From an uncultured Thermoleophilia bacterium (GTDB lineage: Bacteria > Actinomycetota > Thermoleophilia > UBA2241): a stretch of 64,000 nt of DNA. This document shows, one piece after another, positions 1-64,000 of this stretch. The stretch spans positions 3,871-67,870 of the forward strand of contig CAVPJG010000001.1 in the NCBI GenBank assembly GCA_963705205.1, in the 5' to 3' direction. How positions within the stretch are numbered: position 1 is the stretch's first letter; every line of letters begins with the position of its first letter. Below the pieces are notes generated by a model that did not search any database, was not told the DNA's origin, and saw nothing but the letters and a program-made list of their open reading frames with translations. The position numbers and the translations under genes were made by a program.

Positions 1-690
1 GCCCGTGCGCACGAGAACGCCCGTGACGCCCACGGCCTGGGCGGCGAGGACGTCGTTCTCCACGTCGTCGCCGACCATGGCGACGCGCTCGGCCGGCAGG
101 CCGAGCGCGTCCAGGCCGGCGCGGAACGACCCGGGCGCAGGCTTGCCGAGGACGACGGCCTCGAGCCCCGTGGCGGCCTCGAGGCCGAGAAGGTACGCCC
201 CGGCGTCCAGCTTCTCGCCGCGCCGGGTCATCCAGAAGAGGTTACGGTGCATGGCGACGAGCTCCGCGCCGCCGCGCAGGAGGGCCAGGACCTCGTTGAA
301 CGTCGAGAAGCAGAAGGAGTCGTCGGCGCCCGAGACGAGCACCACGTCCGGCGCCTCGTCCGCCCCGACCATCGCGACACCCGCGAGGTCCTCCGGCTGC
401 GCGTCCCCGATCAGGAAGACGCGCGCGCCCGGACGCTCCGCGCGCAGCCAGGCGGCCGCCAGCACCGACGCCGTGAGGATCTCCTCGTCGGCGAACGGGA
501 ACCCGGCCTCGCGGAGGACGGCGCCGAACCGCGCCTGTGGCAGCGCCGTCGTGTTGGTGACGACGCGCAGGGGCACGCCGGCGGCGTGCAGCCGCGTCAC
601 CGCCTCCGCGGCGCCCGGCAGCGGCGTCCAGGAGACGCCGAGCACGCCGTCCATGTCCAGGAGCAGGCCGTCGATGTGGTCCAGCTTCAC
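1..690 (-). CDS. HAD-superfamily subfamily IIA hydrolase (NagD/LHPP-like), 3' end runs off the window
   Basis: Not in ORF track. Manual translation from GTG at 690: MKLDHIDGLLLDMDGVL...VVTNTT...LGKP...MVGDD...LVRTG, i.e. HAD motifs I-IV. Confidence 0.88.
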   Translation of the reverse strand, partial: MKLDHIDGLLLDMDGVLGVSWTPLPGAAEAVTRLHAAGVPLRVVTNTTALPQARFGAVLREAGFPFADEEILTASVLAAAWLRAERPGARVFLIGDAQPEDLAGVAMVGADEAPDVVLVSGADDSFCFSTFNEVLALLRGGAELVAMHRNLFWMTRRGEKLDAGAYLLGLEAATGLEAVVLGKPAPGSFRAGLDALGLPAERVAMVGDDVENDVLAAQAVGVTGVLVRTG

Positions 691-704
691 TGCCTGAGCC
701 TATC

Positions 705-1961
705 TCACGCCTCGGCGACCCGCCCAGCGCGCCCGGCATCGTCGAGCGCTACCCGGGCGGCGGACCGTTGCTCGAGCGGGTCCAGTCGCAGCGTGACCAG
801 CGCCGCGACGAACGCGAAACCGCAGCCGATGAAGAAGGGCACCTGGTAGCCGACGTAGTTGAGGATCAGACCGGCCGCGACGGGCACCACGATGGCCGTG
901 GCGTGCAGCAGGGTCACGCCCATAGCAAGGCTGGGTGCGATGTCGGCGGGCACGGCGATCTTGCGCAGGTAGGTCGCCGCGCCGATCGCCGAGAACGGCG
1001 CGATGAAGCTGTAGACCACGTAGAAGGCGCACGCCAGCCAAACGTTGCCCATGAGCGCGTAGCCGCCGAGCGCGACGATGTAAGCGACGTTGATGGCCGA
1101 GAGCGTGCGCCGCTCGCCGTGGCGGTCGATCATCCGCCCGGCCCACGGCGAGAACAGCATGGCGACCACGGTCGAGCTGATGACGACCAGCGAGACCGCG
1201 GACACCCCGAGCCCGAACCGGCTCACCAGCACCCACAGGCCGAACGAGAAGAACAGCTGCTGCCGGGCGCCATCCAGCACGTTGAGCGCGTAGTAGTAAC
1301 GATAGTCGCGCCTCGCCACGATGCGCTGCCGGGGCATCTGCGCAGCGATCGGCTTGCCCTCGTGCAGGTGCGGGAAGCCGACGATGGCCGCCGCCCCCAG
1401 CAGCGCGATGAGGCCGCAGGCCACGTAGACCTGGGTGTAGGCGTCCTGCCACGCGAGGAAGAGCAGCATGACGGCGCCGGTCCCCACGAGCGCCCCGGCC
1501 TGCCCTATGCCCGCCATGACGCCCAGCACGCGGCCGCTGTGAGCCTCCGCCGACAGGGTCATGCCGAGCGCGACCTGCGTCTGCAGCACGGTGTGGAAGC
1601 CCAGGCTCCCGAGGACGACCCAGGGGAGGACGGTCCAGAAGCTCGTCGCCAGCGCATACCCGCCGACGCCGACGCCGAGGACGACGAGCGCCAGAGCGGT
1701 GAGGCGCTGCTGCGACATGCGGTACAGCAGCGCCGTGACGAGGATCAGCAGCAGTCCCGGGATCTCGCGGATCGCGGTGAGGTAGCCGAACTGCGGACCC
1801 GTGAAGTGCAGCACGTCGGCGAAGTAGTTGGTCGTCACGGCGTTGCTCGTGTTCATCGAGAGGCCGAAGGCCAGCGACATACCGGCCAGCAGGATGGAGC
1901 CACGACCGACGGGCGTCCGCCACACCGCCGGCAGGCGCCGGACCTCCCCGATCCGGATCAA
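705..1961 (-). CDS. MFS transporter
   Basis: About 12 hydrophobic segments and a GRMIDRHGERR loop motif. Start placed at an in-frame TTG overlapping the MarR stop (TTGA); start uncertain. Confidence 0.85.
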   Translation of the reverse strand: MIRIGEVRRLPAVWRTPVGRGSILLAGMSLAFGLSMNTSNAVTTNYFADVLHFTGPQFGYLTAIREIPGLLLILVTALLYRMSQQRLTALALVVLGVGVGGYALATSFWTVLPWVVLGSLGFHTVLQTQVALGMTLSAEAHSGRVLGVMAGIGQAGALVGTGAVMLLFLAWQDAYTQVYVACGLIALLGAAAIVGFPHLHEGKPIAAQMPRQRIVARRDYRYYYALNVLDGARQQLFFSFGLWVLVSRFGLGVSAVSLVVISSTVVAMLFSPWAGRMIDRHGERRTLSAINVAYIVALGGYALMGNVWLACAFYVVYSFIAPFSAIGAATYLRKIAVPADIAPSLAMGVTLLHATAIVVPVAAGLILNYVGYQVPFFIGCGFAFVAALVTLRLDPLEQRSAARVALDDAGRAGRVAEA

Positions 1962-2470
1962 CTGTGTTGCTCGTCCGAAGCTTCGGTGGGGAGCACAAGA
2001 TCTAGTTGCCACTCGGGGATGCCGAGGTCCTGAAGGACGCGGCTGCGGACCTTCATGAGCGACGACCTCAGCCGCTCACGTTCCCTCTTCGTCAAGACCG
2101 AGAACACCCGCTTGTCGGTCTCGTTGTGCAGGGACGCGTTGAAGACGTCGAGTCCCTTCTCGGTGATCTTCGCCACGATCCTCGAGCGTCCGGACGTCTT
2201 CTCTCTCGTGATCAGGCCGTCGGCCTCCATCCTCTTGAGCATCTCGGTGACGGAGTGAAGCTCCCGGAAGAGGTTGCGGGAGATCTCGACCGGGGTGGCA
2301 CTGCCGCCGTTGCGCTCGATGGCGTAGAGGACCGCGCGCCGGTCGTTGCTGATGCCGTACCGCGCGTAGTCGCGCTCGCGCGCCCGCAACATGGCGTCCT
2401 TGGTCTGGGCGATCAAGACCCAGAGCAGGAAGTACTCATCCACGACCGGCGCGTGATCGATGTCGGCCAT
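1958..2470 (-). CDS. MarR-family transcriptional regulator
   Basis: Winged HTH pattern (TPVEISR...SVTEMLKRMEADGLITR...KITEKG); GGAG SD upstream of ATG at 2470. Confidence 0.88.
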   Translation of the reverse strand: MADIDHAPVVDEYFLLWVLIAQTKDAMLRARERDYARYGISNDRRAVLYAIERNGGSATPVEISRNLFRELHSVTEMLKRMEADGLITREKTSGRSRIVAKITEKGLDVFNASLHNETDKRVFSVLTKRERERLRSSLMKVRSRVLQDLGIPEWQLDLVLPTEASDEQHS

Positions 2471-2580
2471 GCCTACTCCCAACCTCGAACGCTCATGCAG
2501 GGCGTGGCCATCCTAGCATCGGGCGAGCGGGCCGTGCGCGGCTGCTCAAAGGGAGTGGTGAAGGACCGCGGCTGGCCTCA

Positions 2581-2670
2581 TGGTGCCGGAGCCGGGACTC
2601 GAACCCGGACGCCGCCAGCGGCGACAGAGGATTTTAAGTCCCCGGCGTCTACCAGTTCCGCCACTCCGGC
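2581..2670 (-). tRNA. tRNA-Leu (anticodon TAA)
   Basis: Reverse complement GCCGGAGTGGCGGAACTGGTAGACGCCGGGGAC-TTAAAA-TCCTC...GGGTTCGAGTCCCGGCTCCGGCACCA: cloverleaf, long variable arm, encoded CCA. Confidence 0.97.
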
Positions 2671-2769
2671 ACGCACGCATCATATGCCGTGGGCACTGCG
2701 CGAAACGAGTCCTGCACCGGGTGCGGAGGCCGCGGCGGAAGCGCCGCGGATGCCGGGCCGCGCCGTCGG

Positions 2770-2871
2770 TCAGGCGGCCGGGCCGAAGGCGCCGGTGACG
2801 AACAACCACGCGGCGAAGGTGAGCAGCGGAGCGACGATGACGTGGCGACGCGTCAGGCGGCGCAGCAGCAC
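2770..2871 (-). CDS. Putative 33-aa small membrane protein
   Basis: GGGAGG SD 6 nt before GTG; MLLRRLTRRHVIVAPLLTFAAWLFVTGAFGPAA*; basic N-terminus plus one hydrophobic helix; GC3-rich codons. Confidence 0.6.
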   Translation of the reverse strand: MLLRRLTRRHVIVAPLLTFAAWLFVTGAFGPAA

Positions 2872-2950
2872 GTGGGACCTCCCGGGACGGACGGAGTGCT
2901 CGGCAGCAAGCTACAGGCCGTTGCCGGGACGGTCAACCCGGAATGATCGG

Positions 2951-2984
2951 GGGAGTCCGCGGGGCGCGGGAGTCCGCGGGGCGC
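2951..2984. repeat. Tandem 2 x 17-bp direct repeat
   Basis: GGGAGTCCGCGGGGCGC twice, just downstream of the ppx stop. Confidence 0.8.
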
Positions 2985-2994
2985 GCCGGACGGA

Positions 2995-3933
2995 TCAGGA
3001 CGGCGTCAGGGAGCCGTCGGTCAAGGCGAGCGCGGCGCCCTCGAGGAGGTCGGCCTCGCTGACGCTGACGGCGTCGAGGCCGAACGCGCGGCACGCCTCA
3101 CGAGCGATGAGCGCGCCGGCGAGGATGACGTCCTCGCGGCCGGGCTGGATGCCCGGGAGCCGGCCGCGCTCCGCGCTCGTCATCGCCGAGAAGCGGGCGA
3201 TCGCGCCGTCGATGTCGGCCAGCGAGAGCACGTGGGCCTGCACGCGTCGCGCGTCGTACTCGATCATGCCGAGCTTGTCGGCGACGAGCGTGGTGTAGGT
3301 GCCGGCGACGCCGACCGCACCGCGGACCGCAGCGCGGAGGTCCGCCGGCACCCCGCGCTCGATGGAGGCGACGACGTGGCCCGTCAGGGCCGCGATCTCC
3401 GCCGCCGGAGGCGGGTCGGCGTGGAGGAAGCGCTCGGTGAGCCGCACCACGCCGACGTCAAGGCTGCGAACGAACGCCGGCGGCCGGCCGGCGGAGCCGA
3501 TGGCGAACTCGGTGCTGCCGCCGCCGATGTCGACGAGCAGGAGCGGGTCGGGCGCGCGCTCGTCCAGCCACGAGGTCCCGCCGCGGAAGGCGAGCCCGCC
3601 CTCCTCCTCCCCACTGAGGATCCGCCACGGCAGGCCGAACTCGTACCTCATGGCCTTGAGGAACTGCTTGCCGTCGAGAGCGTCGCGCACGACGCTGGTG
3701 CCGATGAGGAGACGACGGGCCGGGCCGTAGGCCTCGAGGCGTGGCGCGTATCCGGCAAGGCAGGCGTGAGTCCTCGCAACGGCGTCCGCGTGCAGCCGGC
3801 CGGTCTCGTCGACGCCCTGGCCCAGACGCACGACCGTCGTCATGCGCTCCGCCTGCGCCACACGCCCGTCCGTCACGTCGGCCAGGAACAGCCGGCAGGT
3901 GTTGGTGCCCAGGTCGACGACGGCGACTTTCAT
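2995..3933 (-). CDS. ppx: Ppx/GppA family exopolyphosphatase
   Basis: MKVAVVDLGTNT, VRLGQGVD, ILSGEEEG, DIGGGSTE motifs; true start ATG 3933 overlaps the DUF501 stop. Confidence 0.93.
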   Translation of the reverse strand: MKVAVVDLGTNTCRLFLADVTDGRVAQAERMTTVVRLGQGVDETGRLHADAVARTHACLAGYAPRLEAYGPARRLLIGTSVVRDALDGKQFLKAMRYEFGLPWRILSGEEEGGLAFRGGTSWLDERAPDPLLLVDIGGGSTEFAIGSAGRPPAFVRSLDVGVVRLTERFLHADPPPAAEIAALTGHVVASIERGVPADLRAAVRGAVGVAGTYTTLVADKLGMIEYDARRVQAHVLSLADIDGAIARFSAMTSAERGRLPGIQPGREDVILAGALIAREACRAFGLDAVSVSEADLLEGAALALTDGSLTPS

Positions 3934-4478
3934 GCCGCACCATCCCGCACGAAGGCGGCACAGCGGCGGTCGTCGCACCACGGATCGGTGACCTCGGCGA
4001 GGATCGCCTCGCCGAGCGCGTAGCCCGGCCGCGCGAGTGCGTGCGCGACGTGCGCATGCAGGCACTTGACGGCGAGCAGGTCGCTCACACCGCCGACGCC
4101 GCTGGTGAGCGAGGCGCCGCCGTCCACCATGGCGAGCCCGTGCGCATGGACCAGGTCCGCGCGGCGAACGGCGGAGTCGGCGGCGGCGTCCGCCGCCGAG
4201 CGCGCGAGCCCGGGCTCGGCGGCGAGCCGGGAGGACCAGCGCGCCACGCCGCCGTCGCTCTCGAGCCTGCCTACGGCGGCGGTCAGCGTCGGGCACGTGC
4301 AGTAGTACAGCGTCGGGAAGGGACGGCCATGGCCGTCGTAGGGCAGGTCCTCGACGACAGCCGGGTACCCGAACGGGCAGCGCGCCGCGACGGCGCTCAT
4401 GGCGTGGGGCGCGCGGCCCAGCTGGCCGGCGACGACGGCGGCGTCCGCGCCGGCCACCAGCGGCGGCGCCTCGCTCAC
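3930..4478 (-). CDS. DUF501 family protein
   Basis: QLGR.P, RCPFG.P, PFPTLYY.TCP, GVGG, VKCLHAHVAHALA; usual position between ftsB and ppx. Confidence 0.9.
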   Translation of the reverse strand: MSEAPPLVAGADAAVVAGQLGRAPHAMSAVAARCPFGYPAVVEDLPYDGHGRPFPTLYYCTCPTLTAAVGRLESDGGVARWSSRLAAEPGLARSAADAAADSAVRRADLVHAHGLAMVDGGASLTSGVGGVSDLLAVKCLHAHVAHALARPGYALGEAILAEVTDPWCDDRRCAAFVRDGAA

Positions 4479-4514
4479 GCGCGCCTCCCCACGGCGGCGC
4501 TGATCACCGGCGCC

Positions 4515-4988
4515 TCAGTGCAGCAGGGTGCGCCACAGGTCCTCGATGCGGTCGAGGACGGAGATCGAGGCCTCGACCGGCGGCGTCGCCGTGCTGAAGC
4601 GGTTCTCCTCGTCCTTGCCCGGCAGCCCCTTGATCACGAAGACCTGGGTGCCGGGCGGCACGAGCATCGAGTCCGAGCGGGCGAGCTGGGCGATGTAGGC
4701 CTTGGTGGCGAGGAGGTCGACCTCGCGCTCGAGCGCCGCGTGGTCCCGGCGGGCGGCCTGAAGCTCGGCAGCGGCCTTCTCGTAGCGGTCCTGCTGCGCG
4801 AAGAAGTCGCGCAGCGGCGTGACGTAGAATGCGGCGCCGACGACCAGCAGCACGAGCAGCGCCAAACGCCCGAAGTGCGGACGCGGCGCGTAGCGGCCCG
4901 CGCCGGCGGGCGCGCGCCGCGAGTGCCCCGGTCCGGAGCCCGCTGTTGAGGTCGCCTGGGCCACGCTCTCCTGTTTCCGGCTCGCCAT
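4515..4988 (-). CDS. Septum formation initiator (FtsB/DivIC family)
   Basis: Single TM segment, coiled coil, YIAQLARS..MLVPPG motif; synteny with DUF501-ppx. Confidence 0.85.
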   Translation of the reverse strand: MASRKQESVAQATSTAGSGPGHSRRAPAGAGRYAPRPHFGRLALLVLLVVGAAFYVTPLRDFFAQQDRYEKAAAELQAARRDHAALEREVDLLATKAYIAQLARSDSMLVPPGTQVFVIKGLPGKDEENRFSTATPPVEASISVLDRIEDLWRTLLH

Positions 4989-5101
4989 CTGCCGCCCGCA
5001 CTGCGCAGGACGGCCCCTTCTCGCCCTAAAGGTTCGCGGCCGCCGGCGTGTGTCCCTGCCCGGCGGCCGCGAACCCTGGGGTCACGCGTCTGTGTGCGCG
5101 T

Positions 5102-5884
5102 CTACTGCTGGAGCTGCTGCAGGCTCTGGTCGGCCTGCTTGCCGGCCTCGGACTTCGAATCGATCGCCACGGCCTTGGTGAGCGCGACCTTGGCCTGGGC
5201 GAGCTGCTTGTCGGCGGTCTTCGTGTCGCCGGCCTGCTCGCTGATCCGGGACTCGTGGCTGAGGAAGATACCCTTGTTGAGCCAGCCCTTCTGGAAGTCG
5301 GGGTTGGCCTTGAGGACCGCGTCGATCTGCTTGAGCGCGCCGGAGATGTCGCCGCTGTAGAACTGGGCGACCGCCATGTCGGTGCCCACGCCCGGATCGG
5401 TCGCCTGCTTGGCCCACGCCGCGGCATAGATCTTGGCGGCGGCGGCGAAGTACGCGCCGCCCTGCTCGAAGTCCTGGTTCTGGAAGGCGGCGTCGCCCTG
5501 GTCGTAGAGGTCGTTGGCGCGGGCGACGAGCTCCTCGTAGCTGCCGCTGGTGTCGGCCTCGACAGCCGCGACAGGCGATTCGCCTTCGCCGGCGTTGAGA
5601 GTGCCGGCCGCGTCGCCGCCGAAGCCGCCGGAGATCATGAGGACGACGAGGATGACGACCACGGCGAGGGCGCCGAAGCCGCCCCAGATGACGAAAGGTG
5701 ACAGGCGCTTGGGGCCGCCCTCAGCGGCGGCGGTCTGGCTCGCGGCCGCGCCGCCTCCCTGCCCGGCGGCCTTGCCAGCGCCGGTCTTGCCGCTCAGAGC
5801 GTCCTGCACGCCGGCCAGGTCCGCGCCGCACTCGGGGCAGAACTTGGCCTTGCCGGCGTCGTTGCCGCATTCGGGACAGTACAT
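5102..5884 (-). CDS. Membrane-anchored protein: N-terminal zinc ribbon, TM helix, TPR repeats
   Basis: MYCPECG...AKFCPECG, hydrophobic segment, TPR-like helices. Confidence 0.8.
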   Translation of the reverse strand: MYCPECGNDAGKAKFCPECGADLAGVQDALSGKTGAGKAAGQGGGAAASQTAAAEGGPKRLSPFVIWGGFGALAVVVILVVLMISGGFGGDAAGTLNAGEGESPVAAVEADTSGSYEELVARANDLYDQGDAAFQNQDFEQGGAYFAAAAKIYAAAWAKQATDPGVGTDMAVAQFYSGDISGALKQIDAVLKANPDFQKGWLNKGIFLSHESRISEQAGDTKTADKQLAQAKVALTKAVAIDSKSEAGKQADQSLQQLQQ

Positions 5885-5961
5885 GCTTACGCTTCCTTTG
5901 GGTCAGGGTGGGTCGTGGTAGGCTCGACCGCGATACGGCCGGCGGTATCTGAGGAGACAGT

Positions 5962-7230
5962 TTGAGGCACGAGAGGCCACTTCTGCAACTCGTGGACCAG
6001 CTCTACCCCCCGAGCGCGTGCGTGGACGTCGCCGGGGAGGTGGCGCGAGGTCTGGAGCGGGCCGGTCTGCATGCTCTGGTGACGCGCGGGGCGCGCGTCG
6101 CGATCACGGCCGGCAGCCGCGGCATCCGCGACCTCCCGGCCGTGCTCGCCGCCGCGGTCGCCGCCGTCCGCGAGGCGGGCGGCGACCCCTTCGTCGCGCC
6201 CTGCATGGGCAGCCACGGCGGCGCGACGGCCGAGGGACAGCGCGCGGTGCTCGAGCGCCTCGGCGTGACCGCGGAGAGCGTGGGCGCCGAGGTCGTCTCG
6301 TCCATGGACGCGGTGTCCGTGGGCGAGAGCGCCTTCGGCGTACCGGTCTGGGCGTCGCGCGACCTTGCCGAGGCGGACGGCGTCATCGTCGTGAACCGCG
6401 TCAAGCCCCACACCGACTTCCACGGCGAGGTCGAGAGCGGCCTCGTCAAGATGCTGGTGGTCGGCGCCGGCAAGCACGCCGGCGCCCTCTCGGCGCACAG
6501 CCTCACCGTGCGCCACGGATTCCCCGCCGTGCTCGCCGACCACGGCGAGCGGCTGCTCGCCGGCCTGCCCGTGCTGTGCGGGATCGCCGTGGTGGAGGAC
6601 CAGCGCGAGCAGACGGCGCTGCTCGAGGTGTTGCGCCCGGACGAGTTCTTCGCGCGCGAGCCCGCCCTGCTCGAGCGCGCGCGCGGATTGCTGCCGCGGC
6701 TGCCGTTCGCCCAGCTCGACGTCCTCGTCGTGGACCGGCTTGGCAAGGACGTCAGCGGCGCCGGAATGGACACCAACGTCATCGGCCGGGTGTCGTTCTG
6801 GGGCGGCGGCGACCGCCCTGCCGAGCCGCGCATCACGAGGATCTTCGTGCGCGGCCTCACAACGGCCACCCACGGCAATGCCTGCGGCATCGGTATGGCC
6901 GATTTCACCACCGTCCGCTGTGCCGCGGAAATCGACCGGGCGGCGACCGGAGTGAACTGCATCACCTCCAACTGCCCGGAGGATGCACGCATCCCCATCG
7001 CCTGCGCGACGGACCGGGAGGCGGTCGCGGCGGCGGTCCAGACGGCCGGCGTCAGGGATCTCGGCGAGGTGCGGCTCGCGTGGGTGAGGGACACGGCGCA
7101 TCTGGAGCGGATCGCCGTGTCGGAGGCCCTGCTGGACGAGGTGCGGGCCGGCGAGACGCTGCGCCCCGCCGGCCCGCTCTTCCCTCTGCCCTACGACGAG
7201 GACGGCGACCTGCGGTCGCCGTTCTCCTGA
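5962..7230 (+). CDS. LarA-superfamily (lactate racemase N-domain / DUF362-like) protein
   Basis: VAITAGSRGI, PCMGSHGGAT, VNRVKPHTDF, ESGLVKM, GKDVSGAGMDTNVIGR; GAGGAG SD before TTG. Confidence 0.8.
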   Translation: MRHERPLLQLVDQLYPPSACVDVAGEVARGLERAGLHALVTRGARVAITAGSRGIRDLPAVLAAAVAAVREAGGDPFVAPCMGSHGGATAEGQRAVLERLGVTAESVGAEVVSSMDAVSVGESAFGVPVWASRDLAEADGVIVVNRVKPHTDFHGEVESGLVKMLVVGAGKHAGALSAHSLTVRHGFPAVLADHGERLLAGLPVLCGIAVVEDQREQTALLEVLRPDEFFAREPALLERARGLLPRLPFAQLDVLVVDRLGKDVSGAGMDTNVIGRVSFWGGGDRPAEPRITRIFVRGLTTATHGNACGIGMADFTTVRCAAEIDRAATGVNCITSNCPEDARIPIACATDREAVAAAVQTAGVRDLGEVRLAWVRDTAHLERIAVSEALLDEVRAGETLRPAGPLFPLPYDEDGDLRSPFS

Positions 7231-7352
7231 TCCTTCTCGCGTTCGCCGAGCTCGACCCGGCTTGCGCGGGCCTCACTGCACATGGCGGAGCAGTCCTGCC
7301 ACGGGCGCGGGACCGCTGGGCGTCCGAGCCACCATGTCTTCATCGCGACAAG

Positions 7353-7410
7353 CACGCCCGGGCGCACGCCCAGAGATACAACAGTACCCCTGGGCGTGCA
7401 CCCGAGCGTG
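7353..7410 (-). other. 27-bp uninterrupted RNA hairpin (candidate ncRNA or 3' UTR element)
   Basis: Minus strand folds into 27 consecutive pairs with a 4-nt loop; all four non-Watson-Crick positions are G-U on the minus strand. Confidence 0.7.
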
Positions 7411-7504
7411 TCAGCACCTCGCACGACACCATCCCCCCGGCGCGCTCCTATCGCCGTGCGCGTGACCGGCGCTGTGATCGCCGGGCGACCCGCGCGCCCC
7501 GAAC

Positions 7505-8836
<1,332 letters not shown>

Positions 8837-8929
8837 CTATCACACAGGTCGTCACGCAACCGTTCGCACACATTTGGCGCAGCGTGACGCCGGGAACATA
8901 CCCGGTGTGGGACACAGAAGGGGGAGATC

Positions 8930-9073
8930 ATGGACGTTCCCTACTACACGTGCGAAGACTGCGGCGCGGCCTTCACCAAGACGGAGCTGCTCCCGGACGT
9001 GGAGGAAGACCTGCTCTCGTGCCCCGAGTGCGGCGGCCTCGATATCGGGCTCGTCGAGGAGCCGGCGGCCTGA
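8930..9073 (+). CDS. 47-aa zinc-ribbon protein (FmdB/HypA-like CxxC...CxxC)
   Basis: AAGGGGGAG SD; MDVPYYTCEDCGAAFTKTELLPDVEEDLLSCPECGGLDIGLVEEPAA*; below the ORF-track size cutoff. Confidence 0.8.
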   Translation: MDVPYYTCEDCGAAFTKTELLPDVEEDLLSCPECGGLDIGLVEEPAA

Positions 9074-9083
9074 GACGCCGGGG

Positions 9084-10343
9084 TCAGGCGCCGGCGTCCG
9101 CGGGCGGCTCGCCGCCCGGACCCGACGCTTCTCCGCCCTTGGCGCGCTGGTAGTACAGCTCCTGCGTCTGCAGGTCGAGCGATGACCAGTCCCGGCCGTC
9201 GGCGGCGGCGAGTTCGGCCGCCCCCGTCACCCTGCGTTCGAAGCGGTTGCCGGCCTCACGCAGCGCGAGCTCCGGGTCCACGTGCAGCAGCCGCGCGACG
9301 TTGACCGTGGCGAACAGCAGGTCGCCGACCTCGTGGGCCACGCGCGGGTCGGCGCGGTGCGGGTCGGCGGAGACGGGCGGCTGGACCGACGCCTCGGGCT
9401 GTACGGCCACGGCGGCCTCGGCGGCCGCGGCTTCGTGGAACAGCTCGGCGAGCTCGGCGTGCTCCTCGGCGATCTTGGGGAACGCCTCGGCGGCCGAGTC
9501 CCAGTCGAAGCCCACGCTGGCGGCGCGCTGCTGCAGCTTCTTGGCGTACAGCAGCGCGGGAAACCCGGCCGGCACGTCGTGGAAGATGCCCTGCCGGCCC
9601 TCCTGCTCCACCTTGATCCGCTCCCAGCGGCTCTTGACGGCCGCGGGCGTCTCGGCGACGGCGCCGGCGAAGATGTGCGGGTGCCGGCGGATGAGCTTGA
9701 CCTCGATGTCGTGCGCGACGCTGGCGAGGTCGCCGGCGCCATCCTCGCTCAGCATGAGCGCGAGCAGCACGACCTGCAGCAGCAGGTCGCCGAGCTCGCC
9801 GTGCTCCGCCTGAAGGTCGCCGGCGGCGATGGCGTCGGCCAGCTCGTGGACCTCCTCCACCGTGTAGCCGACGATGTCCCGGGGCGTCTGCTCGCGATCC
9901 CAGGGGCACTCCACCCGCAGCACGTCCACGATGCGCTTGAGAGAGACCAGCTCCTGGCCGAGCAGGGCGTCGTCGAAGGCCTGACCGGCGGGCACGGTGA
10001 CCAGCGCGAGCGCCGGCGCATCCCCGGATGCGGCGCCGGCCGCGACGGAGGCGGCCCGCCGCCGCAGCTCGCGCGCCAGCTGCGGCCCGCCGGAGCCGGC
10101 AAGCGCGACCACGACCTCGCCGGCGGCGGCGCTGCACAAGAGGTCGTCGAGGCCCTTGCCGTCGGCCGGATCCAGTTCGAGCAGCCGGCCGAAGCCGGGG
10201 TCTGCGGCGTCGGCGACGAGATCTCTGAGCTCACCCTCGAGGCCCGCGGGAACGAAGACGGCGCCGCCGCCGGAGAGGGCCCGCAGCGATGCTACGGGCG
10301 CCAGTCCGGCGGCGGCGCCGATGTACACGAGCGTGAGGCTCAT
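9084..10343 (-). CDS. mazG: Nucleoside triphosphate pyrophosphohydrolase MazG with degenerate N-terminal domain (YabN-like)
   Basis: CPWDREQT, EEVHEL, ELGDLLLQV, KLIRRHPHIF, GFDW, EVGDLLFA. Confidence 0.93.
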   Translation of the reverse strand: MSLTLVYIGAAAGLAPVASLRALSGGGAVFVPAGLEGELRDLVADAADPGFGRLLELDPADGKGLDDLLCSAAAGEVVVALAGSGGPQLARELRRRAASVAAGAASGDAPALALVTVPAGQAFDDALLGQELVSLKRIVDVLRVECPWDREQTPRDIVGYTVEEVHELADAIAAGDLQAEHGELGDLLLQVVLLALMLSEDGAGDLASVAHDIEVKLIRRHPHIFAGAVAETPAAVKSRWERIKVEQEGRQGIFHDVPAGFPALLYAKKLQQRAASVGFDWDSAAEAFPKIAEEHAELAELFHEAAAAEAAVAVQPEASVQPPVSADPHRADPRVAHEVGDLLFATVNVARLLHVDPELALREAGNRFERRVTGAAELAAADGRDWSSLDLQTQELYYQRAKGGEASGPGGEPPADAGA

Positions 10344-10369
10344 CGCCGCGCCCGCCCCGGCGGTGGCGC

Positions 10370-11410
10370 TTACGGGGCCGTCGTGGCCGGCGGCGAGGCG
10401 GCCGGGCTCGGCGACGCGGTGAGCAGCGCCGGGTCGAAGCCCGCGGCGTACGCGATGCCGGCGGCCTCCATGGCCGTCTTGAGCCAGTCTTCCCAGGCCG
10501 TGGCCTGCTTCTGGTACTTGAGTTGCTGCTCGATGGTCGCCTTGGCCTCTTCGAAGGTCTGCTTGCTCCCCGGGGTCTTCTTGGTGACCTCGATCACGTG
10601 GTAGCCGAACTGCGTCTTGACCGGCTGCGAGACCTCGCCGATCTCCAGAGAGAAGGCCTCGTCCTCGAACTCCTTGACCATGCGGCCCTTGGGGAAGTTG
10701 CCGAGGTCGCCGCCCTTGGTCTTCGAGCCCGGGTCGGTGGAGTACTCCTTGGCGACCTTCTTCCAGTTCGCGTCGCTGCCGTCGGCCTCGAGGAGATCGC
10801 GGACCTCCTCAGCCTCGGCCTTGGTCTTCACGAGCACGTGACGGGCATCGACGCTCTCGGGGACGTTGAACTGCGACGTGTTGTCGGGGTTCTCGAAGTA
10901 CTTCTTGAGGTCGGCCTCGCTGACCTTGATGTCCGCGTAGACCTTCTGCTGCACGGCGTCCTGCAGCATCTGCGCCCTGAGCTGCTCCTCGAGCTGCGGC
11001 TGCGTCACGGCCTGCTCCTTGAGCAGCTTGTCGAGCTTCTTCTGGCCGCCGACCTGCTGCACGATCTGCTTCATGCGCTCCTCGAGCTGCTTGTCGGTCA
11101 CGGTGACCTTGAGCTCGGCGGCCTTCTCCTTGATGATCTCGTTCTGGACGAGGTAGTTGACGATGCTGGCCTTGAGCTGGTTGTACTGCGCCGAGCCCTC
11201 CTCCGGGAACGGCGGCGCGCCTTCCTGTGACTTGTACTGTGCCTCGGCCTGCGTCCAGATCTGGTCGAACTGCTCCTGTGTGACCACTCCGCTGCCGACG
11301 GCCGCGACGGCGCCGGCGGGGACCTTCACTTCGTCGCTGCCGCAACCGGCCACGAGCAGCGCCGGCAGCACGAGGGCGAGGAGGGCCACACCAACGATGA
11401 GCTTCTTCAT
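10370..11410 (-). CDS. prsA: PrsA-like parvulin peptidyl-prolyl isomerase lipoprotein
   Basis: Lipobox LVAGC; ARHVLV, STDPGSK.KGGDLG, MVKEFE, PVKTQFGYHVI. Confidence 0.9.
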   Translation of the reverse strand: MKKLIVGVALLALVLPALLVAGCGSDEVKVPAGAVAAVGSGVVTQEQFDQIWTQAEAQYKSQEGAPPFPEEGSAQYNQLKASIVNYLVQNEIIKEKAAELKVTVTDKQLEERMKQIVQQVGGQKKLDKLLKEQAVTQPQLEEQLRAQMLQDAVQQKVYADIKVSEADLKKYFENPDNTSQFNVPESVDARHVLVKTKAEAEEVRDLLEADGSDANWKKVAKEYSTDPGSKTKGGDLGNFPKGRMVKEFEDEAFSLEIGEVSQPVKTQFGYHVIEVTKKTPGSKQTFEEAKATIEQQLKYQKQATAWEDWLKTAMEAAGIAYAAGFDPALLTASPSPAASPPATTAP

Positions 11411-14400
11411 AGGTTCTCTCTCCCAGGGATCGACGACCTGTCGTGAGACACACGAGAGGCGAGTATAGCATCGAGCGTAGCCTCGACCCACCGCAGCAGC
11501 GGAGGCTCCTGGCCCTCCCGATGGACGGCCAGCACATGGTCCTTCTTGAAGTACGTGGCACGCCCGTTGGAGGTTCGCAGACGGGTCGCAGAAGCGTCGT
11601 CGAGGTCGACGCCGTCGACCTGCAGGCGGCTGCCGCGGTAGGCGGCGGCGGTTGCTCCCAGCTCCGCCGCCTTGATACGGATCGCCTGCAGCGTGATGAG
11701 GTTCTCCACCGGCTCGGGCGGCGCGCCGAAGCGATCGGCGAGCTCGGCGCGCACGTCGCCGAGCTCGCCGATCGTGCGCGCCCGGGCGATGCGCCGGTGC
11801 GCGTCGATCTTGGTCGCCTCGTAGGCGATGTACTCCGGCGGCACGTAGGCGGTGACCGGCATGTCGACGCGGACCGGCGCGGCGATCGCCGCCTCCTCGC
11901 CGGCCAGCTCGTTCACCGCCTCCTCGAGCATCTGCGCGTACATCTCGAAGCCGACCGCGGCGACGTGCCCGCTCTGCTCGTCGCCGAGCAGGTTGCCGGC
12001 GCCGCGGATCTCAAGGTCGGCCATGGCGATCTTGAACCCGGCGCCAAGGTCGGTGTGGTCGCTCAGCGTGGTCAGACGCGCGGCCGCCTCGCTCGTCAGC
12101 AGGTCGTCACTCGGGTAGAGCAGGTAGGCGAACGCGTGCGCGTCGCTGCGCCCGATGCGCCCGCGGATCTGGTACAGCTGCGCGAGGCCGAGCATGTCGG
12201 CGCGCTCCACGACGAGCGTGTTGGCGGTCGGGATGTCGATCCCACTCTCGATGATCGACGTGGTCACCAGCACGTCCGCCTCTCCGGCGAGGAACGCCAG
12301 CATGACCTTCTCGAGCGTGCGTTCGGCCATCTGCCCGTGCGCCACCAGGACGCGCGCGCCGGGCGCGAGCGCGCGCACGTGCTCGGCCGCCCGGTCGATC
12401 GTCTCCACGCGGTTGTGCAAGTAGAAAGCCTGGCCCTCGCGGGCCAGCTCCTTCTCGATGGCGACGCGCACCAGGTCGTCCCTGTACTCGCCGATGTAGG
12501 TGCGGATCTCGTGCCGGCCGCGCGGGGCCGTCTCGATCACCGAGATGTCGCGGATGCCGCTCAGGCTCATCTGCAGGGTGCGCGGGATGGGCGTGGCCGA
12601 GAGGCTCATCACGTCCACCTGGAGCTTGAGGTTGCGCAGCAACTCCTTCTGGCGCACGCCGAAGCGCTGCTCCTCGTCGACGATGACCAGGCCCAGTTCC
12701 TTCGGCCGCACGTCCGTGCTCAGCAGGCGGTGCGTCCCGACCAGCACGTCGATCTCCCCCCGGCTGAACGCGGCGAGCGTCCTGCGCTGCTCGGCGCCGC
12801 TGCGGAACCGGGAGACCATGCCCACCCTGACCGGCAGGTCGGCGAAGCGCTCCTCGAACGTCATCCAGTGCTGCTCGGCCAGGATGGTCGTCGGGACGAG
12901 GACGAGCGTCTGCTTCCCGGCCTCAGCGGCCTTGAACGCCGCGCGCAGCGCGACCTCGGTCTTGCCGTAGCCGACGTCACCGCAGATGAGGCGGTCCATC
13001 GGGTGCGGCGCCTCCAGGTCGTTCTTGACCTCGTCGATGGCCTCCGCCTGGTCGTCGGTCTCCTCGTAGGGAAAGGCGTCCTCCAGGCGGCGCATGAGCT
13101 CGCCGTCGGGCGGGAACGCGAAGCCGGGGATGGCCTGGCGGGCGGCGTACAGCTGAAGCAGCTCGCCGGCCATCTCGACCACGGCCGTGCGCGCCCGCGT
13201 CTTGACCGTCTGCCAGTGCGTGCCGCCGAGCTTGTCGAGCGACGGCGTCGCGCCCGACGCTCCTACGTAGCGGCTGACCTTGCCGATCTGGTCGTGCGGG
13301 ACGAAGACGCGGTCGTCGCCGCGGAACTCGAGGAGGAGGTAGTCGCGGGTGACGCCGGCGACCGTGCGCGTCTCGATTCCGGCGAAGCGGGCGATGCCGT
13401 GGTCCTCGTGGACCACGTGGTCGCCCGGGCGAACGTCGAAGAAGGTGGTGAGCCGCGTGCCGGCCGCGAAGCGGCGCTCACGCGGCGCCGCGCGGATGAG
13501 CGCGCGCTCGTTGACGACGGCGAGCTTGAGGTCCTCGGCCACGAAGCCGTCGCGCAGGGGCGCGGCGACGAAGTAGAGCCCGGGGGCCGCCTCGCCGCCC
13601 CGGGCCAGCTGCCCCGGCGTCACGACCTCGGCCGAGATGTTGCGCAGCCGGAAGGTGGCGCGCTCGGCCTCGCCCTCGTGGCGGAACACGACGAACAGGC
13701 GGTAGTCGTCGTTGACCAGCCGGACGAGGTCGCGCTCGGCGCTGGCGAGGTCGCGCGCCGCGAACTGCGGGCGAGAGGCGGCGAACTGGAGCGGCTGGTC
13801 GCGCTGCACGACGTCGAGGTGCAGCGCCTTGGTGAGGAGGGCGCGGGCATCGGCGAGCGGCACATACAGCCGCTCGCGCAGGCCCGCGCCCGGCACGGCC
13901 GCCGCCACCTCGCCGTCGAAGTCGGCGAGCGCGCGGTAGGTCTCGTCCGGGTTGAAGACGGCCCAGCCGGCGCCCGCCGCGGCGGCCAGTGCGCCCAGTG
14001 TCGTGAAGCGGCCGGCCAGCGCCGCGAGCGCGCGCACGGCCGCGCGGCGCTCGAGCTCCTCCGGCGTCTCCTCGCGGCCCTCGCGCTCCCACTCGGCCAC
14101 TGCCTGATGCAGCCCGCTGACGTACTCCGGCTGGGACGCGTCGGCCTCGAACGCGGCGAACACGGTCGCCGCCTCGATCTCGCCCGTCGTCCGCTGCGAG
14201 TAGATGGAGAAGGTACGCAGGCGCTCGACCTCGTCCCCCCACAACTCCACGCGCAGGGGGTCGCCGAGCGCGGGATAGACGTCGATGAGGCCGCCGCGTA
14301 CGGCGAACTCGCCGCGGGCGCGCACCTGCTCGATGCGCTGGTAGCCGAGCGCGGCGAGACGGGCGACCGCGCCGTCGAAGTCGATCTCATCGCCGGGAGA

Positions 14401-14793
14401 GATGGGAAGGGGCCGCGGCTGGAGCTCGAGCGGCAGGAACCGCTCGAGCAGCGCCACGGCCTCGGCGACGACCACGCCGCCGGCGGCGAGCGCCGTGAGC
14501 GCCTGCTGGCGCTCACCGACGACGTGCGGCGAGGGCGCCACGTCGGCGCCGTACAGCACGCCGCGCGCAGGCAGTACCGGCACGGCCACGTCGAGATAGA
14601 CGGAGAGGTCGGCGGCGAGCCGCGTGGCCGCCTCGCCGTCGGGAGCGACGACGACGTACCCGCCGCAACCCGCCAGGGCGGCGGCGAGCACGTATGGAGC
14701 GTAGAAGCTCGGCGCGTACGCACCCGCGCCGCGCCGCAGCCGCGGCGCGGCCGCCTCGAACGTCTCGTCGTTCAACAGGTAGTCGAGAAACAC
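11407..14793 (-). CDS. mfd: Transcription-repair coupling factor
   Basis: GDHVVHEDHGIARF (RID), CGDVGYGKTEVA, DEEQRFGV, SATPIPRTL, QIRGRIGRS, DLEIRGAGNLLG; GTG start with GGAGG SD. Confidence 0.98.
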   Translation of the reverse strand: MFLDYLLNDETFEAAAPRLRRGAGAYAPSFYAPYVLAAALAGCGGYVVVAPDGEAATRLAADLSVYLDVAVPVLPARGVLYGADVAPSPHVVGERQQALTALAAGGVVVAEAVALLERFLPLELQPRPLPISPGDEIDFDGAVARLAALGYQRIEQVRARGEFAVRGGLIDVYPALGDPLRVELWGDEVERLRTFSIYSQRTTGEIEAATVFAAFEADASQPEYVSGLHQAVAEWEREGREETPEELERRAAVRALAALAGRFTTLGALAAAAGAGWAVFNPDETYRALADFDGEVAAAVPGAGLRERLYVPLADARALLTKALHLDVVQRDQPLQFAASRPQFAARDLASAERDLVRLVNDDYRLFVVFRHEGEAERATFRLRNISAEVVTPGQLARGGEAAPGLYFVAAPLRDGFVAEDLKLAVVNERALIRAAPRERRFAAGTRLTTFFDVRPGDHVVHEDHGIARFAGIETRTVAGVTRDYLLLEFRGDDRVFVPHDQIGKVSRYVGASGATPSLDKLGGTHWQTVKTRARTAVVEMAGELLQLYAARQAIPGFAFPPDGELMRRLEDAFPYEETDDQAEAIDEVKNDLEAPHPMDRLICGDVGYGKTEVALRAAFKAAEAGKQTLVLVPTTILAEQHWMTFEERFADLPVRVGMVSRFRSGAEQRRTLAAFSRGEIDVLVGTHRLLSTDVRPKELGLVIVDEEQRFGVRQKELLRNLKLQVDVMSLSATPIPRTLQMSLSGIRDISVIETAPRGRHEIRTYIGEYRDDLVRVAIEKELAREGQAFYLHNRVETIDRAAEHVRALAPGARVLVAHGQMAERTLEKVMLAFLAGEADVLVTTSIIESGIDIPTANTLVVERADMLGLAQLYQIRGRIGRSDAHAFAYLLYPSDDLLTSEAAARLTTLSDHTDLGAGFKIAMADLEIRGAGNLLGDEQSGHVAAVGFEMYAQMLEEAVNELAGEEAAIAAPVRVDMPVTAYVPPEYIAYEATKIDAHRRIARARTIGELGDVRAELADRFGAPPEPVENLITLQAIRIKAAELGATAAAYRGSRLQVDGVDLDDASATRLRTSNGRATYFKKDHVLAVHREGQEPPLLRWVEATLDAILASRVSHDRSSIPGRENL

Positions 14794-14961
14794 CCTTTGA
14801 CCTCCTCCGGGCGGCGCCTCACGCTCCGCCCGCGGCGCGCCGGCCGGGGGCCGGACACGCCGAACGCCCCGCACGCCTCACGGCGGCGGGGCTCTCCCCA
14901 TTCTAGCCGATGACCTGCCGGCCGGAGCGTGGCCCGGCGCCACGACGGCCGGGCCCGGGCG

Positions 14962-16683
14962 TCAGCGCCGGGGGACCGATGCGGCGACCGGCGCCACACC
15001 CCCGACGACCACCGCGGCGCGGCTCGCCGTCGCCTGGCGGCCGCCCGCGACGTCGTAGGCGCGGCCGCGCACGCTGTACCGGCCGCGCGGCCAGCTCGCC
15101 CGAAGCGCCCATTCCCCACGCTCGCCGACCGCGACGGCAGGGATGCGGCGGTGAGCGATCAGTCTGCCGGCGGCGTCGCGCAGGCTGAGCTCGACGATCG
15201 CGCTGGCGCTGGAGAAGGCCGGATCCGTGAGCCGCCAGCGGATCACCGCCTGCGCGCCGCGCCCCACCGCGTCGCCGCGGATCTCCACCCGCGGGGCCCG
15301 CCTGTCCGCGGCGCCGGCGGCGTCCACGAACGCCTTGAGGCACACGTTGGCGCGCGACAGACCCGTGCGGCTCGTCAGGTCCTTCCACGACGAGCCGTCG
15401 GCGCTCACGTACGACTGCCCCGCGCGCGCCCGCGGAGAGATGAGGTCGGACGGCGCCTCCACGGGCACGGGCTCCGCCCAGCCCGGCGTCGTCACGCGGA
15501 CGGCGGCCACGAACGTCTCCCCCGCCGTCACCGCAGCCGGCTCCTCCAGGCGGACCGTGTGGTACCCGGCCACGGAGAGAGTCCCGGTGGCGGCGTCCGG
15601 AGCGGCCGCGACACCCCGCAGGGCGCGCGCGACGCGCACCTGATACGCCGTGCCCGGCACGGGTGCGTAGAACGAGACCGCCGTCACGCGACCGGTGCCG
15701 GCGCCGGTGAAGCGGTTGGCGAACCACGCCTGCTCCCCGCCGTCGGCGGTGATCCAGCGGCTGCGGCCGAGCGCGTCGTACTGGTAGACGGCGTCGTAGT
15801 TGCCCGCGGGCTCGACGCCCGAGAACACCACCAGCGCATCCCCGATGGTGGCGTCGTAGTAGGAGACCCAAAGGTAGCCCTCGTCGGCGAAGTCGGCGCC
15901 CCAGCTGTTCTTGATGAGGAACGCACCGTCCCCGGGAGGCCTCGACCCCGCAAGGAAGTCAGACGCCGGGTAGGCGTCGTCCCAGCCCACGACGAGGATG
16001 TGGTGGTTCGGCTTGCTGCGAGTGGCGTTGAAGTAGGCGTGGGTCGACGCGTTCCATGACTCGAACTCGTCCTGCACGTGGAAGTCGACGGCCGCATCCA
16101 GGCCGCCGTAGTTCATGACCGCCCACTTGACGGCGTCGTTGTCCAGGGGTCCCTGCCGCTCGGGCAGGAAGAGCGCCTCCTGAAGGTGGCGCACGGCGGG
16201 CAGGTACGGCGGCGACTTGCCGGGACGCGGGTACGGATCCGAGGACTCCCGAACGGGACCCTCCCAGCGAGCGTAGTAGGCGAGCGCCAGCTCACTCGGA
16301 GCCATGCCCTCGTAGTCGAGCCGCGAGGACATGTGATTGGCCAGGTTGTTCTCGGAGAAGTCCAACGGCAGACCCTCCTTGCGGAGCACGACCGACTCCA
16401 GCGAGCCCATGGCCGCCATGATCCAGCAGGTACTGTAGCTGTCCTGCGAGCGCACGGCGGTCAAGCGGCCCTCCGCGCGCAGGTCGAACGCCGCCGGGTA
16501 CGGGCCCGCGGTCTCCCAGGGCGCTGCGCCCGGGGACGAGGCCGCGGAGCCGGTGCCGGCGAACGCGGCCGTCGCGGGCGCCGGCGCCGCGCCGGCGGCG
16601 CCCTCCGGCAGGTCGCCGGACAGCGCGGCCAGCGAGGCCAGCGCGACGACCAGCAGAAGACAGGTTCCCGCGCGCCGTCTCAC
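14962..16683 (-). CDS. Secreted papain-family (C1A) cysteine protease with C-terminal lectin-like domain
   Basis: Signal peptide; FDLR, QDSYSTCW (Gln/Cys), PNHH.LVVGWDD (His), IKNSWG (Asn); YQYDALG...ANVCLKAF region. Confidence 0.88.
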   Translation of the reverse strand: MRRRAGTCLLLVVALASLAALSGDLPEGAAGAAPAPATAAFAGTGSAASSPGAAPWETAGPYPAAFDLRAEGRLTAVRSQDSYSTCWIMAAMGSLESVVLRKEGLPLDFSENNLANHMSSRLDYEGMAPSELALAYYARWEGPVRESSDPYPRPGKSPPYLPAVRHLQEALFLPERQGPLDNDAVKWAVMNYGGLDAAVDFHVQDEFESWNASTHAYFNATRSKPNHHILVVGWDDAYPASDFLAGSRPPGDGAFLIKNSWGADFADEGYLWVSYYDATIGDALVVFSGVEPAGNYDAVYQYDALGRSRWITADGGEQAWFANRFTGAGTGRVTAVSFYAPVPGTAYQVRVARALRGVAAAPDAATGTLSVAGYHTVRLEEPAAVTAGETFVAAVRVTTPGWAEPVPVEAPSDLISPRARAGQSYVSADGSSWKDLTSRTGLSRANVCLKAFVDAAGAADRRAPRVEIRGDAVGRGAQAVIRWRLTDPAFSSASAIVELSLRDAAGRLIAHRRIPAVAVGERGEWALRASWPRGRYSVRGRAYDVAGGRQATASRAAVVVGGVAPVAASVPRR

Positions 16684-16793
16684 GAGGCGCCTGAGTACAC
16701 GAGGAAGATCATGCCTCTCTTATCCCCCGGGACGGCGAGGCGAGTCAAGCCGGGTTCCCCGGCGTCGCGTCGCATCGTAGTATGAGGTGCAGC

Positions 16794-18233
16794 ATGGGAG
16801 GGACAGTCATCGCAGATGCGCTCCCGGCGCGGGCCGGCGCCCGGGGCACGCGACACCGGCGCTCGCGCGTCCTCCTCCTGCTCCTCGCGCTGGTCCTCGC
16901 GACCGCCTCCGGGGGAGCCCTCTGCCCGGCTCCCGCCGTCGCCGGCGTCGACGACGCCATCGTCGCGTCCCTGCGGCAGGCCGGCCTGCACGGCTCGGGC
17001 ACGGGCGTCTACGTCTGGGACCTCGACGCCGCTCTCCCGGTCTACGAGCTCAACGCCGGCACCAGCCTGACGCCGGCGTCCAACCTCAAGATCGTGACCA
17101 GCGCGGCTGCGATCCTCGATTGGGGCGTCGATCACCGCTTCGCCACCGAGCTCTACGCCGAGGACGTGCCGGGCGCCGTCGGCGGGGAGCTGCGTGGAGA
17201 TGTCTACCTCCGCGGGCTCGGCGACCCGAGCCTCTCGACGCGGGCCTACCAGCAGGACGTGTTCGGCATGACGACCGCGTCGTTCGAGACCTTCGCCAGG
17301 GCGCTCAAGCGTGAGGGCGTCAGGAGGGTCCGGGGCAGGATCCTCGGCGACGCTTCCTGGTTCGACAAGCTCAGGACCGTGCCGTCCTGGAAGGACGGGC
17401 TGCAGCTCGAGTGCGGCCCGCTCTCCGCCCTGTCCGGCAACCAGGGCCTCAACAACGGCAACCGTGTGAGCGCTCCGGCGACTTATGCGGCCAAGCTCAT
17501 GAAGCAGGCGCTCGCGAACGCCGGCGTCCGGGTCACGGGCCGTCCGGGGACGGCCAAGGTGCCGGACACCGTGACGGTCGTCGATCGGCAGTACTCGGCG
17601 GCGCTCCGCGGCATCCTCAAGCACATGAACAAGGAGAGCGACAACGCCTTCGCCGAGATGCTGCTCAAGGGGCTCGGCAAGGAGTTCTACGGCGACGGCA
17701 GCACGGCGGCTGGGACCCGGGCGAGCAAGGCCGCCCTGCACGCGCTCGGCGTCAAGACCGGCACCTACGTCGTCCAGGACGGCTCGGGGCTGAGCTACGG
17801 CAACCGGATGACCGCCGAGGGCGTGGTCAAGGTGCTCGGCGCCCTGCGCCAGCGCGACGACTTCGACGACTTCTACGACTCGCTGGCGATCGCCGGCGAG
17901 GACGGCACGATCCACGACCGCATGCGCGGCACCGCGGCCGCCGGCAACGCGCGGGTCAAGACGGGCACGCTCAACGTCGCCATCTGCCTCTCCGGGTACG
18001 TGACGAGCGCCAACGACCACCTGGTCGCGTTCTCGATCCTCATGAACGGCGGGTCGCTGGACTGGGGGCGGGCCACCGAGGCACAGGACGCCATCGTGGT
18101 GGCCCTCGCCAGGTCCACGCTGCCCGGCGAGCCTGTGCTGGCGGTGACGCCGGTGCTCCGCCAGCACTCCGTCTCAGCCGTCGAGACGGTTCACGGCGTT
18201 GGCGGCGGCCTCAAGCCCGGCGTCCAGCCATAG
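16794..18233 (+). CDS. dacB: D-Ala-D-Ala carboxypeptidase/endopeptidase, PBP4 family (peptidase S13)
   Basis: PASNLK (SxxK), ESDN (SxN), DGSGLS, VKTGTL (KTG); start uncertain. Confidence 0.92.
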   Translation: MGGTVIADALPARAGARGTRHRRSRVLLLLLALVLATASGGALCPAPAVAGVDDAIVASLRQAGLHGSGTGVYVWDLDAALPVYELNAGTSLTPASNLKIVTSAAAILDWGVDHRFATELYAEDVPGAVGGELRGDVYLRGLGDPSLSTRAYQQDVFGMTTASFETFARALKREGVRRVRGRILGDASWFDKLRTVPSWKDGLQLECGPLSALSGNQGLNNGNRVSAPATYAAKLMKQALANAGVRVTGRPGTAKVPDTVTVVDRQYSAALRGILKHMNKESDNAFAEMLLKGLGKEFYGDGSTAAGTRASKAALHALGVKTGTYVVQDGSGLSYGNRMTAEGVVKVLGALRQRDDFDDFYDSLAIAGEDGTIHDRMRGTAAAGNARVKTGTLNVAICLSGYVTSANDHLVAFSILMNGGSLDWGRATEAQDAIVVALARSTLPGEPVLAVTPVLRQHSVSAVETVHGVGGGLKPGVQP

Positions 18234-18774
18234 CTCGACCGCGTCGGCCGCCGCGGCCGTCACCCGGTCGACCTCCGCGCTGCTCTCGCGGAACGGGCTG
18301 AGCACGTACTCAGCGACCACGTCGGGGTCGGTGCTCGGCGGCCGATCCACGCCCACGCGCAGGCGCGCGTAGCCGGCGCCCAGCAGCCCGGTGATGCTCT
18401 TGAGGCCGTTGTGACCCCCGCTGCCGCCGCCCTCCATGAGCCGCAGGCGCCCGAACGGCAGGTCGATGTGGTCGTGCACGACGAGCACGTCCTCGAGCCG
18501 CAGCTTGACCGCGCGCAGCGCGGCGGCCACGCTGCGGCCCGAGTCGTTCATGAACGTGGTCGGCTGCAGCAGGAGCACGAAGCGCCCGCTGACCACGCCC
18601 TCGGCGCAGCGCCCGTCGAACCCCCGCCTGGCGCGCGGGACGCCGTGCCGGCGCGCGAGCTCCTCGACCACGCGATAGCCGACGTTGTGCGGCGTGCCCT
18701 CGGTACGCCGGCCCGGGATTGCCCAAGCCGACGACGAGGCGCTCGACGCTCGCTGAGGGGCGGAACACGGCCAC
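18174..18774 (-). CDS. pth: Peptidyl-tRNA hydrolase, interrupted by a +1 frameshift near 18702
   Basis: LVVGLGNPG in one frame; TPHNVG, PTTFMNDSG, GGSGGHNGLKS, RLRVGV in the next; total length 601 nt = 3n+1. Confidence 0.92.
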
Positions 18775-18809
18775 GATGCCTCGCGGTCAGGCGGCCCGCC
18801 GGAGGACGA

Positions 18810-19475
18810 TCAGGCCTCGGCCTCGTCTTCCTTCTTGCCGACGAGCTCGGGCTCGGCGGCAGCGACCTCGGCCCCTGCGGCCTCCTCGCCCTCGGCGCCC
18901 TCCTCGACCTCGACCTTGCGCGGCGGCAGCACCGAGCAGAGGACGTCCTCTAGGTCCGCCAGCACCTCGATACCCTCGGGCACCTGCAGGTCGGCGACCT
19001 TGAGCGTCTCGTTCATGTCCAGCTCGCTGATGTCCATGACGAGGTGCTCGGGGATCGCCGTCACGACGCCCTTGACGGTGACCTCGCGGACGGCCTCGTC
19101 GAGCATGCCGCCGGCCTTGACGCCCTTGGCCTCGCCCTCGAAGCGGATGGCGACGCTGGTCTCGATGGTCTCGTCCAGCCGGATCTCCTGGAGGTCGACG
19201 TGGACCACGTTGCTCTTGACCCTGTCGAGGTCGAGCTGCTTGACGATCGCCTTGTGGCCGCGCTTCTGGCCCTCGAAGGTGACATCGAGTACGGCGTGCG
19301 TGCCGGCGCTCGTGCTCAGCGCCTCGCGCAGCGCGTGCGGCTCGACGGCGATGAGGACGGCGTCCTTGCCGTGCCCGTAGAGGACGCCCGGGATGAGCCC
19401 GGACTTGCGCATGCGCCTTGCGGCGCGGGAACCGGTGACGTCGCGCTTGTGCACGACGATGCTGACGTTGTCCAT
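18810..19475 (-). CDS. rplY: 50S ribosomal protein L25/Ctc
   Basis: RRMRKSGLIPGVLYG, HVDLQ, GVKAGG, IPEHL; follows prs. Confidence 0.96.
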   Translation of the reverse strand: MDNVSIVVHKRDVTGSRAARRMRKSGLIPGVLYGHGKDAVLIAVEPHALREALSTSAGTHAVLDVTFEGQKRGHKAIVKQLDLDRVKSNVVHVDLQEIRLDETIETSVAIRFEGEAKGVKAGGMLDEAVREVTVKGVVTAIPEHLVMDISELDMNETLKVADLQVPEGIEVLADLEDVLCSVLPPRKVEVEEGAEGEEAAGAEVAAAEPELVGKKEDEAEA

Positions 19476-19485
19476 GTGTGGTCTC

Positions 19486-20481
19486 CTAGAACAGCTGATT
19501 GTCGCCGGCGAAGATCTCGCTCACCGACTCGTCTTCGAACACGTTCCTGATGGTACGGGCGAGGATGTCGGCCACCGACAGCACCTTGATCTTGGTGTCG
19601 TCGAAGCCCAGCTTGATGTTGATGGTGTCCGTCACCACGACCTCTTTGACCGGAGAGCGCCGGATGCGCTCGCAGGCAGGCCCGCTGAAGATCCCGTGGG
19701 TCGCGGTGACGTAGACCTCTTTGGCGCCGTTGTCGTACAGCGTGTCGATCGCGCTCGTGACGGACCCCGCGGTGTCGATGATGTCGTCCACGATGATGGC
19801 GATCTTGTCGCGCACGTCGCCGATGAAGTGCAGGGTCTCGGCGACGTTGTGGTCGGGACGCATCTTCGTGAGCACGGCCAGGTCGCACCCCGGGACGCGG
19901 TTGATGAACCGCTTGGCGAGCTTGACCCCGCCGGCGTCGGCCGAGACGGCGACGAGGGGCGTGTCGCCGAAGTCCTTGTAGCGGAAGTAGTCCGCCAGCA
20001 TGGGCACCGCCGTCATGTGGTCCACCGGGATCTCGAAGAACCCCTGGATCTGGCCCTGATGCAGGTCCATCGACAGGACGCGGTCCACCTTTGAGGCCTC
20101 GAGCAGCGTGGCGACCAGGCGCGCGGTGATGGGCTCGCGGGCCGCGCTCTTCTTGTCCTGCCGCGAGTACGGGTAGTACGGCATGACGGCGGTGATGCGC
20201 TTGGCCGAGGCCAGCTGCGCCGCCTGGATCATGATGAGCAGCTCCATGAGCTCGCCGTTGATGTCGTCGGACGGCGACTGCACGATGAACATGTCGGAGC
20301 CGCGGACGTTCTCCTCGAAGCGGGCGTAGATCTCCCCGTTGGAGAAGGTCTTGAGCTCGACGTTGCCGGGGGCGACGTCCAGCTTGTCGGCGATCTTCGC
20401 CGCGAGGACTGGGTTGCTGCGCCCCGAGAAGATCATGAGCCGCTTGCGCGGCGAGGTCACGCAGCAGGTGCTGTCCGCCAC
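19486..20481 (-). CDS. prs: Ribose-phosphate pyrophosphokinase
   Basis: FSNGE, PYYPYSRQDKK, DLHQGQIQGFF, VDDIIDTAGS, ATHGIFS. Confidence 0.98.
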   Translation of the reverse strand: MADSTCCVTSPRKRLMIFSGRSNPVLAAKIADKLDVAPGNVELKTFSNGEIYARFEENVRGSDMFIVQSPSDDINGELMELLIMIQAAQLASAKRITAVMPYYPYSRQDKKSAAREPITARLVATLLEASKVDRVLSMDLHQGQIQGFFEIPVDHMTAVPMLADYFRYKDFGDTPLVAVSADAGGVKLAKRFINRVPGCDLAVLTKMRPDHNVAETLHFIGDVRDKIAIIVDDIIDTAGSVTSAIDTLYDNGAKEVYVTATHGIFSGPACERIRRSPVKEVVVTDTINIKLGFDDTKIKVLSVADILARTIRNVFEDESVSEIFAGDNQLF

Positions 20482-20556
20482 CGTTCGCCTCTCTTCCGTT
20501 TCAGACGCCGGACCGGTCCACGATTGTACCAAAGCGCGAACGCGAGCGGCCGTGGC

Positions 20557-20644
20557 TCAGTGAGCGGTGCATCTCCGGCGCACCGCTCGTTGACTTGGCT
20601 TCGCTGGTCATTGAGCGGTCCCCCTTCGACGGCCCGCTCGTTGA
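20557..20644. repeat. Pair of 37-bp palindromic elements (20557-20593, 20608-20644)
   Basis: TCAGTGAGCGG-N15-CCGCTCGTTGA and TCATTGAGCGG-N15-CCGCTCGTTGA in the glmU-prs intergenic region. Confidence 0.8.
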
Positions 20645-20658
20645 TCCGGTTACGTTTG

Positions 20659-22068
20659 TCAATCCTGCTCGCGCAGGCGGCGGGCGGCGCGGCGCCCAGC
20701 GTAGCCCTCGATGTTCTTCTGCTGCTCGCGCGCGACGCCGAGCGCTCCCGGTGGCACGTCGCGCGTGATGACCGAGCCGGCCGCCGTGAACGCGTCGTCG
20801 CCGATGGTGACCGGCGCCACGATCGTCGTGTCGCTGCCGGTGCGCACGCGGTCGCCGATGTACGTGGCGTGCTTCTCGTACCCGTCGTAGTTGGCGGTGA
20901 TGTTGCCCGCGGCGATGTTGCTGTCCACGCCGACGATGGCGTCGCCGACGTAGCTGAGGTGCGGCACCTTGCTGCGCTCGCCGATGCGGCTGTTCTTGAT
21001 CTCGACGAAGGTGCCGGCCTTGGCGCCCTCGGCCAGCACCGTGTTGGGCCGGATGTACGCGAACGGCCCCACGCTGCAGCCCGAGCTGATGACGCACTCG
21101 TACAGGTGGGAGGTGACGACGCGCGCGCGGTCGCCGACGAAGGCGTCGCGCAGGAAGCTCCCGGGGCCGACCTCGCTGGCCGCGCCGACGGTGGTGCGCC
21201 CGAGCAGGTGCGTGTTGGCGCGGATGAGCGTGTCGCGGCCGACCTCGACCCCGTAGTCCACGTAGGTCGTCTCGGGGTCCTCGACCGTGACCCCCGCCAG
21301 CATGAGCCGCTCGAGCAGGCGCCGGCGCATCGCCGCGTTGACGACGGCGAGTTCGACGCGCGAGTTGACGCCCATGCACATCTCCTCGTCGTCGCTCTCG
21401 AAGGTGGCGACCTTGAGCTCGGCGTCCAGCAGCAGGTGCACGGCGTCGGTGAGGTAGAGCTCGCCCTGGGCGTTGTCGCTGCCGAGGCGCGCCAGGGCCG
21501 GCCGCAGCGCGTCGCTGCGGAAGACGTACAGGCCGACGTTGATCTCGTCGATCTCGCGCTCCTCGCCGGTCGCGTCCTTGTACTCCACGACGCGCTGGAT
21601 GCCGCCGATCTCGTCGCGCACGATGCGGCCGTAGTGCGCCGGGTCGTCGAGGTCGACGGTGGTGAGCGTGGCGGCTGCGCGGGCGTCGAGGTGCCGCCGG
21701 TGGAGGCCGGCGACGAAGTCGCCGTCGACCAGCGGCACGTCGCCGTACAGCACCATGACGTCGCCCTCGAAGTCGTGCAGCGGCTCCAGACCGGCGCGGA
21801 CGGCGTCGCCGGTGCCGCGCCGCTCCTGCTGCACGGCGCGCTCGCAGCCGACCGGCAGGATCTCGGCGGTCGCCTCCTGGTCGGGGCCGGTGACGACGAC
21901 GATGCGCTCGGGCGAGACGCTGAGCGCCGCGTCGATCACGTACGAGAGCATGGGGCGTCCGCACACCTCGTGCAGGACCTTGGGGACCTCGGACTTCATG
22001 CGCGTGCCGAGGCCGGCCGCCAGGATCACGACGGCGAGCGGCGGGCGCTTGGTGTCTGCTGTGCTCAT
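20659..22068 (-). CDS. glmU: Bifunctional UDP-GlcNAc pyrophosphorylase / GlcN-1-P acetyltransferase
   Basis: VILAAGLGTRMKS, NAQGELYLTD, hexapeptide repeats, HLSYVGDA, ANYDG. Confidence 0.98.
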   Translation of the reverse strand: MSTADTKRPPLAVVILAAGLGTRMKSEVPKVLHEVCGRPMLSYVIDAALSVSPERIVVVTGPDQEATAEILPVGCERAVQQERRGTGDAVRAGLEPLHDFEGDVMVLYGDVPLVDGDFVAGLHRRHLDARAAATLTTVDLDDPAHYGRIVRDEIGGIQRVVEYKDATGEEREIDEINVGLYVFRSDALRPALARLGSDNAQGELYLTDAVHLLLDAELKVATFESDDEEMCMGVNSRVELAVVNAAMRRRLLERLMLAGVTVEDPETTYVDYGVEVGRDTLIRANTHLLGRTTVGAASEVGPGSFLRDAFVGDRARVVTSHLYECVISSGCSVGPFAYIRPNTVLAEGAKAGTFVEIKNSRIGERSKVPHLSYVGDAIVGVDSNIAAGNITANYDGYEKHATYIGDRVRTGSDTTIVAPVTIGDDAFTAAGSVITRDVPPGALGVAREQQKNIEGYAGRRAARRLREQD

Positions 22069-22128
22069 CTGGTTCACCTTGGGAATGTCGCCGGGGCAGG
22101 GCCTGCCGGCTCTCGCGTGGCGTGACAC

Positions 22129-22203
22129 TGGCTGGGGCGGGAGGATTCGAACCTCCGGATGCCGGGACCAAAACCCGGTGCCTTACCACTTGGCTACGCC
22201 CCA
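22129..22203 (-). tRNA. tRNA-Gln (anticodon TTG)
   Basis: TGGGGCGTAGCCAAGTGGTAAGGCACCGGG-TTTTGGT-CCCGGCATCCGGAGGTTCGAATCCTCCCGCCCCAGCCA. Confidence 0.97.
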
Positions 22204-22267
22204 GCGCCTGACGGCCGGGGCGCCGCGAGGCGGCCAGCCGCCCGCCGCGAAGCGGCAAGTTAATGTA

Positions 22268-23203
22268 TCACGCAGGCGGTTTGCCGCGCCCGCGCCTCGC
22301 GTCCGGCTTCGTGCGGCCCTCGGGCTGCAGGTCGGTCACATACCAGGCGCGGGCGGGCGCAGCCGCCTCCCGCGCCTTCAGCGCCTGGTCCTCGCCGGCG
22401 AAGACCCCGAAGCAGGCCGCGCCGCTACCGGTCATGGCGGCGGCGAGCGCTCCCGCCGAGCGCAGGCGCTCGATGAGCTCGCGCACCTTCTCCTTCCGCG
22501 CGATCACGCTCGCCTCGAGGTCGTTGGCGACGAGCGTCGCAACGTCCTTGGGCGTCGCCGCGGCCTGGACCGCGCCCGAGAGCAGCCTGGCTCGCGACGC
22601 GAACTCCTTGAGCGTCACCTCCGCGTCCTCGTCGCGCCAGCGGTACACCGCCGCGGTGCTGAGACCAAGGTCCGGCATGGCGACCACGAGGTGCAGGGCC
22701 GGCAGCTGCACCGCCTTCAGCACCTGACCGCGCCCCATCGCCAGCTGCGCGCCCGGCCAGAGGAAGAAGGGGACATCGCTGCCCACGGCCGCAGCGGCCT
22801 CGTAGCGCACCCGCAACGAGAGGTCGAGGTCGTACAGGCGCTCGAGCGCGATCAGAGTCGCGGCGGCGTCGGAGCTGCCGCCGCCGAGGCCGCCGCCGTG
22901 CGGCACGCGTTTGTCGATGGTCACGCGGACTTCGAACGAGCGGTCCAGCCGCCGCTCGAGCTCGCGCACCACCTTGGCGGCGAGGTTGTCGGCGCCGGGG
23001 GCGACGTCGCACACGACGTCGAGCCCGGCGCCCGGCGTCTTCTCCACCGTCACGCGATCGGCCAGCGACACCGGCAGCATGAGCGAGGCGATCTCGTGGA
23101 AGCCATCCGGCCGCACCGGCCCCACCAGCAGCGCCAGGTTCAGCTTGGCAGGCGCCACGATCTCAGCGCGGTCCGCCACGCGCGCTCCGCCGTCAGTCGT
23201 CAT
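22268..23203 (-). CDS. ispE: 4-diphosphocytidyl-2C-methyl-D-erythritol kinase
   Basis: APAKLNL, DGFHEI, KRVPHGGGLGGGSSDAA, GSDVPFF, MTGSG. Confidence 0.96.
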   Translation of the reverse strand: MTTDGGARVADRAEIVAPAKLNLALLVGPVRPDGFHEIASLMLPVSLADRVTVEKTPGAGLDVVCDVAPGADNLAAKVVRELERRLDRSFEVRVTIDKRVPHGGGLGGGSSDAAATLIALERLYDLDLSLRVRYEAAAAVGSDVPFFLWPGAQLAMGRGQVLKAVQLPALHLVVAMPDLGLSTAAVYRWRDEDAEVTLKEFASRARLLSGAVQAAATPKDVATLVANDLEASVIARKEKVRELIERLRSAGALAAAMTGSGAACFGVFAGEDQALKAREAAAPARAWYVTDLQPEGRTKPDARRGRGKPPA

Positions 23204-23257
23204 CGAGGCATCCTCCCGTCAGACTCGGTCTCGCGGACCGGATGCGACACACCGCCG

Positions 23258-24127
23258 TCACGCCCTGCCGACCGTGCGCGCGAACGTCAACCACTGCGGC
23301 GGCGCGAGCTCCTCCGGACGCGCCGCCTCGCTGAGACCCAGGTCTTGCAGGGCCGCGCGCACGTCGTCGCGGCTCAGCGTGATGCGCGCGTGAGCGGCGC
23401 CGCCGAGCGAGTTGACGAGCGTCTTGCGGCGCTGGCCGAACGCCAGGCGCACGAGGCGTGAGACGGCGGCGTATTCGTCGGAGCCGGGCGCCGCGGTGGC
23501 GTCCCGCGCGCCGGGATCGGCGTCGCCCGCGGCCTCGCGACGCACGAAGGTCACGAAGCTGGACTCCACGCGCGGGCGTGGCCGGAACGCGGAGGCGGGC
23601 ACCGGCCGCGCCTTCTCGAGCCGGCAGGCCAGCTGCGTGAGCACCGAGACCGCCGCGTAGGCCTTGGTGGAGGGCACGGCGAACAGCCGCTCGCCGAGCT
23701 CGCGCTGCACCATGACCGCCCAGCGCCGCACCGAGGGCAGCTCCGCGATGGTCGTCATGATCAGCGGAATGGCGATGTTGTAGGCGAGGTTGGCGACCAG
23801 CGCCGTGGGCGGAGGCTCGAGCGCGCCGAGGTCGGCCTTGAGCGCGTCGCCGGCGTGCACCACGAAGCGCGGCTCGGCGGCGGCGAGCTCCTCGAGCCGC
23901 GGCAGCCAGCGGCGGTCGATCTCGAACGCGTGCACGAAGCGGGCGCGCTCGAGCACCGGCCGCGTGAGAAGGCCGCCGGCGGCCCCGACCTCGAGCACCA
24001 CGTCGTCCGGGCTCACCCGCGCCTGGTCGACGATGGCGTGCAGCACGTTCTTGTCCACCAGGTGGTTCTGGCCGTAGCGCCGCAGCGCGTGCGGCCGCGG
24101 GGGGCGACTGCGGTCGCCCACGGGCAT
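23258..24127 (-). CDS. rsmA: 16S rRNA m6,2A dimethyltransferase
   Basis: YGQNHL, VLEVG, EID, VANLAYNI, MVQRE, FRPRPRVES, AFGQRRKTL. Confidence 0.95.
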   Translation of the reverse strand: MPVGDRSRPPRPHALRRYGQNHLVDKNVLHAIVDQARVSPDDVVLEVGAAGGLLTRPVLERARFVHAFEIDRRWLPRLEELAAAEPRFVVHAGDALKADLGALEPPPTALVANLAYNIAIPLIMTTIAELPSVRRWAVMVQRELGERLFAVPSTKAYAAVSVLTQLACRLEKARPVPASAFRPRPRVESSFVTFVRREAAGDADPGARDATAAPGSDEYAAVSRLVRLAFGQRRKTLVNSLGGAAHARITLSRDDVRAALQDLGLSEAARPEELAPPQWLTFARTVGRA

Positions 24128-24891
24128 CAGTCCGCCTCCGCGAGCCCGAAGACGCGGCGCGCGTTGGCCGTGGTGAGCGCGGCGAGGTCGTCGACGGGCA
24201 CGCCCCGCACCTCGGCAACCAGCGCCGCCGTATGCGCGACCCACGCCGGCACGTTGCTGTTGCCGCGGTTCGGCACCGGCGCCAGGAACGGCGCGTCCGT
24301 CTCCACGAGCAACCTGTCGTCCCGCACCTTCGCGGCCGCCGCGCGCAGCTCGGCGGCGTTCTTGTAGGTGACGTTGCCGGCGAAGCTCGCGTAGTAGCTG
24401 CGCTCGTTGCACTCGTCCACGTACCGCGGCAGCGAGTAGCAGTGCATGACCACCGTGAGGTCGCCCGCCTCAGCGGCCAGCTGCGCCATCGCCTCGTCGC
24501 CGGCCTCGCGCACGTGGACCACCAGCGGCAGCCCCACGCGCCGCGCGAGCGCGATCTGGGCGCTGAACGCGGCGCGCTGCGCCTCACGCGGAGAGAGGTC
24601 GCGGTAGAAGTCCAGGCCGACCTCGCCGACGGCGACGACGCGCGGGCTCCGGGCGAGCTCCTCGAGCTCGCCGAGGTACCCCTCGTCCAGCAGGTGCGCG
24701 TCGTGCGGGTGCAGACCCACCGTGGCGTAGACCCCCGGCTCGCGGCCGGCCAGCTCTATCGCCTGCCGCGAGCTCGCCAGGTCGATGCCGATGGTGACCA
24801 TCTGCTCGACGCCCGCGGCGCGCGCCTCCCGCACGGCGGCCGCCGTGTCGGCGATCATCTCGAGGTGGCAGTGCGTGTCGACGAGGCTCAT
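24127..24891 (-). CDS. tatD: TatD family hydrolase
   Basis: VDTHCHL, GLHPH, VGEVGLDF, HVREA, HCYS, ETDAPFLAP. Confidence 0.95.
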   Translation of the reverse strand: MSLVDTHCHLEMIADTAAAVREARAAGVEQMVTIGIDLASSRQAIELAGREPGVYATVGLHPHDAHLLDEGYLGELEELARSPRVVAVGEVGLDFYRDLSPREAQRAAFSAQIALARRVGLPLVVHVREAGDEAMAQLAAEAGDLTVVMHCYSLPRYVDECNERSYYASFAGNVTYKNAAELRAAAAKVRDDRLLVETDAPFLAPVPNRGNSNVPAWVAHTAALVAEVRGVPVDDLAALTTANARRVFGLAEAD

Positions 24892-24938
24892 GCGCGAGTG
24901 TCCGGCGCCGGGGCGGACCGTGCGGTCACGCCGGCGCC

Positions 24939-26468
24939 TCAGCCGGCGGTCTCGAGCCGCGGGAACAGCGGCGGGCCGGCGACCACAGTCGCGGGCGTCA
25001 GCGCGCTCCAGGAGGCCTTCTCGAGCAGGAGGTCGGCGTCGCCGCATGCCTGTCCGAGCCGCATGAGCACCTCCACCGCCGTCACCGGGATGACCGGATA
25101 CACGGCCAGCGCCACCAGGCGCAGCCCGGCCGCCAGCCCGTTGAGCACGGCGTCGAGGCGGCCGGCGAGGGCCTCGTCCTTGGCGAGCTTCCACGGCGCC
25201 TCTTCTTCCACCAGCCGGTTGAGGCGCCGCACGTACTCCCACACGGTGTCGAGCGCGGCGGTGACGTTGAGTTCGGCGTACTGCTCCGCGCTCCGGGCCA
25301 CCATGGCCTCGCCCTCGGCGGCTACCGCCGCCAAAGTCTCACCCTCAGGTCCAGCCTTAGGGATGACCCCGTCACGGTACTTGCCGATCATGCTCGCCGT
25401 GCGGCTGAGCAGGTTGCCCAACTCGTTGGCGAGCTCGTTGTTGTAGCGCGCGCGCAGGCCCTCGAGGCTCACGTCACCATCCTGCCCGAGCGTGACCTCG
25501 CGCATGAGGTAGTAGCGCAGTGGCTCGGCGCCGATCTCCTCGATGACCGCGAACGGGTCCAGCGTGTTGCCGCGGGTCTTGCTCATCTTCTCACCGGCCA
25601 CAAGGAGGTAGCCGTGGATGAGCTCGCCCGTCGGCAGGCCGTAGCCGGCGCTCATGAGCAGGGCCGGCCAGATGACGGCGTGGAACTTGAGGATGTCCTT
25701 GGCGAGAAAGTGGAACGCCGGCCAGTAGCGCGCGGTGAGGTCCTCCCCGGGGCGCGCGTAGGTGAGCGCCGAGAGGTAGTTGATGAGCGCGTCGACCCAG
25801 ACGTAGATGACCTGGTCCTGGTCCCACGGCACGGGGATGCCCCAGGTGATGCTCGAGCGGCTGATGCTGATGTCCTCGAGGCCCTGCTCGATGAACGACA
25901 GCGCCTCGTTGTAGCGCGAGCGCGGCCTGACGAAGCCCGGGTTGGCGCGGAAGAACTCGGCCAGCCGGTCCTGGTACCTGCTGAGCAGGAAGTAGTAGTT
26001 CTCCTCCTCCAGCCACACCGGCTTGATGCCGTGCTGCGGGCACATCCCCTCGGGGGTGAGGTCGCGCTCGTACCAGAAACCCTCGCAGGCGGTGCAATAC
26101 AGGCCGCCATAGGTGCGCTTCTCGATGTCGCCGGCGGCCTGCAGCTTCTCCACGAACCCCTGCACGAACGCCTCGTGCTCCGGGTCGGTGGTGCGGATGA
26201 AGAAGTCGTTGGACGCGCCCACCGCCGCCGCGAGCGCGCGGTACTTGGGCGCCATGACGTCCACATGCTCCTGCGGCGTGAGCCCGCGCTCCTCGGCCGC
26301 CTGGGCGATCTTCGTGCCGTGCTCGTCGACGCCGGTGAGGAAGAACACGTCCTCGCCGCGCTGGCGGTGGTGACGCGCCAGCACGTCCGCGGCGATGGTG
26401 GTGTAGGCGTGCCCGTGGTGAGGCTCGCTGTTCACGTAGTAGATGGGAGTGGTGATGTAGGTGCTCAC
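24939..26468 (-). CDS. metG: Methionyl-tRNA synthetase (short form, no C-terminal tRNA-binding domain)
   Basis: YITTPIYYVN, HHGH, GVDEHG, YVWVDALINY, KDILKFH, KMSKT, ELGNLLSR. Confidence 0.97.
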   Translation of the reverse strand: MSTYITTPIYYVNSEPHHGHAYTTIAADVLARHHRQRGEDVFFLTGVDEHGTKIAQAAEERGLTPQEHVDVMAPKYRALAAAVGASNDFFIRTTDPEHEAFVQGFVEKLQAAGDIEKRTYGGLYCTACEGFWYERDLTPEGMCPQHGIKPVWLEEENYYFLLSRYQDRLAEFFRANPGFVRPRSRYNEALSFIEQGLEDISISRSSITWGIPVPWDQDQVIYVWVDALINYLSALTYARPGEDLTARYWPAFHFLAKDILKFHAVIWPALLMSAGYGLPTGELIHGYLLVAGEKMSKTRGNTLDPFAVIEEIGAEPLRYYLMREVTLGQDGDVSLEGLRARYNNELANELGNLLSRTASMIGKYRDGVIPKAGPEGETLAAVAAEGEAMVARSAEQYAELNVTAALDTVWEYVRRLNRLVEEEAPWKLAKDEALAGRLDAVLNGLAAGLRLVALAVYPVIPVTAVEVLMRLGQACGDADLLLEKASWSALTPATVVAGPPLFPRLETAG

Positions 26469-26478
26469 AGACAGTACT

Positions 26479-27051
26479 CTAGCGTCTTCCCGTGGCCTTC
26501 GCGGCCGCGCCGTAGGACCCGATCTGCTCGCCCAGCGACCAGTACTGGCCCTCGACGTAGGCGATGGGCGTCAGCTTCTTCGTCTGCACGCGCCCGCGTG
26601 CGTCGAGGACGTCCTCGTCGTACTGCACGGCGACGATCTCGGCGATGTACAGGTCGTGCGCGCCGAGCTCCAGCTGGTGTCTGACGACGCACTCGATGTT
26701 GACGGGGCACTCCTCGATGAGCGGCGCCGCGACGCGGCTGGCCGGCGTGGCGGTGAGGCCGAGCTCCTCGAACTTGTCGTGCTCGGCCCCCGACCACACG
26801 CCGGCCAGGTCGACCTGCTGGAGCTGCCCGGCGCGGGGCACGTTGACGACGAACTCGCGCGCCGCGTTCACCAGACGGTGCGAGTGCCGCGATGGGCGGA
26901 TGGCGACGCTCAGCATGGGCGGAGCGGAGCACACCGTGCCCACCCACGCGAGCGTGATGATGTTGGGCTTCTCCTTGCCGTGGCCGGCGACGCTCAACAG
27001 CACGACCGGCGTCGGGAGCAGCGCGGTCGACGGCTTACGCTCGATCTTCAT
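26479..27051 (-). CDS. Flavin reductase / flavoredoxin family protein
   Basis: PTPVVLL, PNIITLAW, EFVVNVP, APLIEECPVNIEC, LGAHDLYIAEI. Confidence 0.9.
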   Translation of the reverse strand: MKIERKPSTALLPTPVVLLSVAGHGKEKPNIITLAWVGTVCSAPPMLSVAIRPSRHSHRLVNAAREFVVNVPRAGQLQQVDLAGVWSGAEHDKFEELGLTATPASRVAAPLIEECPVNIECVVRHQLELGAHDLYIAEIVAVQYDEDVLDARGRVQTKKLTPIAYVEGQYWSLGEQIGSYGAAAKATGRR

Positions 27052-27167
27052 CACAAGCCTCCCTTGGGTCCGGTCGTAATGGTACCCCAAGCGTGGAATC
27101 GCAACGTCTCTGGCGCCGGAATCACGACATTCGTAGAATGGGGTGGCCGAATGAGCACCGAAGCGAC

Positions 27168-27250
27168 TCATCGAGCGGGGCGCCGGAGGTGCACTGCTCA
27201 ATGAGGCCCAGGTTCATGGAGCGAGGCGCCGGAGGTGCACCGCTCAAAGG
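27168..27250. repeat. Second pair of the 37-bp palindromic element (27168-27204, 27214-27250)
   Basis: TCATCGAGCGG-GGCGCCGGAGGTGCA-CTGCTCAATGA and TCATGGAGCGA-GGCGCCGGAGGTGCA-CCGCTCAAAGG. Confidence 0.8.
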
Positions 27251-27256
27251 AGCCCC

Positions 27257-27730
27257 ATGCGCAGACAGTCCCTGGACAAGACCGACATCGCCATCATCGG
27301 GCACCTGCAGAGCGACGGGCGGCGCCCGTTCACGGCCATCGCCAAGGACCTGGGCATCTCCGAGGCCAGCGTCCGCCAGCGGGTGGCCCGGCTGCTGCGC
27401 ACCAACGTCATCCAGATCGTCGCCGTCAGCAGCCCGCTGGACCTGGGGCTGATGTGGGCGCAGATCCACCTGCGCGTCAGGGGCGACCGCATCGAGGCCG
27501 TGGCCGCGGCGGTCGCCGAGCTCGCGCAGGTGGACTACGTCAGCATCTGCGCCGGCGACTTCGACATCATCGTGGGCTTGGTCGCCCACGACCGCGAGGA
27601 GCTCCTCGACGTCCTCGTCAACCACATCCGCACCATCCCCGGCATCGAGCAGGCCGACTTCGTCCTCAACCTCAAGATCCTCAAGGACAACTACGAGTGG
27701 TCGCCGGGCGAGCCCCCGGCGACGGTATAG
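27257..27730 (+). CDS. Lrp/AsnC family transcriptional regulator
   Basis: LDKTD..II..LQ.DGRRPF..IAK.LGISEASVRQRV HTH plus a RAM domain. Confidence 0.94.
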   Translation: MRRQSLDKTDIAIIGHLQSDGRRPFTAIAKDLGISEASVRQRVARLLRTNVIQIVAVSSPLDLGLMWAQIHLRVRGDRIEAVAAAVAELAQVDYVSICAGDFDIIVGLVAHDREELLDVLVNHIRTIPGIEQADFVLNLKILKDNYEWSPGEPPATV

Positions 27731-27743
27731 GGAGGCGAGAGCC

Positions 27744-29129
27744 ATGGGCGATCAGACGCGCCCGCACGTGCACACCCCACCCCCCGGCCCGAAGAGCCAG
27801 GCGCTCATGAAGCGGGGTGAGGACATCATGCTGGGCGTGTCGCTCATCGGAGCCTGGCCGCCGAGCCACTTCGTCTCCCGCTACCGGGACGGCTGGTTCC
27901 TCGAGGACGTGGACGGCAACCGCTACATCGACTGGCTGGCCGGGTGGGCGTCGTCTCCCCTGGGCGGCAACCACCCCGAGCTCGTCGAGGCGGCCCACGG
28001 GGCGCTCAAGGAGTACGGCACCGAGTGCCTCTCTTCGCTCACCACCTGGCATCAGTACCAGCTCGCCGAGAAGCTGGTCGAGATCGCGCCCAAGCCGCTC
28101 TGCAAGGTGGTGTACGACACCACCGGCAGCGAGGTCGTGGAGAACGCGGTGCGTATCATGCGTGAGGCCGCCGGCCCCGGCCGTCCCTTCGTCATCACGT
28201 TCCTGGGCAGCTTCCACGGCGGCAACTACGGCACCGGCGCCATGGGACCGCACAACGCCCACTACAACCACGGCATCGAGCCGTTCATGAGCGGCTGGGT
28301 CAACGTCCCCTTCCCGACCTGCTACCGCTGCCCATACCACCTCGACTACCCCGCCTGCGACATCGCCTGCCTCGACTACATCGAGGAGATGATCCTGCGC
28401 TACAAGGCGACGCCCGACAGCATCGCCGGCGTCAACGTGGAGTTCATCCAGGGCGAGAACGGCATCCAGATCCCGCCGCCGGAGTGGCCGGGGCGACTGT
28501 CTGCCCTCTGCAAGAAGTACGGCTGGATCCTCTACAACGACGAGGTCCAGGAGGGCATGGGGCGCTGCGGCGAGTGGTTCCTCATCGACGCCTATCCGGA
28601 CGTGGAGGTGGAGCTGCTCTCGCTGGGCAAGGGCACCTCGGGCGGCCTCATCCCCATCTGCTACACCCTGGGCTCGGCCCGCATGAGCGAGCCGGCCGGC
28701 GAGCTCTATACGGGAGGCACCTTCGCCGGCTCCCCGGTCGGCTGCGCCGTGGGCATCAAGCTCATCGAGATCATCAGGCGCGACAACGTGCTGGACAACG
28801 TCAAGGAGATCGAGCGCATCGCCAAGGCGAAGTTCGGGGCGATGCGGGACAAGTACGAGATCGTCGGCGACGTCCGTATCAAGGGCTGCTACCAGTGCGT
28901 CGAGTTCGTGGAAGACAAGGACTCCAAGACGCCGGCCCACGACCTCACCCGTGAGGTCGTCTACGCCATGGAGCGGCGCGGGGTCATCCCCATCTACGAG
29001 CCGGCGTTCAACTGGTTCCGGCCCACGCCGGCGCTCAACATGCCGCCTGAGCTGTTCGCGCTCGGCTGCGACATCGTGGAAGAATGCGTCGCCGAGGTGA
29101 GCAAGGAGCACGCCAAGGGCATCAAGTGA
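27744..29129 (+). CDS. Class III PLP-dependent aminotransferase (GabT/putrescine aminotransferase-like)
   Basis: DVDGNRYID, TGSEVVENA, SFHG, EFIQGENG, DEVQEGMGRCG, LGKGTSGG, GGTFAG. Confidence 0.92.
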   Translation: MGDQTRPHVHTPPPGPKSQALMKRGEDIMLGVSLIGAWPPSHFVSRYRDGWFLEDVDGNRYIDWLAGWASSPLGGNHPELVEAAHGALKEYGTECLSSLTTWHQYQLAEKLVEIAPKPLCKVVYDTTGSEVVENAVRIMREAAGPGRPFVITFLGSFHGGNYGTGAMGPHNAHYNHGIEPFMSGWVNVPFPTCYRCPYHLDYPACDIACLDYIEEMILRYKATPDSIAGVNVEFIQGENGIQIPPPEWPGRLSALCKKYGWILYNDEVQEGMGRCGEWFLIDAYPDVEVELLSLGKGTSGGLIPICYTLGSARMSEPAGELYTGGTFAGSPVGCAVGIKLIEIIRRDNVLDNVKEIERIAKAKFGAMRDKYEIVGDVRIKGCYQCVEFVEDKDSKTPAHDLTREVVYAMERRGVIPIYEPAFNWFRPTPALNMPPELFALGCDIVEECVAEVSKEHAKGIK

Positions 29130-29171
29130 CCCGTTCGGCGCCCGCGGCGCCGCGGCGAAGGAGACGAGCCG

Positions 29172-30128
29172 ATGACCTACGATTCACTGCCGTTCAGCGG
29201 CATCGCGACCTTCTTCAAGGCGCCGCTGGTGCCGCTGCCGACGACGGCCGACGCCGACGTGGCCGTCGTCGGCATCGGCTGGGACGAGGGCACCACCAGC
29301 CGGTCGGGCACGCGCATGGGGCCTCGCGCCCTGCGCGAGGCTTCCACCCTCTACGCCTTCCAGCGCGGCGCCGAGCCGTTCTGGGACGGCGAGGCCGGCG
29401 TGGAGCTGCTCGGCGGCATCCGCTGGGCGGACGCAGGCGACGTAGCGCTCGGCCCCATGTGGTCGCCCGAGCGCTACCACAACGCGGTGATCGACAAGCT
29501 GCAGCCGATCATGAGCTCGGGCCTCTTCCCCGTCACGCTCGGCGGCGACCACTCCATCGGCTACCCGGTGCTCAAGGCCCTGTACCAGGCCAGGGGCGGC
29601 AAGCCGGTGCATCTGGTCCAGTTCGACACGCACATGGACTACTGGGACGAGGAGGGCGGCTCGCGCTTCTCCCACGCCAGCCCCATCATCCGCAGCCACG
29701 AAGCCGGATTCCTCTCCGGGCTCACGCAGTACGGCATCCGCAGCCTGCACACGCCCGGCGACAACATCGCCCTCGCCCAGAGCCGCGGGGCGCACATCTT
29801 CTGGTGCCAGCAGGCCAAAGACGCGCTGGTCGACGACCTGGTCGAGCACCTCCCCAAGGGCGGCGACGTCTACATCACCTTCGACATCGACGCCCTCGAC
29901 CCGGCCATCGCTCCGGGCACGGGCACGCCCGAGCCCGGCGGCTTCAGCTACTACGAGGCCAAGGAGATCCTGCTCGCCGTGTGCGCCCGCTGCAACGTGG
30001 TCGGCTTTGACGTCGTGGAGGTGGCGCCGCCGTACGACGGCCCCGGCCAGGTGACATCGCTGCACGGCGCCCGGCTGATCCTCGACACCGTGGGCGCCGT
30101 CTTCCGGAGGCGCGCGACGCTGGGGTAG
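29172..30128 (+). CDS. Ureohydrolase (agmatinase family)
   Basis: GPRALR, LGGDHS, FDTHMD, TFDIDALDP, GTGTPEPGG, DVVEVAPPYD. Confidence 0.92.
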   Translation: MTYDSLPFSGIATFFKAPLVPLPTTADADVAVVGIGWDEGTTSRSGTRMGPRALREASTLYAFQRGAEPFWDGEAGVELLGGIRWADAGDVALGPMWSPERYHNAVIDKLQPIMSSGLFPVTLGGDHSIGYPVLKALYQARGGKPVHLVQFDTHMDYWDEEGGSRFSHASPIIRSHEAGFLSGLTQYGIRSLHTPGDNIALAQSRGAHIFWCQQAKDALVDDLVEHLPKGGDVYITFDIDALDPAIAPGTGTPEPGGFSYYEAKEILLAVCARCNVVGFDVVEVAPPYDGPGQVTSLHGARLILDTVGAVFRRRATLG

Positions 30129-30140
30129 CGGCAGGAGCTA

Positions 30141-30518
30141 CTACGCCGCCGCCTCGACCGTCGCGACGGCGGCGTTGATCTGCGCGACGACCGCAGCGGG
30201 ATCGTCCACCTCGAGCACCAGGCGGTCAAACGCCTCGTCCACGAGATCGATCACGACCGCCTTCTCGGGATGGTGGACATCCCAGAACTCGTGGCGGCCG
30301 TGCACCAGCATCGAGCCGGCGGCGACGGCGTAGCCGAGCAGCAGGTCGGTGCGGCCCGCCCCGAGCCAGGGGCCGTGCCGGTGGACATAGGGGTCCAGCC
30401 GCGCGCCCGCGACGTGCGCGAGCGGTACGATCATGCGCCTGCGGGTCGTCCAGACGATGTCGAGTCCGTGCAGCGTCACCCTCAGGCGCCCCTGATCTAT
30501 GTCGATGTGGGTGTTCAT
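30141..30518 (-). CDS. Hypothetical protein (small beta-rich, bacterial PH-like)
   Basis: Fills the gap between convergent genes; typical codon bias; EFWDVH.PEKAVVIDL...RLVLEVDDP. Confidence 0.7.
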   Translation of the reverse strand: MNTHIDIDQGRLRVTLHGLDIVWTTRRRMIVPLAHVAGARLDPYVHRHGPWLGAGRTDLLLGYAVAAGSMLVHGRHEFWDVHHPEKAVVIDLVDEAFDRLVLEVDDPAAVVAQINAAVATVEAAA

Positions 30519-30621
30519 GCCCGGAGTATTCCCGCTTGCGCGGGCAGCTGACCGGCGGCGCGACGCCGGAGAGGGCGGGCGGTGGACTGACCGTGGGGGA
30601 ACCCGCCCGCCCCGTCCGGCG

Positions 30622-32077
30622 TCACGCCGGCAGCAGCACGGTGAACACGGAGCCCTGGCCGACGACGCTGGTCGCCTCGAGGCGGCCGCCGGCGCGCTCG
30701 ACCAACCGCTTCACGATGGAGAGCCCCAGCCCGTTACCCTCGAGCTCGCGCGTCTCGTCACGCTTCTCGCGGAAGAACTCGTCCCAGAGCCGCGCCAGGT
30801 TCTCCTCCTTGATGCCGATGCCGGTGTCGGCCACGTCCAGCCGCAGCCATCCGTCCTCCACCGCGACGCGCACCGTGACGGTGCCACCGTCGCGGTTGTA
30901 CTTGACGGCGTTACCGACAAGGTTGCTGAGCACGAGGCGGAGGTCATCGGGCCGGATGAGGGCGGGCGGCAGGCCCGCGGCGAGGTCCGTGGTCACCGTC
31001 ACGCCGCGCTGCGCGCCCCCTTCGCCGGCGAGCTCCACGACCTCGTGCAGTACGGGCGCGAGCGGCACCAGCTCGGGCTCCTCACCCTCGGGCGCCTGCT
31101 CGCTGCGAGCAAGCGTGAGCAGGTCGCGGATCAGCTCGACCAAGTTATCGATGCGGTGGTCGGCGCGGGCGATCATCGGCAGGTACGGGCCGAGGTCCTC
31201 GCCGAGGCTCTTGTCGGTGACCACCTCGAGGAGGCCCTTGATGGACCCGAGCGGGCTCTTGAGCTCGTGCACCATCATACGGATGAACTTCTGCTTCTCC
31301 ATGGCGAGGCGCCGCACCTCGCTGATGTCGCTGAGGGTGAGGATGCGGCCGCGCTCCTGCCCGCCTTCGTCGCGGAAGGTGACGATACTCGCCATGTACG
31401 TCCGTTCATCGAGCTCGAGCTGGCGCACGGTGCGGTCCTTGGCCGGCGCGGCCAGCTGCTCGCAGAGCGGCGCCAGGGCGCCGCCGCCGAGCAAGTCCTG
31501 CGCCGGCCGCATGAGCACCTCATCCTCTCCCAGCCCGAGCAGCTCGAGCATGGGCGGGTTGGCGAGCGCGACGTCGCCGGCCCGGTTCACGACGAGCACG
31601 GCGTCCCGCAGGGAGCTCACCAGCGAGTGCGTCTGCGTCTTCTCCTCGGCGAGCGCGAGCAGGCTCGCCTCGTGCTCCGCGCGCAGGCGCTCCGCCTCCG
31701 TGCGCGCCTGCTTGTGGCGCAGCAGCGTCGCCACCACGCCCTCGAGGTCGTCGGGGCTGAACGGCTTGGGGAGGAAGAAGTCCACGCCCTGGCGCGTGGC
31801 GGCGATGGCGGTGTCGATGTTGGCGTAGGCCGTGATCATGCAGACCATGGCGTCGCAGCCGCGCTGTTTCATGGTCTGCAGCAGGCTGAGGCCGTCGGTG
31901 TCGGGCAGCCGGTAGTCGAGGAGGGCGACGTCGTAGCTGCGCTCGCCGAGGGCCCGCGAGCGCGCCGGCGCCGTCGCCGGCCTCCCCCACCTCGTAGCCC
32001 TCCATCTCGAGGATCGTGCGGATGCCGCTGCGCACACCGTACTCGTCGTCGACGATGAGGATGCTGCCCTCGGCCAT
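30622..32077 (-). CDS. Hybrid sensor kinase REC-PAS-HisKA-HATPase, interrupted by a +1 frameshift near 31953-31955
   Basis: ILIVDDE in one frame; LLDYRLPD...FLPKPF, PAS (DAVLVVN...ANP), HELKSPL, NLVGNAVKY, DTGIGI, GNGLGL in the next; length 1456 = 3n+1. Confidence 0.9.
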
Positions 32078-32101
32078 GGTCGTCTCCTCTCCCGGCCCGC
32101 G

Positions 32102-32530
32102 TCAGACGGCGGCCGGATCGCCGGCCGTTGCCGCGGCTCCGGCGAGTTCCTCGATGACGGCGAGCACCTGCGCGCCGGTCACCGGCTTGTCCAGGAACCG
32201 GGCGAGCCGGGACCACTCGCGCAGCCCCGTGGCCTCGCCGTCGAACCGCGTGCCGGTCTCGGCGGCGACGCCGCTGAGCATGACGAGCGGGATGTGGCCG
32301 AGCCGCTCGTCCTTGCCGATGCGGTACCCGAGCCGGAAGCCGTCGTCGACGTGCTCCATCATCAGGTCCAGGAAGATGATCGCCGGGGTCTCGGTCTCCA
32401 GGAGCACCAGCGCCGCGTCGGGGGACTCGGCGATGAGCACGCGGTAGCCGCGCGCCTCCAGGTACACCTGCTTGCTCTCGAGGAAGTCCCGGTCGTCGTC
32501 CACGAACAGGACAGTCGCCTGGGTCGTCAT
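32102..32530 (-). CDS. Single-domain response regulator
   Basis: LFVDDD, FLDLMM (phospho-Asp), MLSG, FLDKPV; no output domain. Confidence 0.93.
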   Translation of the reverse strand: MTTQATVLFVDDDRDFLESKQVYLEARGYRVLIAESPDAALVLLETETPAIIFLDLMMEHVDDGFRLGYRIGKDERLGHIPLVMLSGVAAETGTRFDGEATGLREWSRLARFLDKPVTGAQVLAVIEELAGAAATAGDPAAV

Positions 32531-34584
32531 GCTGTCGCTCCCTTGTCGTCGATCAGCGCGGTCTGCCCGCCGACGTGGGTGCTGGGGAGCTCCACGTGGA
32601 AGGTCGTGCCGCGATCGGTCTCGGTGTCGAACCAGATGGTGCCGTTGTGCATCTTCACGATGCCGTAGCTGATGGGCAGGCCGAGGCCCGTGCCCTTGCC
32701 GATGCTCTTGGTGGTGAAGAAGGGCTGGAACACCTTGTCGCGAGCGCTCTGGGGGATGCCGGCGCCCTCGTCACTCACGGCGATGTGGATGCGCCCGCTG
32801 CCCTCGACCTCGTGGGCGCTCACGCGCACCGTGCCGTCACGGTCCTCCATCGCCTCGACCCCGTTCTTGACCAGGTTCACCAGCACCTGGGTCATCTGGT
32901 CGCGGTCGAGGTCGGCGCGCAGGCCGGGCTCCACGTCGACGACGAGGTCGACGACGTGGCCGTTGGGCTGCACCGTGGCGGCGGCGGAGTCGACGGCCTG
33001 CTGGAGCACGTCGTGTACGTCCACGCTGCCGAGGTGCACGCGGCTCTGCCGCGCGAAGTCGAGCAGGTTGCCGACGATCTTCTTGCAGCGCTCGCTCTCC
33101 TCCGCGACCAGCTTGAGGTCGTGATCGAGGTCATCGCGGTCCTGGAGCTTCTTCCCCAGGATGTGCGTGTACAGCAGGATCGTGCTGAGCGGGTTGTTGA
33201 GCTCATGCGCGACGCCGGCCGCCATCTGGCCCATGCTCGCCAGCTTCTCCGTGTTGATGATGTGCCGATGCACGTCGCGCATCTCGCTCCACGGGACGTT
33301 GAGCTCGATGCAGACGCGCTCGGCCTGGTCGATCATGAACGGCAGGCACATGGCGTCCTCGGCCATGCCGGAGTACACGGCGACCGCCTTGGCGCGACAG
33401 GTGGGATAGCCGCAGGCGCCGCAGTTGAGCTCGTCCTCCGGGAAGAACTTGTTGGTGCGCGCGAGGATCTCGCGGATCTCGTCCTCGGTCGGCTCCTCCA
33501 GGCGCTGGTCGTCCGGCGTGTAGACGCGGCTCAGGTCGAGACCGGGGAAGCGGGCGGCCAGAGGGTCGTCGAGCTCGCTGCGCACCTCCACGGCCGCCTC
33601 GGCCTCGCGGCGCCGGCACTCGGCCACGTACTCTCCGACGCGCCGCTTGCGGAGCAGGCCGGGCTCGGAGGAGCTGATGCCCGGCCCGCAGTAGCAGCCG
33701 CGGCACATGAGGGCCTCCACGAGCAGGGTCTGACCCGTGTCGGCCTCGCTCAGGCTGTCCAGCACCTCGACGGTCTCGTCGTGGCCGCTCACGACGAGGA
33801 CGTCGGGGTCGAGCATGCCTCGGTCCATGCCGGCGCTCTCGAGCAGGCCGCCGGGGAGCGGGAACACCCGCGCCCGGCCGGCAGCCGGCTCGTCCCACGC
33901 GGCCTCCGAGGCCGTCGCCGGATCCGCTCCTCGCGCCGCCAGCAGGCGGTGCGCCTCCTGCAGCGTCAGGACCTCATCGATCACGGGGTCCAGCAGCGGG
34001 TCCCGTGCCTCGGCCTTCTTGGCCACGCACGGGCCCACGAAGACGCAGCGCACGTCCTCTCCGTAGAGCTCCTTGACGGCCATCGCGGTCGCGATCATCG
34101 GAGAGACGATGGGCACGAGCCTGTCGGTCAGCTCGGGGTGGTACTTGCGCACGTACTCGGCGACCGCCGGACACGCGGTGGCGATGTGCACGCCCTGCGG
34201 GTTCTCGTGCAGGTACTCGGCGTAGGCCCGGCTCACCAGGTCGGCGCCCTGGGCGACCTCCACGACGTAGTCGAACCCGGCCGCTCTGAAGGCGCCGACG
34301 AGCTGCCCGGCGCGCACGCTGAAGCCCGCGGGGAAGGACGGCGCGAGCAGGGCGGCCACGGGCGCGTCCTCCTCGAGCAACCACGTCGCGCGCTCCAGCC
34401 CGCTCAGGTAGGACTTGGCGTTCTGGGAGCAGACGAGGGTGCAGTTGCCGCAGGCGATGCAGCGCCCGTCGACGACGAACGCCTGTCCGTCCTCGATGCG
34501 GATCGCCTCCGCCGGGCAGTCACGCACACACGTGTAGCACCGGCGGCAGTTCTGCTTGATCGTGGTGATGATCGCTCCGCTCAT
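32527..34584 (-). CDS. Sensory-type [FeFe]-hydrogenase fused to a histidine kinase (group C1-like)
   Basis: 2[4Fe-4S] (CRRCYTCVRDCP, CIACGNCTLVC); H-domain APSF, ATACP, GPCVAKKAE, EALMCRGCYCGPG; Cx2Cx4Cx16C FeS domain; AHELNNPL H-box, NLVKN, DEGAGI, FFTTK, GTGLGL. Confidence 0.93.
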   Translation of the reverse strand: MSGAIITTIKQNCRRCYTCVRDCPAEAIRIEDGQAFVVDGRCIACGNCTLVCSQNAKSYLSGLERATWLLEEDAPVAALLAPSFPAGFSVRAGQLVGAFRAAGFDYVVEVAQGADLVSRAYAEYLHENPQGVHIATACPAVAEYVRKYHPELTDRLVPIVSPMIATAMAVKELYGEDVRCVFVGPCVAKKAEARDPLLDPVIDEVLTLQEAHRLLAARGADPATASEAAWDEPAAGRARVFPLPGGLLESAGMDRGMLDPDVLVVSGHDETVEVLDSLSEADTGQTLLVEALMCRGCYCGPGISSSEPGLLRKRRVGEYVAECRRREAEAAVEVRSELDDPLAARFPGLDLSRVYTPDDQRLEEPTEDEIREILARTNKFFPEDELNCGACGYPTCRAKAVAVYSGMAEDAMCLPFMIDQAERVCIELNVPWSEMRDVHRHIINTEKLASMGQMAAGVAHELNNPLSTILLYTHILGKKLQDRDDLDHDLKLVAEESERCKKIVGNLLDFARQSRVHLGSVDVHDVLQQAVDSAAATVQPNGHVVDLVVDVEPGLRADLDRDQMTQVLVNLVKNGVEAMEDRDGTVRVSAHEVEGSGRIHIAVSDEGAGIPQSARDKVFQPFFTTKSIGKGTGLGLPISYGIVKMHNGTIWFDTETDRGTTFHVELPSTHVGGQTALIDDKGATA

Positions 34585-34594
34585 GTGACCTGCC

Positions 34595-36313
34595 TCAGAC
34601 TGCCGCGGCTTTGGGGCTGCGGTCGGTATAGCCGCGGTGCAGGAGCCGGTGGCTGACCTCTCCGAGCGGACGCCCGAGCAGGTCCTCGTACAGCGCCTGC
34701 ACCTCGGCGTTCTCGTGAGAGCGGCGGGTGCGGGAGCGCCTGTCCACTTCGTAGAGGCGCTCCAGCCGCTCCTTGACCGCCTGCGTGTCGGTGGCGTAGG
34801 GCTGCCCGCCACCGCCGATGCAGCCGCCCGGGCAACTCATGACTTCGACGAAGTGCAGAGCGGCATCGGGTGCCAGGAGCCCGTCCACGGACTCCTTGAC
34901 CCGCCCGAGGCCGTTGACCACGGCCAGGTTGAGCCGCGCGTCGCCGGCGGTGACGGTGAAGCGGCGCACACCCTCGGCGCCGCGGGCCTCGGCGACCTTG
35001 GGGCCGCCCTCGAGCTCCTGGCCCGCCACCAGCATGTACGCGGTGCGCACGGCCGCCTCCATCACGCCGCCGCTGCCGGCGAACAGGCGCCCGGCGCCGG
35101 TCGCCTCGGCGAACGGCGCGTCGAGCGGCGCCGTCTCGGAGAAGCGCGCGAAGTCCACGCCGAAGCGGCCCCAGAGGTGCTCCAGCTCGCGCGTCGTGAG
35201 CACGTAGTCCACGTCGCTGAGGTCCTGCGCCTCGAACTTCTTGGCCGTGCACGGCATGAGCGAGACGACCACCAGGCGCTTGCCGCCGAGGTCGGTGTGC
35301 TTCGGGTAGATCTCGCGGATCAGCGCGCCGGCCATCTGCTGCGGGCTCTTGCACGTGCTCAGATGCGGGATCAAGTCGGGACGGTGCGTCTCGACGAAGT
35401 TCACCCAGGCTGGGGAGCAGCTGGTGAACATGGGCAGCACGCCGCCGTTCTGGATGCGGTCGAGCAGCTCGGAGCCCTCTTCCATGATGGTGAGGTCGGC
35501 GGCGAAGCTGGTGTCGAAGACGGCGTCGAAGCCGACACGCTTCAGCGCGGCGGCAAGTCGCTCGAGCATGACGCGGACACCCTCGCTCTTGCTGTGACCC
35601 TCGAGCAGGGTCGCCGGCACCGCCGGAGCGACCTGTGCCACGACGACGGCGCCGGGGTCGGCCAGCGCGTTCACGACCTCGTCCACCTGGTCGCGCTCGA
35701 CGATCGCGCCCGTCGGGCACACGCGGGCGCACTGACCGCAGTAGACGCACTCGCTCACGTTGAGGCCGATGGCGAAGCCGGGTGCGATCTTCGTCTTGAA
35801 CCCGCGCCCGGCGAAGTCGATCGCGCCCACGCCCTGCACGTCGTGGCAGGTGGTGACGCAGCGGCCGCAGAGCACGCACTTGTTGGGGTCGCGCCAGAGC
35901 GCCGGGGAGCTGATGTCCACCGGGTGCTGTTTCACAGCGCCGACGTAGCGACGCTGGCGGGCGCCGACATCCGCGGCCAGCGTCGCCAGCTCGCAGTCGC
36001 CGCCGCGCACGCAGCTCAGGCAGTCCTGCGGATGGCTAGCGATGAGCAGTTCCATGATCGCGCGCCGCGCCTTGAGCACGCGCGGCGTGTGCGTGTGCAC
36101 AGCCATACCCTCCGTCACCTCGAGCGTGCAGCTGGTGAGCAGACGCGGGCTGCCCTCGACCTCGACGACGCACATGCGGCAGGAGGCCGCCGGGCTCGGG
36201 GCCCAATCCAGGGAGCACAGGTGCGGGATGTCGACGCCGGCACGCTGCGCGGCCTTGAGCACGGTCTCGCCGCGCGCGGCCTCGATCTCTTTACCGTTGA
36301 TGGTCAGATTCAT
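34595..36313 (-). CDS. hydA: [FeFe]-hydrogenase catalytic subunit (group A3, HydA)
   Basis: N-terminal [2Fe-2S], His-ligated cluster (HPQDCLSC...C), 2[4Fe-4S]; P1 FTSCSPAW, P2 MPCTAKKFE, P3 EVMSCPGGCIGGGGQP; C-terminal small-subunit motif SHEN. Real start is MNLTING at 36313. Confidence 0.96.
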   Translation of the reverse strand: MNLTINGKEIEAARGETVLKAAQRAGVDIPHLCSLDWAPSPAASCRMCVVEVEGSPRLLTSCTLEVTEGMAVHTHTPRVLKARRAIMELLIASHPQDCLSCVRGGDCELATLAADVGARQRRYVGAVKQHPVDISSPALWRDPNKCVLCGRCVTTCHDVQGVGAIDFAGRGFKTKIAPGFAIGLNVSECVYCGQCARVCPTGAIVERDQVDEVVNALADPGAVVVAQVAPAVPATLLEGHSKSEGVRVMLERLAAALKRVGFDAVFDTSFAADLTIMEEGSELLDRIQNGGVLPMFTSCSPAWVNFVETHRPDLIPHLSTCKSPQQMAGALIREIYPKHTDLGGKRLVVVSLMPCTAKKFEAQDLSDVDYVLTTRELEHLWGRFGVDFARFSETAPLDAPFAEATGAGRLFAGSGGVMEAAVRTAYMLVAGQELEGGPKVAEARGAEGVRRFTVTAGDARLNLAVVNGLGRVKESVDGLLAPDAALHFVEVMSCPGGCIGGGGQPYATDTQAVKERLERLYEVDRRSRTRRSHENAEVQALYEDLLGRPLGEVSHRLLHRGYTDRSPKAAAV

Positions 36314-36324
36314 GGTCGTTCCTC

Positions 36325-38346
<2,022 letters not shown>

Positions 38347-38347
38347 G

Positions 38348-38848
38348 TCAGGCCGCGGCCTCGTCCTCGGCGTCCTTCTGGTCCGCTGCCTCGACTTCGT
38401 CCAGCAGCGCGTCGAGCCTCTCGCTGGTGAGGTGGCCGTAGAACTCGCCGTCCAGCCTGATCACGGGGGCGATCGAGCAGGCGCCCAGGCACGCGACGCT
38501 GATGACGGTGTAGCGGCCGTCGGCCGAGTTGCCGTCGTCCCGCAGCTTGAGCCGGCGCTTCAGGTGCTGGGCGAGCGCGAGGCTCTGCTTGACGTGACAC
38601 GCCGTTCCCCGGCAGAGCTCGATCACGTGCTCGCCCAGTGGAGCGAAGCGGAACTGGTTGTAGAACGTCGCGACGCCGTAGATGCGGCTGACCGGTGTCT
38701 CCAGGGCCTCGGCCACGAGGACCATGGCCTCGGTGGAGAGAAACCCCTCCTCCGCCTGGATCTCCTGCAGCAGCGGGATCATCTGCTCGCGCGTGAGCTG
38801 CTCCCTGCGGCCGGCGATGATGGCTTCGGCGGCGGTCACGGCCGTCAC
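38348..38848 (-). CDS. hydC: [2Fe-2S] hydrogenase subunit (NuoE-like, HydC)
   Basis: IPLLQEIQ, YGVATFYNQF, CRGTAC, ACLGACSIAP; GTG start overlaps the upstream stop (GTGA). Confidence 0.94.
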   Translation of the reverse strand: MTAVTAAEAIIAGRREQLTREQMIPLLQEIQAEEGFLSTEAMVLVAEALETPVSRIYGVATFYNQFRFAPLGEHVIELCRGTACHVKQSLALAQHLKRRLKLRDDGNSADGRYTVISVACLGACSIAPVIRLDGEFYGHLTSERLDALLDEVEAADQKDAEDEAAA

Positions 38849-39267
38849 GCGCCCTTCGTGCCGGCCTCGTCCGCGTCCGCCAGCAGCTCGGCGATCGCGG
38901 CGGCCAGATCGGCCAGCTTGACCGGCTTCTCCAGGAACTTGGCCGCCGGCCACTCCCGGTACATCATCGGCTCGAAGACGTGGGTCTTGGTGTCGAGCTC
39001 CTTGGTGAACCCGCTCATGATGATGATGGGGATGTCCGCCGTCTCGGGGTCTTCGCGCAGCTTGAAGGCCACGTTGAACCCGTCGGTGTCGTGATCCATC
39101 ATGATGTCCAGCAGGATGAGGTCCGGCCGCCTGGCCGCGAGGCGCTCCCGCCCCTCCACACCACTGTGGGCGGTGTCGACCTCGTAGCCGCGCGCCTCCA
39201 GGAACGCCTTGACGCCCGCGACGAGGTCGCGGTCGTCGTCCACCATCAGGATCCGCTTCGCCTTCAT
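38845..39267 (-). CDS. Single-domain response regulator
   Basis: ILMVDDD, LLDIMM, IMSG, FLEKPV; GAGGAGGAG SD; no output domain. Confidence 0.93.
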   Translation of the reverse strand: MKAKRILMVDDDRDLVAGVKAFLEARGYEVDTAHSGVEGRERLAARRPDLILLDIMMDHDTDGFNVAFKLREDPETADIPIIIMSGFTKELDTKTHVFEPMMYREWPAAKFLEKPVKLADLAAAIAELLADADEAGTKGA

Positions 39268-39320
39268 TACTCTCCTCCTCTGTTCCGCGGCATACTCGGT
39301 CTCCGCCGGTGCCAGCCGTT

Positions 39321-39353
39321 TAGTTATCGTCTTCACAGTGAACCCATTCACAG
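39321..39353. promoter_or_regulatory. Two overlapping Rex operator-like sites
   Basis: CAGTGAA-CCCA-TTCACAG (39336-39353) and a weaker TAGTTAT-CGTC-TTCACAG (39321-39338) versus the known consensus TTGTGAA-N4-TTCACAA; AT-rich patch. Confidence 0.75.
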
Positions 39354-39398
39354 TAGCCTCGAAAAAAACACAACCTTCCAGAGTGTCCTGACCGTGCC

Positions 39399-40130
39399 TC
39401 ACTCCGTCATCCCCCGCGCCGGCTCACCCGGCTCGGCCGACGACGCCTGTGCGTCGGCCTCGCTGCGCGCCAGGAACGACAGCATCTCGAGCTTGGAGGT
39501 GATGTCCGTCTCCTCGACGAAGCACCCCGCCGGAGCGCTGACGCGCTTGGGCACGAAGTTGAGGACCGCGTGCACACCGGCGGCGCAGACCCGGTCGACG
39601 AGCGTCTGCAGCCCCTCGGGCCGGGACGCGAGGATCGCCATGTGCACGTCGAACTCGCGCAGCACTGTCTCCAGCTGGTCGACGTGGTAGCAGCGGCGGC
39701 CGGCGAGCACGCGGCCCACCTTCTCGCTGTCGACATCGAAGGCCACGGCGATGTGGAAGCCGCGCTCCTCGAACCCGCGGTAGGAAAGGAGCGCGCGGCC
39801 CAGGTCGCCGACGCCGAACAGGGCGACACTCTGGCTCTCGTCGGTGCCGAGGATACGGCTGATGGTGCGGCCCATCTGGTACACGTTGTAGCCGCGGGAG
39901 ATGTTGCCGAAGGTGCCGAAGCTGGCGAGGTCGCGGCGGAGCTGGGCCGGCGTGACGCTGACCAGCTCGGCGAGGTCGTGGGAGTGGATGTTCTCGATCC
40001 CGTCGCGGTCGAGCTCCTCCAGCACCTTGCGATAGATGCTCAGCCGCTCCACGGTCTGCAGCGAGACCCGCTTGGCCGGCCGCTTCGGCGGGGTCGTGGC
40101 GTCAAAGCCGGCCTGTCCACTGGTGATCAA
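39399..40130 (-). CDS. rex: Redox-sensing transcriptional repressor Rex
   Basis: TVERLSIY, PAQLRRDLASFG...GYNV wHTH; Rossmann GVGDLGRAL..Y; LNFVP. Start moved to TTG at 40130 (GGGAGG SD). Confidence 0.95.
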   Translation of the reverse strand: MITSGQAGFDATTPPKRPAKRVSLQTVERLSIYRKVLEELDRDGIENIHSHDLAELVSVTPAQLRRDLASFGTFGNISRGYNVYQMGRTISRILGTDESQSVALFGVGDLGRALLSYRGFEERGFHIAVAFDVDSEKVGRVLAGRRCYHVDQLETVLREFDVHMAILASRPEGLQTLVDRVCAAGVHAVLNFVPKRVSAPAGCFVEETDITSKLEMLSFLARSEADAQASSAEPGEPARGMTE

Positions 40131-40153
40131 GGTTCCTCCCACGGTTCCTTCGA

Positions 40154-40171
40154 CTGTGATTGTATTCACAG
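40154..40171. promoter_or_regulatory. Rex operator upstream of rex (autoregulation)
   Basis: CTGTGAT-TGTA-TTCACAG, near-perfect palindrome with N4 spacer. Confidence 0.8.
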
Positions 40172-40237
40172 TAGTCGACGGCTGTCAACCGGGACGTGAG
40201 CGACGGGTATGGGAGGAGAAGTGCGGCCGCGCGCAGG

Positions 40238-41122
40238 CTAGCGGCCCAGAGCCGCGGCGAGCGCGGCGATGGCGGCGGGCGGCGTGCCGCAGCACCCGCC
40301 GACGATGCCCGCGCCCAGGGCCGGGTACGTGGCGACGACGGAGGCGAAGTGCTCGGGGGTCTCCGCGTACACGGTCTCCCCGCCCTCCAGCCGCGGCTGG
40401 CCGGCGTTGGGCTGCGCGTACGTCACCCCGCCGCCCAGAACCGCCATGATCGGGACCAGTTCGGCCATCGGCTCGGCGGTGATCTCGCAGTTGCAGCCGA
40501 CCAGGTCGGCGCCCGCGTCCTTGAGCGCGCGCACGGCGGCCTCGGGGCTCACACCCATCATCGTGCGGAAGCCCTTGGCCGCGGGCTTGAAGGTCATGCT
40601 GGCGAGCACCGGCCGGCCGGCCGCGGCGGCGACCGCCGCCTCGACCGCGACGGTGGCCTCGGTGAGGTCGAACATGGTCTCGATGTTGAGGAGGTCGACC
40701 CCGCCGGCGATCAGGGCGCGCGCCTGCTCGGCAAACGTCGCGCGCAGCGCATCCGGCTCCGCGCTGCCCATGGGCTTGACCATCTGCCCGCACGGCCCGA
40801 TGTCGCCGGCCACCCAGCGGCCGGGGAACTCGCGATCGCGGACCCCCACGGCGAGGCGGGCGCCGGCCTCGTTGAGCTCCACGGCGCGCGCCGACAGTCC
40901 ATGCGCCTCGAGGCGCATGGCCGTGCCGCCGAAGGTGTTGGTGTTCACGACGTCCGCGCCGGCGGCGAAGAAGCTGCGGTGGATGTCCTCCACCTCGGCC
41001 GGGTGCGAGACGTTCCACTCCTCCGGGCACTCGCCGGCGGCGAACCCGCGCTCCATGAGCGCGCGGCCCAGCCCGCCGTCCAGCAGCAGCGGGCGTGCGG
41101 CGATGAGGGCGAAGAGGTCCAC
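40238..41122 (-). CDS. Homocysteine S-methyltransferase family protein (stand-alone Hcy-binding domain)
   Basis: LLDGGLG, AGADVVNTNTFG, AGDIGP, IETMFD, GCNC, QPNAG.P, VGGCCGT (Zn ligands). Confidence 0.92.
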   Translation of the reverse strand: MDLFALIAARPLLLDGGLGRALMERGFAAGECPEEWNVSHPAEVEDIHRSFFAAGADVVNTNTFGGTAMRLEAHGLSARAVELNEAGARLAVGVRDREFPGRWVAGDIGPCGQMVKPMGSAEPDALRATFAEQARALIAGGVDLLNIETMFDLTEATVAVEAAVAAAAGRPVLASMTFKPAAKGFRTMMGVSPEAAVRALKDAGADLVGCNCEITAEPMAELVPIMAVLGGGVTYAQPNAGQPRLEGGETVYAETPEHFASVVATYPALGAGIVGGCCGTPPAAIAALAAALGR

Positions 41123-41149
41123 GGCCCTGAGTCTAGCAGACGAGGCTCG

Positions 41150-42013
41150 TCATCCCCCGCGGGCCGCCACCTCCCGGGCGACCCGGTCCGCCTCGCGGCG
41201 GGCCATGCCAAGACACACGTGGAGCGCCGCGGCCGTGTCACGCCGCGAGAGGCCGCGCGCCAGCAGCGCCGCGGCGGCCGCTTCCGCCCCGGGCCGCCGG
41301 GCGGCGCCTTCGTCGATGGGCCGCCCGAGGTCGATCACCAGGGTGATCTCCCCGCGGACCGCGGCCGCCGGACCGACGTCGGGGCCCGGCACCGGATAGC
41401 GCTCGCTGAGCTCGAGCAGCGTGCCGCGCACGACCTCCTCATGCGCCTTGGTGAGCTCGCGGCAGACGGCGGCGCGGGCGTCGGGCAGGTGCGCCGCAAG
41501 GCAGGCGAGGCTGCGCGCCAGCCGCTGGCCCGTGTCGAAGGCGACGACCAGGCCGCCCGTGCGCTGCCATGCCTTCAGCGCCGCCTCGAGCTCCCGCGCG
41601 CGCCGCGGCAGGTAGCCGAGGAAGCGGAAGCCGTCCCCGCCGAGCCCGGCCGCCACGAGCGCCGTGAGGACGGCCGAGGGGCCGGGCAGGACGGTCATCT
41701 CGAGTCCCTCACTCACGACCTTCTGCACCAGCAGCATGCCGGGATCCTGCACCCCGGGCATCCCGGCGTCGGTCACCAGCGCCACCGTCTCCCCGGCGCG
41801 CAGGCGTCGCAGGATCTCGTCGGTCTTCTGCAGCTCGTTGTGCTGGAAGAAGCTCGTCAGCGGCGTGTGGATGTCGAAGTGGCTGAGCAGCTTGCGCGTG
41901 CGGCGCGTGTCCTCCGCGGCCACCAGCTGGGCCTCGTTCAGCTTCTCGAGGACCCGAGGCGAAACGTCCCCGAGGTTGCCGATGGGCGTTGCACAGACGT
42001 ACAGCACGGTCAC
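41150..42013 (-). CDS. rsmI: 16S rRNA C1402 2'-O-methyltransferase
   Basis: LYVCATPIGNLGD, AAEDTRRT, TDAGMPGVQDPG, RELTKAHEE. Confidence 0.96.
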   Translation of the reverse strand: MTVLYVCATPIGNLGDVSPRVLEKLNEAQLVAAEDTRRTRKLLSHFDIHTPLTSFFQHNELQKTDEILRRLRAGETVALVTDAGMPGVQDPGMLLVQKVVSEGLEMTVLPGPSAVLTALVAAGLGGDGFRFLGYLPRRARELEAALKAWQRTGGLVVAFDTGQRLARSLACLAAHLPDARAAVCRELTKAHEEVVRGTLLELSERYPVPGPDVGPAAAVRGEITLVIDLGRPIDEGAARRPGAEAAAAALLARGLSRRDTAAALHVCLGMARREADRVAREVAARGG

Positions 42014-42528
42014 CCCTCCTTCAGAGAACGCTCGATGAACAGGACGTCGACGTCCCGGCCGCGGACGCGGGCGTGCCCGCGGGCGGCGCCGGCCACGGAG
42101 AACCCGAGGGCGAGGTGGTACGCCAGCGAGTCGAGGTTGTCGGCACGCAGGTCGGTGAAGATCTTGTCGTAGCCGAGGGCGAGCGCGGCGGCGAAGCTGC
42201 TCCGCGCGAGCGCCGCCCCCACCCCCCGGCGCCGGTGCGCAGCGTCCACGTACGTGCCCATGGTCGCCACGTGGTCGAACGCGGTGGTGACGAAGGTGTT
42301 CCAGGGGATCACCGTCTGAAAGCCGACGATGTCGCCGGCGGGCGTCTCGGCGACGTGCACAAAGGAGCGTGCCGGCAGGCTCTCGATGTAGGCGCGCTCC
42401 TCCTCGACCGAGAACGTGGTGTCGAGCAGGGTCGGACTGCCGCCGCGGATCACGCCGTTCAGCACGGCGGCGACGCCGGCGGCGTCGGCCGGCCCGGCCT
42501 TGCGGACGCGGACGGCCGTGGCGCTCAC
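42010..42528 (-). CDS. GNAT family N-acetyltransferase
   Basis: YVDAAHRRRGVG motif A, N..SLAYHLALGF; GTGA overlaps on both sides. Confidence 0.87.
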   Translation of the reverse strand: MSATAVRVRKAGPADAAGVAAVLNGVIRGGSPTLLDTTFSVEEERAYIESLPARSFVHVAETPAGDIVGFQTVIPWNTFVTTAFDHVATMGTYVDAAHRRRGVGAALARSSFAAALALGYDKIFTDLRADNLDSLAYHLALGFSVAGAARGHARVRGRDVDVLFIERSLKEG

Positions 42529-43268
42529 GCCGGCGGCTTTCGTACCACGACCATGACCTCCATCTCGTCGAGCTCCACCGGCCGGCGGCCCCAGTCGCCC
42601 GCGGTGCCGCCCCACACGTGTTCCACGGTGAAGCCGGCCGACCGGCACAGCAGGACCAACTCGCTCGGCACGTAGCCGCGCTCGCGGATCGGCAGGCTGC
42701 GTGGCCCGTCCTCGGCCTGCCACTCCATCGCGTAGGCCTGCGTGAGCGTCGCAGGGTCGAACTCGCCGCGCGCGACCTGCTCGGGCGTCGCGTCGCGGAT
42801 CATGCGCAGGCCGTTGAGGACCGTGAGCACGAACGGCGCGCCCGGCCGCAGGGCGGCGAAGGCGCGCGCCAGCACGGCGGCGTCGTGGTCGAAGGGGTCG
42901 TCGCTGCCGAGCAGTCCGAAGGACCCCTCGCAGAGACACGCCGCCGCGTCGAACGCACGCCCGAGGTCGAACGTGGTGGCGTCGCCCTCCACGAGCTCGA
43001 GATCGACGCCGGCCTCGTCCGCGGCCTTGCGCGCCTCGCGCAGCATACCGGACGAGATATCCAGACCGGTCACGACGAGGCCGGCACGCGCCAGCTCCAC
43101 CGCGTGCCGGCCCGTCCCGCAGCCGATGTCGAGCACGGACGCCCCCGGCTCGAGCCCGAGCACGTCCACGAGGAACGCCGCCTCGCGCACGCTGTCTGCG
43201 GTGAACACCTCGTTCATGTACTGCGGCGCGTAGCTGTCGAAGAACTCGCGCCAGACGTCGTCGGTCAT
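42525..43268 (-). CDS. Class I SAM-dependent methyltransferase
   Basis: VLDIGCGTGRH, GLDIS, FDAA, LRPGA. Confidence 0.9.
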   Translation of the reverse strand: MTDDVWREFFDSYAPQYMNEVFTADSVREAAFLVDVLGLEPGASVLDIGCGTGRHAVELARAGLVVTGLDISSGMLREARKAADEAGVDLELVEGDATTFDLGRAFDAAACLCEGSFGLLGSDDPFDHDAAVLARAFAALRPGAPFVLTVLNGLRMIRDATPEQVARGEFDPATLTQAYAMEWQAEDGPRSLPIRERGYVPSELVLLCRSAGFTVEHVWGGTAGDWGRRPVELDEMEVMVVVRKPPA

Positions 43269-43364
43269 GGTCCCTCCGTCGTCGACCCTTCCCATTCTCT
43301 CAGGAGTGGGGCCCCGGGGCGAGGACCATCCGGCCGCCGGCGCCGGCGCGGTATGCTAGCCGCC

Positions 43365-43805
43365 ATGGACGAGCCGCAGCTACGCATCCGCCCCGGCCGC
43401 GCCGCCGACGCCGACGCCATGGCGGCCCTGTGCACGGAGCTGGGCTACCCATCGTCCGGGGCGCAGGTCCGCCAGCGGCTAGGGCGCCTCGAGGACGTCG
43501 AGTATGGCCTCTTCGTCGCCGAGGGCGCGGGAGGCGAGCTCGCCGGCGTCATCGCCGTCCACACCCGCCTGCTCCTCGAGGACGACCCGTTCGCCGAGCT
43601 CACCGTGCTCGTCGTCACCCAGGACGCGCGCGGCGCGGGCACCGGTTCGGCGCTCGTAGCGGAGGCCGCGCGCTGGGCCCGCACCCGCGGCCTGGCGCGC
43701 GTCTGGGTGCGGGTGAACGTCGTGCGCGAGGCCACGCACCGGTTCTACGAGAACCTGGGCTTCCACCTGCACAAGCAGCAGCGCATCTACGAGCTCACAC
43801 TGTGA
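43365..43805 (+). CDS. GNAT family N-acetyltransferase (PhnO-like)
   Basis: ELGYP, LVVTQDARGAGTG, HRFYENLGF; ATG 7 nt after TATGCT. Confidence 0.87.
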   Translation: MDEPQLRIRPGRAADADAMAALCTELGYPSSGAQVRQRLGRLEDVEYGLFVAEGAGGELAGVIAVHTRLLLEDDPFAELTVLVVTQDARGAGTGSALVAEAARWARTRGLARVWVRVNVVREATHRFYENLGFHLHKQQRIYELTL

Positions 43806-44689
43806 AGCGCATCGTCCTGGGCGACTGCCTCCGCGTCCTTCGCGAGTTGGACGAAGGGTGCGCCCGGCTTGTCTACTTGGACCCGCCCTTCAACACCGGC
43901 AAGGTGCAGAAGCGCACGCGCCTGCGCACGGTGCGTGACGCCGGCGGCGACCGCACCGGGTTCAAGGGCGAGCGGTACCGCACCGAGGTGCTCGGCAGCT
44001 CGGCCTGGCGCGACGCCTACGACGACTACCTCGGGTTCCTCGCGCCGCGCCTCGCCGAGGCGCGGCGCGTCCTCGCACCCGACGGGTCGCTCTTCTTGCA
44101 CATCGACCCGCGCGAGGCGCACTACTGCAAGGTCCTGCTCGACGAGCTGTTCGGCCGAGCGTCCTTCATCAACGAGATCGTGTGGGCCTACGACTACGGC
44201 GCGCGCTCGCGCAGCCGCTGGCCGGCCAAGCACGACGTCATCTTCTGGTACGCGCGCGACCCGGCCCGGTACGTGTTCCGGTACGACGACATCGACCGGG
44301 TGCCGTACCTGGCGCCCGGCCTCGTGGGCCCGGAGAAGGCCGCTCGCGGCAAGACGCCCACGGACGTGTGGTGGCAGACCATCGTCAGCCCCACGGGAGC
44401 GGAGAAGACCGGCTACCCCACGCAGAAGCCGGTCAAGATCCTCGAGCGCATCGTGCGCGTACACTCCGACCCGGGCGACCTCGTCGTGGACCCGTTCGCC
44501 GGCAGCGGCACGACCGGAGAGGCGGCGGCGCGGCTCGGGCGCAGCTACCTGCTGGTGGACGAGAACCCGGAGGCGGTCCGCGTGATGCGCGAGCGCCTCG
44601 CGTGGGACGCGCCCGAGGCCGTCGTGGGTACCGGGCCCGCCGGCGGCTCCGCCTCGCCGCCTACGCTGCCGGTCGAGCCCGCCCCCTGA
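43802..44689 (+). CDS. Site-specific DNA methyltransferase (N6A/N4C, beta class), orphan
   Basis: GDCL, YLDPPFNTG (motif IV) before YPTQKP and DPFAGSGTT (motif I). Confidence 0.92.
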   Translation: MKRIVLGDCLRVLRELDEGCARLVYLDPPFNTGKVQKRTRLRTVRDAGGDRTGFKGERYRTEVLGSSAWRDAYDDYLGFLAPRLAEARRVLAPDGSLFLHIDPREAHYCKVLLDELFGRASFINEIVWAYDYGARSRSRWPAKHDVIFWYARDPARYVFRYDDIDRVPYLAPGLVGPEKAARGKTPTDVWWQTIVSPTGAEKTGYPTQKPVKILERIVRVHSDPGDLVVDPFAGSGTTGEAAARLGRSYLLVDENPEAVRVMRERLAWDAPEAVVGTGPAGGSASPPTLPVEPAP

Positions 44690-44696
44690 GATGCGA

Positions 44697-44726
44697 CGGG
44701 GCCGGCTCCTCGCGGAGCCGGCCCCG
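44697..44726. terminator. GC-rich hairpin between convergent genes
   Basis: 13-bp stem CGGGGCCGGCTCC/GGAGCCGGCCCCG; loop is GCGA (GNRA) on the minus strand; no clear U tract. Confidence 0.7.
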
Positions 44727-44752
44727 GTGACGTCACAAGCGTCTGAGGAGGA

Positions 44753-44932
<180 letters not shown>

Positions 44933-45033
44933 TCACCTCCTGTAGGCGCGCCGCGAACACGGTACGCGCGGGATTCCAGGGTCCATTTACGGGCATGACG
45001 GAGGCGAAGTCAAGAACGGCTCCGGCCCCCGCG

Positions 45034-46050
45034 TCAGCCCGCGGCGTCGCCCGGGAACAGCTCCGTGAGCGCCAGGGCCACGGCGCCGATGAATCCGGCG
45101 TCCGGTCCCAGCGCCGCCGGGACGACGCGCACGCGGTCGCGCGCCGGCGGCAGGGCCCGCGCGGCGAGGACGCGGCGGGCGGGAGCGAGGAGCAGTTCGC
45201 CCGCCGCCGCGGCGCCGCCCCCGATGACGATGAGCTCGGGGTCGAAGATGTTGGAGAGCGTGACCAGCCCGGCGCCGAGGTACTCGCCGGCGCGCTCCAG
45301 CACGGCGATCGCGCCGGCGTCGCCTTCGCGCGCCAGGTGCGTCAGGAGACGGCTGTCGACGATGTGGCCCTCGGCGAGGGCCCTGCCGAGCGCCGACTCG
45401 GGCTCGAGACCGGCGGCCACCCGGGCGGCCGCGCCCAGAGCGGGTCCGGCCACGTACGCCTCGAGGCAGCCGTGGCTGGGGCAGTTGGCCGGACACTCCG
45501 GGCCGTCGACGTCGATGATCATGTGGCCGATCTCGGCGGCCGCTCCGCTGGCGCCGCGCAGGGGGCGGCCGCCAGTGATGATGCCGCCGCCCACGCCGGT
45601 GCCGAGCGTGAGCATGAGCATGTCGCTCGTACCGACGCCGGCGCCGTACGCGTGCTCGCCGATGCCGGCGGCGGTGGCGTCGTTGTCCACCACGACCGGC
45701 ACGCCGAAACGCCGCTCGAGGTGGTCGCGCAACGGGACGTCGGCGAGCGGCAGGTTGACCGACTCGACGACGCGCCCGGCGGCGAAGTCGACCATGGAGG
45801 CGACGCCCACCCCGATGCCCTCCACCCGACCGGAGCCGTGCTCCAGGTCCGCGAGGCAGGCGTCGATGCCGCGCAGGCAGGCCTCGGCCGAGCTCACGTC
45901 GGTGAGCGTGGTGAACCGGTCGAGGATCTCCGGCGTCTCCACCCCGGAGCGCGAGCGCGCTCCGGGCGCGGGGGCCCGCCCTCGCACGAGCGCGGCGGCC
46001 ACTTTGGTGCCGCCGATGTCCACGCCGACGACGATGCGCTCGGGAGCCAT
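45034..46050 (-). CDS. ROK family sugar kinase (glucokinase-like)
   Basis: GVDIGGTK, VDNDAT, LTLGTGVGGG, AEIGH, CPSHGCLE, IGGG. Confidence 0.93.
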   Translation of the reverse strand: MAPERIVVGVDIGGTKVAAALVRGRAPAPGARSRSGVETPEILDRFTTLTDVSSAEACLRGIDACLADLEHGSGRVEGIGVGVASMVDFAAGRVVESVNLPLADVPLRDHLERRFGVPVVVDNDATAAGIGEHAYGAGVGTSDMLMLTLGTGVGGGIITGGRPLRGASGAAAEIGHMIIDVDGPECPANCPSHGCLEAYVAGPALGAAARVAAGLEPESALGRALAEGHIVDSRLLTHLAREGDAGAIAVLERAGEYLGAGLVTLSNIFDPELIVIGGGAAAAGELLLAPARRVLAARALPPARDRVRVVPAALGPDAGFIGAVALALTELFPGDAAG

Positions 46051-46199
46051 GACGTCCCCGAGCTTACCATGGTGTAGACTCGGGACTAGAGGAAACGCCC
46101 GCTCACGGGCGTAGTCTGCAACGGCACCCGGCTTCCCCGCCCCCCGAGACCATGCGCTTCGATGTCGCCTGCGTCCACGGGCCGGAGGCGCGCCACCAC

Positions 46200-47378
46200 A
46201 TGGCGAGACAGGACGAGGACAGAGAAGGGGCGAAGCCCTACAGGACGTACAAGGCCGGCCGCGGCAGGCGCAGCCAGCTCGACGACGAACTCGCGGGAGC
46301 GCGGCCGGCGCGTGCGCGCCCTCCCGTCCCCGACGACGCAGACGGCGGCGGCGCGTACCCTCGCCAGTCAGACAAGGCGTACCACACCTACGGGCCCGCA
46401 CCGGCCGACGGACGCGCGGCCGGCACGAAGAGGGGCGGAGGCGGTCCCCGCCGCCGGCGCCGCTTCCGCTGGTGGTACGTCCCCGTCGGCGTCTTCGCCC
46501 TGCTGGTCATCTCCGGTGTCGTCGTTACCGTCCTCGCGTGGCCCGGGTACCAGAGGTTCGACCGGGCCGTCGACAAGGCCAACAAGCGTGTCGACAAGCA
46601 GACTCGCGCCCAGCTCGCCGCGGACGGCGGCTGGATCTGGCGCAACGGCACCACGGTGGCGCTGTTCGGCCTGGACGAGGCAGGCCTGCCGGCGCATTCG
46701 GACACCATCCTGCTGATGCACTTCGACGCGAAGTCGCACACGATCAACCAGCTCTCGATCCCGCGCGACACACTGGTCGACGTCGAAGGGTACGGCCAGC
46801 AGAAGATCACGCAGGCGATGTGGTTCGGCGGGCCGTCGCTCGCGCTCAAGACGCTCAAGGACTACACGGGCGTCCCCATCAACCACGTCATGGTCGTGAG
46901 CTTCCAGGGCTTCCCTCGGCTCGTGAACTCAGTCGGCGGCATCGACATGTACGTGCCGCAGACCGTCACGACCGAGGCGGGCTCGAACCGTCGCCTGGTC
47001 ACCTTCGAGAAGGGCATGCACCACTTCGACGGCAAGAACGCGATGCTGTACGTGCGCATCCGCAAGGCATACGCCGAGGGTGACTTCACGCGCGCCAAGC
47101 GCCAGCAGGCGTTCGTCGACGCGCTCCAGAAGAAGATCGTCAAGACATCCAACATCACCAGGCTGCCCGAGATCGGCACGCACTTCATGAGCGGCGTGGC
47201 CACCGACCTCACCACCAACCAGATCCTGGAGCTCGCCTACCTGAAGTGGCGCGCCGGCGGCGGCAAGAAGCAGGTGCTGAAGGGCGAGTTCGGCTGGAGC
47301 GACGACGGTCAGGCAGTGGTGCTGCCGCCGAGCGACGCCGCCAAGCAGAAGGCCATCGACCGGTTCCTCGGGGAGTGA
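46200..47378 (+). CDS. LytR-CpsA-Psr (LCP) family cell-wall protein
   Basis: TM anchor; HSDTILL, LSIPRDT, LVNSVGGI, YVRIRK, DFTRAKRQQ. Confidence 0.92.
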   Translation: MARQDEDREGAKPYRTYKAGRGRRSQLDDELAGARPARARPPVPDDADGGGAYPRQSDKAYHTYGPAPADGRAAGTKRGGGGPRRRRRFRWWYVPVGVFALLVISGVVVTVLAWPGYQRFDRAVDKANKRVDKQTRAQLAADGGWIWRNGTTVALFGLDEAGLPAHSDTILLMHFDAKSHTINQLSIPRDTLVDVEGYGQQKITQAMWFGGPSLALKTLKDYTGVPINHVMVVSFQGFPRLVNSVGGIDMYVPQTVTTEAGSNRRLVTFEKGMHHFDGKNAMLYVRIRKAYAEGDFTRAKRQQAFVDALQKKIVKTSNITRLPEIGTHFMSGVATDLTTNQILELAYLKWRAGGGKKQVLKGEFGWSDDGQAVVLPPSDAAKQKAIDRFLGE

Positions 47379-47430
47379 CGCCGCCGCGGCCCTCCCCGGC
47401 CGCGCCGGCTGCGGACGCACGTCGCCCGGC

Positions 47431-48237
47431 TCAGCCCCCGTCGCCCACGTAGCGCACCGCGACCAGCGCGAGTCCGCGGGCGGGCGCGGTCTGACCCATG
47501 CGGTGGCGCTCGCCGGAGGCCAGCGCCGCCGCGAACTTCTCCAGGCTCATGCGTCCCTGGGCAACGTCGACCATGGAGCCGACGGCCACGCGGACCATGG
47601 TGTGGAGAAAGCTGCCGGCGCTGATCTCGAAGTGCCAGCGCCGGCCGTCGCCGTCGGGCGTCGGCCCGTCGTCGGTCCACGCCGCGGCCGTCACCTCGCG
47701 CACGCAGTGGTGGTAGAGGTGCGCGGAGGGCGTGAGCGCGGCGAAGTCGCGGCGGCCCAGAAGCAGGTCCGCCGCCGCCCGCAGTGCCGTCCCGTCCACG
47801 CCGCCGCGCAGCACCCATACGTAGGCGCGCTCGCGCACGGGCTTCACCGCCGTGGCCCAGAGGTCGTACCGGTAGCTGCGGGAGGCCGCCTCGCGGGCCA
47901 CGAAGCCGGACGCGGCCGGCGCCGCCTTGAGAACGGCGACGTCCGGCGGCAGGAGCGCGTTGAGGGAGAGGCGCAGGCGCTCGGGCAAGAGGTCCCGGCG
48001 GGCACAGGAGAACGACGCCACCTGCGCCCAGGCGTGCACGCCCGCGTCCGTGCGCCCGGCCACGCTGAGACGGACGCGCTCGCGCAACACCGTCTCGAGC
48101 GCTTCCCCCAGCACGCCCTCGACCGTCGTGTGCCCCGGCTGCCTGGCCCAGCCGCGATACCTCGTGCCCTCGTAGGCGAGGTCCAGGCGCCAGGTCGTCC
48201 CGCCGGAGGTCTCGTGACTGCCGTCCACGCCCGGCAT
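47431..48237 (-). CDS. truA: tRNA pseudouridine(38-40) synthase
   Basis: AYEGT.YRGW..QP, AGRTDAGVHA, SFLHTMVR, TAPARGL. Confidence 0.96.
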   Translation of the reverse strand: MPGVDGSHETSGGTTWRLDLAYEGTRYRGWARQPGHTTVEGVLGEALETVLRERVRLSVAGRTDAGVHAWAQVASFSCARRDLLPERLRLSLNALLPPDVAVLKAAPAASGFVAREAASRSYRYDLWATAVKPVRERAYVWVLRGGVDGTALRAAADLLLGRRDFAALTPSAHLYHHCVREVTAAAWTDDGPTPDGDGRRWHFEISAGSFLHTMVRVAVGSMVDVAQGRMSLEKFAAALASGERHRMGQTAPARGLALVAVRYVGDGG

Positions 48238-48238
48238 C

Positions 48239-49021
48239 CTACACGAGCAGCCCGAGCGCTATGACGGCGGCGGTGACGGCCAGGAGCACGACGTCGCCGG
48301 CTCCCGCCTTGAGCGGCCGGAGCCGTGTGCGCACGATACCGGGGCGGTAACAACGCGCCTCCATGGCGAGCGCCAGCTCGTCGGCGCGCCGGAAGCTCAG
48401 CACGAACAGCGGCGTGAGCACCGGGACCAGCGCTCTCGCCCGCCGGATTGGACCGCCGCTCCCGAAGTCAGCCCCTCGCGCGCGCTGGGCGCGCATGATC
48501 TGCTCCAGTTCCACCAGCAGTGTCGGGATGAAGCGCAGCGCGATGGTCACCATGAGGGCGAGCTCGTCGGTCGGCACGCGCAGCCGGCGGAGCGGGCGCC
48601 CCAGCCACGCGAGCCCATCGGTCAGCGCCAGGGGAGCCGTCGTCAGCGTGAGCACCGACCCGATGAGCACCAGCACGACGAGCCGCAGGCTGAGGAAGGC
48701 GGCGAACTCGAGTCCCGCCCAGGAGAAGTCGAAGACCCAGAAGCTGAAGAACGGCTCGCCGGGAGCGAACAGCACCTGGGCAAGGAACGTGAGCGCGATC
48801 AGCCAGAGGAGTGGCCGGAACGCGCGCCAGAACCAGACCGCGGGCACCCCGCTCAGCAGGTACGCGATCACGCCGGCCGCGGCGAACACAGCCAGGCCGG
48901 CGAACGAGTCGCGCACGAACAGCGCGACCGCGAGCGCCGTCACGGACACGAACTTGGCGCGCGCGTCGAGCCGGTGGATCACGGAATCGCCGGGATAGTA
49001 CTGCGCGATCGCCGGCCTCAT
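48239..49021 (-). CDS. ecfT: ECF transporter transmembrane component
   Basis: QYYPGDS.IHRLDAR.K, IALRFIPTL, AQRARG, AMEARCY. Confidence 0.94.
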   Translation of the reverse strand: MRPAIAQYYPGDSVIHRLDARAKFVSVTALAVALFVRDSFAGLAVFAAAGVIAYLLSGVPAVWFWRAFRPLLWLIALTFLAQVLFAPGEPFFSFWVFDFSWAGLEFAAFLSLRLVVLVLIGSVLTLTTAPLALTDGLAWLGRPLRRLRVPTDELALMVTIALRFIPTLLVELEQIMRAQRARGADFGSGGPIRRARALVPVLTPLFVLSFRRADELALAMEARCYRPGIVRTRLRPLKAGAGDVVLLAVTAAVIALGLLV

Positions 49022-49881
49022 CGCAGCGCCTCCGCGGCATCGGCGACGGTGCGCGGCGCTCCGGCCGGGTCGCGGCCGAGGCGGCGCCAGAGCCGCACGA
49101 GGAAGGGCTCGTGCAGCCGGCTGGCCGCGAGCAGCTCCCGGCCGCTCTCGCCGAAGTCCCACGGGCCGGACGCCGCGACACGTCCGGAGTCGAGTACCAG
49201 CAGCTCGTCGCAGAGCGCCCAGGCGAGGTCGACGTCGTGGGTGGCCAGCACCATTGTCACGCCGTCCCGGCGCAGGCGCCGCAGGATGCTCGCGAGCTCG
49301 CGGCGCGTCGCCGGGTCAAGGCTCACGAACGGCTCGTCGAGCAAGAGGAGGCGCGGTCGCATGGCGAGCACGCCGGCGAGCGCCAGGCGGCGCTGCTCGC
49401 CGCCGGAGAGGGCGTAGGGATGCCGCCCGCCGAACTCGGCCGGCGGCAGCCCGACCAGCTCCATCGCCTCGTCGACGGCGGCAGCGACCTCCGCCTCGGG
49501 CCAGCCGAGGCAGCGCGGGCCGAACGCCACGTCCTCCCGCGCCGACACCGCGAACAGCTGCAGCTCCGGCGTCTGGAACACGAGGCCGACCTCGCGCTGG
49601 AGACCCGTATAGCCGGGCGCCCCGGTGGCCGCGCCGTCCAGCAGCACGGCGCCCGCTTCCGGCGCGTCGAGGCCCTTGACCACCTGCAGGAGCGTGGACT
49701 TGCCCGAGCCGGACGCGCCGAGGAGCGCCAAGGACCGGCCGGCGGCGAGCTCGAAGCCGACGCCGCGCAGGGCGGCGATCGGCGCGCGCGCCTCCTCGTA
49801 GCTGAAGGCGACGTCGCGGCAGGTGAGCGACATGCCGCGCGCCGCGCTCGTCACATCCACTGCGGGTGGGGCGTCGCTCAC
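49018..49881 (-). CDS. ecfA2: ECF transporter ATPase A2
   Basis: GASGSGKST, VFQTPELQLF, LSGGEQRR, LLDEP. Confidence 0.92.
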   Translation of the reverse strand: MSDAPPAVDVTSAARGMSLTCRDVAFSYEEARAPIAALRGVGFELAAGRSLALLGASGSGKSTLLQVVKGLDAPEAGAVLLDGAATGAPGYTGLQREVGLVFQTPELQLFAVSAREDVAFGPRCLGWPEAEVAAAVDEAMELVGLPPAEFGGRHPYALSGGEQRRLALAGVLAMRPRLLLLDEPFVSLDPATRRELASILRRLRRDGVTMVLATHDVDLAWALCDELLVLDSGRVAASGPWDFGESGRELLAASRLHEPFLVRLWRRLGRDPAGAPRTVADAAEALR

Positions 49882-50741
49882 GGGGTCCGCCCCAGGTCGC
49901 GCACGAGCTCGTCCAGGGTCAAGGGCAGCGGCTCGAGCCGACGCCCGCGGGCGGCGAGCTCGAGCGCCAGGTCGCCGGCCGCAGGCAGTCCCAGCCCGAG
50001 ACGACGGACCAGGTCGCCCTCGCCGAACAGGCCACGCACGGCGCCCGCGTACACCACGGCGCCATGGTCGAGCGCGACGGCCCGGTCCGCGCCCACGACC
50101 TCATCCATCTCCTGGGTCACGTAGACCACCGCGAGGCCCTCGGCGCGCAGGCCGCGGACCGCGTCGAGGACCTCGGCGCGACCGGCGGGATCCAGCATGG
50201 CCGTGGGTTCGTCGAGCACGAGGACGCGCCGCGGCACGGCCAGGACACCGGCGAGCGCGGTCCGCTGCTTCTGCCCCCCGGAGAGCAGGTGCGGCTCCCG
50301 CTTGCGCAGCTCCGTGAGCCAGAACCGCGCCAGCATCTCGTCCACCCGCAGCCGGATTTCGGCGGGCGGCCACGCGAGGTTCTCGAGGCCGAACGCGACG
50401 TCGTCCTCGACGCACTCGGCCACCAGCTGGTTCTCGGGGTTCTGGAACAGCACGCCGACCTCGCGGCGCGCGGCCATGCGGCCGTCCTCGGTGAGAAGGT
50501 CGTGGCCGCAGGCGACGGCGGCCGCGGCGGAGGCCGCCTTCTCCAGACCGCCGAGGATGCGCGCAAGGGTGGACTTGCCGGAGCCGTTGGCGCCGACGAC
50601 GGCGACGAACTCGCCCGCGGACACCGTGAGGTCGAGCCCCGCCAGCGCGTCGAAGGACGCCCCCGGGTACCGGTAGCGGAGGTCGCGGATCTGGAGGAGC
50701 GCTTCAGGCACTTCGCTGGGGGGAGCGGCGGAGGGCGTCAT
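49878..50741 (-). CDS. ecfA1: ECF transporter ATPase A1
   Basis: GANGSGKST, FQNPENQ, VAFGLEN, LSGGQKQR, LDEPTAMLDP. Confidence 0.93.
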   Translation of the reverse strand: MTPSAAPPSEVPEALLQIRDLRYRYPGASFDALAGLDLTVSAGEFVAVVGANGSGKSTLARILGGLEKAASAAAAVACGHDLLTEDGRMAARREVGVLFQNPENQLVAECVEDDVAFGLENLAWPPAEIRLRVDEMLARFWLTELRKREPHLLSGGQKQRTALAGVLAVPRRVLVLDEPTAMLDPAGRAEVLDAVRGLRAEGLAVVYVTQEMDEVVGADRAVALDHGAVVYAGAVRGLFGEGDLVRRLGLGLPAAGDLALELAARGRRLEPLPLTLDELVRDLGRTP

Positions 50742-50845
50742 GACCGCCGAAGCTTACCGCATCGCCGGGCGCGTCCCCGGGAGCCACGTCCCGCGCTCCG
50801 GGCGGGCTGCCGACGGACGCCGTCGCCCGGCTCCGGAACGACGAA

Positions 50846-50875
50846 GGGGCGGGAGGCCCTTCGGCCGCCCGCCCC
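50846..50875 (-). terminator. Probable intrinsic terminator after rplQ
   Basis: GGGGCGGG...CCCGCCCC stem followed on the minus strand by TTCGTCGTT. Confidence 0.6.
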
Positions 50876-50902
50876 AACGTCCACCACTTCTGCGGCCGGC
50901 CG

Positions 50903-51253
50903 TCAGACCAGCTCGATGTACGCCTGCTCGCTGCCGTCGCCGGGGCGCGGCCCGAGCTTGATGATGCGCGTGTAGCCGCCGTTGCGGTCGGCGTAGCGCG
51001 GCGCCACATCGTTGAACAGCTTGTAGACGATCTTCTTGTTGCGCAGCATGGCGATCGCCTGCCGGCGGGCGTGGACGTCGCCGCGCTTGCCGAGCGTGAT
51101 GGCCTCCTCGACCATGGGGCGCACCTCTTTGGCGCGCGCCACGCCGGTCTTGACCTTCTCGTGCTCGAGCACCTGGCAGGCCAGGCCCGAGAGCAGCGAG
51201 CGACGCTGGCTCGGGGCCATGTTGAACTTACGGCCTGAGTTCTGATGGCGCAT
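50903..51253 (-). CDS. rplQ: 50S ribosomal protein L17
   Basis: MRHQ, ITLGKRGDVHARRQ, RNGGYTRIIKLGPR.GD. Confidence 0.97.
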   Translation of the reverse strand: MRHQNSGRKFNMAPSQRRSLLSGLACQVLEHEKVKTGVARAKEVRPMVEEAITLGKRGDVHARRQAIAMLRNKKIVYKLFNDVAPRYADRNGGYTRIIKLGPRPGDGSEQAYIELV

Positions 51254-51254
51254 G

Positions 51255-52202
51255 TTACTCGTCACCCCGGAGTGAGAGCCCGCGCTCGGTGAGCTTGTCC
51301 TTGACCTCGTCGATGCTCTTCTTGCCGAAGTTGGGGATGTTGAGCAGCTCGGCTTCTGTCTTGGAGACCAGGTCGCCTACGGTCTGGATGCCCTCGCGCT
51401 TGAGGCAGTTGTACGAACGGACGCCGAGCTCGAGCTCTTCGATGAGCACGTCGTCCATGCCGCCACCGGCCGGCGCGGAGGTGAGCCCCTCGATGGGGAA
51501 CTCCTCGTTACTGCGCGTGCGGTCGGGGTCGGTGAAGATCGACATCCGGTCGACGAGGATCTCGGCGGCCTCGCGAAGCGCCTCCTCGGGCATGAGGGCG
51601 CCATTCGTCGTGATGTCGAGGATGAGCTTGTCGTAGTCGGTGCGCTGGCCCACGCGGGCGCTCTCGACGTGATACGAGACGCGCTTGATCGGGCTGAAGA
51701 TGGAGTCGATCGGGATGACACCGATGACCGTCTCCGGGGTCTTGTTGCCGTCGGCGGCGACGTAGCCCGTGCCCCGCCGGATGGTGAGCATCATCTCGAT
51801 GGCGCCGCCGTCGGACAACGTCGCGATGTGGTGGTCCGGGTTGAGGATCTCGAGCTCGGCCGGGATGTCGATATCGGCAGCCACGACCTTGCCGGGCTTG
51901 TCCTTGTACAGCCGCACCTGGACCTCGTCGAGCTCGCCGTGCAGGCGGCAGACCAGTTCCTTGAGGTTGAGGATGATGTCGGTGACGTCTTCCTTCACGC
52001 CCTTGATGGTCGTGAACTCGTGCGCCACCCCCTCGATCTTGACGGAGCTGACAGCTGCGCCCTCGAGCGACGAGAGCAGGACCCGGCGCAGCGCGTTGCC
52101 GAACGTATGCCCGAAGCCGCGGTCGAGCGGTTCGACCTCGAAGCGCGCCCGGTTGCCCGCGAGCTGCTCGCGCGTGATGTTGGGCATCTGAAACTGTAGC
52201 AA
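51255..52202 (-). CDS. rpoA: RNA polymerase alpha subunit
   Basis: [42 protein letters not shown]; TTG start with AGGAGG SD. Confidence 0.98.
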
Positions 52203-52248
52203 CTGGCCTCCTGTAGAGTCTTCGCCGCGGGTACGTTGCTGCAGCGGA

Positions 52249-52869
52249 TTACTTGGAGTACAGCTCGACGATGAGCTGCTCCTGCACCGGGGCGTCGATC
52301 TCGTCGCGCTCGGGAGCGCGCAGGACCTTGCCGGTGAGATTGTCGTGGTCGACCAGGAGCCAGGGCGACACCGACGACGTGAGGTCTGTCGCCGCGCGCA
52401 CCGTCTCGGAGGCCTTGCTGCTGGCACGGATCGCCACCACGTCGTCCGGGCGGACCTGATACGAGGGGATGTCGACCTTCTTGCCGTTCACGGTGAAGTG
52501 AGCGTGCCGCACGAGCTGACGAGCCTGACGGCGCGAGGCGCCGAAGCCGAGCCGGTAGACGACGTTATCGAGGCGCATCTCGAGCAGCCGGAGCAGGTTC
52601 TCGCCGGTGATGCCGTCCTTGCGGCTGGCCATCACGTAGTAGTGGTGGAACTGCTTCTCGAGCACCTGGTAGTAGCGGCGCGCCTTCTGCTTCTCGCGCA
52701 ACTGGAGGAGGTACTCGCTCTGCTTGATGCGGCCGCGGCCGTGCTCGCCCGGCGGGTACGCACGCCGTTCTACGGCGCACTTGTCGGTGAGGCAGCGCTC
52801 GCCCTTGAGAAAGAGCTTCTCCGACTCACGGCGACACTGCTTGCACTGCGGTGATGTATCTTTCGCCAC
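52249..52869 (-). CDS. rpsD: 30S ribosomal protein S4
   Basis: [32 protein letters not shown]. Confidence 0.98.
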
Positions 52870-52879
52870 GTGGACCTTC

Positions 52880-53278
52880 CTAGACCCGGCGACGCTTACG
52901 CGGGCGGCAGCCGTTGTGCGGCACCGGCGTCACGTCTTTGACACTGATGATCTCGAGGCCGGCGGCCTGCAGCGAACGCACCGCGGTCTCGCGGCCTGAG
53001 CCCGGCCCGCGCACGAAGACCTCGACCTTCTGCAGGCCGTGCTCCATGCCCTTCTTCGCGCATGACTCTGCGGTCACTTGCGCGGCGAACGGGGTGCTCT
53101 TGCGCGATCCCTTGAACCCGACCGACCCGGCACTCTCCCACGCGATGACATTGCCTTCCTTGTCGGTGAGCGTCACCTGGGTGTTGTTGAACGACGTCTT
53201 GATGTGCGCCTGGCCGACGGCGATGTTCTTGCGGACCTTGCGGCGCTGACGACCTTTGGCTCTCTGAGGCTTAGCCAC
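52880..53278 (-). CDS. rpsK: 30S ribosomal protein S11
   Basis: [27 protein letters not shown]. Confidence 0.98.
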
Positions 53279-53305
53279 TCTGCTCTACTCCTCCGCTCTC
53301 TGCGG

Positions 53306-53677
53306 TCACTTCTTGCGCTTGCCGCTGATCGTCCGCTTCGGACCCTTACGGGAGCGCGCGTTGGTGCGTGTGCGCTGCCCGTTCACCGGCATGCCGCGAC
53401 GGTGGCGGATGCCCCGGTAGCAGCCGATATCCATGAGGCGCTTGATGTTCTGCGAGCGCTCCCGCCGCAGGTCGCCCTCGACGGTGACTTCACGGTCGAT
53501 GGCGTCCCGCAGCTTGATGATCTCTTCTTCCGTCAGATCGCGCACCTTGGTGTTTGGGTCGATGCCCACTATCGCGAGTACCTTGTTGGAGGTCGAGCGG
53601 CCGATGCCGTAGATGTACGTGAGCCCGATCTCCACCCGCTTCTGCGGCGGGATGTTGACGCCTGCGATACGTGCCAT
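53306..53677 (-). CDS. rpsM: 30S ribosomal protein S13
   Basis: [19 protein letters not shown]. Confidence 0.98.
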
Positions 53678-53683
53678 GCGGAC

Positions 53684-53797
53684 TTACCCCTGCCTCTGAC
53701 GATGACGCGGGTTCGAGCAGATCACTTGCACCGTGCCGTGACGGCGGATGATCTTGCACTTCTCGCACATCTGCTTGACTGACGCTCTTACCTTCAT
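53684..53797 (-). CDS. rpmJ: 50S ribosomal protein L36 (Zn-binding type)
   Basis: Not in ORF track. [37 protein letters not shown]. Confidence 0.97.
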
Positions 53798-53873
53798 CGG
53801 TGATCCTCGCTGGACGGGCGCGGCAGGCCTTGCGGCCGTGGCACACCGCCTCCGGGCGACTCCTGGCGAGCCG

Positions 53874-54095
53874 CTACTTGAACCGGTACGTGATCCTGCC
53901 TCTGCTGAGGTCGTAGGGCGACAGTTCGACCTTGACCCTGTCGCCGGGCAGGATGCGGATGTAGTTCATGCGCATCTTGCCCGAGATGTGGGCGAGCACC
54001 TCGTGGTTGTTGTCGAGGTGAACACGGAACATCGTGTTCGGCAGCGCTTCGACAACCTCGCCTTCGATCTCAATGGCTTCTTCTTTGTTCGCCAT
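53874..54095 (-). CDS. infA: Translation initiation factor IF-1
   Basis: [32 protein letters not shown]. Confidence 0.98.
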
Positions 54096-54210
54096 ACTCC
54101 CCACTCGTCGACAGACAGCGGCCTGACATACTACCACAAACGGCGTGCCTCACAAACCACGCCGCCGGTGGGGGCGCGCCGGCCGATGCCCGCGCCCTGG
54201 TCTTCTCTGC

Positions 54211-54984
54211 CTACACTCCCGCGCCGTCCTTCTCCGAGCGGCGGCGCGTGAGCACCCGCGGCCCCTTCTTGCCCACCGCGACGGTGTGCTCGAAGTGCGC
54301 CGAGAGTGACCCGTCGGCCGTGTGGATCGCCCACCCGTCGTCGGCGAGGACGACCTCGTGGGCGCCGGCGTCCACCATCGGCTCGATGGCGAACACCATT
54401 CCTTCTTCCAGCCGCGGACCACGGCCGGGGTCACCATAGTTCGGGATCTGCGGGTCTTCGTGCATCTCCTTGCCGACGCCGTGGCCGACGAGCGAGCGCA
54501 CGACGCTGAATCCGGCCGCCTCGACGACCTCCTGCACGGCGTGTGAGATGTCGCCGAGGCGCCGGCCCTCACGGCACTCGGCGATGCCCGCTTCGAGCGA
54601 CTCGCGCGTGACGTCGAGCAGCCGCCGGGCCTCAGGCTCGACGGCGCCCATCGGCAGCGTGACGGCCGAGTCGGCGACGTAGCCATCGAGGGTCACCCCG
54701 ACGTCGATGCTGAGCAGGTCGCCCTCGGCCGCCCGGTACTTGCCGGGGATGCCGTGGACCACCATGTCGTTCGGCGACGCGCAGATCGACGCCGGGAAGC
54801 CGCGGTAGCCGAGGAACGTCGGCACACCGCGGTGCTGGCGGATGAACTTCTCCGCGACGCGGTCGAGCTCGCCCGTGGTCACGCCGGGCGCCGCCGCCTC
54901 CGTGAGCGCGTCGATGCAGTCCGCGAGGATCGCGCCGGCGGCGGCGATCTTGGCGATCTCTCCTGCCGACTTACGTACGATCAC
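54211..54984 (-). CDS. map: Methionine aminopeptidase type I
   Basis: VVHGIP, SIDVG, ADSA, VGHGVG..MHEDP, AIEPM, SAHFEHT. Confidence 0.97.
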   Translation of the reverse strand: MIVRKSAGEIAKIAAAGAILADCIDALTEAAAPGVTTGELDRVAEKFIRQHRGVPTFLGYRGFPASICASPNDMVVHGIPGKYRAAEGDLLSIDVGVTLDGYVADSAVTLPMGAVEPEARRLLDVTRESLEAGIAECREGRRLGDISHAVQEVVEAAGFSVVRSLVGHGVGKEMHEDPQIPNYGDPGRGPRLEEGMVFAIEPMVDAGAHEVVLADDGWAIHTADGSLSAHFEHTVAVGKKGPRVLTRRRSEKDGAGV

Positions 54985-55637
54985 GCAGCGAGGATCCGCT
55001 GGACCTGCTCGTAGACCTCGTCCGGCCGCTTGCCGCCGCCGAACGCGCTCTGCAGCACGCCCTTGTCGGTGTAGTAGCCGACGAGCGGAGCCGTCTGCTG
55101 CTCGTACACGGCGATGCGGTTGCGCACCGTCTCCTCGTTGTCGTCGGCGCGCTGCACCAGCTCGCCACCGTCGACGTCGCAGACGCCGTCGGCCCTGGGT
55201 GGGTCGAAGGCGACGTTGTAGATCTTGCCGCAGACCGCGCACGAGCGGCGGCCGGCGATGCGCTGCACGAGCTCCTCGGCGGGCACCTCGATGAGCACGA
55301 CGTGCGTGATGCCCCTACCCGCCTCGGCGAGCATGGCGTCGAGCGCCTCGGCCTGCGGGACCGTCCGCGGGAACCCGTCCAGCAGGAAGCCCCCGGCGGC
55401 GTCGGGCTCGGCGAGCCGGTCGCGGACGACGCCGATCACGACCTCGTCCGGCACCAGGGCGCCGCTCTCCATGTACTTCTGCGCCTCGCGGCCCATCGCG
55501 GTGCCCCTGGCCACGGCCGCGCGCAGCATCTCACCCGTGGAGATGTGCGGCAGCGCGAAGTCCGTCACGATGCGCTCGGCCTGGGTGCCCTTGCCCGCGC
55601 CGGGGCCGCCGAGAAGGATCACGTTGCGCTCGGTCAT
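54981..55637 (-). CDS. adk: Adenylate kinase (Zn-lid type)
   Basis: GGPGAGKGTQA, HISTG, LDGFPRT, CAVC...CDVD lid. Confidence 0.98.
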   Translation of the reverse strand: MTERNVILLGGPGAGKGTQAERIVTDFALPHISTGEMLRAAVARGTAMGREAQKYMESGALVPDEVVIGVVRDRLAEPDAAGGFLLDGFPRTVPQAEALDAMLAEAGRGITHVVLIEVPAEELVQRIAGRRSCAVCGKIYNVAFDPPRADGVCDVDGGELVQRADDNEETVRNRIAVYEQQTAPLVGYYTDKGVLQSAFGGGKRPDEVYEQVQRILAA

Positions 55638-55645
55638 CTCGTCAC

Positions 55646-56911
55646 CTACTTGAGGAAGCCTTCGTAGTGCCGCATGAGGAGCTGCGCTTCCATCTGCCGC
55701 ATCGTGTCGAGCGCGACGCCCACCACGATGAGCAGCGAGGTGCCGCCGAAGTAGAAGGGGACGTTGATCGGCGGCCGCGACAGCAGCCACGGCAGCACGG
55801 CCAGCGCCGCCAGGAACAGGGCGCCCGGGAACGTCAGCCGCGTGAGGATGCGGTCGAGGTACTCGGCGGTGGGACGGCCGGGACGCACGCCGGGGATGAA
55901 TCCGCCGTACTTCTTGAGGTTGTCGGCCTGGTCGATGGGGTTGAACGTCACCGCCGTGTAGAAGTACGTGAAGATGATGATGAGGATGGCCTCGCCGATG
56001 ATGTAGAGGAAGGTGCTCGGCCCGAAGGTCCGGTTGAACCACCCGCCGATGCCGTCCGTGCCCAGGAACTGCGCGAACGTCGGGATGATCATCATGACCG
56101 ACGAGGCGAAGATGACCGGGATGACGCCGGCCATGTTGACCTTGAGCGGGATGAACGTGCTCTGGCCGCCCATCATCCGGCGTCCGACCACGCGCTTGGC
56201 GTACTGCACCGGGATGCGCCGCTCACCGGTCGTGATCCAGATGACCCCCACGACCACCGCCAGGCCGATGACCAGGAACAGGACGATCGGCACCAGGTCC
56301 AGGGTGAAGAGCTGCGCAGCGCCCGACGGGATGCGCGAGACGATACTGATGAAGATGATGATCGACATGCCGTTGCCGATGCCGCGCGCGGTGATGAGCT
56401 CGCCGAGCCACATCACGATGACGGCGCCGGCCACGAGGCTGGACACGATCAGCGCGGCGCGCCACCAGTTGAGGTCGGGCAGAGCGTCGTACTGGCGGAA
56501 CAGCACGATGTAACCGAACGACTGCACCAGCGAGAGACCGACGGTGAGCCAGCGCGTGTACTTGGTGATCTGCTTCTGACCCTGTTCGCCCTCTTTGGCC
56601 AGCTCCTCGAGTTTGGGAATGACCACGGTGAGGAGCTGCATGATGATCGACGCGGTGATGTACGGCATGATGCCGAGCGCGAACACCGCCACCCGGCTCA
56701 GCGCGCCGCCGGAGAACAGGTCGAGGAAGCCGACCACGCCGGCCCCGCCCTCTTCGAAGAACTGCTTCAGCGCGTCGAGGTCGATGCCCGGCACGGGCAC
56801 GTAGGACCCGAACCGGTAGATCGCGACCATCGCCGCCGTGAAGAGGAGCTTCGTGCGAAGCTCCGGGATCTTCCAGGCGTTGGCGAGCGACTGCCAGAGC
56901 TTGTTGTTCAC
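55646..56911 (-). CDS. secY: Preprotein translocase subunit SecY
   Basis: FALGIMPYITASII, GIGNGMS, GGFIPGVRPG, GGTSLLIVVGV. Confidence 0.99.
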   Translation of the reverse strand: MNNKLWQSLANAWKIPELRTKLLFTAAMVAIYRFGSYVPVPGIDLDALKQFFEEGGAGVVGFLDLFSGGALSRVAVFALGIMPYITASIIMQLLTVVIPKLEELAKEGEQGQKQITKYTRWLTVGLSLVQSFGYIVLFRQYDALPDLNWWRAALIVSSLVAGAVIVMWLGELITARGIGNGMSIIIFISIVSRIPSGAAQLFTLDLVPIVLFLVIGLAVVVGVIWITTGERRIPVQYAKRVVGRRMMGGQSTFIPLKVNMAGVIPVIFASSVMMIIPTFAQFLGTDGIGGWFNRTFGPSTFLYIIGEAILIIIFTYFYTAVTFNPIDQADNLKKYGGFIPGVRPGRPTAEYLDRILTRLTFPGALFLAALAVLPWLLSRPPINVPFYFGGTSLLIVVGVALDTMRQMEAQLLMRHYEGFLK

Positions 56912-56930
56912 GACAACCCCCCGGGGCCGG

Positions 56931-57410
56931 TCAGAGAAGCTCGGCCTTACCGCCGGCCGCCTCGATCTTCTCGACGGCGCTGCGGGAGTACATGTGCACG
57001 CGCACGGTGAGCGCCACCGTGAGCTCGCCGCCGCCGAGGACCTTGATGGGCGTGCGGGTGTTCTTGACGATGCCCTTGGCGACGAGCGCCTCCGGGGTCA
57101 CCTCGTCGCCGGCCGCGAACGCGTTCGCAAGGCGTCCGACGTTGACCGGCACCGCGTAGGTGCGGAACGGCCCGATGGGCATGCTCTTCTTCATGTGCGG
57201 GCCGCGCAGCTTGCCGAGGCGCATGTAGAGCGGCATCTGCCCGCCCTCGTAGCCCGGACGCACGCCGCCGCCGGAGCGGGCGTTGTAGCCCTTGTGGCCC
57301 TTGCCGGCCGTCTTGCCCTGGCCGGAGCCCTTGCCGCGGCCGAGGCGCTTGGTGGCCTTGGTCGAGCCCGGGTTGGGGCGCAGGTTGTGGAGTCCCAGTT
57401 CCTCTGTCAT
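56931..57410 (-). CDS. rplO: 50S ribosomal protein L15
   Basis: RLGRG.GSG.GKTAGKGHKG, EGGQMPL. Confidence 0.98.
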   Translation of the reverse strand: MTEELGLHNLRPNPGSTKATKRLGRGKGSGQGKTAGKGHKGYNARSGGGVRPGYEGGQMPLYMRLGKLRGPHMKKSMPIGPFRTYAVPVNVGRLANAFAAGDEVTPEALVAKGIVKNTRTPIKVLGGGELTVALTVRVHMYSRSAVEKIEAAGGKAELL

Positions 57411-57411
57411 G

Positions 57412-57606
57412 TCACGACTTCTTCGCTGCAGGGCGCACCTCGACGAGGAACGCCACGTGGTTGACCATGCCGCGGATCACGGGGGTGTCCTCGTGCACCA
57501 CGGTGTGACGGATACGCTTGAGACCGAGCGCGCGGAGCGTGCCGCGGTGCTCCGGCTTACGGCCGATGGCGCTCTTGGTCTGCGTGATCTCGATGTAGTC
57601 GGCCAT
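57412..57606 (-). CDS. rpmD: 50S ribosomal protein L30
   Basis: [18 protein letters not shown]. Confidence 0.96.
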
Positions 57607-57611
57607 CTGCC

Positions 57612-58169
57612 TCAGGCCTCCTTGACATCCGCAGCCTCGGCGGCCTCGGGCTTGCGCTGGTCGAGACCCAGCACCTGAGCGACCGAGATGCCGCGCAGGC
57701 GCGCCTGGCCCTCAGGCGTCTTGAGGGACTGCAGGCCAGCGACAGTCGCGCGCACCAGGTTGATGGGGTTGGTGGTGCCCAGCGACTTGGTGAGGATGTC
57801 GCGGACGCCGGCCAGCTCGAGCACCGCGCGGACGCCTCCGGCGGCGATGACGCCGGTACCGGGCGCCGCCGGCTTGAGCAGCACGCGGGCCGCGCCGTAG
57901 CGGCCGATCACCTGGTGCGTGGTGGTCGTGCCGTTGTAGCGCGGCACGGTGAACAGGTTCTTCTTCGCGTCCTCGATCGCCTTCTGGATCGCCAGCGGCA
58001 CCTCGCGCGCCTTGCCGTAGCCGGCGCCCACATGCCCGTTCTCGTCACCGACGACGACCAGGGCCGTGAAGGAGAACCGCCGGCCGCCCTTGACGACCTT
58101 GGCGACGCGGTTGATATCGACGACGCGCTCTTTGAGCTCGTTGCCTTCGCTGAATGATCCTCTAGCCAC
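57612..58169 (-). CDS. rpsE: 30S ribosomal protein S5
   Basis: [22 protein letters not shown]. Confidence 0.98.
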
Positions 58170-58187
58170 GGGGTCCTATTCTCCTTG

Positions 58188-58541
58188 TCAGAAAGCCAGG
58201 CCGCCCTCGCGGGCGCCCTCGGCGAGAGCCTTGACTCGGCCGTGATACAGATAGCCCGAGCGGTCGAACACGACCCTCTCGATGCCCTTGTCCTTGGCGC
58301 GCTGCGCAAGCAGCTCGCCGACCTTCTTCGCGACCTCGGCCTTCTTGAGACCGGAGCCGTCGACCTCGCTGGAGCGCGCGGCGACGATCGTCGCCGCGGC
58401 GGCGTCGTCGACGAGCTGGGCGTAGATCGCCTTGTTCGAGCGGAACACCGACACGCGCGGGCGCTCGATGGTGCCGCTGATGCGGCCGCGGATGCGGCGC
58501 TTGCGCCTCGCCCGGGCCTCTCTGATGCTGGTTGCGCTCAT
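58188..58541 (-). CDS. rplR: 50S ribosomal protein L18
   Basis: [26 protein letters not shown]. Confidence 0.98.
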
Positions 58542-58572
58542 CTTCTGGTCGTTCCTCTTCTCTCAGGCAGCG

Positions 58573-59106
58573 CTAGGCGCGCTTGCCGACCTTGCGCTGG
58601 ACGTACTCGCCGGCGTACCGGATGCCCTTGCCCTTGTACGGCTCGGGCGGCCGGATGGAGCGCACCTTGGCGGCGACCTCACCGACGACCTGCTTGTCGA
58701 TGCCCCTGACGACGACCACGGTCTGCTGCGGCGTCTCGAAGGTGATGTGCTCCGGCGGCTCGATGACCACCGGGTGGCTGTACCCGACCAGCAGCTCGAG
58801 AGCGTCGCCCTTGACACTGGCGCGGTAGCCGACCCCGACGATCTCGAGACGCTTCTCGAAGCCGTCCGTGACGCCGGTCACCATGTTGGCGATGAGCGTC
58901 CGGGTGAGCCCGTGCAGCGAGCGGTGCTGACCGCTGTCCGTAGGCCGCTTGACCTGGATGACGCCGTCGCCGACCTCCACCATCATCTCGCGGGGGACCC
59001 GTTGGGTGAGCTCACCCTTGGGACCCTTCACGGTGACGACGGCGTTGTCGTACTTGAACTCCACGCTGCCGGGCAGCGGGATTGGGGCTTTTCCGATCCT
59101 CGACAT
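58573..59106 (-). CDS. rplF: 50S ribosomal protein L6
   Basis: MSRIGK, PEPYKGKGIRY. Confidence 0.98.
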   Translation of the reverse strand: MSRIGKAPIPLPGSVEFKYDNAVVTVKGPKGELTQRVPREMMVEVGDGVIQVKRPTDSGQHRSLHGLTRTLIANMVTGVTDGFEKRLEIVGVGYRASVKGDALELLVGYSHPVVIEPPEHITFETPQQTVVVVRGIDKQVVGEVAAKVRSIRPPEPYKGKGIRYAGEYVQRKVGKRA

Positions 59107-59115
59107 GTCCCGTCC

Positions 59116-59514
59116 TTACCAGATGAAGCAGATGACCTCGCCGCCGAGGCCGAGTTTCTGCGCCTCAGCGCTGGTCACGAGGCCTCGCGACGTGGAGATG
59201 ATGGCCGTGCCGAGCCCGCCGAGCACCTTGGGCAGCGTCTCCTTCTTGGCGTAGATGCGGCGCCCGGGCTTGGAGACCCGCTTGATGCCGGAGATGACGC
59301 GCTCCCGGTTCTTGCCGTACTTGAGCTCGACCACGATGACCTGGCCGTGTTCGCCCTGCTTCGTGTCGTAGCCGGCGATGTAGCCCTGCTCCGTCATGAG
59401 GCGAGCGATCTCGGCCTTCATCCTGGAGGCCGGGATCTCGACCGTGCTGTGGCGCGCGGTGCTGCCGTTACGGATGCGCGTGAGCATATCGGCGATGGGG
59501 TCCGTCATTGACAT
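59116..59514 (-). CDS. rpsH: 30S ribosomal protein S8
   Basis: [22 protein letters not shown]. Confidence 0.98.
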
Positions 59515-59527
59515 GGTCCTCGCCTCC

Positions 59528-59713
59528 TCACCAGCTCGACTTGGTCAGACCGGGGATGACGCCCTGGTGCGCCACTTCGCGCAGACAGATGCGGCAGAGC
59601 CCGAACTTGCGGTAGTAGGCGCGCGGACGGCCACAACGCTGGCAGCGGTTGTACTGCCGCGTCTGGTAGCGCTGCTTGCGTCCGGCTTTCACCACGAGGG
59701 ATGTCTTGGCCAT
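59528..59713 (-). CDS. rpsN: 30S ribosomal protein S14 (type Z)
   Basis: [17 protein letters not shown], 61 aa. Confidence 0.97.
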
Positions 59714-59726
59714 GCTTCAGATGCTC

Positions 59727-60269
59727 CTAGTTGGAACGGAACGGCATACCCAGCTTGGCCAGCAGGGCGCGCCCTTCCTCGTCCGTCTTGGCGGTCGTCG
59801 TGATGACGACGTTGAGACCGCGGAACGTCTCCACCGAGTCGTAGTCGATCTCGGGGAAGATGGTCTGCTCGCGCACGCCCATGGCGAAGTTGCCGCGCCC
59901 GTCGAACTGGCCGGGGTCGATGCCGCGGAAGTCGCGGATACGCGGAAGGGCGATGGAGACGAGCCGGTCGATCATCTCGTACATGCGCTCGCCGCGAAGC
60001 GTGACGCGGCAGCCGATGGACATGCCCTCGCGGAGCTTGAAGCCGGCGATCGACTTGCGCGCCTTGGTGATCGCCGGCCGCTGGCCGGTGATCAGCGCCA
60101 GCTCTTCGACGGCGTCGTCGAGCAGCTTCGCGTTCGTCTTCGCCTCGCCGACGCCCATGTTGAGCGTGACCTTGGTGACGCGCGGGACTTCCATCACGTT
60201 GCGGTAGCCGAACTCGTCTTTGAGCTCGGGCACGATCTCTTTGAAGTACTTGTCCTTGAGCCTGGCCAT
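59727..60269 (-). CDS. rplE: 50S ribosomal protein L5
   Basis: [23 protein letters not shown]. Confidence 0.98.
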
Positions 60270-60273
60270 CTGG

Positions 60274-60609
60274 TTACGCCTTGTCGATGTCTTTGCCGCA
60301 ACTGGCGCGGCGGCACGTGCGGACCTTGCCGCCTCCCTCGGTCAACCGGTACCCGACACGGGTGGGCTGGCCGCAGGAGGGGCAGACGAGCATCACGTTG
60401 GATGCGTCGATCGGGGCTTCGCGCTCGATCACGCCACCCTGCGGGTTGGTCTTGGGATTCGGCTTGGTGTGCTTCTTCACCATGTTGAGCCGCTCGAGGA
60501 CGACGCGGTGCTTCTCCGTGTCGACGCGGCTCACCTTGGCGGTCTTCCCCGCCTCCTTGCCGCTGATGACACGCACCTGGTCGCCCTTCTTGATCTTCAT
60601 GTTGGCCAT
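60274..60609 (-). CDS. rplX: 50S ribosomal protein L24
   Basis: [21 protein letters not shown]. Confidence 0.97.
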
Positions 60610-60977
60610 CACAGCACCTCGGGAGCGAGCGACACGATCTTCATGAAGTTCTTCTCGCGCAGCTCGCGGGCGACGGGACCGAAGATGCGGGTCCCTCGCG
60701 GGTTGTTCTGGTTGTCGATGAGGACGGCGGCGTTCTCATCGAACGCGATGTAGGTGCCGTCCTTACGACCGAACTCCTTCTTGGTGCGCACCACGACCGC
60801 GCGCACGACGTCGCCCTTCTTCACGCTGCCGCCGGGCGTGGCGACCTTGACGGTGCCGACGATGATGTCGCCGACCGTGGCGTAGCGCCGCTTCGAGCCC
60901 CCGCGGATCCGGATACAGAGGATCTCGCGTGCGCCCGTGTTGTCGGCGACTCGTAGTCTGGACTCAACCTGGATCAT
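60609..60977 (-). CDS. rplN: 50S ribosomal protein L14
   Basis: [26 protein letters not shown]. Confidence 0.99.
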
Positions 60978-60998
60978 GTGCTTCCTCTGCCGGAATTC

Positions 60999-61454
60999 TT
61001 ACTTGGCTTTCTCGAGGACCTCGAGGAGACGCCACCGCTTGGTCGCGCTCAGCGGACGCGTCTCGACGACCCGCACGAGGTCGCCGACGCCGGCCGCGTT
61101 CTGCTCGTCGTGAGCGTGCAGCTTGCTGGAGCGGCGTACGACCTTGCCGTACCGCTCGTGCTTCTGCGCCACGTCGATGCGCACCACGATGGTCTTGTCC
61201 ATGGCGTCGCTCACGACGATGCCACGACGCTCCTTGCGGCCCGGCACCTTCTCGGGCGCCGTGCGCTCGGCCTTGGCCTTGCTGCGCGCGGCCGAGACCT
61301 TCTTGGCCGGCTTCGTCTCGGGGGCCACGGCCTTCTTGGCGGTCGTCTTCTTGGGCGCGGCCTTCTTCGCCGCCGCCTTCTTCGCCGCCGGCTTGCGGGC
61401 CGCGGACTGCTTGGCAGCGGGCTTGCCGCTGTCTGTCTTCTTCGTCGTCGCCAT
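60999..61454 (-). CDS. rpsQ: 30S ribosomal protein S17 with a long Lys/Ala-rich N-terminal extension
   Basis: Core [11 protein letters not shown]...[13 protein letters not shown]; ATG overlaps the rpmC stop (TGATG), so the extension is probably translated. Confidence 0.96.
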
Positions 61455-61666
61455 CAGGCTTCACCACCGGCGTTGCGCTCGTGCTCCCGCTCGGCCTGCA
61501 TGGTGAGCAGGCGGGCGATCTCGCGGCGCGTCGCATTCAGTTTCATCGGGTTGTCGAGCTGCCCAGTGGCATGCTGGAAGCGCAGGTTGAAGAGCTCCTT
61601 GCGCGTGTCCTTGAGGCGCACGATGAGCTCGTCGTCGGAGAGCTCGCGGAGCTTGCTAGCCTTCAA
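61454..61666 (-). CDS. rpmC: 50S ribosomal protein L29
   Basis: [20 protein letters not shown]. Confidence 0.97.
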
Positions 61667-62081
61667 AGAGACTGCCCTCCCTCGTCACGAACTTGCACTT
61701 GATGGGCAGTTTGTGGGCCGCCAGGCGCATGGCCTCGCGGGCCACAGGCTCGCTGACGCCGGCCAGTTCGAACATGACCTTGCCCGGCTTGACCACGGCC
61801 ACCCACGACTCGGGCGAGCCCTTGCCGCCGCCCATGCGCGTCTCGGCGGCCTTCCGCGTGACCGGCTTGTGCGGGAACACGTTGATCCACACCTTGCCGC
61901 CACGCTTGATGTAGCGCGTCATGGCGATACGGGCTGCTTCGATCTGACGGTTGGTGATCCAGCCGCGCTCGATCGCCTTCAGGCCGTACTGGCCGAATTC
62001 GACGGTCGTGCCGCCCTTGGCCTCGCCGGCCATGCGGCCGCGCTGTTGTTTCCTGTGCTTGACTCTCTTCGGCAGAAGCAT
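61656..62081 (-). CDS. rplP: 50S ribosomal protein L16
   Basis: [21 protein letters not shown]. Confidence 0.98.
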
Positions 62082-62099
62082 CGTCTACGTCCTCTCCCG

Positions 62100-63110
62100 T
62101 CAGCTCTGCTCGGTCTTGGGCGCGTCTGGCTTGGTCTCAGGCTTGGTCTCAGGCTTGGGTGCATCGGCAGGCTTGGCCGTACGGTTCGGAGCCTGACGAC
62201 CCATCGGCGCCTTGGGGCCCACGGAGGGCCGCTGGCCGCCCGGGCCACGACCCGGACCACCGGGACCGCGACCGGGGCCGCCTGGGCCACGACCCGGACC
62301 ACCGGGACCGCGACCGGGGCCGCCTGGGCCACGACCCGGACCACCGGGACCGCGACCGGGGCCGCCTGGGCCACGACCGCCGGGGGCGCCGTCGCGGCGG
62401 GGGCGACGGTCGCGACCGCCGCGGTCGTCGCGGCGCTGCTCGTCGCGCTCCATGCGCGCCTTGGCCTCATCCATGGGGTAGCCCTCGGGCAGGATCTCGC
62501 CCTTGTTGATCCACACCTTGACGCCGATACGGCCGAAGGTGGTGCGGGCCTCGCGGAAGCCGTAGTCGATGTCCGCGCGCAGGGTATGCAGCGGGACGCG
62601 ACCTTCGCTGTAGTGTTCGTTGCGGGCCATCTCGGCGCCGCCCAGACGGCCGCCGCAGCGCACGCGCATGCCGGCGGCGCCCGAACGCATGGCGCTCGTC
62701 AGGGCGCGCTTCATCGCGCGGCGGAAACTGACGCGGTTCTCGAGCTGCTCGGCGATGGACTGGGCTACGAGCACGGCGTCGAGCTCCGGACGCTTGACCT
62801 CGATGATGTTGACCTGGACGTTCTTCCGGGTCATCCCGTGGATCTCTTTGCGCAGCGCGTCGACCTCGGACCCGCTCTTGCCGATCACGATGCCGGGGCG
62901 CGCCGTGTGGATGTCGATGGTGATGTTGTTCTGGTCCTTGCGGATGATGATGCGCGATAGACCGGCGTGCGAGAGCTTGCGCAGGATGTGCAGGCGGATG
63001 CGCTCGTCCTCGGCCAGGAACTGCTTGAACTCCTTCTCCGTGTACCAGTGCGACTTCCAGTCGTGGATGACGCCGACGCGGAAGCCGCCGGGATGCACTT
63101 TCTGGCCCAT
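62100..63110 (-). CDS. rpsC: 30S ribosomal protein S3 with a repetitive C-terminal tail
   Basis: [36 protein letters not shown]. Confidence 0.98.
62242..62378. repeat. Three perfect 42-bp tandem repeats (plus 11 bp) inside rpsC
   Basis: Unit GGGCCACGACCCGGACCACCGGGACCGCGACCGGGGCCGCCT at 62242, 62284 and 62326; encodes (GRGPGGP)n. Confidence 0.95.
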
Positions 63111-63454
63111 TAGGAACGGCCCTCCCTTTGCTCGACCGCGACGGTGATGTGGCTGCTGCGCTTGCGGATGCGGTTCACGCGGCCCATGGCCCGGAACTGC
63201 CACCGCTTGAGGGTAGGACCCTCGTCGACGCGCGCTTCCTTGACATACAGGTCGTCGGCGGAGAGGGCGTTGTTGTGCTCGGCGTTGGCCACGGCGGAGT
63301 CGAGGACCGCGGCGACGAGACGAGCCGAGTTACGGTTGGCGAAGAACAGCACGCTGCGCGCCTCAGCCACGGACTTGCCGCGGATGAGGTCGGCCGCCTC
63401 GCGCGCCTTGCGCGGTGCGACGCGAACGTATTTCGCCTGTGCTCTGACTGCCAT
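63110..63454 (-). CDS. rplV: 50S ribosomal protein L22
   Basis: [27 protein letters not shown]. Confidence 0.98.
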
Positions 63455-63460
63455 CGATGA

Positions 63461-63739
63461 TTACCTTCTCGCCGAGCGGTCACCCTTGATGTGACCGCGG
63501 AACGTACGGGTGAGCGCGAACTCGCCCAGCTTGTGACCGACCATGGACTCGCTGACGAAGATGGGCACGTGCTTGCGCCCGTCGTGGACAGCGATGGTGT
63601 GACCGACCATGTCGGGGAAGACCGTTGAGGCCCGCGACCAGGTCTTGATCATCTTCTTCTGGCCGGCGGCGTTCATCTGCTCGATGCGCTTCATGAGGCG
63701 CTCGTCGACGAACGGTCCCTTCTTTGCTGACCTGCTCAA
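63461..63739 (-). CDS. rpsS: 30S ribosomal protein S19
   Basis: [21 protein letters not shown]. Confidence 0.98.
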
Positions 63740-63754
63740 AAGGTGCCTCCTGCC

Positions 63755-64000
63755 TTACCCGCGCTTGCCGCGTTTGCGGCCGCGGATGATCAACTTGTCC
63801 GACGCCTTGTGGTTGGCGCGCGTGCGATAGCCCAGCGTGGGCACGCCCCACGGCGTCACCGGATGACGGCCGGCCGTCGTCTTGCCCTCGCCGCCACCGT
63901 GCGGGTGGTCGACCGGGTTCATGGCCGTGCCGCGCACGGTCGGGCGCACGCCGCGCCAGCGGGTGCGGCCGGCCTTGCCGCCGGAGAGGTTCGAGTGGTC
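63755..64000 (-). CDS. rplB: 50S ribosomal protein L2, C-terminal part (start outside window)
   Basis: [29 protein letters not shown]. Confidence 0.97.

Follow-up and report, generated by a model that had tools for sequence, protein, structure and literature searches.

A probably mobile [FeFe]-hydrogenase cassette that carries its own regulators, with hints that its signal ends on Rex

The locus we investigated (30622-40171 in a window of 64,000 nucleotides) is probably one member of a horizontally spread cassette that combines a HydABC-type hydrogenase with its own regulators, and its relatives hint, by gene arrangement, that the signal of the cassette may end on Rex itself. Rex with Rex boxes and an NtrC-type regulator with a sigma-54 promoter are alternatives that no cassette combines (52 loci); these exclusive designs, a stand-alone receiver (REC1) as the mark of a subfamily, and Rex::REC1 fusions are what is new here. 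The model as a whole, in which a Rex-gated operon encodes an H2-reading sensor kinase that relays to receivers and feeds back on transcription, seems to us rather likely. From an earlier note on this DNA, Rex gating, the HydS-like sensor and the gene order stand, whereas the claims that the system is self-contained, unusual in an actinobacterium and undescribed do not.

The hydrogenase, its sensor kinase and the Rex operators

Pfam matches and open reading frames place eight co-oriented genes at the locus in the order first proposed: rex, REC1, hydC, hydB, hydA, an H-cluster-domain::histidine kinase, REC2 and a REC-PAS-kinase. The strand, missing from the earlier note, is minus for all eight genes, and all features given below lie on it. 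The junctions are tight or overlapping, as had been described: REC1 and hydC overlap at GTGA, the sensor and REC2 at ATGA, and the gaps within the operon are 1-24 nt (hydC/hydB 1 nt, hydB/hydA 11 nt, hydA/sensor 10 nt, REC2/last kinase 24 nt); rex lies 131 nt from REC1. The host is a soil/sediment actinobacterium.

The gene hydC (38348-38848) encodes a NuoE-like [2Fe-2S] subunit (Pfam 2Fe-2S_thioredx, 7.6e-44; NCBIfam NuoE/HoxE-like), and hydB (36325-38346) a NuoF-like flavoprotein of 673 aa (Complex1_51K, SLBB, NADH_4Fe-4S and two Fer4 matches) with a CCxxC prefix at its N-terminus and a 2x[4Fe-4S] domain at its C-terminus; its solved relatives 7t2r_B (2.6e-198), A. woodii 7q4v_B and T. kivui 8a6t_B (bifurcating) align through residue 669 of 673. 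In the catalytic subunit HydA (34595-36313, 572 aa), an H-cluster domain (Fe_hyd_lg_C, 8.6e-77) stands between N-terminal [2Fe-2S]/[4Fe-4S] domains (Fer2_4, NADH-G_4Fe-4S_3, Fer4) and a small-subunit-like tail (Fe_hyd_SSU). This anatomy, encoded together with such a HydB and a NuoE-like HydC, is that of the group A3 HydABC/BfuABC enzymes. HydA scores 422 bits against TIGR02512, above the cut-off of 406, and 695 bits against NF040763, below the cut-off of 765; its best solved relatives are the bifurcating HydA1 proteins of T. kivui, A. woodii and T. maritima, with electron-bifurcating 8a6t_A of T. kivui first (5.8e-164). Judged by its nearest solved relatives and the C-terminal ferredoxin domain of HydB, the enzyme is by type an electron-bifurcating [FeFe]-hydrogenase.

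The sensor, P0001 (32527-34584, 685 aa), runs from two [4Fe-4S] sites (Fer4) through an H-cluster domain (Fe_hyd_lg_C, 1.5e-40) and a Cx2Cx4Cx16C domain (FeS, PF04060, 1.3e-09) into HisKA and HATPase_c, an architecture common to all of the best 120 database matches listed. With residue equivalence assigned by motif, following PMC8163306, L1 reads T-A-C-P, with Ala in place of the proton-relay Cys, L2 reads G-P-C-x-A-K-K-x-E and L3 C-x-G-C; the L1, L2 and L3 cysteines are invariant in six sequences of 44-100% identity. The C-terminal Cx2Cx4Cx16C is also invariant, and the H-box His is intact 46 residues past the last Cys (H460 invariant). Two N-terminal [4Fe-4S] sites, an H-domain without the proton-relay cysteine and this C-terminal motif are the features of sensory [FeFe]-hydrogenases, and together with the H-box His they support the proposal of a kinase-linked, HydS-like sensor. 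Where the M2f (TmHydS) type has a PAS domain after the C-terminal cluster, no Pfam match to PAS is found in the sensor, and HisKA and HATPase_c follow instead. Both kinases of the locus match HisKA and HATPase_c, and the kinase half of the sensor is nearest to ZraS/AtoS-type kinases. As to class, C1 is defined in the HydDB table by linkage to kinases (PMC5037454), and kinase-domain sensors beside bfuA came out as C3 in the HydDB runs reported in 2024 (PMC11406978).

From this anatomy and the published work on HydS proteins we infer that H2 would bind at the H-cluster of the sensor, which would turn over slowly because the proton-relay cysteine is lacking. A conformational signal would then pass through the C-terminal four-cysteine cluster domain to the fused dimerisation/His-phosphotransfer helix and switch the kinase/phosphatase balance. 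H2 sensing by sensory [FeFe]-hydrogenases is still termed putative in the literature, and the C-terminal cluster of the model enzyme from group D is described as not reduced by H2 (PMC13104023).

An alternative explanation is that the sensor responds not to H2 but to the redox state of ferredoxin or the electron pool of the hydrogenase, sensed by its three [4Fe-4S] sites or by an H-domain without cofactor. The canonical spacing of the L3 cysteines is CxxxC, as against CxxC here. A 2024 survey reports that canonical H-cluster motifs are hardly found in some group C enzymes (PMC11406978). In line with this reading too, HydE, HydF and HydG have no match above the NCBIfam cut-offs in this 76.6%-complete assembly, and none was found in G039, a relative rated 100% complete that has two sensor loci. 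However, four of the five relatives examined have hydG, hydF and hydE, and since the assembly is incomplete, the gap does not equal absence from the organism: the maturase genes of the genus adjoin a paralogous sensor locus that is also missing here, and this whole neighbourhood is missing as a block. The invariance of the L1, L2 and L3 cysteines, and the binding of a functional H-cluster by related HydS proteins (PMC8163306), also argue against redox reading, which we consider quite improbable.

Upstream of the operon lies rex (39399-40130, 243 aa, TTG start; open reading frame open up to 40169). Its product has the winged-helix N-domain and the Rossmann NAD(H) domain of the family (Pfam Put_DNA-bind_N and CoA_binding), scores 202 bits against a cut-off of 126 for the Rex subfamily (NCBIfam NF003995), and has Thermus Rex 3ikv as nearest solved relative (1.4e-33); by eye, its GxGxxG is G-V-G-D-L-G. 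A second rex paralogue, 37% identical, is found elsewhere in the genome. The operators, of the TTGTGAA-N4-TTCACAA type, lie where the earlier note had put Rex boxes. A perfect box, TGTGAATACAATCACA (40155-40170), overlaps the -10 hexamer of a promoter-like site before rex (TTGACA-18-TACAAT, 40188 to 40159, 11 of 12 positions matched), and autoregulation of rex is therefore implied. Before REC1, TGTGAATGGGTTCACT (39337-39352, one mismatch) overlaps a second box with two mismatches (39322-39337); this tandem, about 85 nt upstream of the REC1 ATG and preceded by a conserved T7 run, is the likely operator of the REC1-hydCBA-sensor operon.

Three Rex sites with at most one mismatch occur in the window against 0.70 expected, a number reached by 4 of 100 shuffles, and TGTGAA-N4-TTCACA with at most one mismatch occurs only five times in the whole 2.6-Mb assembly, two of them at the locus. 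In aligned intergenic regions of 11 of the 12 orthologous loci, both operator sites keep their position and half-sites while the spacers vary; a perfect box before rex recurs at the same place in 11 of the 12, and of the 31 Rex-type cassettes compared across phyla, 26 carry a box where rex begins. This conservation favours the view that Rex gates transcription. At low NADH/NAD+, Rex would occupy the tandem boxes as well as the one that covers the -10 hexamer of its own promoter, and would keep rex and the operon from REC1 through hydC, hydB, hydA, the sensor and REC2 to the REC-PAS-kinase switched off until a rise in NADH releases it; the operators make this step a strong inference.

Receivers without output domains in a widespread cassette

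REC1 (38845-39267, 140 aa) and REC2 (32102-32530, 142 aa) match Pfam Response_reg only, and by eye REC1 has its phospho-acceptor Asp, DD pair, Ser and Lys all present. The third receiver heads the hybrid kinase REC-PAS-HisKA-HATPase_c (30622-32077), which is nearest to PhoR/PnpS/WalK-type kinases. None of the three has an output domain in Pfam, and no DNA-binding response regulator is encoded at the locus, which thus lacks a classical two-component pair; contrary to what had been supposed, the circuit is in this respect not self-contained. Phosphoryl groups from the sensor would pass to REC2, its paralogue REC1 and the receiver of the hybrid kinase.

The hybrid kinase was expected as the last gene, and its domains are indeed present, but its receiver is frameshifted in this assembly: Response_reg positions 1-36 are read in frame with the ATG at 32077, whereas positions 37-108 belong to the open reading frame 30622-32037, owing to one extra base in GGGCCC (31950-31955). 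Both this frameshift and the missing maturases could be taken to mean that the locus no longer signals in this organism. We regard such decay as very unlikely. In all 12 orthologous loci both parts share one frame, the contigs of near-identical strains from two studies have one letter fewer at 31957 and an in-frame gene, and other assemblies of the genus show split matches of the kind that indel errors typically leave. The other genes of the locus are intact and 80-95% identical to those of relatives, and the maturase neighbourhood is missing as a block from a genome that is 76.6% complete.

Eleven of 12 close loci have the full gene order, and order and operators are both kept in 11 of these 12 orthologous loci, in agreement with the conserved arrangement that had been predicted. 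Fifteen of 36 genomes of the same genus have an orthologue at 80% identity or above, and the core (rex-hydCBA-sensor kinase-REC-REC::kinase) is found under 14 phylum labels; contrary to what had been thought, the cassette is therefore not unusual in an actinobacterium. Many genomes of the genus have a second, paralogous sensor locus. Directly upstream of the sensor, 51 of 57 loci have hyd genes; directly after it, 49 of 67 have a stand-alone receiver, and 60 of 67 have a REC-kinase hybrid among the first three genes downstream. These counts include related genomes, which are not independent, and so overstate the support. The universal partner-type receiver is REC2, in which a conserved insert separates beta4 from beta5. 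REC1-type orthologues are found only in an Actinomycetota/Myxococcota subfamily (18 loci), of which REC1 and a PAS insert are the marks. The sensor tree is at odds with the taxonomy, which fits a mobile cassette obliged to carry its own output.

Two promoter designs and the end of the relay

Among the 52 loci with enough upstream DNA, 35 have only rex, seven only an NtrC-type regulator, ten neither and none both. The receivers examined beside rex-less cassettes have the domain order REC-Sigma54_activat-HTH_8 in six of ten cases. TGGCAC-N5-TTGC precedes hydC in five of six NtrC-type cassettes, none of which (0/6) has a Rex box, and a sigma-54-like site is found in one of 31 Rex-type cassettes. 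In lineages with the NtrC-type regulator and the sigma-54 promoter, the relay would, by analogy, almost certainly feed back on transcription of the same operon through that regulator. In this genome (76.6% complete), neither a sigma-54 DNA-binding domain nor an NtrC-type partner was found.

The Rex-type cassettes offer other hints. REC1 always adjoins rex within the subfamily that possesses it, and cassettes that have lost hydCBA still pair the two (L016, L038, L047). Some Gaiellales-like lineages have the receiver joined covalently to Rex; such Rex::REC1 single open reading frames form 11 database clusters, occur in three of 401 genomes of the class and have two different linkers. Bacteroidales have the gene order sensor-REC-rex, with a spacer of 12 nt and without the second kinase. 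The fusions are rare and may be neutral stop losses, because stop codons separate rex and REC1 in six of nine collinear cases and all fusions have a ribosome-binding site before the REC part; the well-supported branches are compatible with what may be a single origin.

These arrangements suggest that the H2 phosphorelay of Rex-type cassettes ends on Rex, the phosphorylated stand-alone receiver (REC1 here) binding to it, a possible but as a general rule doubtful reading. At this locus, phospho-REC1 (or REC2) would modulate Rex, and H2 would override NADH-driven derepression. For this genome Rex is the single most likely endpoint of the relay, at a chance still well short of even, ahead of an unlinked regulator and then of HydABC. 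If this were the case, one repressor would integrate NADH/NAD+ and H2 at a single operator, and Rex would act as a response-regulator effector domain, in function the counterpart of the NtrC-type regulator and sigma-54 promoter of the sister cassettes. A two-component relay would have a new route to control a one-component metabolite sensor, and it would be explained why fermenters do not induce an H2-evolving enzyme when H2 is already high.

The endpoint could instead be a DNA-binding response regulator that is encoded elsewhere, receives its phosphate from the REC-PAS-kinase and perhaps controls alternative fermentation routes, with REC1 and REC2 as mere phosphate sinks or shuttles and Rex acting independently. 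The usual partners of PhoR/PnpS/WalK-type kinases, to which the hybrid kinase is nearest, are DNA-binding regulators, and with 45 of 52 cassettes encoding none, an outside partner is the conventional expectation. REC2-type receivers are conserved with or without rex, and their conserved surface is therefore not Rex-specific. However, a module dependent on a host partner would fail on arrival in a new host, which sits poorly with the patchy spread under 14 phylum labels and a tree incongruent with taxonomy, and the aligned intergenic regions hold no further conserved motif beyond the Rex boxes, the T-run and a genus-level 5' leader block. We hold this reading to be somewhat unlikely.

A third candidate is the enzyme: phospho-REC1 or phospho-REC2 might dock on HydABC and tune or block electron flow as H2 rises, with no transcriptional target. 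At this locus a stand-alone receiver overlaps hydC directly upstream, as in the paralogous loci of the genus (in L024, REC 11660-12034 overlaps hydC 12031-12543) and in second operons of Ignavibacteria. The insert of REC2-type receivers lies on the usual output face, and hyd genes accompany most sensors. Yet rex, REC1, the sensor and the hybrid kinase persist without hydCBA (L071 as well as the three loci named above), and no REC-Hyd fusion was seen, the multi-domain hydC reading frames found being hydC-hydB fusions only. Moreover, compact high-GC operons often have stop and start codons that overlap. Docking on HydABC is distinctly unlikely.

Relation to known systems

The cassette had been put forward as an undescribed system. 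However, a kinase-bearing sensory hydrogenase beside hydA was published in 2024: in BfuABC sub-type V, hydCBA is followed by such a sensor, BfuT, in Hydrogenedentota, Caldithrix abyssi and some Bacteroidota, and the cluster is reported as horizontally mobile (PMC11406978). The locus here likewise has hydC-hydB-hydA directly before an H-domain protein with a histidine kinase domain. Beyond that description, it has rex with operators, two stand-alone receivers and the REC-PAS-kinase; the main text of that paper has no occurrence of Rex or of response regulators. One locus of our survey, L098, comes from a genome used there.

Nor is a dual NADH/H2 input a new idea. Joint control of a bifurcating hydrogenase by Rex and HydS has been proposed since 2014, for HydABC of Ruminococcus albus and Hnd of Solidesulfovibrio fructosivorans (PMC10084766). 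There, as here, the NADH/NAD+ input of Rex and the H2 input of a sensory hydrogenase converge on a bifurcating hydrogenase. In contrast to those descriptions, the sensor here doubles as a kinase that has receivers of its own, and Rex is physically linked, and sometimes fused, to a receiver gene.

The sensor resembles TmHydS (group C, M2f) and TamHydS (group D, M2e) in its two N-terminal [4Fe-4S] sites, its H-domain without the proton-relay cysteine, its C-terminal Cx2Cx4Cx16C and its place beside a trimeric bifurcating hydrogenase, whereas TmHydS continues into PAS and TamHydS ends after the cluster domain (PMC8163306, PMC13104023). In the present protein, HisKA and HATPase_c follow the cluster domain without a break, and this fusion therefore offers a direct biochemical read-out. 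Ever since sensory [FeFe]-hydrogenases were named, it has been asked whether they signal, and by what route. The two studied in detail have no enzymatic output, the cluster-reduction mechanism that had been favoured is disputed by a study of 2026 (PMC13104023), and in the literature examined no fused-kinase member is characterised. A natural H-domain::kinase fusion makes signalling assayable by autophosphorylation and phosphotransfer with and without H2, and our comparisons narrow the targets to a fixed partner set (a stand-alone receiver plus a receiver-kinase), the two promoter designs that exclude each other, and the natural Rex::receiver fusions.

Among [NiFe] enzymes, group 2b is labelled 'histidine kinase-linked' in the HydDB table (PMC5037454). 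The locus would share with the [NiFe] H2 sensors a hydrogenase-like, H2-binding sensor that controls a histidine kinase governing hydrogenase expression, and the NtrC-type cassettes with sigma-54 promoters closely match that logic. Such systems are HoxBC-HoxJ-HoxA and HupUV-HupT-HupR. The metal centre and fold are different here, sensor and kinase are one polypeptide, and, unlike in the [NiFe] systems, this genome shows no sigma-54 or NtrC-type partner. The 'four-component' RedCDEF system of Myxococcus is an output-less relay of multiple kinases and receivers; like it, the locus encodes a pair of kinases together with several receivers that have no DNA-binding domain, though the likeness concerns circuit design alone.

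Gene content and relation to described systems

The locus is a conserved member of an already described cassette type. All of its features lie on the minus strand of the window, which has a G+C content of about 70% and corresponds to C1:3871-67870 of a 15-contig, 2.61 Mb genome rated 76.6% complete. Gene identities were taken from Pfam, NCBIfam and searches against solved structures, and the eight genes, their junctions and the Rex boxes called in the earlier note were found as described. The product of rex (39399-40130) scores above the NCBIfam cut-off for its Rex subfamily. A 131-nt gap, the one exception among otherwise overlapping or tight junctions, separates it from REC1 (38845-39267), which consists of a receiver domain alone. 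The hydrogenase genes are hydC (38348-38848; NuoE-like), hydB (36325-38346; NuoF-like, with a CCxxC prefix and a C-terminal 2x[4Fe-4S] domain), whose product can be aligned through residue 669 with HydB of the bifurcating A. woodii and T. kivui enzymes, and hydA (34595-36313), for which the bifurcating HydA1 of T. kivui is the best solved relative (5.8e-164). The sensor (32527-34584; 685 aa) combines two [4Fe-4S] motifs, an H-cluster domain, a Cx2Cx4Cx16C motif, HisKA and HATPase_c, and is followed by REC2 (32102-32530), again a receiver domain alone, and a REC-PAS-HisKA-HATPase_c hybrid kinase (30622-32077).

The L1 motif of the catalytic HydA (window 35400-35420) reads T-S-C-S-P-A-W, with one cysteine, where HydA1 of T. 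kivui has T-S-C-C-P-S-W; in the alignment the A. woodii HydA1 chain 7q4v_A also has the single-cysteine form. In contigs of four public runs, 69-73 nt of window 32068-32142 are swapped for 11-15 other letters, and the C-terminus of REC2 or the spacer behind it therefore differs among strains. A 125-aa ORF on the minus strand (30141-30518), 103 nt 3' of the hybrid kinase gene, matches no Pfam or NCBIfam model and recurs at the same position, with 67-68% identity, in three of the 12 orthologous loci (L010, L011 and L019).

In HydDB, group C1 stands for "histidine kinase-linked (putative)" enzymes (PMC5037454). The "sub-type V" BfuABC clusters of PMC11406978, where bfuA adjoins the gene for a sensory hydrogenase that bears a histidine kinase domain (BfuT), are known from Hydrogenedentota, Caldithrix abyssi and some Bacteroidota; the same paper notes that HydDB places kinase-domain sensors beside bfuA in C3. 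With this cassette type on record, the suggestion that the locus is an undescribed system is not supported. The main text of PMC11406978 contains neither "Rex" nor "response regulator", and its supplements may show the neighboring genes. Joint control of bifurcating hydrogenases by Rex and a sensory hydrogenase (HydS) is likewise a standing proposal (PMC10084766). Like TmHydS and TamHydS, the window sensor lacks the proton-relay cysteine and carries a C-terminal four-cysteine motif (PMC8163306). In the group D model enzyme, H2 does not reduce the C-terminal cluster (PMC13104023). A literature search on the relay of kinase-fused sensors, a Rex-receiver link and Thermoleophilia [FeFe]-hydrogenases returned nothing beyond the cited papers on REC or REC-kinase partners. 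In the literature covered, which had most subscription journals and supplements outside it, we found no report of an alternation between Rex and NtrC or of Rex::REC fusions, nor did we find the REC1/PAS subfamily. The subfamily, the alternation and the fusions, all described below, make the sensory-hydrogenase question open to concrete, cheap experiments.

Conservation, a frameshift and missing maturases

The architecture of the sensor recurs in all of its best 120 database matches, and those with a name derive from metagenome bins of Thermoleophilia. Within the genus, 15 of 36 genomes have an orthologue that is at least 80% identical, and a paralogue at about 45% is present in many. Of the 12 orthologous loci, 11, including one from a different family, keep the complete gene order. 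The twelfth (L016, in genome G039) has lost hydC and hydB and retains only a 33-residue remnant, or 6%, of hydA; its other genes, from rex and REC1 to the sensor, REC2 and the hybrid kinase, are still there. When one genome per species was scanned, at least 581 of 600 candidate stretches were confirmed, and the best 80 of these loci carry 14 phylum labels. Contrary to the earlier note, the cassette is thus not unusual in an actinobacterium. ORFs were called in these 80 loci and compared with the window proteins; a clean sensor ORF was present in 79. The 80 are the closest of the at least 581 and are mutually related, so that the following counts are descriptive only. Downstream sequence of 2 kb or more is available for 67 loci: the first gene after the sensor is a stand-alone receiver in 49, and a receiver-kinase hybrid is one of the first three in 60. 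Of the 57 loci with 4.8 kb or more upstream, 51 have hyd genes immediately before the sensor and 36 have an upstream rex. In two Myxococcota loci (L043 and L046), second operons downstream encode a HydC-like/HydB-like single polypeptide of 651-823 aa.

In the window a single additional base in GGGCCC shifts the frame of the hybrid kinase within its receiver. Both parts of this gene share one frame in all 12 orthologous loci, and one letter is absent at 31957 in contigs of near-identical strains from two public studies; the frameshift is thus confined to this assembly, where it is probably an error of assembly but may mark a strain-level pseudogene. At the frameshift site run X1 has no cover; contigs of run X12, which carries a tentative RNA label, span part of the locus, but as contigs they are no proof of transcription.

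None of the maturases HydE, HydF and HydG reaches the cut-off in this 76.6%-complete genome, and they are present in four of five relatives examined. Within the genus the maturase genes adjoin a second, paralogous sensor locus that is likewise absent from this assembly, and a missing block is the simplest reading. In relatives this paralogous locus (L022-L029; e.g., L024, G002:C7:297600-311700) contains no rex. Its order is PHP, HATPase_c, hydC', a small 2Fe-2S protein, hydB', hydA', REC and the sensor kinase (about 45% identical to the window sensor), then a REC-kinase without PAS, REC, hydC'', hydB'' and hydA'', with hydG, hydF and hydE a few kb from the locus; hydB' is fused to a GltD-like Pyr_redox_2 domain (1017 aa). 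Genome G039, rated 100% complete, has two sensor-kinase loci (L016 and L027) and no HydE, HydF or HydG match: either a maturase contig was left unbinned, or the sensors work without an H-cluster.

Rex operators and the alternation with NtrC-type regulators

At 40155-40170, a perfect TGTGA-N6-TCACA box lies over the -10 hexamer of a promoter-like TTGACA-18-TACAAT site that matches at 11 of 12 positions, and two overlapping Rex boxes with one and two mismatches lie 85 and 70 nt upstream of the REC1 start. The window contains three boxes at one mismatch or fewer (0.70 expected), and two of the five near-perfect sites in the whole assembly are at the locus. Among the orthologous loci, 11 of 12 have a perfect box upstream of rex, and 11 of 12 have a one-mismatch box upstream of REC1 at an unchanged distance; the half-sites are fixed and the spacers variable. 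The genome contains a second rex paralogue, 37% identical (contig C9, G000:C9:58314-58925), which makes the rex of the locus look cassette-specific.

The third near-consensus box (34584-34599; one mismatch), which spans the hydA stop and the sensor start, was taken as chance. Three more occur elsewhere in the genome, among them C9:48989 and C15:251672, and one of the three is some 1.2 kb away from a cluster on C15 that resembles NuoE/NuoF/NuoG. Just 5' of the tandem boxes, a run of seven T followed by CGA (window 39353-39375) is kept in 12 of 13 aligned intergenic regions. A terminator scan gave no terminator-like site after rex, and no stem is predicted ahead of the run; a promoter element and the remnant of a terminator are among the readings it allows.

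In the general picture that we consider reasonably probable, Rex would repress both rex and the operon, NADH would relieve this repression, and the co-transcribed sensor kinase would contribute an H2 input through a multi-receiver relay, assumed here to be conformational rather than redox. The earlier note went further and saw a self-contained circuit; however, the cassette encodes no output domain. Cassettes without rex often have a regulator gene next to them: of ten such receiver proteins examined, six are REC-Sigma54_activat-HTH_8 and one is REC-GerE. An HMM built from these six was applied to the 52 loci with at least 6.5 kb upstream: 35 have only rex, seven only the NtrC-type regulator, ten neither and none both. 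TGGCAC-N5-TTGC stands before hydC in five of six NtrC-type cassettes, none of which has a Rex box. Of 31 Rex-type cassettes, 26 carry a Rex box where rex starts and one carries a sigma-54-like site. Scanning 11 loci with neither regulator revealed no Rex box and no sigma-54-like site. By analogy with [NiFe] H2-sensing systems, the relay of the NtrC-type design would almost certainly activate its own hydrogenase operon. The window genome yielded no sigma-54 DNA-binding domain and no more than weak generic AAA+ matches.

REC1, Rex::REC1 fusions and the relay endpoint

REC1 and the PAS insert of the hybrid kinase are confined to one subfamily, which comprises 21 of the best 80 sensors (15 Actinomycetota, four Myxococcota and two unlabelled rows, the window included) and is separated by a long branch (SH-aLRT 100). 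Wherever REC1 is present in the subfamily it comes after rex, and it stays with rex despite the loss of hydCBA in L016, L038 and L047. In L036 and L049, Rex and REC1 form a single reading frame with all three Pfam domains. Rex::REC1 clusters of 351-394 aa make up 11 of the best 120 protein database matches, the other 109 being plain Rex.

The cassette looks horizontally mobile, which favors an output carried within it, and Rex, reached via REC1 or REC2, is our tentative candidate for the endpoint in this genome. Against this, REC2, the universal receiver, is conserved with or without rex, and the Rex::REC1 fusions, which are uncommon, may have arisen by neutral loss of a stop. An unlinked regulator as endpoint is only slightly less likely than Rex, HydABC itself is less likely still, and the remaining probability falls to another endpoint or none. 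A predicted complex of the Rex dimer with REC1, each with its own alignment and run without controls, scored 0.00 against a mark of 0.32, which weighs neither for nor against a Rex endpoint. To pair kinases with receivers, mutual information with APC was computed between alignments of the sensor, the receiver and the hybrid kinase (50-67 loci; an effective number of about 44-53). The highest-ranking pairs are spread out and not concentrated at the phosphotransfer helix, so that we regard them as noise.

The two kinds of Rex::REC1 fusion differ in their linker. On the tree the "fused" label needs two changes, and only 1% of bootstrap trees allow one; a second change is not required, however, when only the well-supported branches are considered. 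Collinear Rex and REC1 occur in nine of the 401 genomes of the class, three without a stop between them and six with one or two. In the short-spacer lineage the rex/REC1 spacer is about 40-60 nt, of varying length, and a ribosome-binding site lies ahead of the REC part. Bacteroidales have the order sensor-REC-rex with a 12-nt spacer, and one such locus (L072) is without the second kinase. In class relatives of family f4 (L113-L121), REC1 is in the rex frame in all eight loci read, even across one or two stops; chance, shared descent and selection for occasional read-through are all candidate explanations.

Follow-up and report, generated by a model that had tools for sequence, protein, structure and literature searches.

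A sensor histidine kinase with a sensory-type [FeFe]-hydrogenase-like input domain, encoded beside hydABC in an uncultured Thermoleophilia bacterium

One of the closest described systems to the protein analysed here is the sensory hydrogenase HydS of Thermotoga maritima (TmHydS). It is described in PMC10055695 as carrying A131, G177 and a PAS domain, and, with the changes C299A and M353G (numbering of the hydrogenase CpI), as binding an H-cluster and having slow turnover; a C-terminal Cx2Cx4Cx16C domain is described in PMC8163306. The earlier note had named these Cys-to-Ala and Met-to-Gly changes, the PAS domain and the FeS domain, in agreement with what these two sources report. A link between such enzymes and kinases has also been drawn from genomes. 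HydDB labels its group C1 'histidine kinase-linked' and comments that its members 'may sense H2 and regulate via histidine kinases' (PMC5037454). A BfuT protein with a histidine kinase domain has already been published, in a study that lists kinase-bearing forms under both C1 and C3 (PMC11406978).

Here, we describe a gene of this kind in a 64,000-nucleotide stretch of an uncultured Thermoleophilia genome (hereafter the window). We lean towards the reading that its product is a cytoplasmic sensor histidine kinase with a low-turnover, sensory-type [FeFe]-hydrogenase input module, which would bind an H-cluster and take H2 as its signal.

Domain anatomy of the sensor kinase

The gene and the domains of its product are as follows.

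32527..34584, minus strand: sensor histidine kinase gene, 685 aa (open reading frame, translation, Pfam)
34417..34557, minus strand: N-terminal ferredoxin-like 2x[4Fe-4S] domain, residues 10-56 (Pfam Fer4_9/Fer4_10, Fer4 dicluster)
33682..34359, minus strand: H-domain PF02906 (Fe_hyd_lg_C), residues 76-301 (Pfam, E 1.2e-40)
33346..33423, minus strand: C-terminal [4Fe-4S] motif Cx2Cx4Cx16C, Cys388/391/396/413 (PF04060, residues 386-415; regular expression)
33208..33345, minus strand: linker from the last cluster Cys to the phospho-acceptor His, residues 414-459 (AF2 secondary structure, lengths in relatives)
33046..33234, minus strand: HisKA/DHp domain, residues 451-513 (Pfam HisKA, E 3.2e-15)
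32578..32907, minus strand: HATPase_c catalytic domain, residues 560-669 (Pfam, E 5.1e-26; ZraS fold match)

The reading frame runs from an ATG at 34584, which a GAGG precedes by 10-13 nt, to a stop codon at 32527-32529, and the protein collection holds an identical 685-aa sequence. From the N-terminus, the ferredoxin-like 2x[4Fe-4S] domain is followed by the [FeFe]-hydrogenase H-domain, the Cx2Cx4Cx16C FeS domain, HisKA and HATPase_c. The H-domain scores 140 bits against a PF02906 cut-off of 22.1, and its model superposes in Foldseek on chains of CpI, DdHydAB, CbA5H and HydABC, with E-values of about 1e-18 for CpI, DdHydAB and HydABC.

Conservation was assessed in a set of 42 sequences that share 33-91% identity. 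Of the eight cysteines of the ferredoxin-like domain (13, 16, 19, 23, 42, 45, 48 and 52), C23, C42, C45 and C48 are invariant, as are all four cysteines of the C-terminal motif (Cys388, Cys391, Cys396 and Cys413). The phospho-acceptor His460, which lies within HELNNP (codon 33205-33207), is kept in at least 90% of the set, and residues N574, D605, G607, G609, F622, G633 and G635 of the HATPase_c domain are invariant. The protein therefore retains the H-box histidine and the N, G1, F and G2 boxes of a HisKA-type kinase, and the best PDB match of the kinase part is ZraS (E 1.7e-32).

No PAS domain was matched by Pfam at E 0.01 anywhere in the 685-aa protein. The AF2 model (pLDDT 87) contains no beta-sheet between residues 300 and 519 and therefore no hidden PAS domain; we rejected one on this ground and because only 35 residues separate the FeS domain from HisKA. 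Pfam and AF2 thus bear out the earlier description of this reading frame as an H-cluster domain wired to HisKA without a PAS domain, the model showing a continuous helical connection. The Cx2Cx4Cx16C domain at residues 388-413 and the short helix leading towards the H-box (residues 414-427) were likewise recovered, by regular expression and AF2 respectively.

H-cluster motifs, the [2Fe] pocket and maturation

Three motifs of the H-domain were mapped by HMMER alignments to CpI and HydABC chains, with which MAFFT agrees.

34168..34182, minus strand: P1 motif ATACP, residues 135-139 (HMMER alignments, clade frequencies)
34009..34035, minus strand: P2 motif GPCVAKKAE, residues 184-192 (HMMER, MAFFT, clade frequencies)
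33688..33717, minus strand: P3 motif EALMCRGCYC, residues 290-299 (HMMER, MAFFT)

The four H-cluster cysteines of CpI (C300, C355, C499 and C503) align with Cys138, Cys186, Cys294 and Cys297; the last three are invariant and C138 is present in at least 90% of the same 42 sequences. Around them, the motifs deviate. Ala137 occupies the C299 position in P1, Gly184 the M353 position in P2 and Leu292 the M497 position in P3, while Lys189 and Glu192 correspond to K358 and E361. Further along the proton pathway, E279 and E282 are replaced by Tyr121 and Tyr124, R286 is opposite a gap and Val157 takes the place of S319, so that the residue set of catalytic group A (C299, E279, E282, R286, S319, M353 and M497) is absent. 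The canonical P3 pattern ExMxCxxGCxxG is not matched either: both HMMER and MAFFT place a one-residue gap between the two cysteines, which are spaced Cx2C (C-R-G-C) as opposed to Cx3C, and this spacing recurs in 120 of the 120 closest protein clusters. The changes at C299, M353 and M497 and the P3 spacing are those that the earlier note had read from the letters.

Two of its other observations hold in part. The extra P3 cysteine exists (Cys299), but of the 120 closest clusters no more than 63 have it and it is missing outside that subfamily, for which reason we rejected it as a functional ligand. The TSCSP motif of the neighbouring HydA is also present. It keeps the proton-relay cysteine but is itself a variant, Ser standing in for the C300 ligand, and we did not accept it as a canonical reference (PMC3362086).

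Given these changes, a sensor that lacks the [2Fe] subsite has to be weighed. The H-domain might hold a [4Fe-4S] cluster only, in a Nar1-like manner, and the kinase would then read the redox state of the FeS/ferredoxin pool through reduction of its N- or C-terminal cluster. The Cx2C loop departs from the canonical CxxxC, which one survey demands for a catalytic centre (PMC11216029), and every proton-pathway residue is replaced. The authors of PMC11406978, moreover, could hardly detect P1-P3 in kinase-bearing C1 sequences and doubted that the H-cluster motifs are there. The spacing and this doubt both count against our preferred reading, as does a literature search that found no matured or assayed member of the Cx2C kinase-fused clade.

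The residues that contact only the [2Fe] subcluster in CpI tell against its loss. Among 77 Cx2C representatives, A230 is conserved in 62, P231 in 72, S232 in 67, P324 in 72 and K358 in 67 (with Arg in 4 more), and E361 is conserved in 75. This equals the conservation in the Cx3C/PAS-type clade (n=67), and on the strength of these pocket residues [2Fe]-subcluster binding and H2 turnover are predicted. TmHydS, an H-cluster protein of slow turnover that shares the changes at C299 and M353, speaks for the preferred reading as well (PMC10055695).

The maturases bear on the same question. None of HydE, HydF and HydG scored over cut-off in the present metagenome-assembled genome (MAG), which favours the FeS-only sensor and counts against the H-cluster. 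However, this MAG is 76.6% complete, and of 41 genomes from its family 34 have a HydG that scores above cut-off; we therefore did not accept the missing HydEFG as an argument against an H-cluster. The hydEFG genes of related cassettes are in turn accounted for by HydA alone, a further point against the preferred reading. Together with the position of the gene next to HydA (see below), the pocket leaves a sensor with no [2Fe] subsite unlikely, and we retain the H-cluster-binding module as the preferred reading.

The hydCBA cassette and a proposed route to the kinase

The sensor gene sits within an operon whose other features are listed here.

30622..32077, minus strand: second kinase (HK2), REC-PAS-HisKA-HATPase (Pfam; two frames here)
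32102..32530, minus strand: stand-alone receiver, 142 aa (Pfam; its ATG overlaps the kinase stop, ATGA)
34595..36313, minus strand: HydA catalytic subunit, P1 TSCSP (Pfam; NCBIfam NF040763)
36325..38346, minus strand: HydB, NuoF-like flavoprotein subunit (Pfam, NCBIfam)
38348..38848, minus strand: HydC, NuoE-like (Pfam; likely GTG start at 38848)
38845..39266, minus strand: second stand-alone receiver (Pfam; ATG at 39266 after GAGGAGG)
39337..39352, no strand: Rex-box-like palindrome (TGTGA-N6-TCACA with 1 mismatch); lies between rex and the receiver-hydCBA genes
39399..40130, minus strand: Rex redox-sensing repressor (NCBIfam NF003995; likely TTG start at 40130 after GGGAGG)
40155..40170, no strand: perfect Rex-box palindrome, TGTGATTGTATTCACA; it overlaps a -10 element, TACAAT, which lies 17 nt downstream of a TTGACA

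HydA reaches 695 bits against the NF040763 cut-off of 765, and Rex reaches 202 bits against the NF003995 cut-off of 126. The likely GTG of HydC overlaps the stop codon of the upstream receiver gene (GTGA). HK2 carries an apparent frameshift near 31950-31965, its intact homologues being REC-(PAS)-HK proteins, and this too counts against our main model. The window contains 3 Rex-box matches where 0.70 would be expected; those before the operon, where a promoter also lies, are operator-like, and a role as Rex operators is predicted from their sequence and position.

The arrangement hydCBA - sensor kinase - REC - REC-kinase is found repeatedly across many phyla. In a sample of the best 35 loci, drawn from many phyla, HydA is immediately upstream of the sensor in 25 of the 30 loci with enough flank, a REC gene is immediately downstream in 26 of 33, the REC-kinase is kept in 30 of 33 and HydG occurs within the locus in 14 of 29, with hydE/G/F directly after the second kinase in L018, L031, L033, L049 and L051. 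The sensor-kinase architecture itself is common to all 120 closest protein clusters, and both HydDB and a 2024 survey already have a name for the type, so the rarity that the earlier note implied was overstated. The gene is one member of a large, widespread family that adjoins H2-producing enzymes and whose probable role is to report on H2 or on redox state.

Relatives of the module show a wider range of outputs. HisKA is joined directly in at least 34 of 138 diverse sensor-module representatives, other fusions carry sigma-54 AAA+, GGDEF or MCP domains, and PAS-less fusion to a kinase is the commonest enzymatic output within the sensor clade. In a FastTree phylogeny the P3 Cx2C spacing marks the whole output-fused clade, whereas PAS-type representatives of about 570 aa form a separate clade with canonical Cx3C (TmHydS itself is not among the sequences). 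The tree carries SH-like support only, and its root is not established because the long branch of the HydA outgroup arises within the Cx3C part.

The tight conservation of the hydCBA-sensor order, 10 nt separating the sensor gene from the HydA stop codon in our locus, could also mean that the protein is a regulatory subunit attached to HydABC, which would read the electron load of the enzyme in place of free H2 and act on the enzyme or signal within the complex. The T subunit name given to 'BfuT' in PMC11406978 points the same way, and so does the absence of a DNA-binding response regulator from the cassette, which counts against the main model. Contact between sensor and HydABC is purely putative, however; the loci L025 and L045 have the sensor but no HydA, and about 7 kb lies between the two in L022 and L024. 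The same module is also joined to sigma-54, GGDEF and MCP outputs, and these work at a distance from the enzyme. A HydABC-bound subunit is accordingly quite improbable, and we continue with a free-standing H2-sensing kinase.

How the module would reach the kinase can be followed in the model. Cys413, the last cluster ligand, lies one residue ahead of a helix (414-427) that, after a four-residue break (428-431), continues as helix 432-479 bearing His460. Among relatives whose H-box is NtrB-like, the distance from the last Cys to the His is quantised in heptads (33, 40, 47, 54 or 68 residues), a series that fits 27 of 29 representatives and 34 of 34 loci. Both features support the direct cluster-to-kinase wiring proposed earlier. 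A redox switch at the C-terminal cluster is structurally plausible, but it is weakened by data on TamHydS (group D), the sole enzyme examined for this: its C-terminal cluster stays unreduced under 1 atm H2, and its H2-induced conformational change is independent of that cluster (PMC13104023).

Oxidative loss or ligand poisoning of a cluster could also be the trigger. NreB is a FeS-cluster kinase that senses O2, and by this precedent damage to the H-cluster or C-terminal cluster by O2, CO or NO might switch the kinase and so shield an O2-sensitive hydrogenase. Sensory hydrogenases are also described as altered in their CO and O2 reactivity (PMC8163306). No sequence feature is specific to such a damage sensor, and H2/redox homeostasis is the better match for the conserved association with hydABC, Rex and hydEFG, so that we consider a damage sensor very unlikely.

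For the preferred H2-sensing kinase we propose the following route; that the protein binds an H-cluster, that H2 is what it senses, which way the kinase is controlled and where the phosphoryl group goes are predictions. HydEFG would supply the H-cluster to the H-domain, which would equilibrate with H2 while the N-terminal clusters carry electrons in or out. The FeS domain, whose last ligand Cys heads the linker helix, would relay the state of the H-domain and FeS module along the register-locked helical linker to the DHp domain, setting autophosphorylation at His460. The stand-alone receiver, whose gene overlaps the kinase stop and would be translationally coupled, the receiver domain of HK2, or both of them may then accept the phosphoryl group. 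The sensor kinase and Rex, which would sense NADH/NAD+ at the operator-like sites before the operon, might together tune the adjacent HydABC.

A broader scheme is possible, though we regard it as doubtful. The Cx2C clade may be a distinct H-domain lineage in which the short P3 loop yields an altered or [2Fe]-free signalling site. It would serve as a universal plug-in input, with the C-terminal cluster domain clamping a register-locked coiled coil to drive histidine kinases, sigma-54 AAA+ activators, GGDEF cyclases or MCPs, a PAS relay being dispensed with. Within the hydCBA cassette, which has no DNA-binding partner for them, sensor kinase, stand-alone receiver and receiver-kinase would then control the bifurcating hydrogenase post-translationally or by a kinase cascade, leaving transcription to Rex alone.

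Comparison with known systems

The characterised sensory enzymes TmHydS and TamHydS have no assayable output, whereas a kinase fusion offers a one-protein readout. Such a fusion could reveal whether H2 is sensed and whether the C-terminal cluster or H-domain conformation is the driver. [quoted passage not shown] Mutational handles are provided by the heptad-quantised linker and by the Cx2C spacing, and survey filters that require CxxxC would overlook the entire Cx2C clade.

TmHydS (group C, M2f) shares with the present protein the N-terminal 2x[4Fe-4S] domain, the changes of C299 to Ala and M353 to Gly, the C-terminal Cx2Cx4Cx16C domain and a gene encoded with a bifurcating hydrogenase (PMC10055695, PMC8163306). 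The group C features of TmHydS type are thus found here apart from the PAS domain: TmHydS carries one at its C-terminus and lacks a kinase, and our protein is kinase-fused and PAS-less. The two also differ at M497 (Ser in TmHydS, Leu here) and F417 (Tyr in TmHydS, Phe here).

TamHydS of Thermoanaerobacter mathranii (group D, M2e) is closer in lacking a PAS domain, in having the same N- and C-terminal cluster domains and in the change of M497 to Leu, and its gene is described as lying next to a bifurcating hydrogenase, with a kinase-like gene flanking it (PMC8163306). Its kinase is unfused, however, and M353 is Ser. D378 and D403, which PMC13104023 reports as flanking the first and last Cys of the C-terminal cluster, are Asn387 and Met412 here, kept in 62 and 69 of 77 clade members.

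In the regulatory [NiFe]-hydrogenase HoxBC with HoxJ (HydDB group 2b), a low-activity hydrogenase likewise serves as an H2 sensor that drives a histidine kinase over hydrogenase genes, as outlined in PMC5037454 and PMC8163306. There, metal site and fold are unrelated, sensor and kinase are separate proteins and HoxJ has a PAS-like domain.

The nearest counterpart is BfuT/C1, which also joins a sensory H-domain to a histidine kinase instead of a PAS domain and lies directly downstream of an A3-type catalytic subunit. It is placed in sub-type V BfuABC clusters of Hydrogenedentota, Caldithrix abyssi and some Bacteroidota, with a second copy upstream in some Bacteroidota clusters (PMC11406978) and likewise in L037 and L048 of our sample. 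BfuT/C1 is known from genome surveys alone, and the present copy comes from a high-GC lineage; their putative equivalence rests on architecture and synteny. To this described type our analysis adds Cx2C as the mark of the output-fused clade, the heptad-quantised linker and the Rex boxes of the operon.

Domain architecture and H-domain motifs

The sensor kinase, a 685-residue protein with an identical counterpart in a public collection, lies in a window of about 70% G+C and has the following features.

32527-34584 (-): sensor kinase ORF, ATG 10 nt past the HydA stop, GAGG ahead of the ATG
residues 10-56: 4Fe-4S dicluster domain (Pfam)
residues 76-301: Fe_hyd_lg_C, the H-domain (Pfam, E 1.2e-40)
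residues 386-415: PF04060 FeS domain (Pfam)
residues 451-513: HisKA (Pfam)
residues 560-669: HATPase_c (Pfam)

Pfam found no PAS domain in the protein, and no NCBIfam model reached its cut-off, the top two being AtoS (186 bits vs 646) and FeFe_hydrog_B1 (179 vs 450). CpI numbering was set by HMMER alignments to solved [FeFe]-hydrogenases, with the register confirmed by the C299A and S319A variant chains. P1 reads ATACP, placing Ala137 at the proton-relay Cys299 and Cys138 at the cluster ligand Cys300. P2 reads GPCVAKKAE, in which Gly184, Cys186, Lys189 and Glu192 correspond to M353, C355, K358 and E361. P3 reads EALMCRGCYC, with Leu292 at M497 and Cys294/Cys297 at C499/C503, one residue closer together. 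The remaining proton-pathway positions are also substituted (E279 to Tyr121, E282 to Tyr124, R286 to a gap, S319 to Val157), and the Cx2Cx4Cx16C FeS motif occupies residues 388-413.

The alignments, Pfam and the motif positions thus bear out the earlier note's description of sensory-type substitutions in P1, P2 and P3 followed by an FeS motif without a PAS domain. The extra P3 cysteine it pointed to is present as Cys299, but just 63 of the 120 closest clusters share it. The partner HydA (34595-36313, minus strand), its standard of comparison, does carry TSCSP and retains the proton-relay Cys, but is itself a variant, with Ser at the [4Fe-4S]H ligand Cys300. This substitution has been noted for T. 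tengcongensis HydA and I. album IALB_0257 (PMC3362086) and for Melainabacteria (PMC3787301). P1 among 35 HydA matches in related cassettes is TSCSP in 19, TSCCP in 12 and other in 4; the best NCBIfam model for HydA, 'NADH-dependent [FeFe] hydrogenase, group A6', falls slightly below cut-off.

AF2, run on an alignment of 42 sequences, gave a model (mean pLDDT 87) that places helices past P3 at 309-333, 341-345 and 367-375, and one within the FeS domain at 396-404. A helix at 414-427 begins one residue past the last ligand, Cys413, and after a four-residue break (NVPW region) a 48-residue helix, 432-479, carries His460, followed by the DHp helix 484-512 and an alpha/beta catalytic domain. Over residues 430-500 the pLDDT is lower (51-79), as expected when a dimeric DHp is modelled as a monomer. 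Foldseek matched the protein up to about residue 430 to CpI, DdHydAB, CbA5H and HydABC chains; for the C-terminus the match was ZraS. The model contains no sheet between residues 300 and 519, and on this prediction a hidden PAS fold is ruled out.

Output domains and the Cx2C clade

PF02906, PF04060, HisKA and HATPase_c occur in all of the 120 best clusters (64-100% identity; the named ones mostly Thermoleophilia MAGs), as do Cx2C, the P2 motif, the FeS motif and HELNNP (120/120). A HMMER scan with residues 1-440 recovered 870 representatives of 50%-identity clusters at E <=1e-30. Pfam was run on 138 of the best 150, leaving out 11 short fragments and P0034, the query's own cluster, and P3 spacing was read off a 146-row alignment.

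Output domains among the 138 representatives, and P3 spacing by class
Direct kinase core within ~70 residues of the FeS motif, no PAS/GAF at thresholds 1e-7 and 1e-9: 34/138; Cx2C in 34/34
Kinase after PAS, GAF or long insert: 8/138; Cx2C in 7/8
Sigma-54 AAA+ activator: 16/138, 3 through PAS; Cx2C in 14/16
GGDEF: 3/138, one with HD-GYP; Cx2C in 3/3
MCP signalling domain: 2/138; Cx2C in 2/2
Remainder: ~560-650-aa proteins with PAS or without detected output, plus fragments; Cx2C in 17/82 short proteins, Cx3C in 64, other in 1

A FastTree tree of the H-domain and FeS region splits two ways with SH-like support of 100%, a local support on a tree whose root is not established. One side (65 rows) is Cx3C throughout and consists of short PAS-type proteins and the HydA outgroup; the other (81 rows, 77 of them Cx2C) contains every enzymatic-output fusion. 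The P3 spacing label requires three changes on this tree. The Cx2C spacing marks the clade that holds all enzymatic-output fusions.

Two published observations count against an H-cluster in this clade: CxxxC served as a filter in one survey (PMC11216029, accessible text), and P1-P3 were hardly findable in the C1 sequences of a Hydrogenedentota study, according to the accessible portion of PMC11406978. On the other side stand the residues of the [2Fe] pocket.

[2Fe]-pocket residues, Cx2C clade (n=77) vs Cx3C clade (n=67)
A230: 62/77 vs 64/67
P231: 72/77 vs 66/67
S232: 67/77 vs 66/67
C300: 76/77 vs 67/67
P324: 72/77 vs 67/67
K358: 67/77 (plus 4 Arg) vs 65/67
E361: 75/77 vs 67/67
C355, C499, C503: every row of both

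Had the [2Fe] site been lost, these residues would be left without an evident function; their conservation gives indirect support only to a putative H-cluster in the Cx2C clade. The family also has degenerate members, such as the representative P0231, with Gly at the C300 equivalent and an altered P3.

The hydrogenase cassette and its relatives

On the minus strand the gene order is rex, receiver, hydC, hydB, hydA, sensor kinase, receiver and a REC-PAS-HisKA-HATPase kinase.

40155-40170: perfect TGTGA-N6-TCACA palindrome, overlapping the -10 of the TTGACA-N17-TACAAT promoter before rex
40130 (-): likely TTG start of rex
39337-39352: palindrome with one mismatch, between rex and the first hyd-operon gene
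38845-39266 (-): stand-alone receiver, ATG 39266, upstream of hydC
hydC (-): GTG overlaps the upstream receiver's stop
36325-38346 (-): HydB, with an N-terminal CCxxC 'NuoF prefix' domain (NF040902, 52 bits vs cut-off 45) and a C-terminal 2x[4Fe-4S] ferredoxin domain
34584-34599: weaker Rex-operator-like palindrome at the sensor kinase start codon
32102-32530 (-): second stand-alone receiver, ATGA overlap with the sensor kinase
30622-32077 (-): second kinase, in two frames, break near 31950-31965
30141-30518 (-): 125-aa ORF directly past the second kinase, coding-like GC3 of 0.91, no Pfam or NCBIfam match

TGTGA-N6-TCACA is what we take to be the Rex operator consensus; the window contains three matches to this pattern where 0.70 would be expected, and 4 of 100 shuffles also reach three. 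The two receivers are paralogues of about 140 aa that flank hydCBA and the sensor kinase. In the downstream one the Pfam match is limited to the first ~82 profile positions, suggesting that its alpha4-beta5 region is atypical, and locus L044 has two such genes in tandem. In the second kinase the reading frame shifts at a GGGCCC run between the receiver N-terminus (ATG 32077) and the remainder; the gene either contains an indel from assembly or is a true pseudogene.

A related-locus search confirmed 581 relatives, the best 35 labelled Planctomycetota, Ignavibacteriota, Bacteroidota, Elusimicrobiota, Verrucomicrobiota, Desulfobacterota, Spirochaetota, Marinimicrobia, Myxococcota and a Kuenenia MAG. 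Counting only those of the 35 with sufficient flank, HydA lies directly upstream of the sensor in 25/30, a REC gene directly downstream in 26/33, a REC-kinase next in 30/33 and HydG within the locus in 14/29. This second kinase is REC-HisKA-HATPase in L031, L033, L049 and L051 and REC-PAS-HK in L017. Behind it come hydE/G(/F)-like genes in L018, L031, L033, L049 and L051, Pfam confirming HydF and radical-SAM/BATS domains in L051. The cassette showed no DNA-binding response regulator.

L017, labelled a Polyangiaceae MAG, has the same gene order as the window and an intact 485-aa second kinase. It is the closest of the listed loci (identity 63% for the sensor, 69% for Rex, 65-73% for HydABC), unexpectedly so for another phylum, and may reflect transfer or a mis-binned contig.

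The source assembly (2.6 Mb, 15 contigs, 76.6% complete) has two H-domain genes only, HydA and the sensor, and no HydE, HydF or HydG above curated cut-off. Since HydG exceeds its cut-off in 34/41 genomes of the family, this absence is most simply genome incompleteness. PF02906 occurs in 61 of 201 sampled genomes of the class, concentrated in two families (33/35 and 27/35).

Linker register and comparison with known sensors

Among 29 representatives with an NtrB-like H-box, the phospho-His follows the last cluster Cys at a distance of 33 residues in 3, 40 in 4, 47 in 16, 48 and 49 in 1 each, 54 in 3 and 68 in 1, so that 27/29 fall on a seven-spaced series. In P0265, a degenerate member at distance 47, Cys replaces the phospho-His. 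The best 35 of the 581 loci include 34 with this H-box, at 40 (8), 47 (25) and 54 (1), and one sigma-54 fusion. Five representatives with an EnvZ-like H-box have Cys-to-His distances of 24, 24, 27, 34 and 38. Heptad quantisation is an established signature of coiled-coil signalling helices, and in these sequences it speaks for a coupling of FeS domain and DHp in fixed register; in the sensor kinase itself the modelled connecting helix is broken by a Pro-containing turn. We favour a model in which the H-domain state would be relayed through a rigid FeS domain to the registered helix, with the cluster acting either by redox change or as a structural clamp.

Published relatives exist, at least in the accessible text of PMC11406978: HATPase_c in C1 sequences, and C3 'BfuT' sensory subunits, downstream of bfuA, with a histidine-kinase domain replacing PAS in Hydrogenedentota, Caldithrix abyssi and Bacteroidota. 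In a subset of these Bacteroidota clusters bfuC is preceded by another bfuT. The same arrangement occurs in the Bacteroidales loci L037 and L048, where a kinase-fused sensor lies downstream of hydA and another sensory H-domain gene precedes hydC (L037 3996-5222 and L048 3810-5036, opposite strand). Enzymology papers define group C via the PAS domain (PMC10055695, PMC13104023 and PMC11216029, in the portions accessible), 'histidine kinase' has zero occurrences in a 2022 review (PMC8924675), and our literature search turned up no biochemical work on kinase-fused members. The sensor kinase is a new, probably Thermoleophilia, member of a known, large kind, and the surprise is modest.

[quoted passage not shown] TamHydS provides direct counter-evidence: its C-terminal cluster is not reduced by 1 atm H2, and its H2-induced secondary-structure change is independent of that cluster (PMC13104023, accessible text). 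TamHydS belongs to group D and has Asp beside the first and last Cys of the cluster, where the sensor kinase has Asn387 and Met412 (kept in 62/77 and 69/77 Cx2C clade members), so the cluster potential may differ between the two. For the long-debated sensing mechanism of such proteins, the kinase-fused sensor offers an assayable output.
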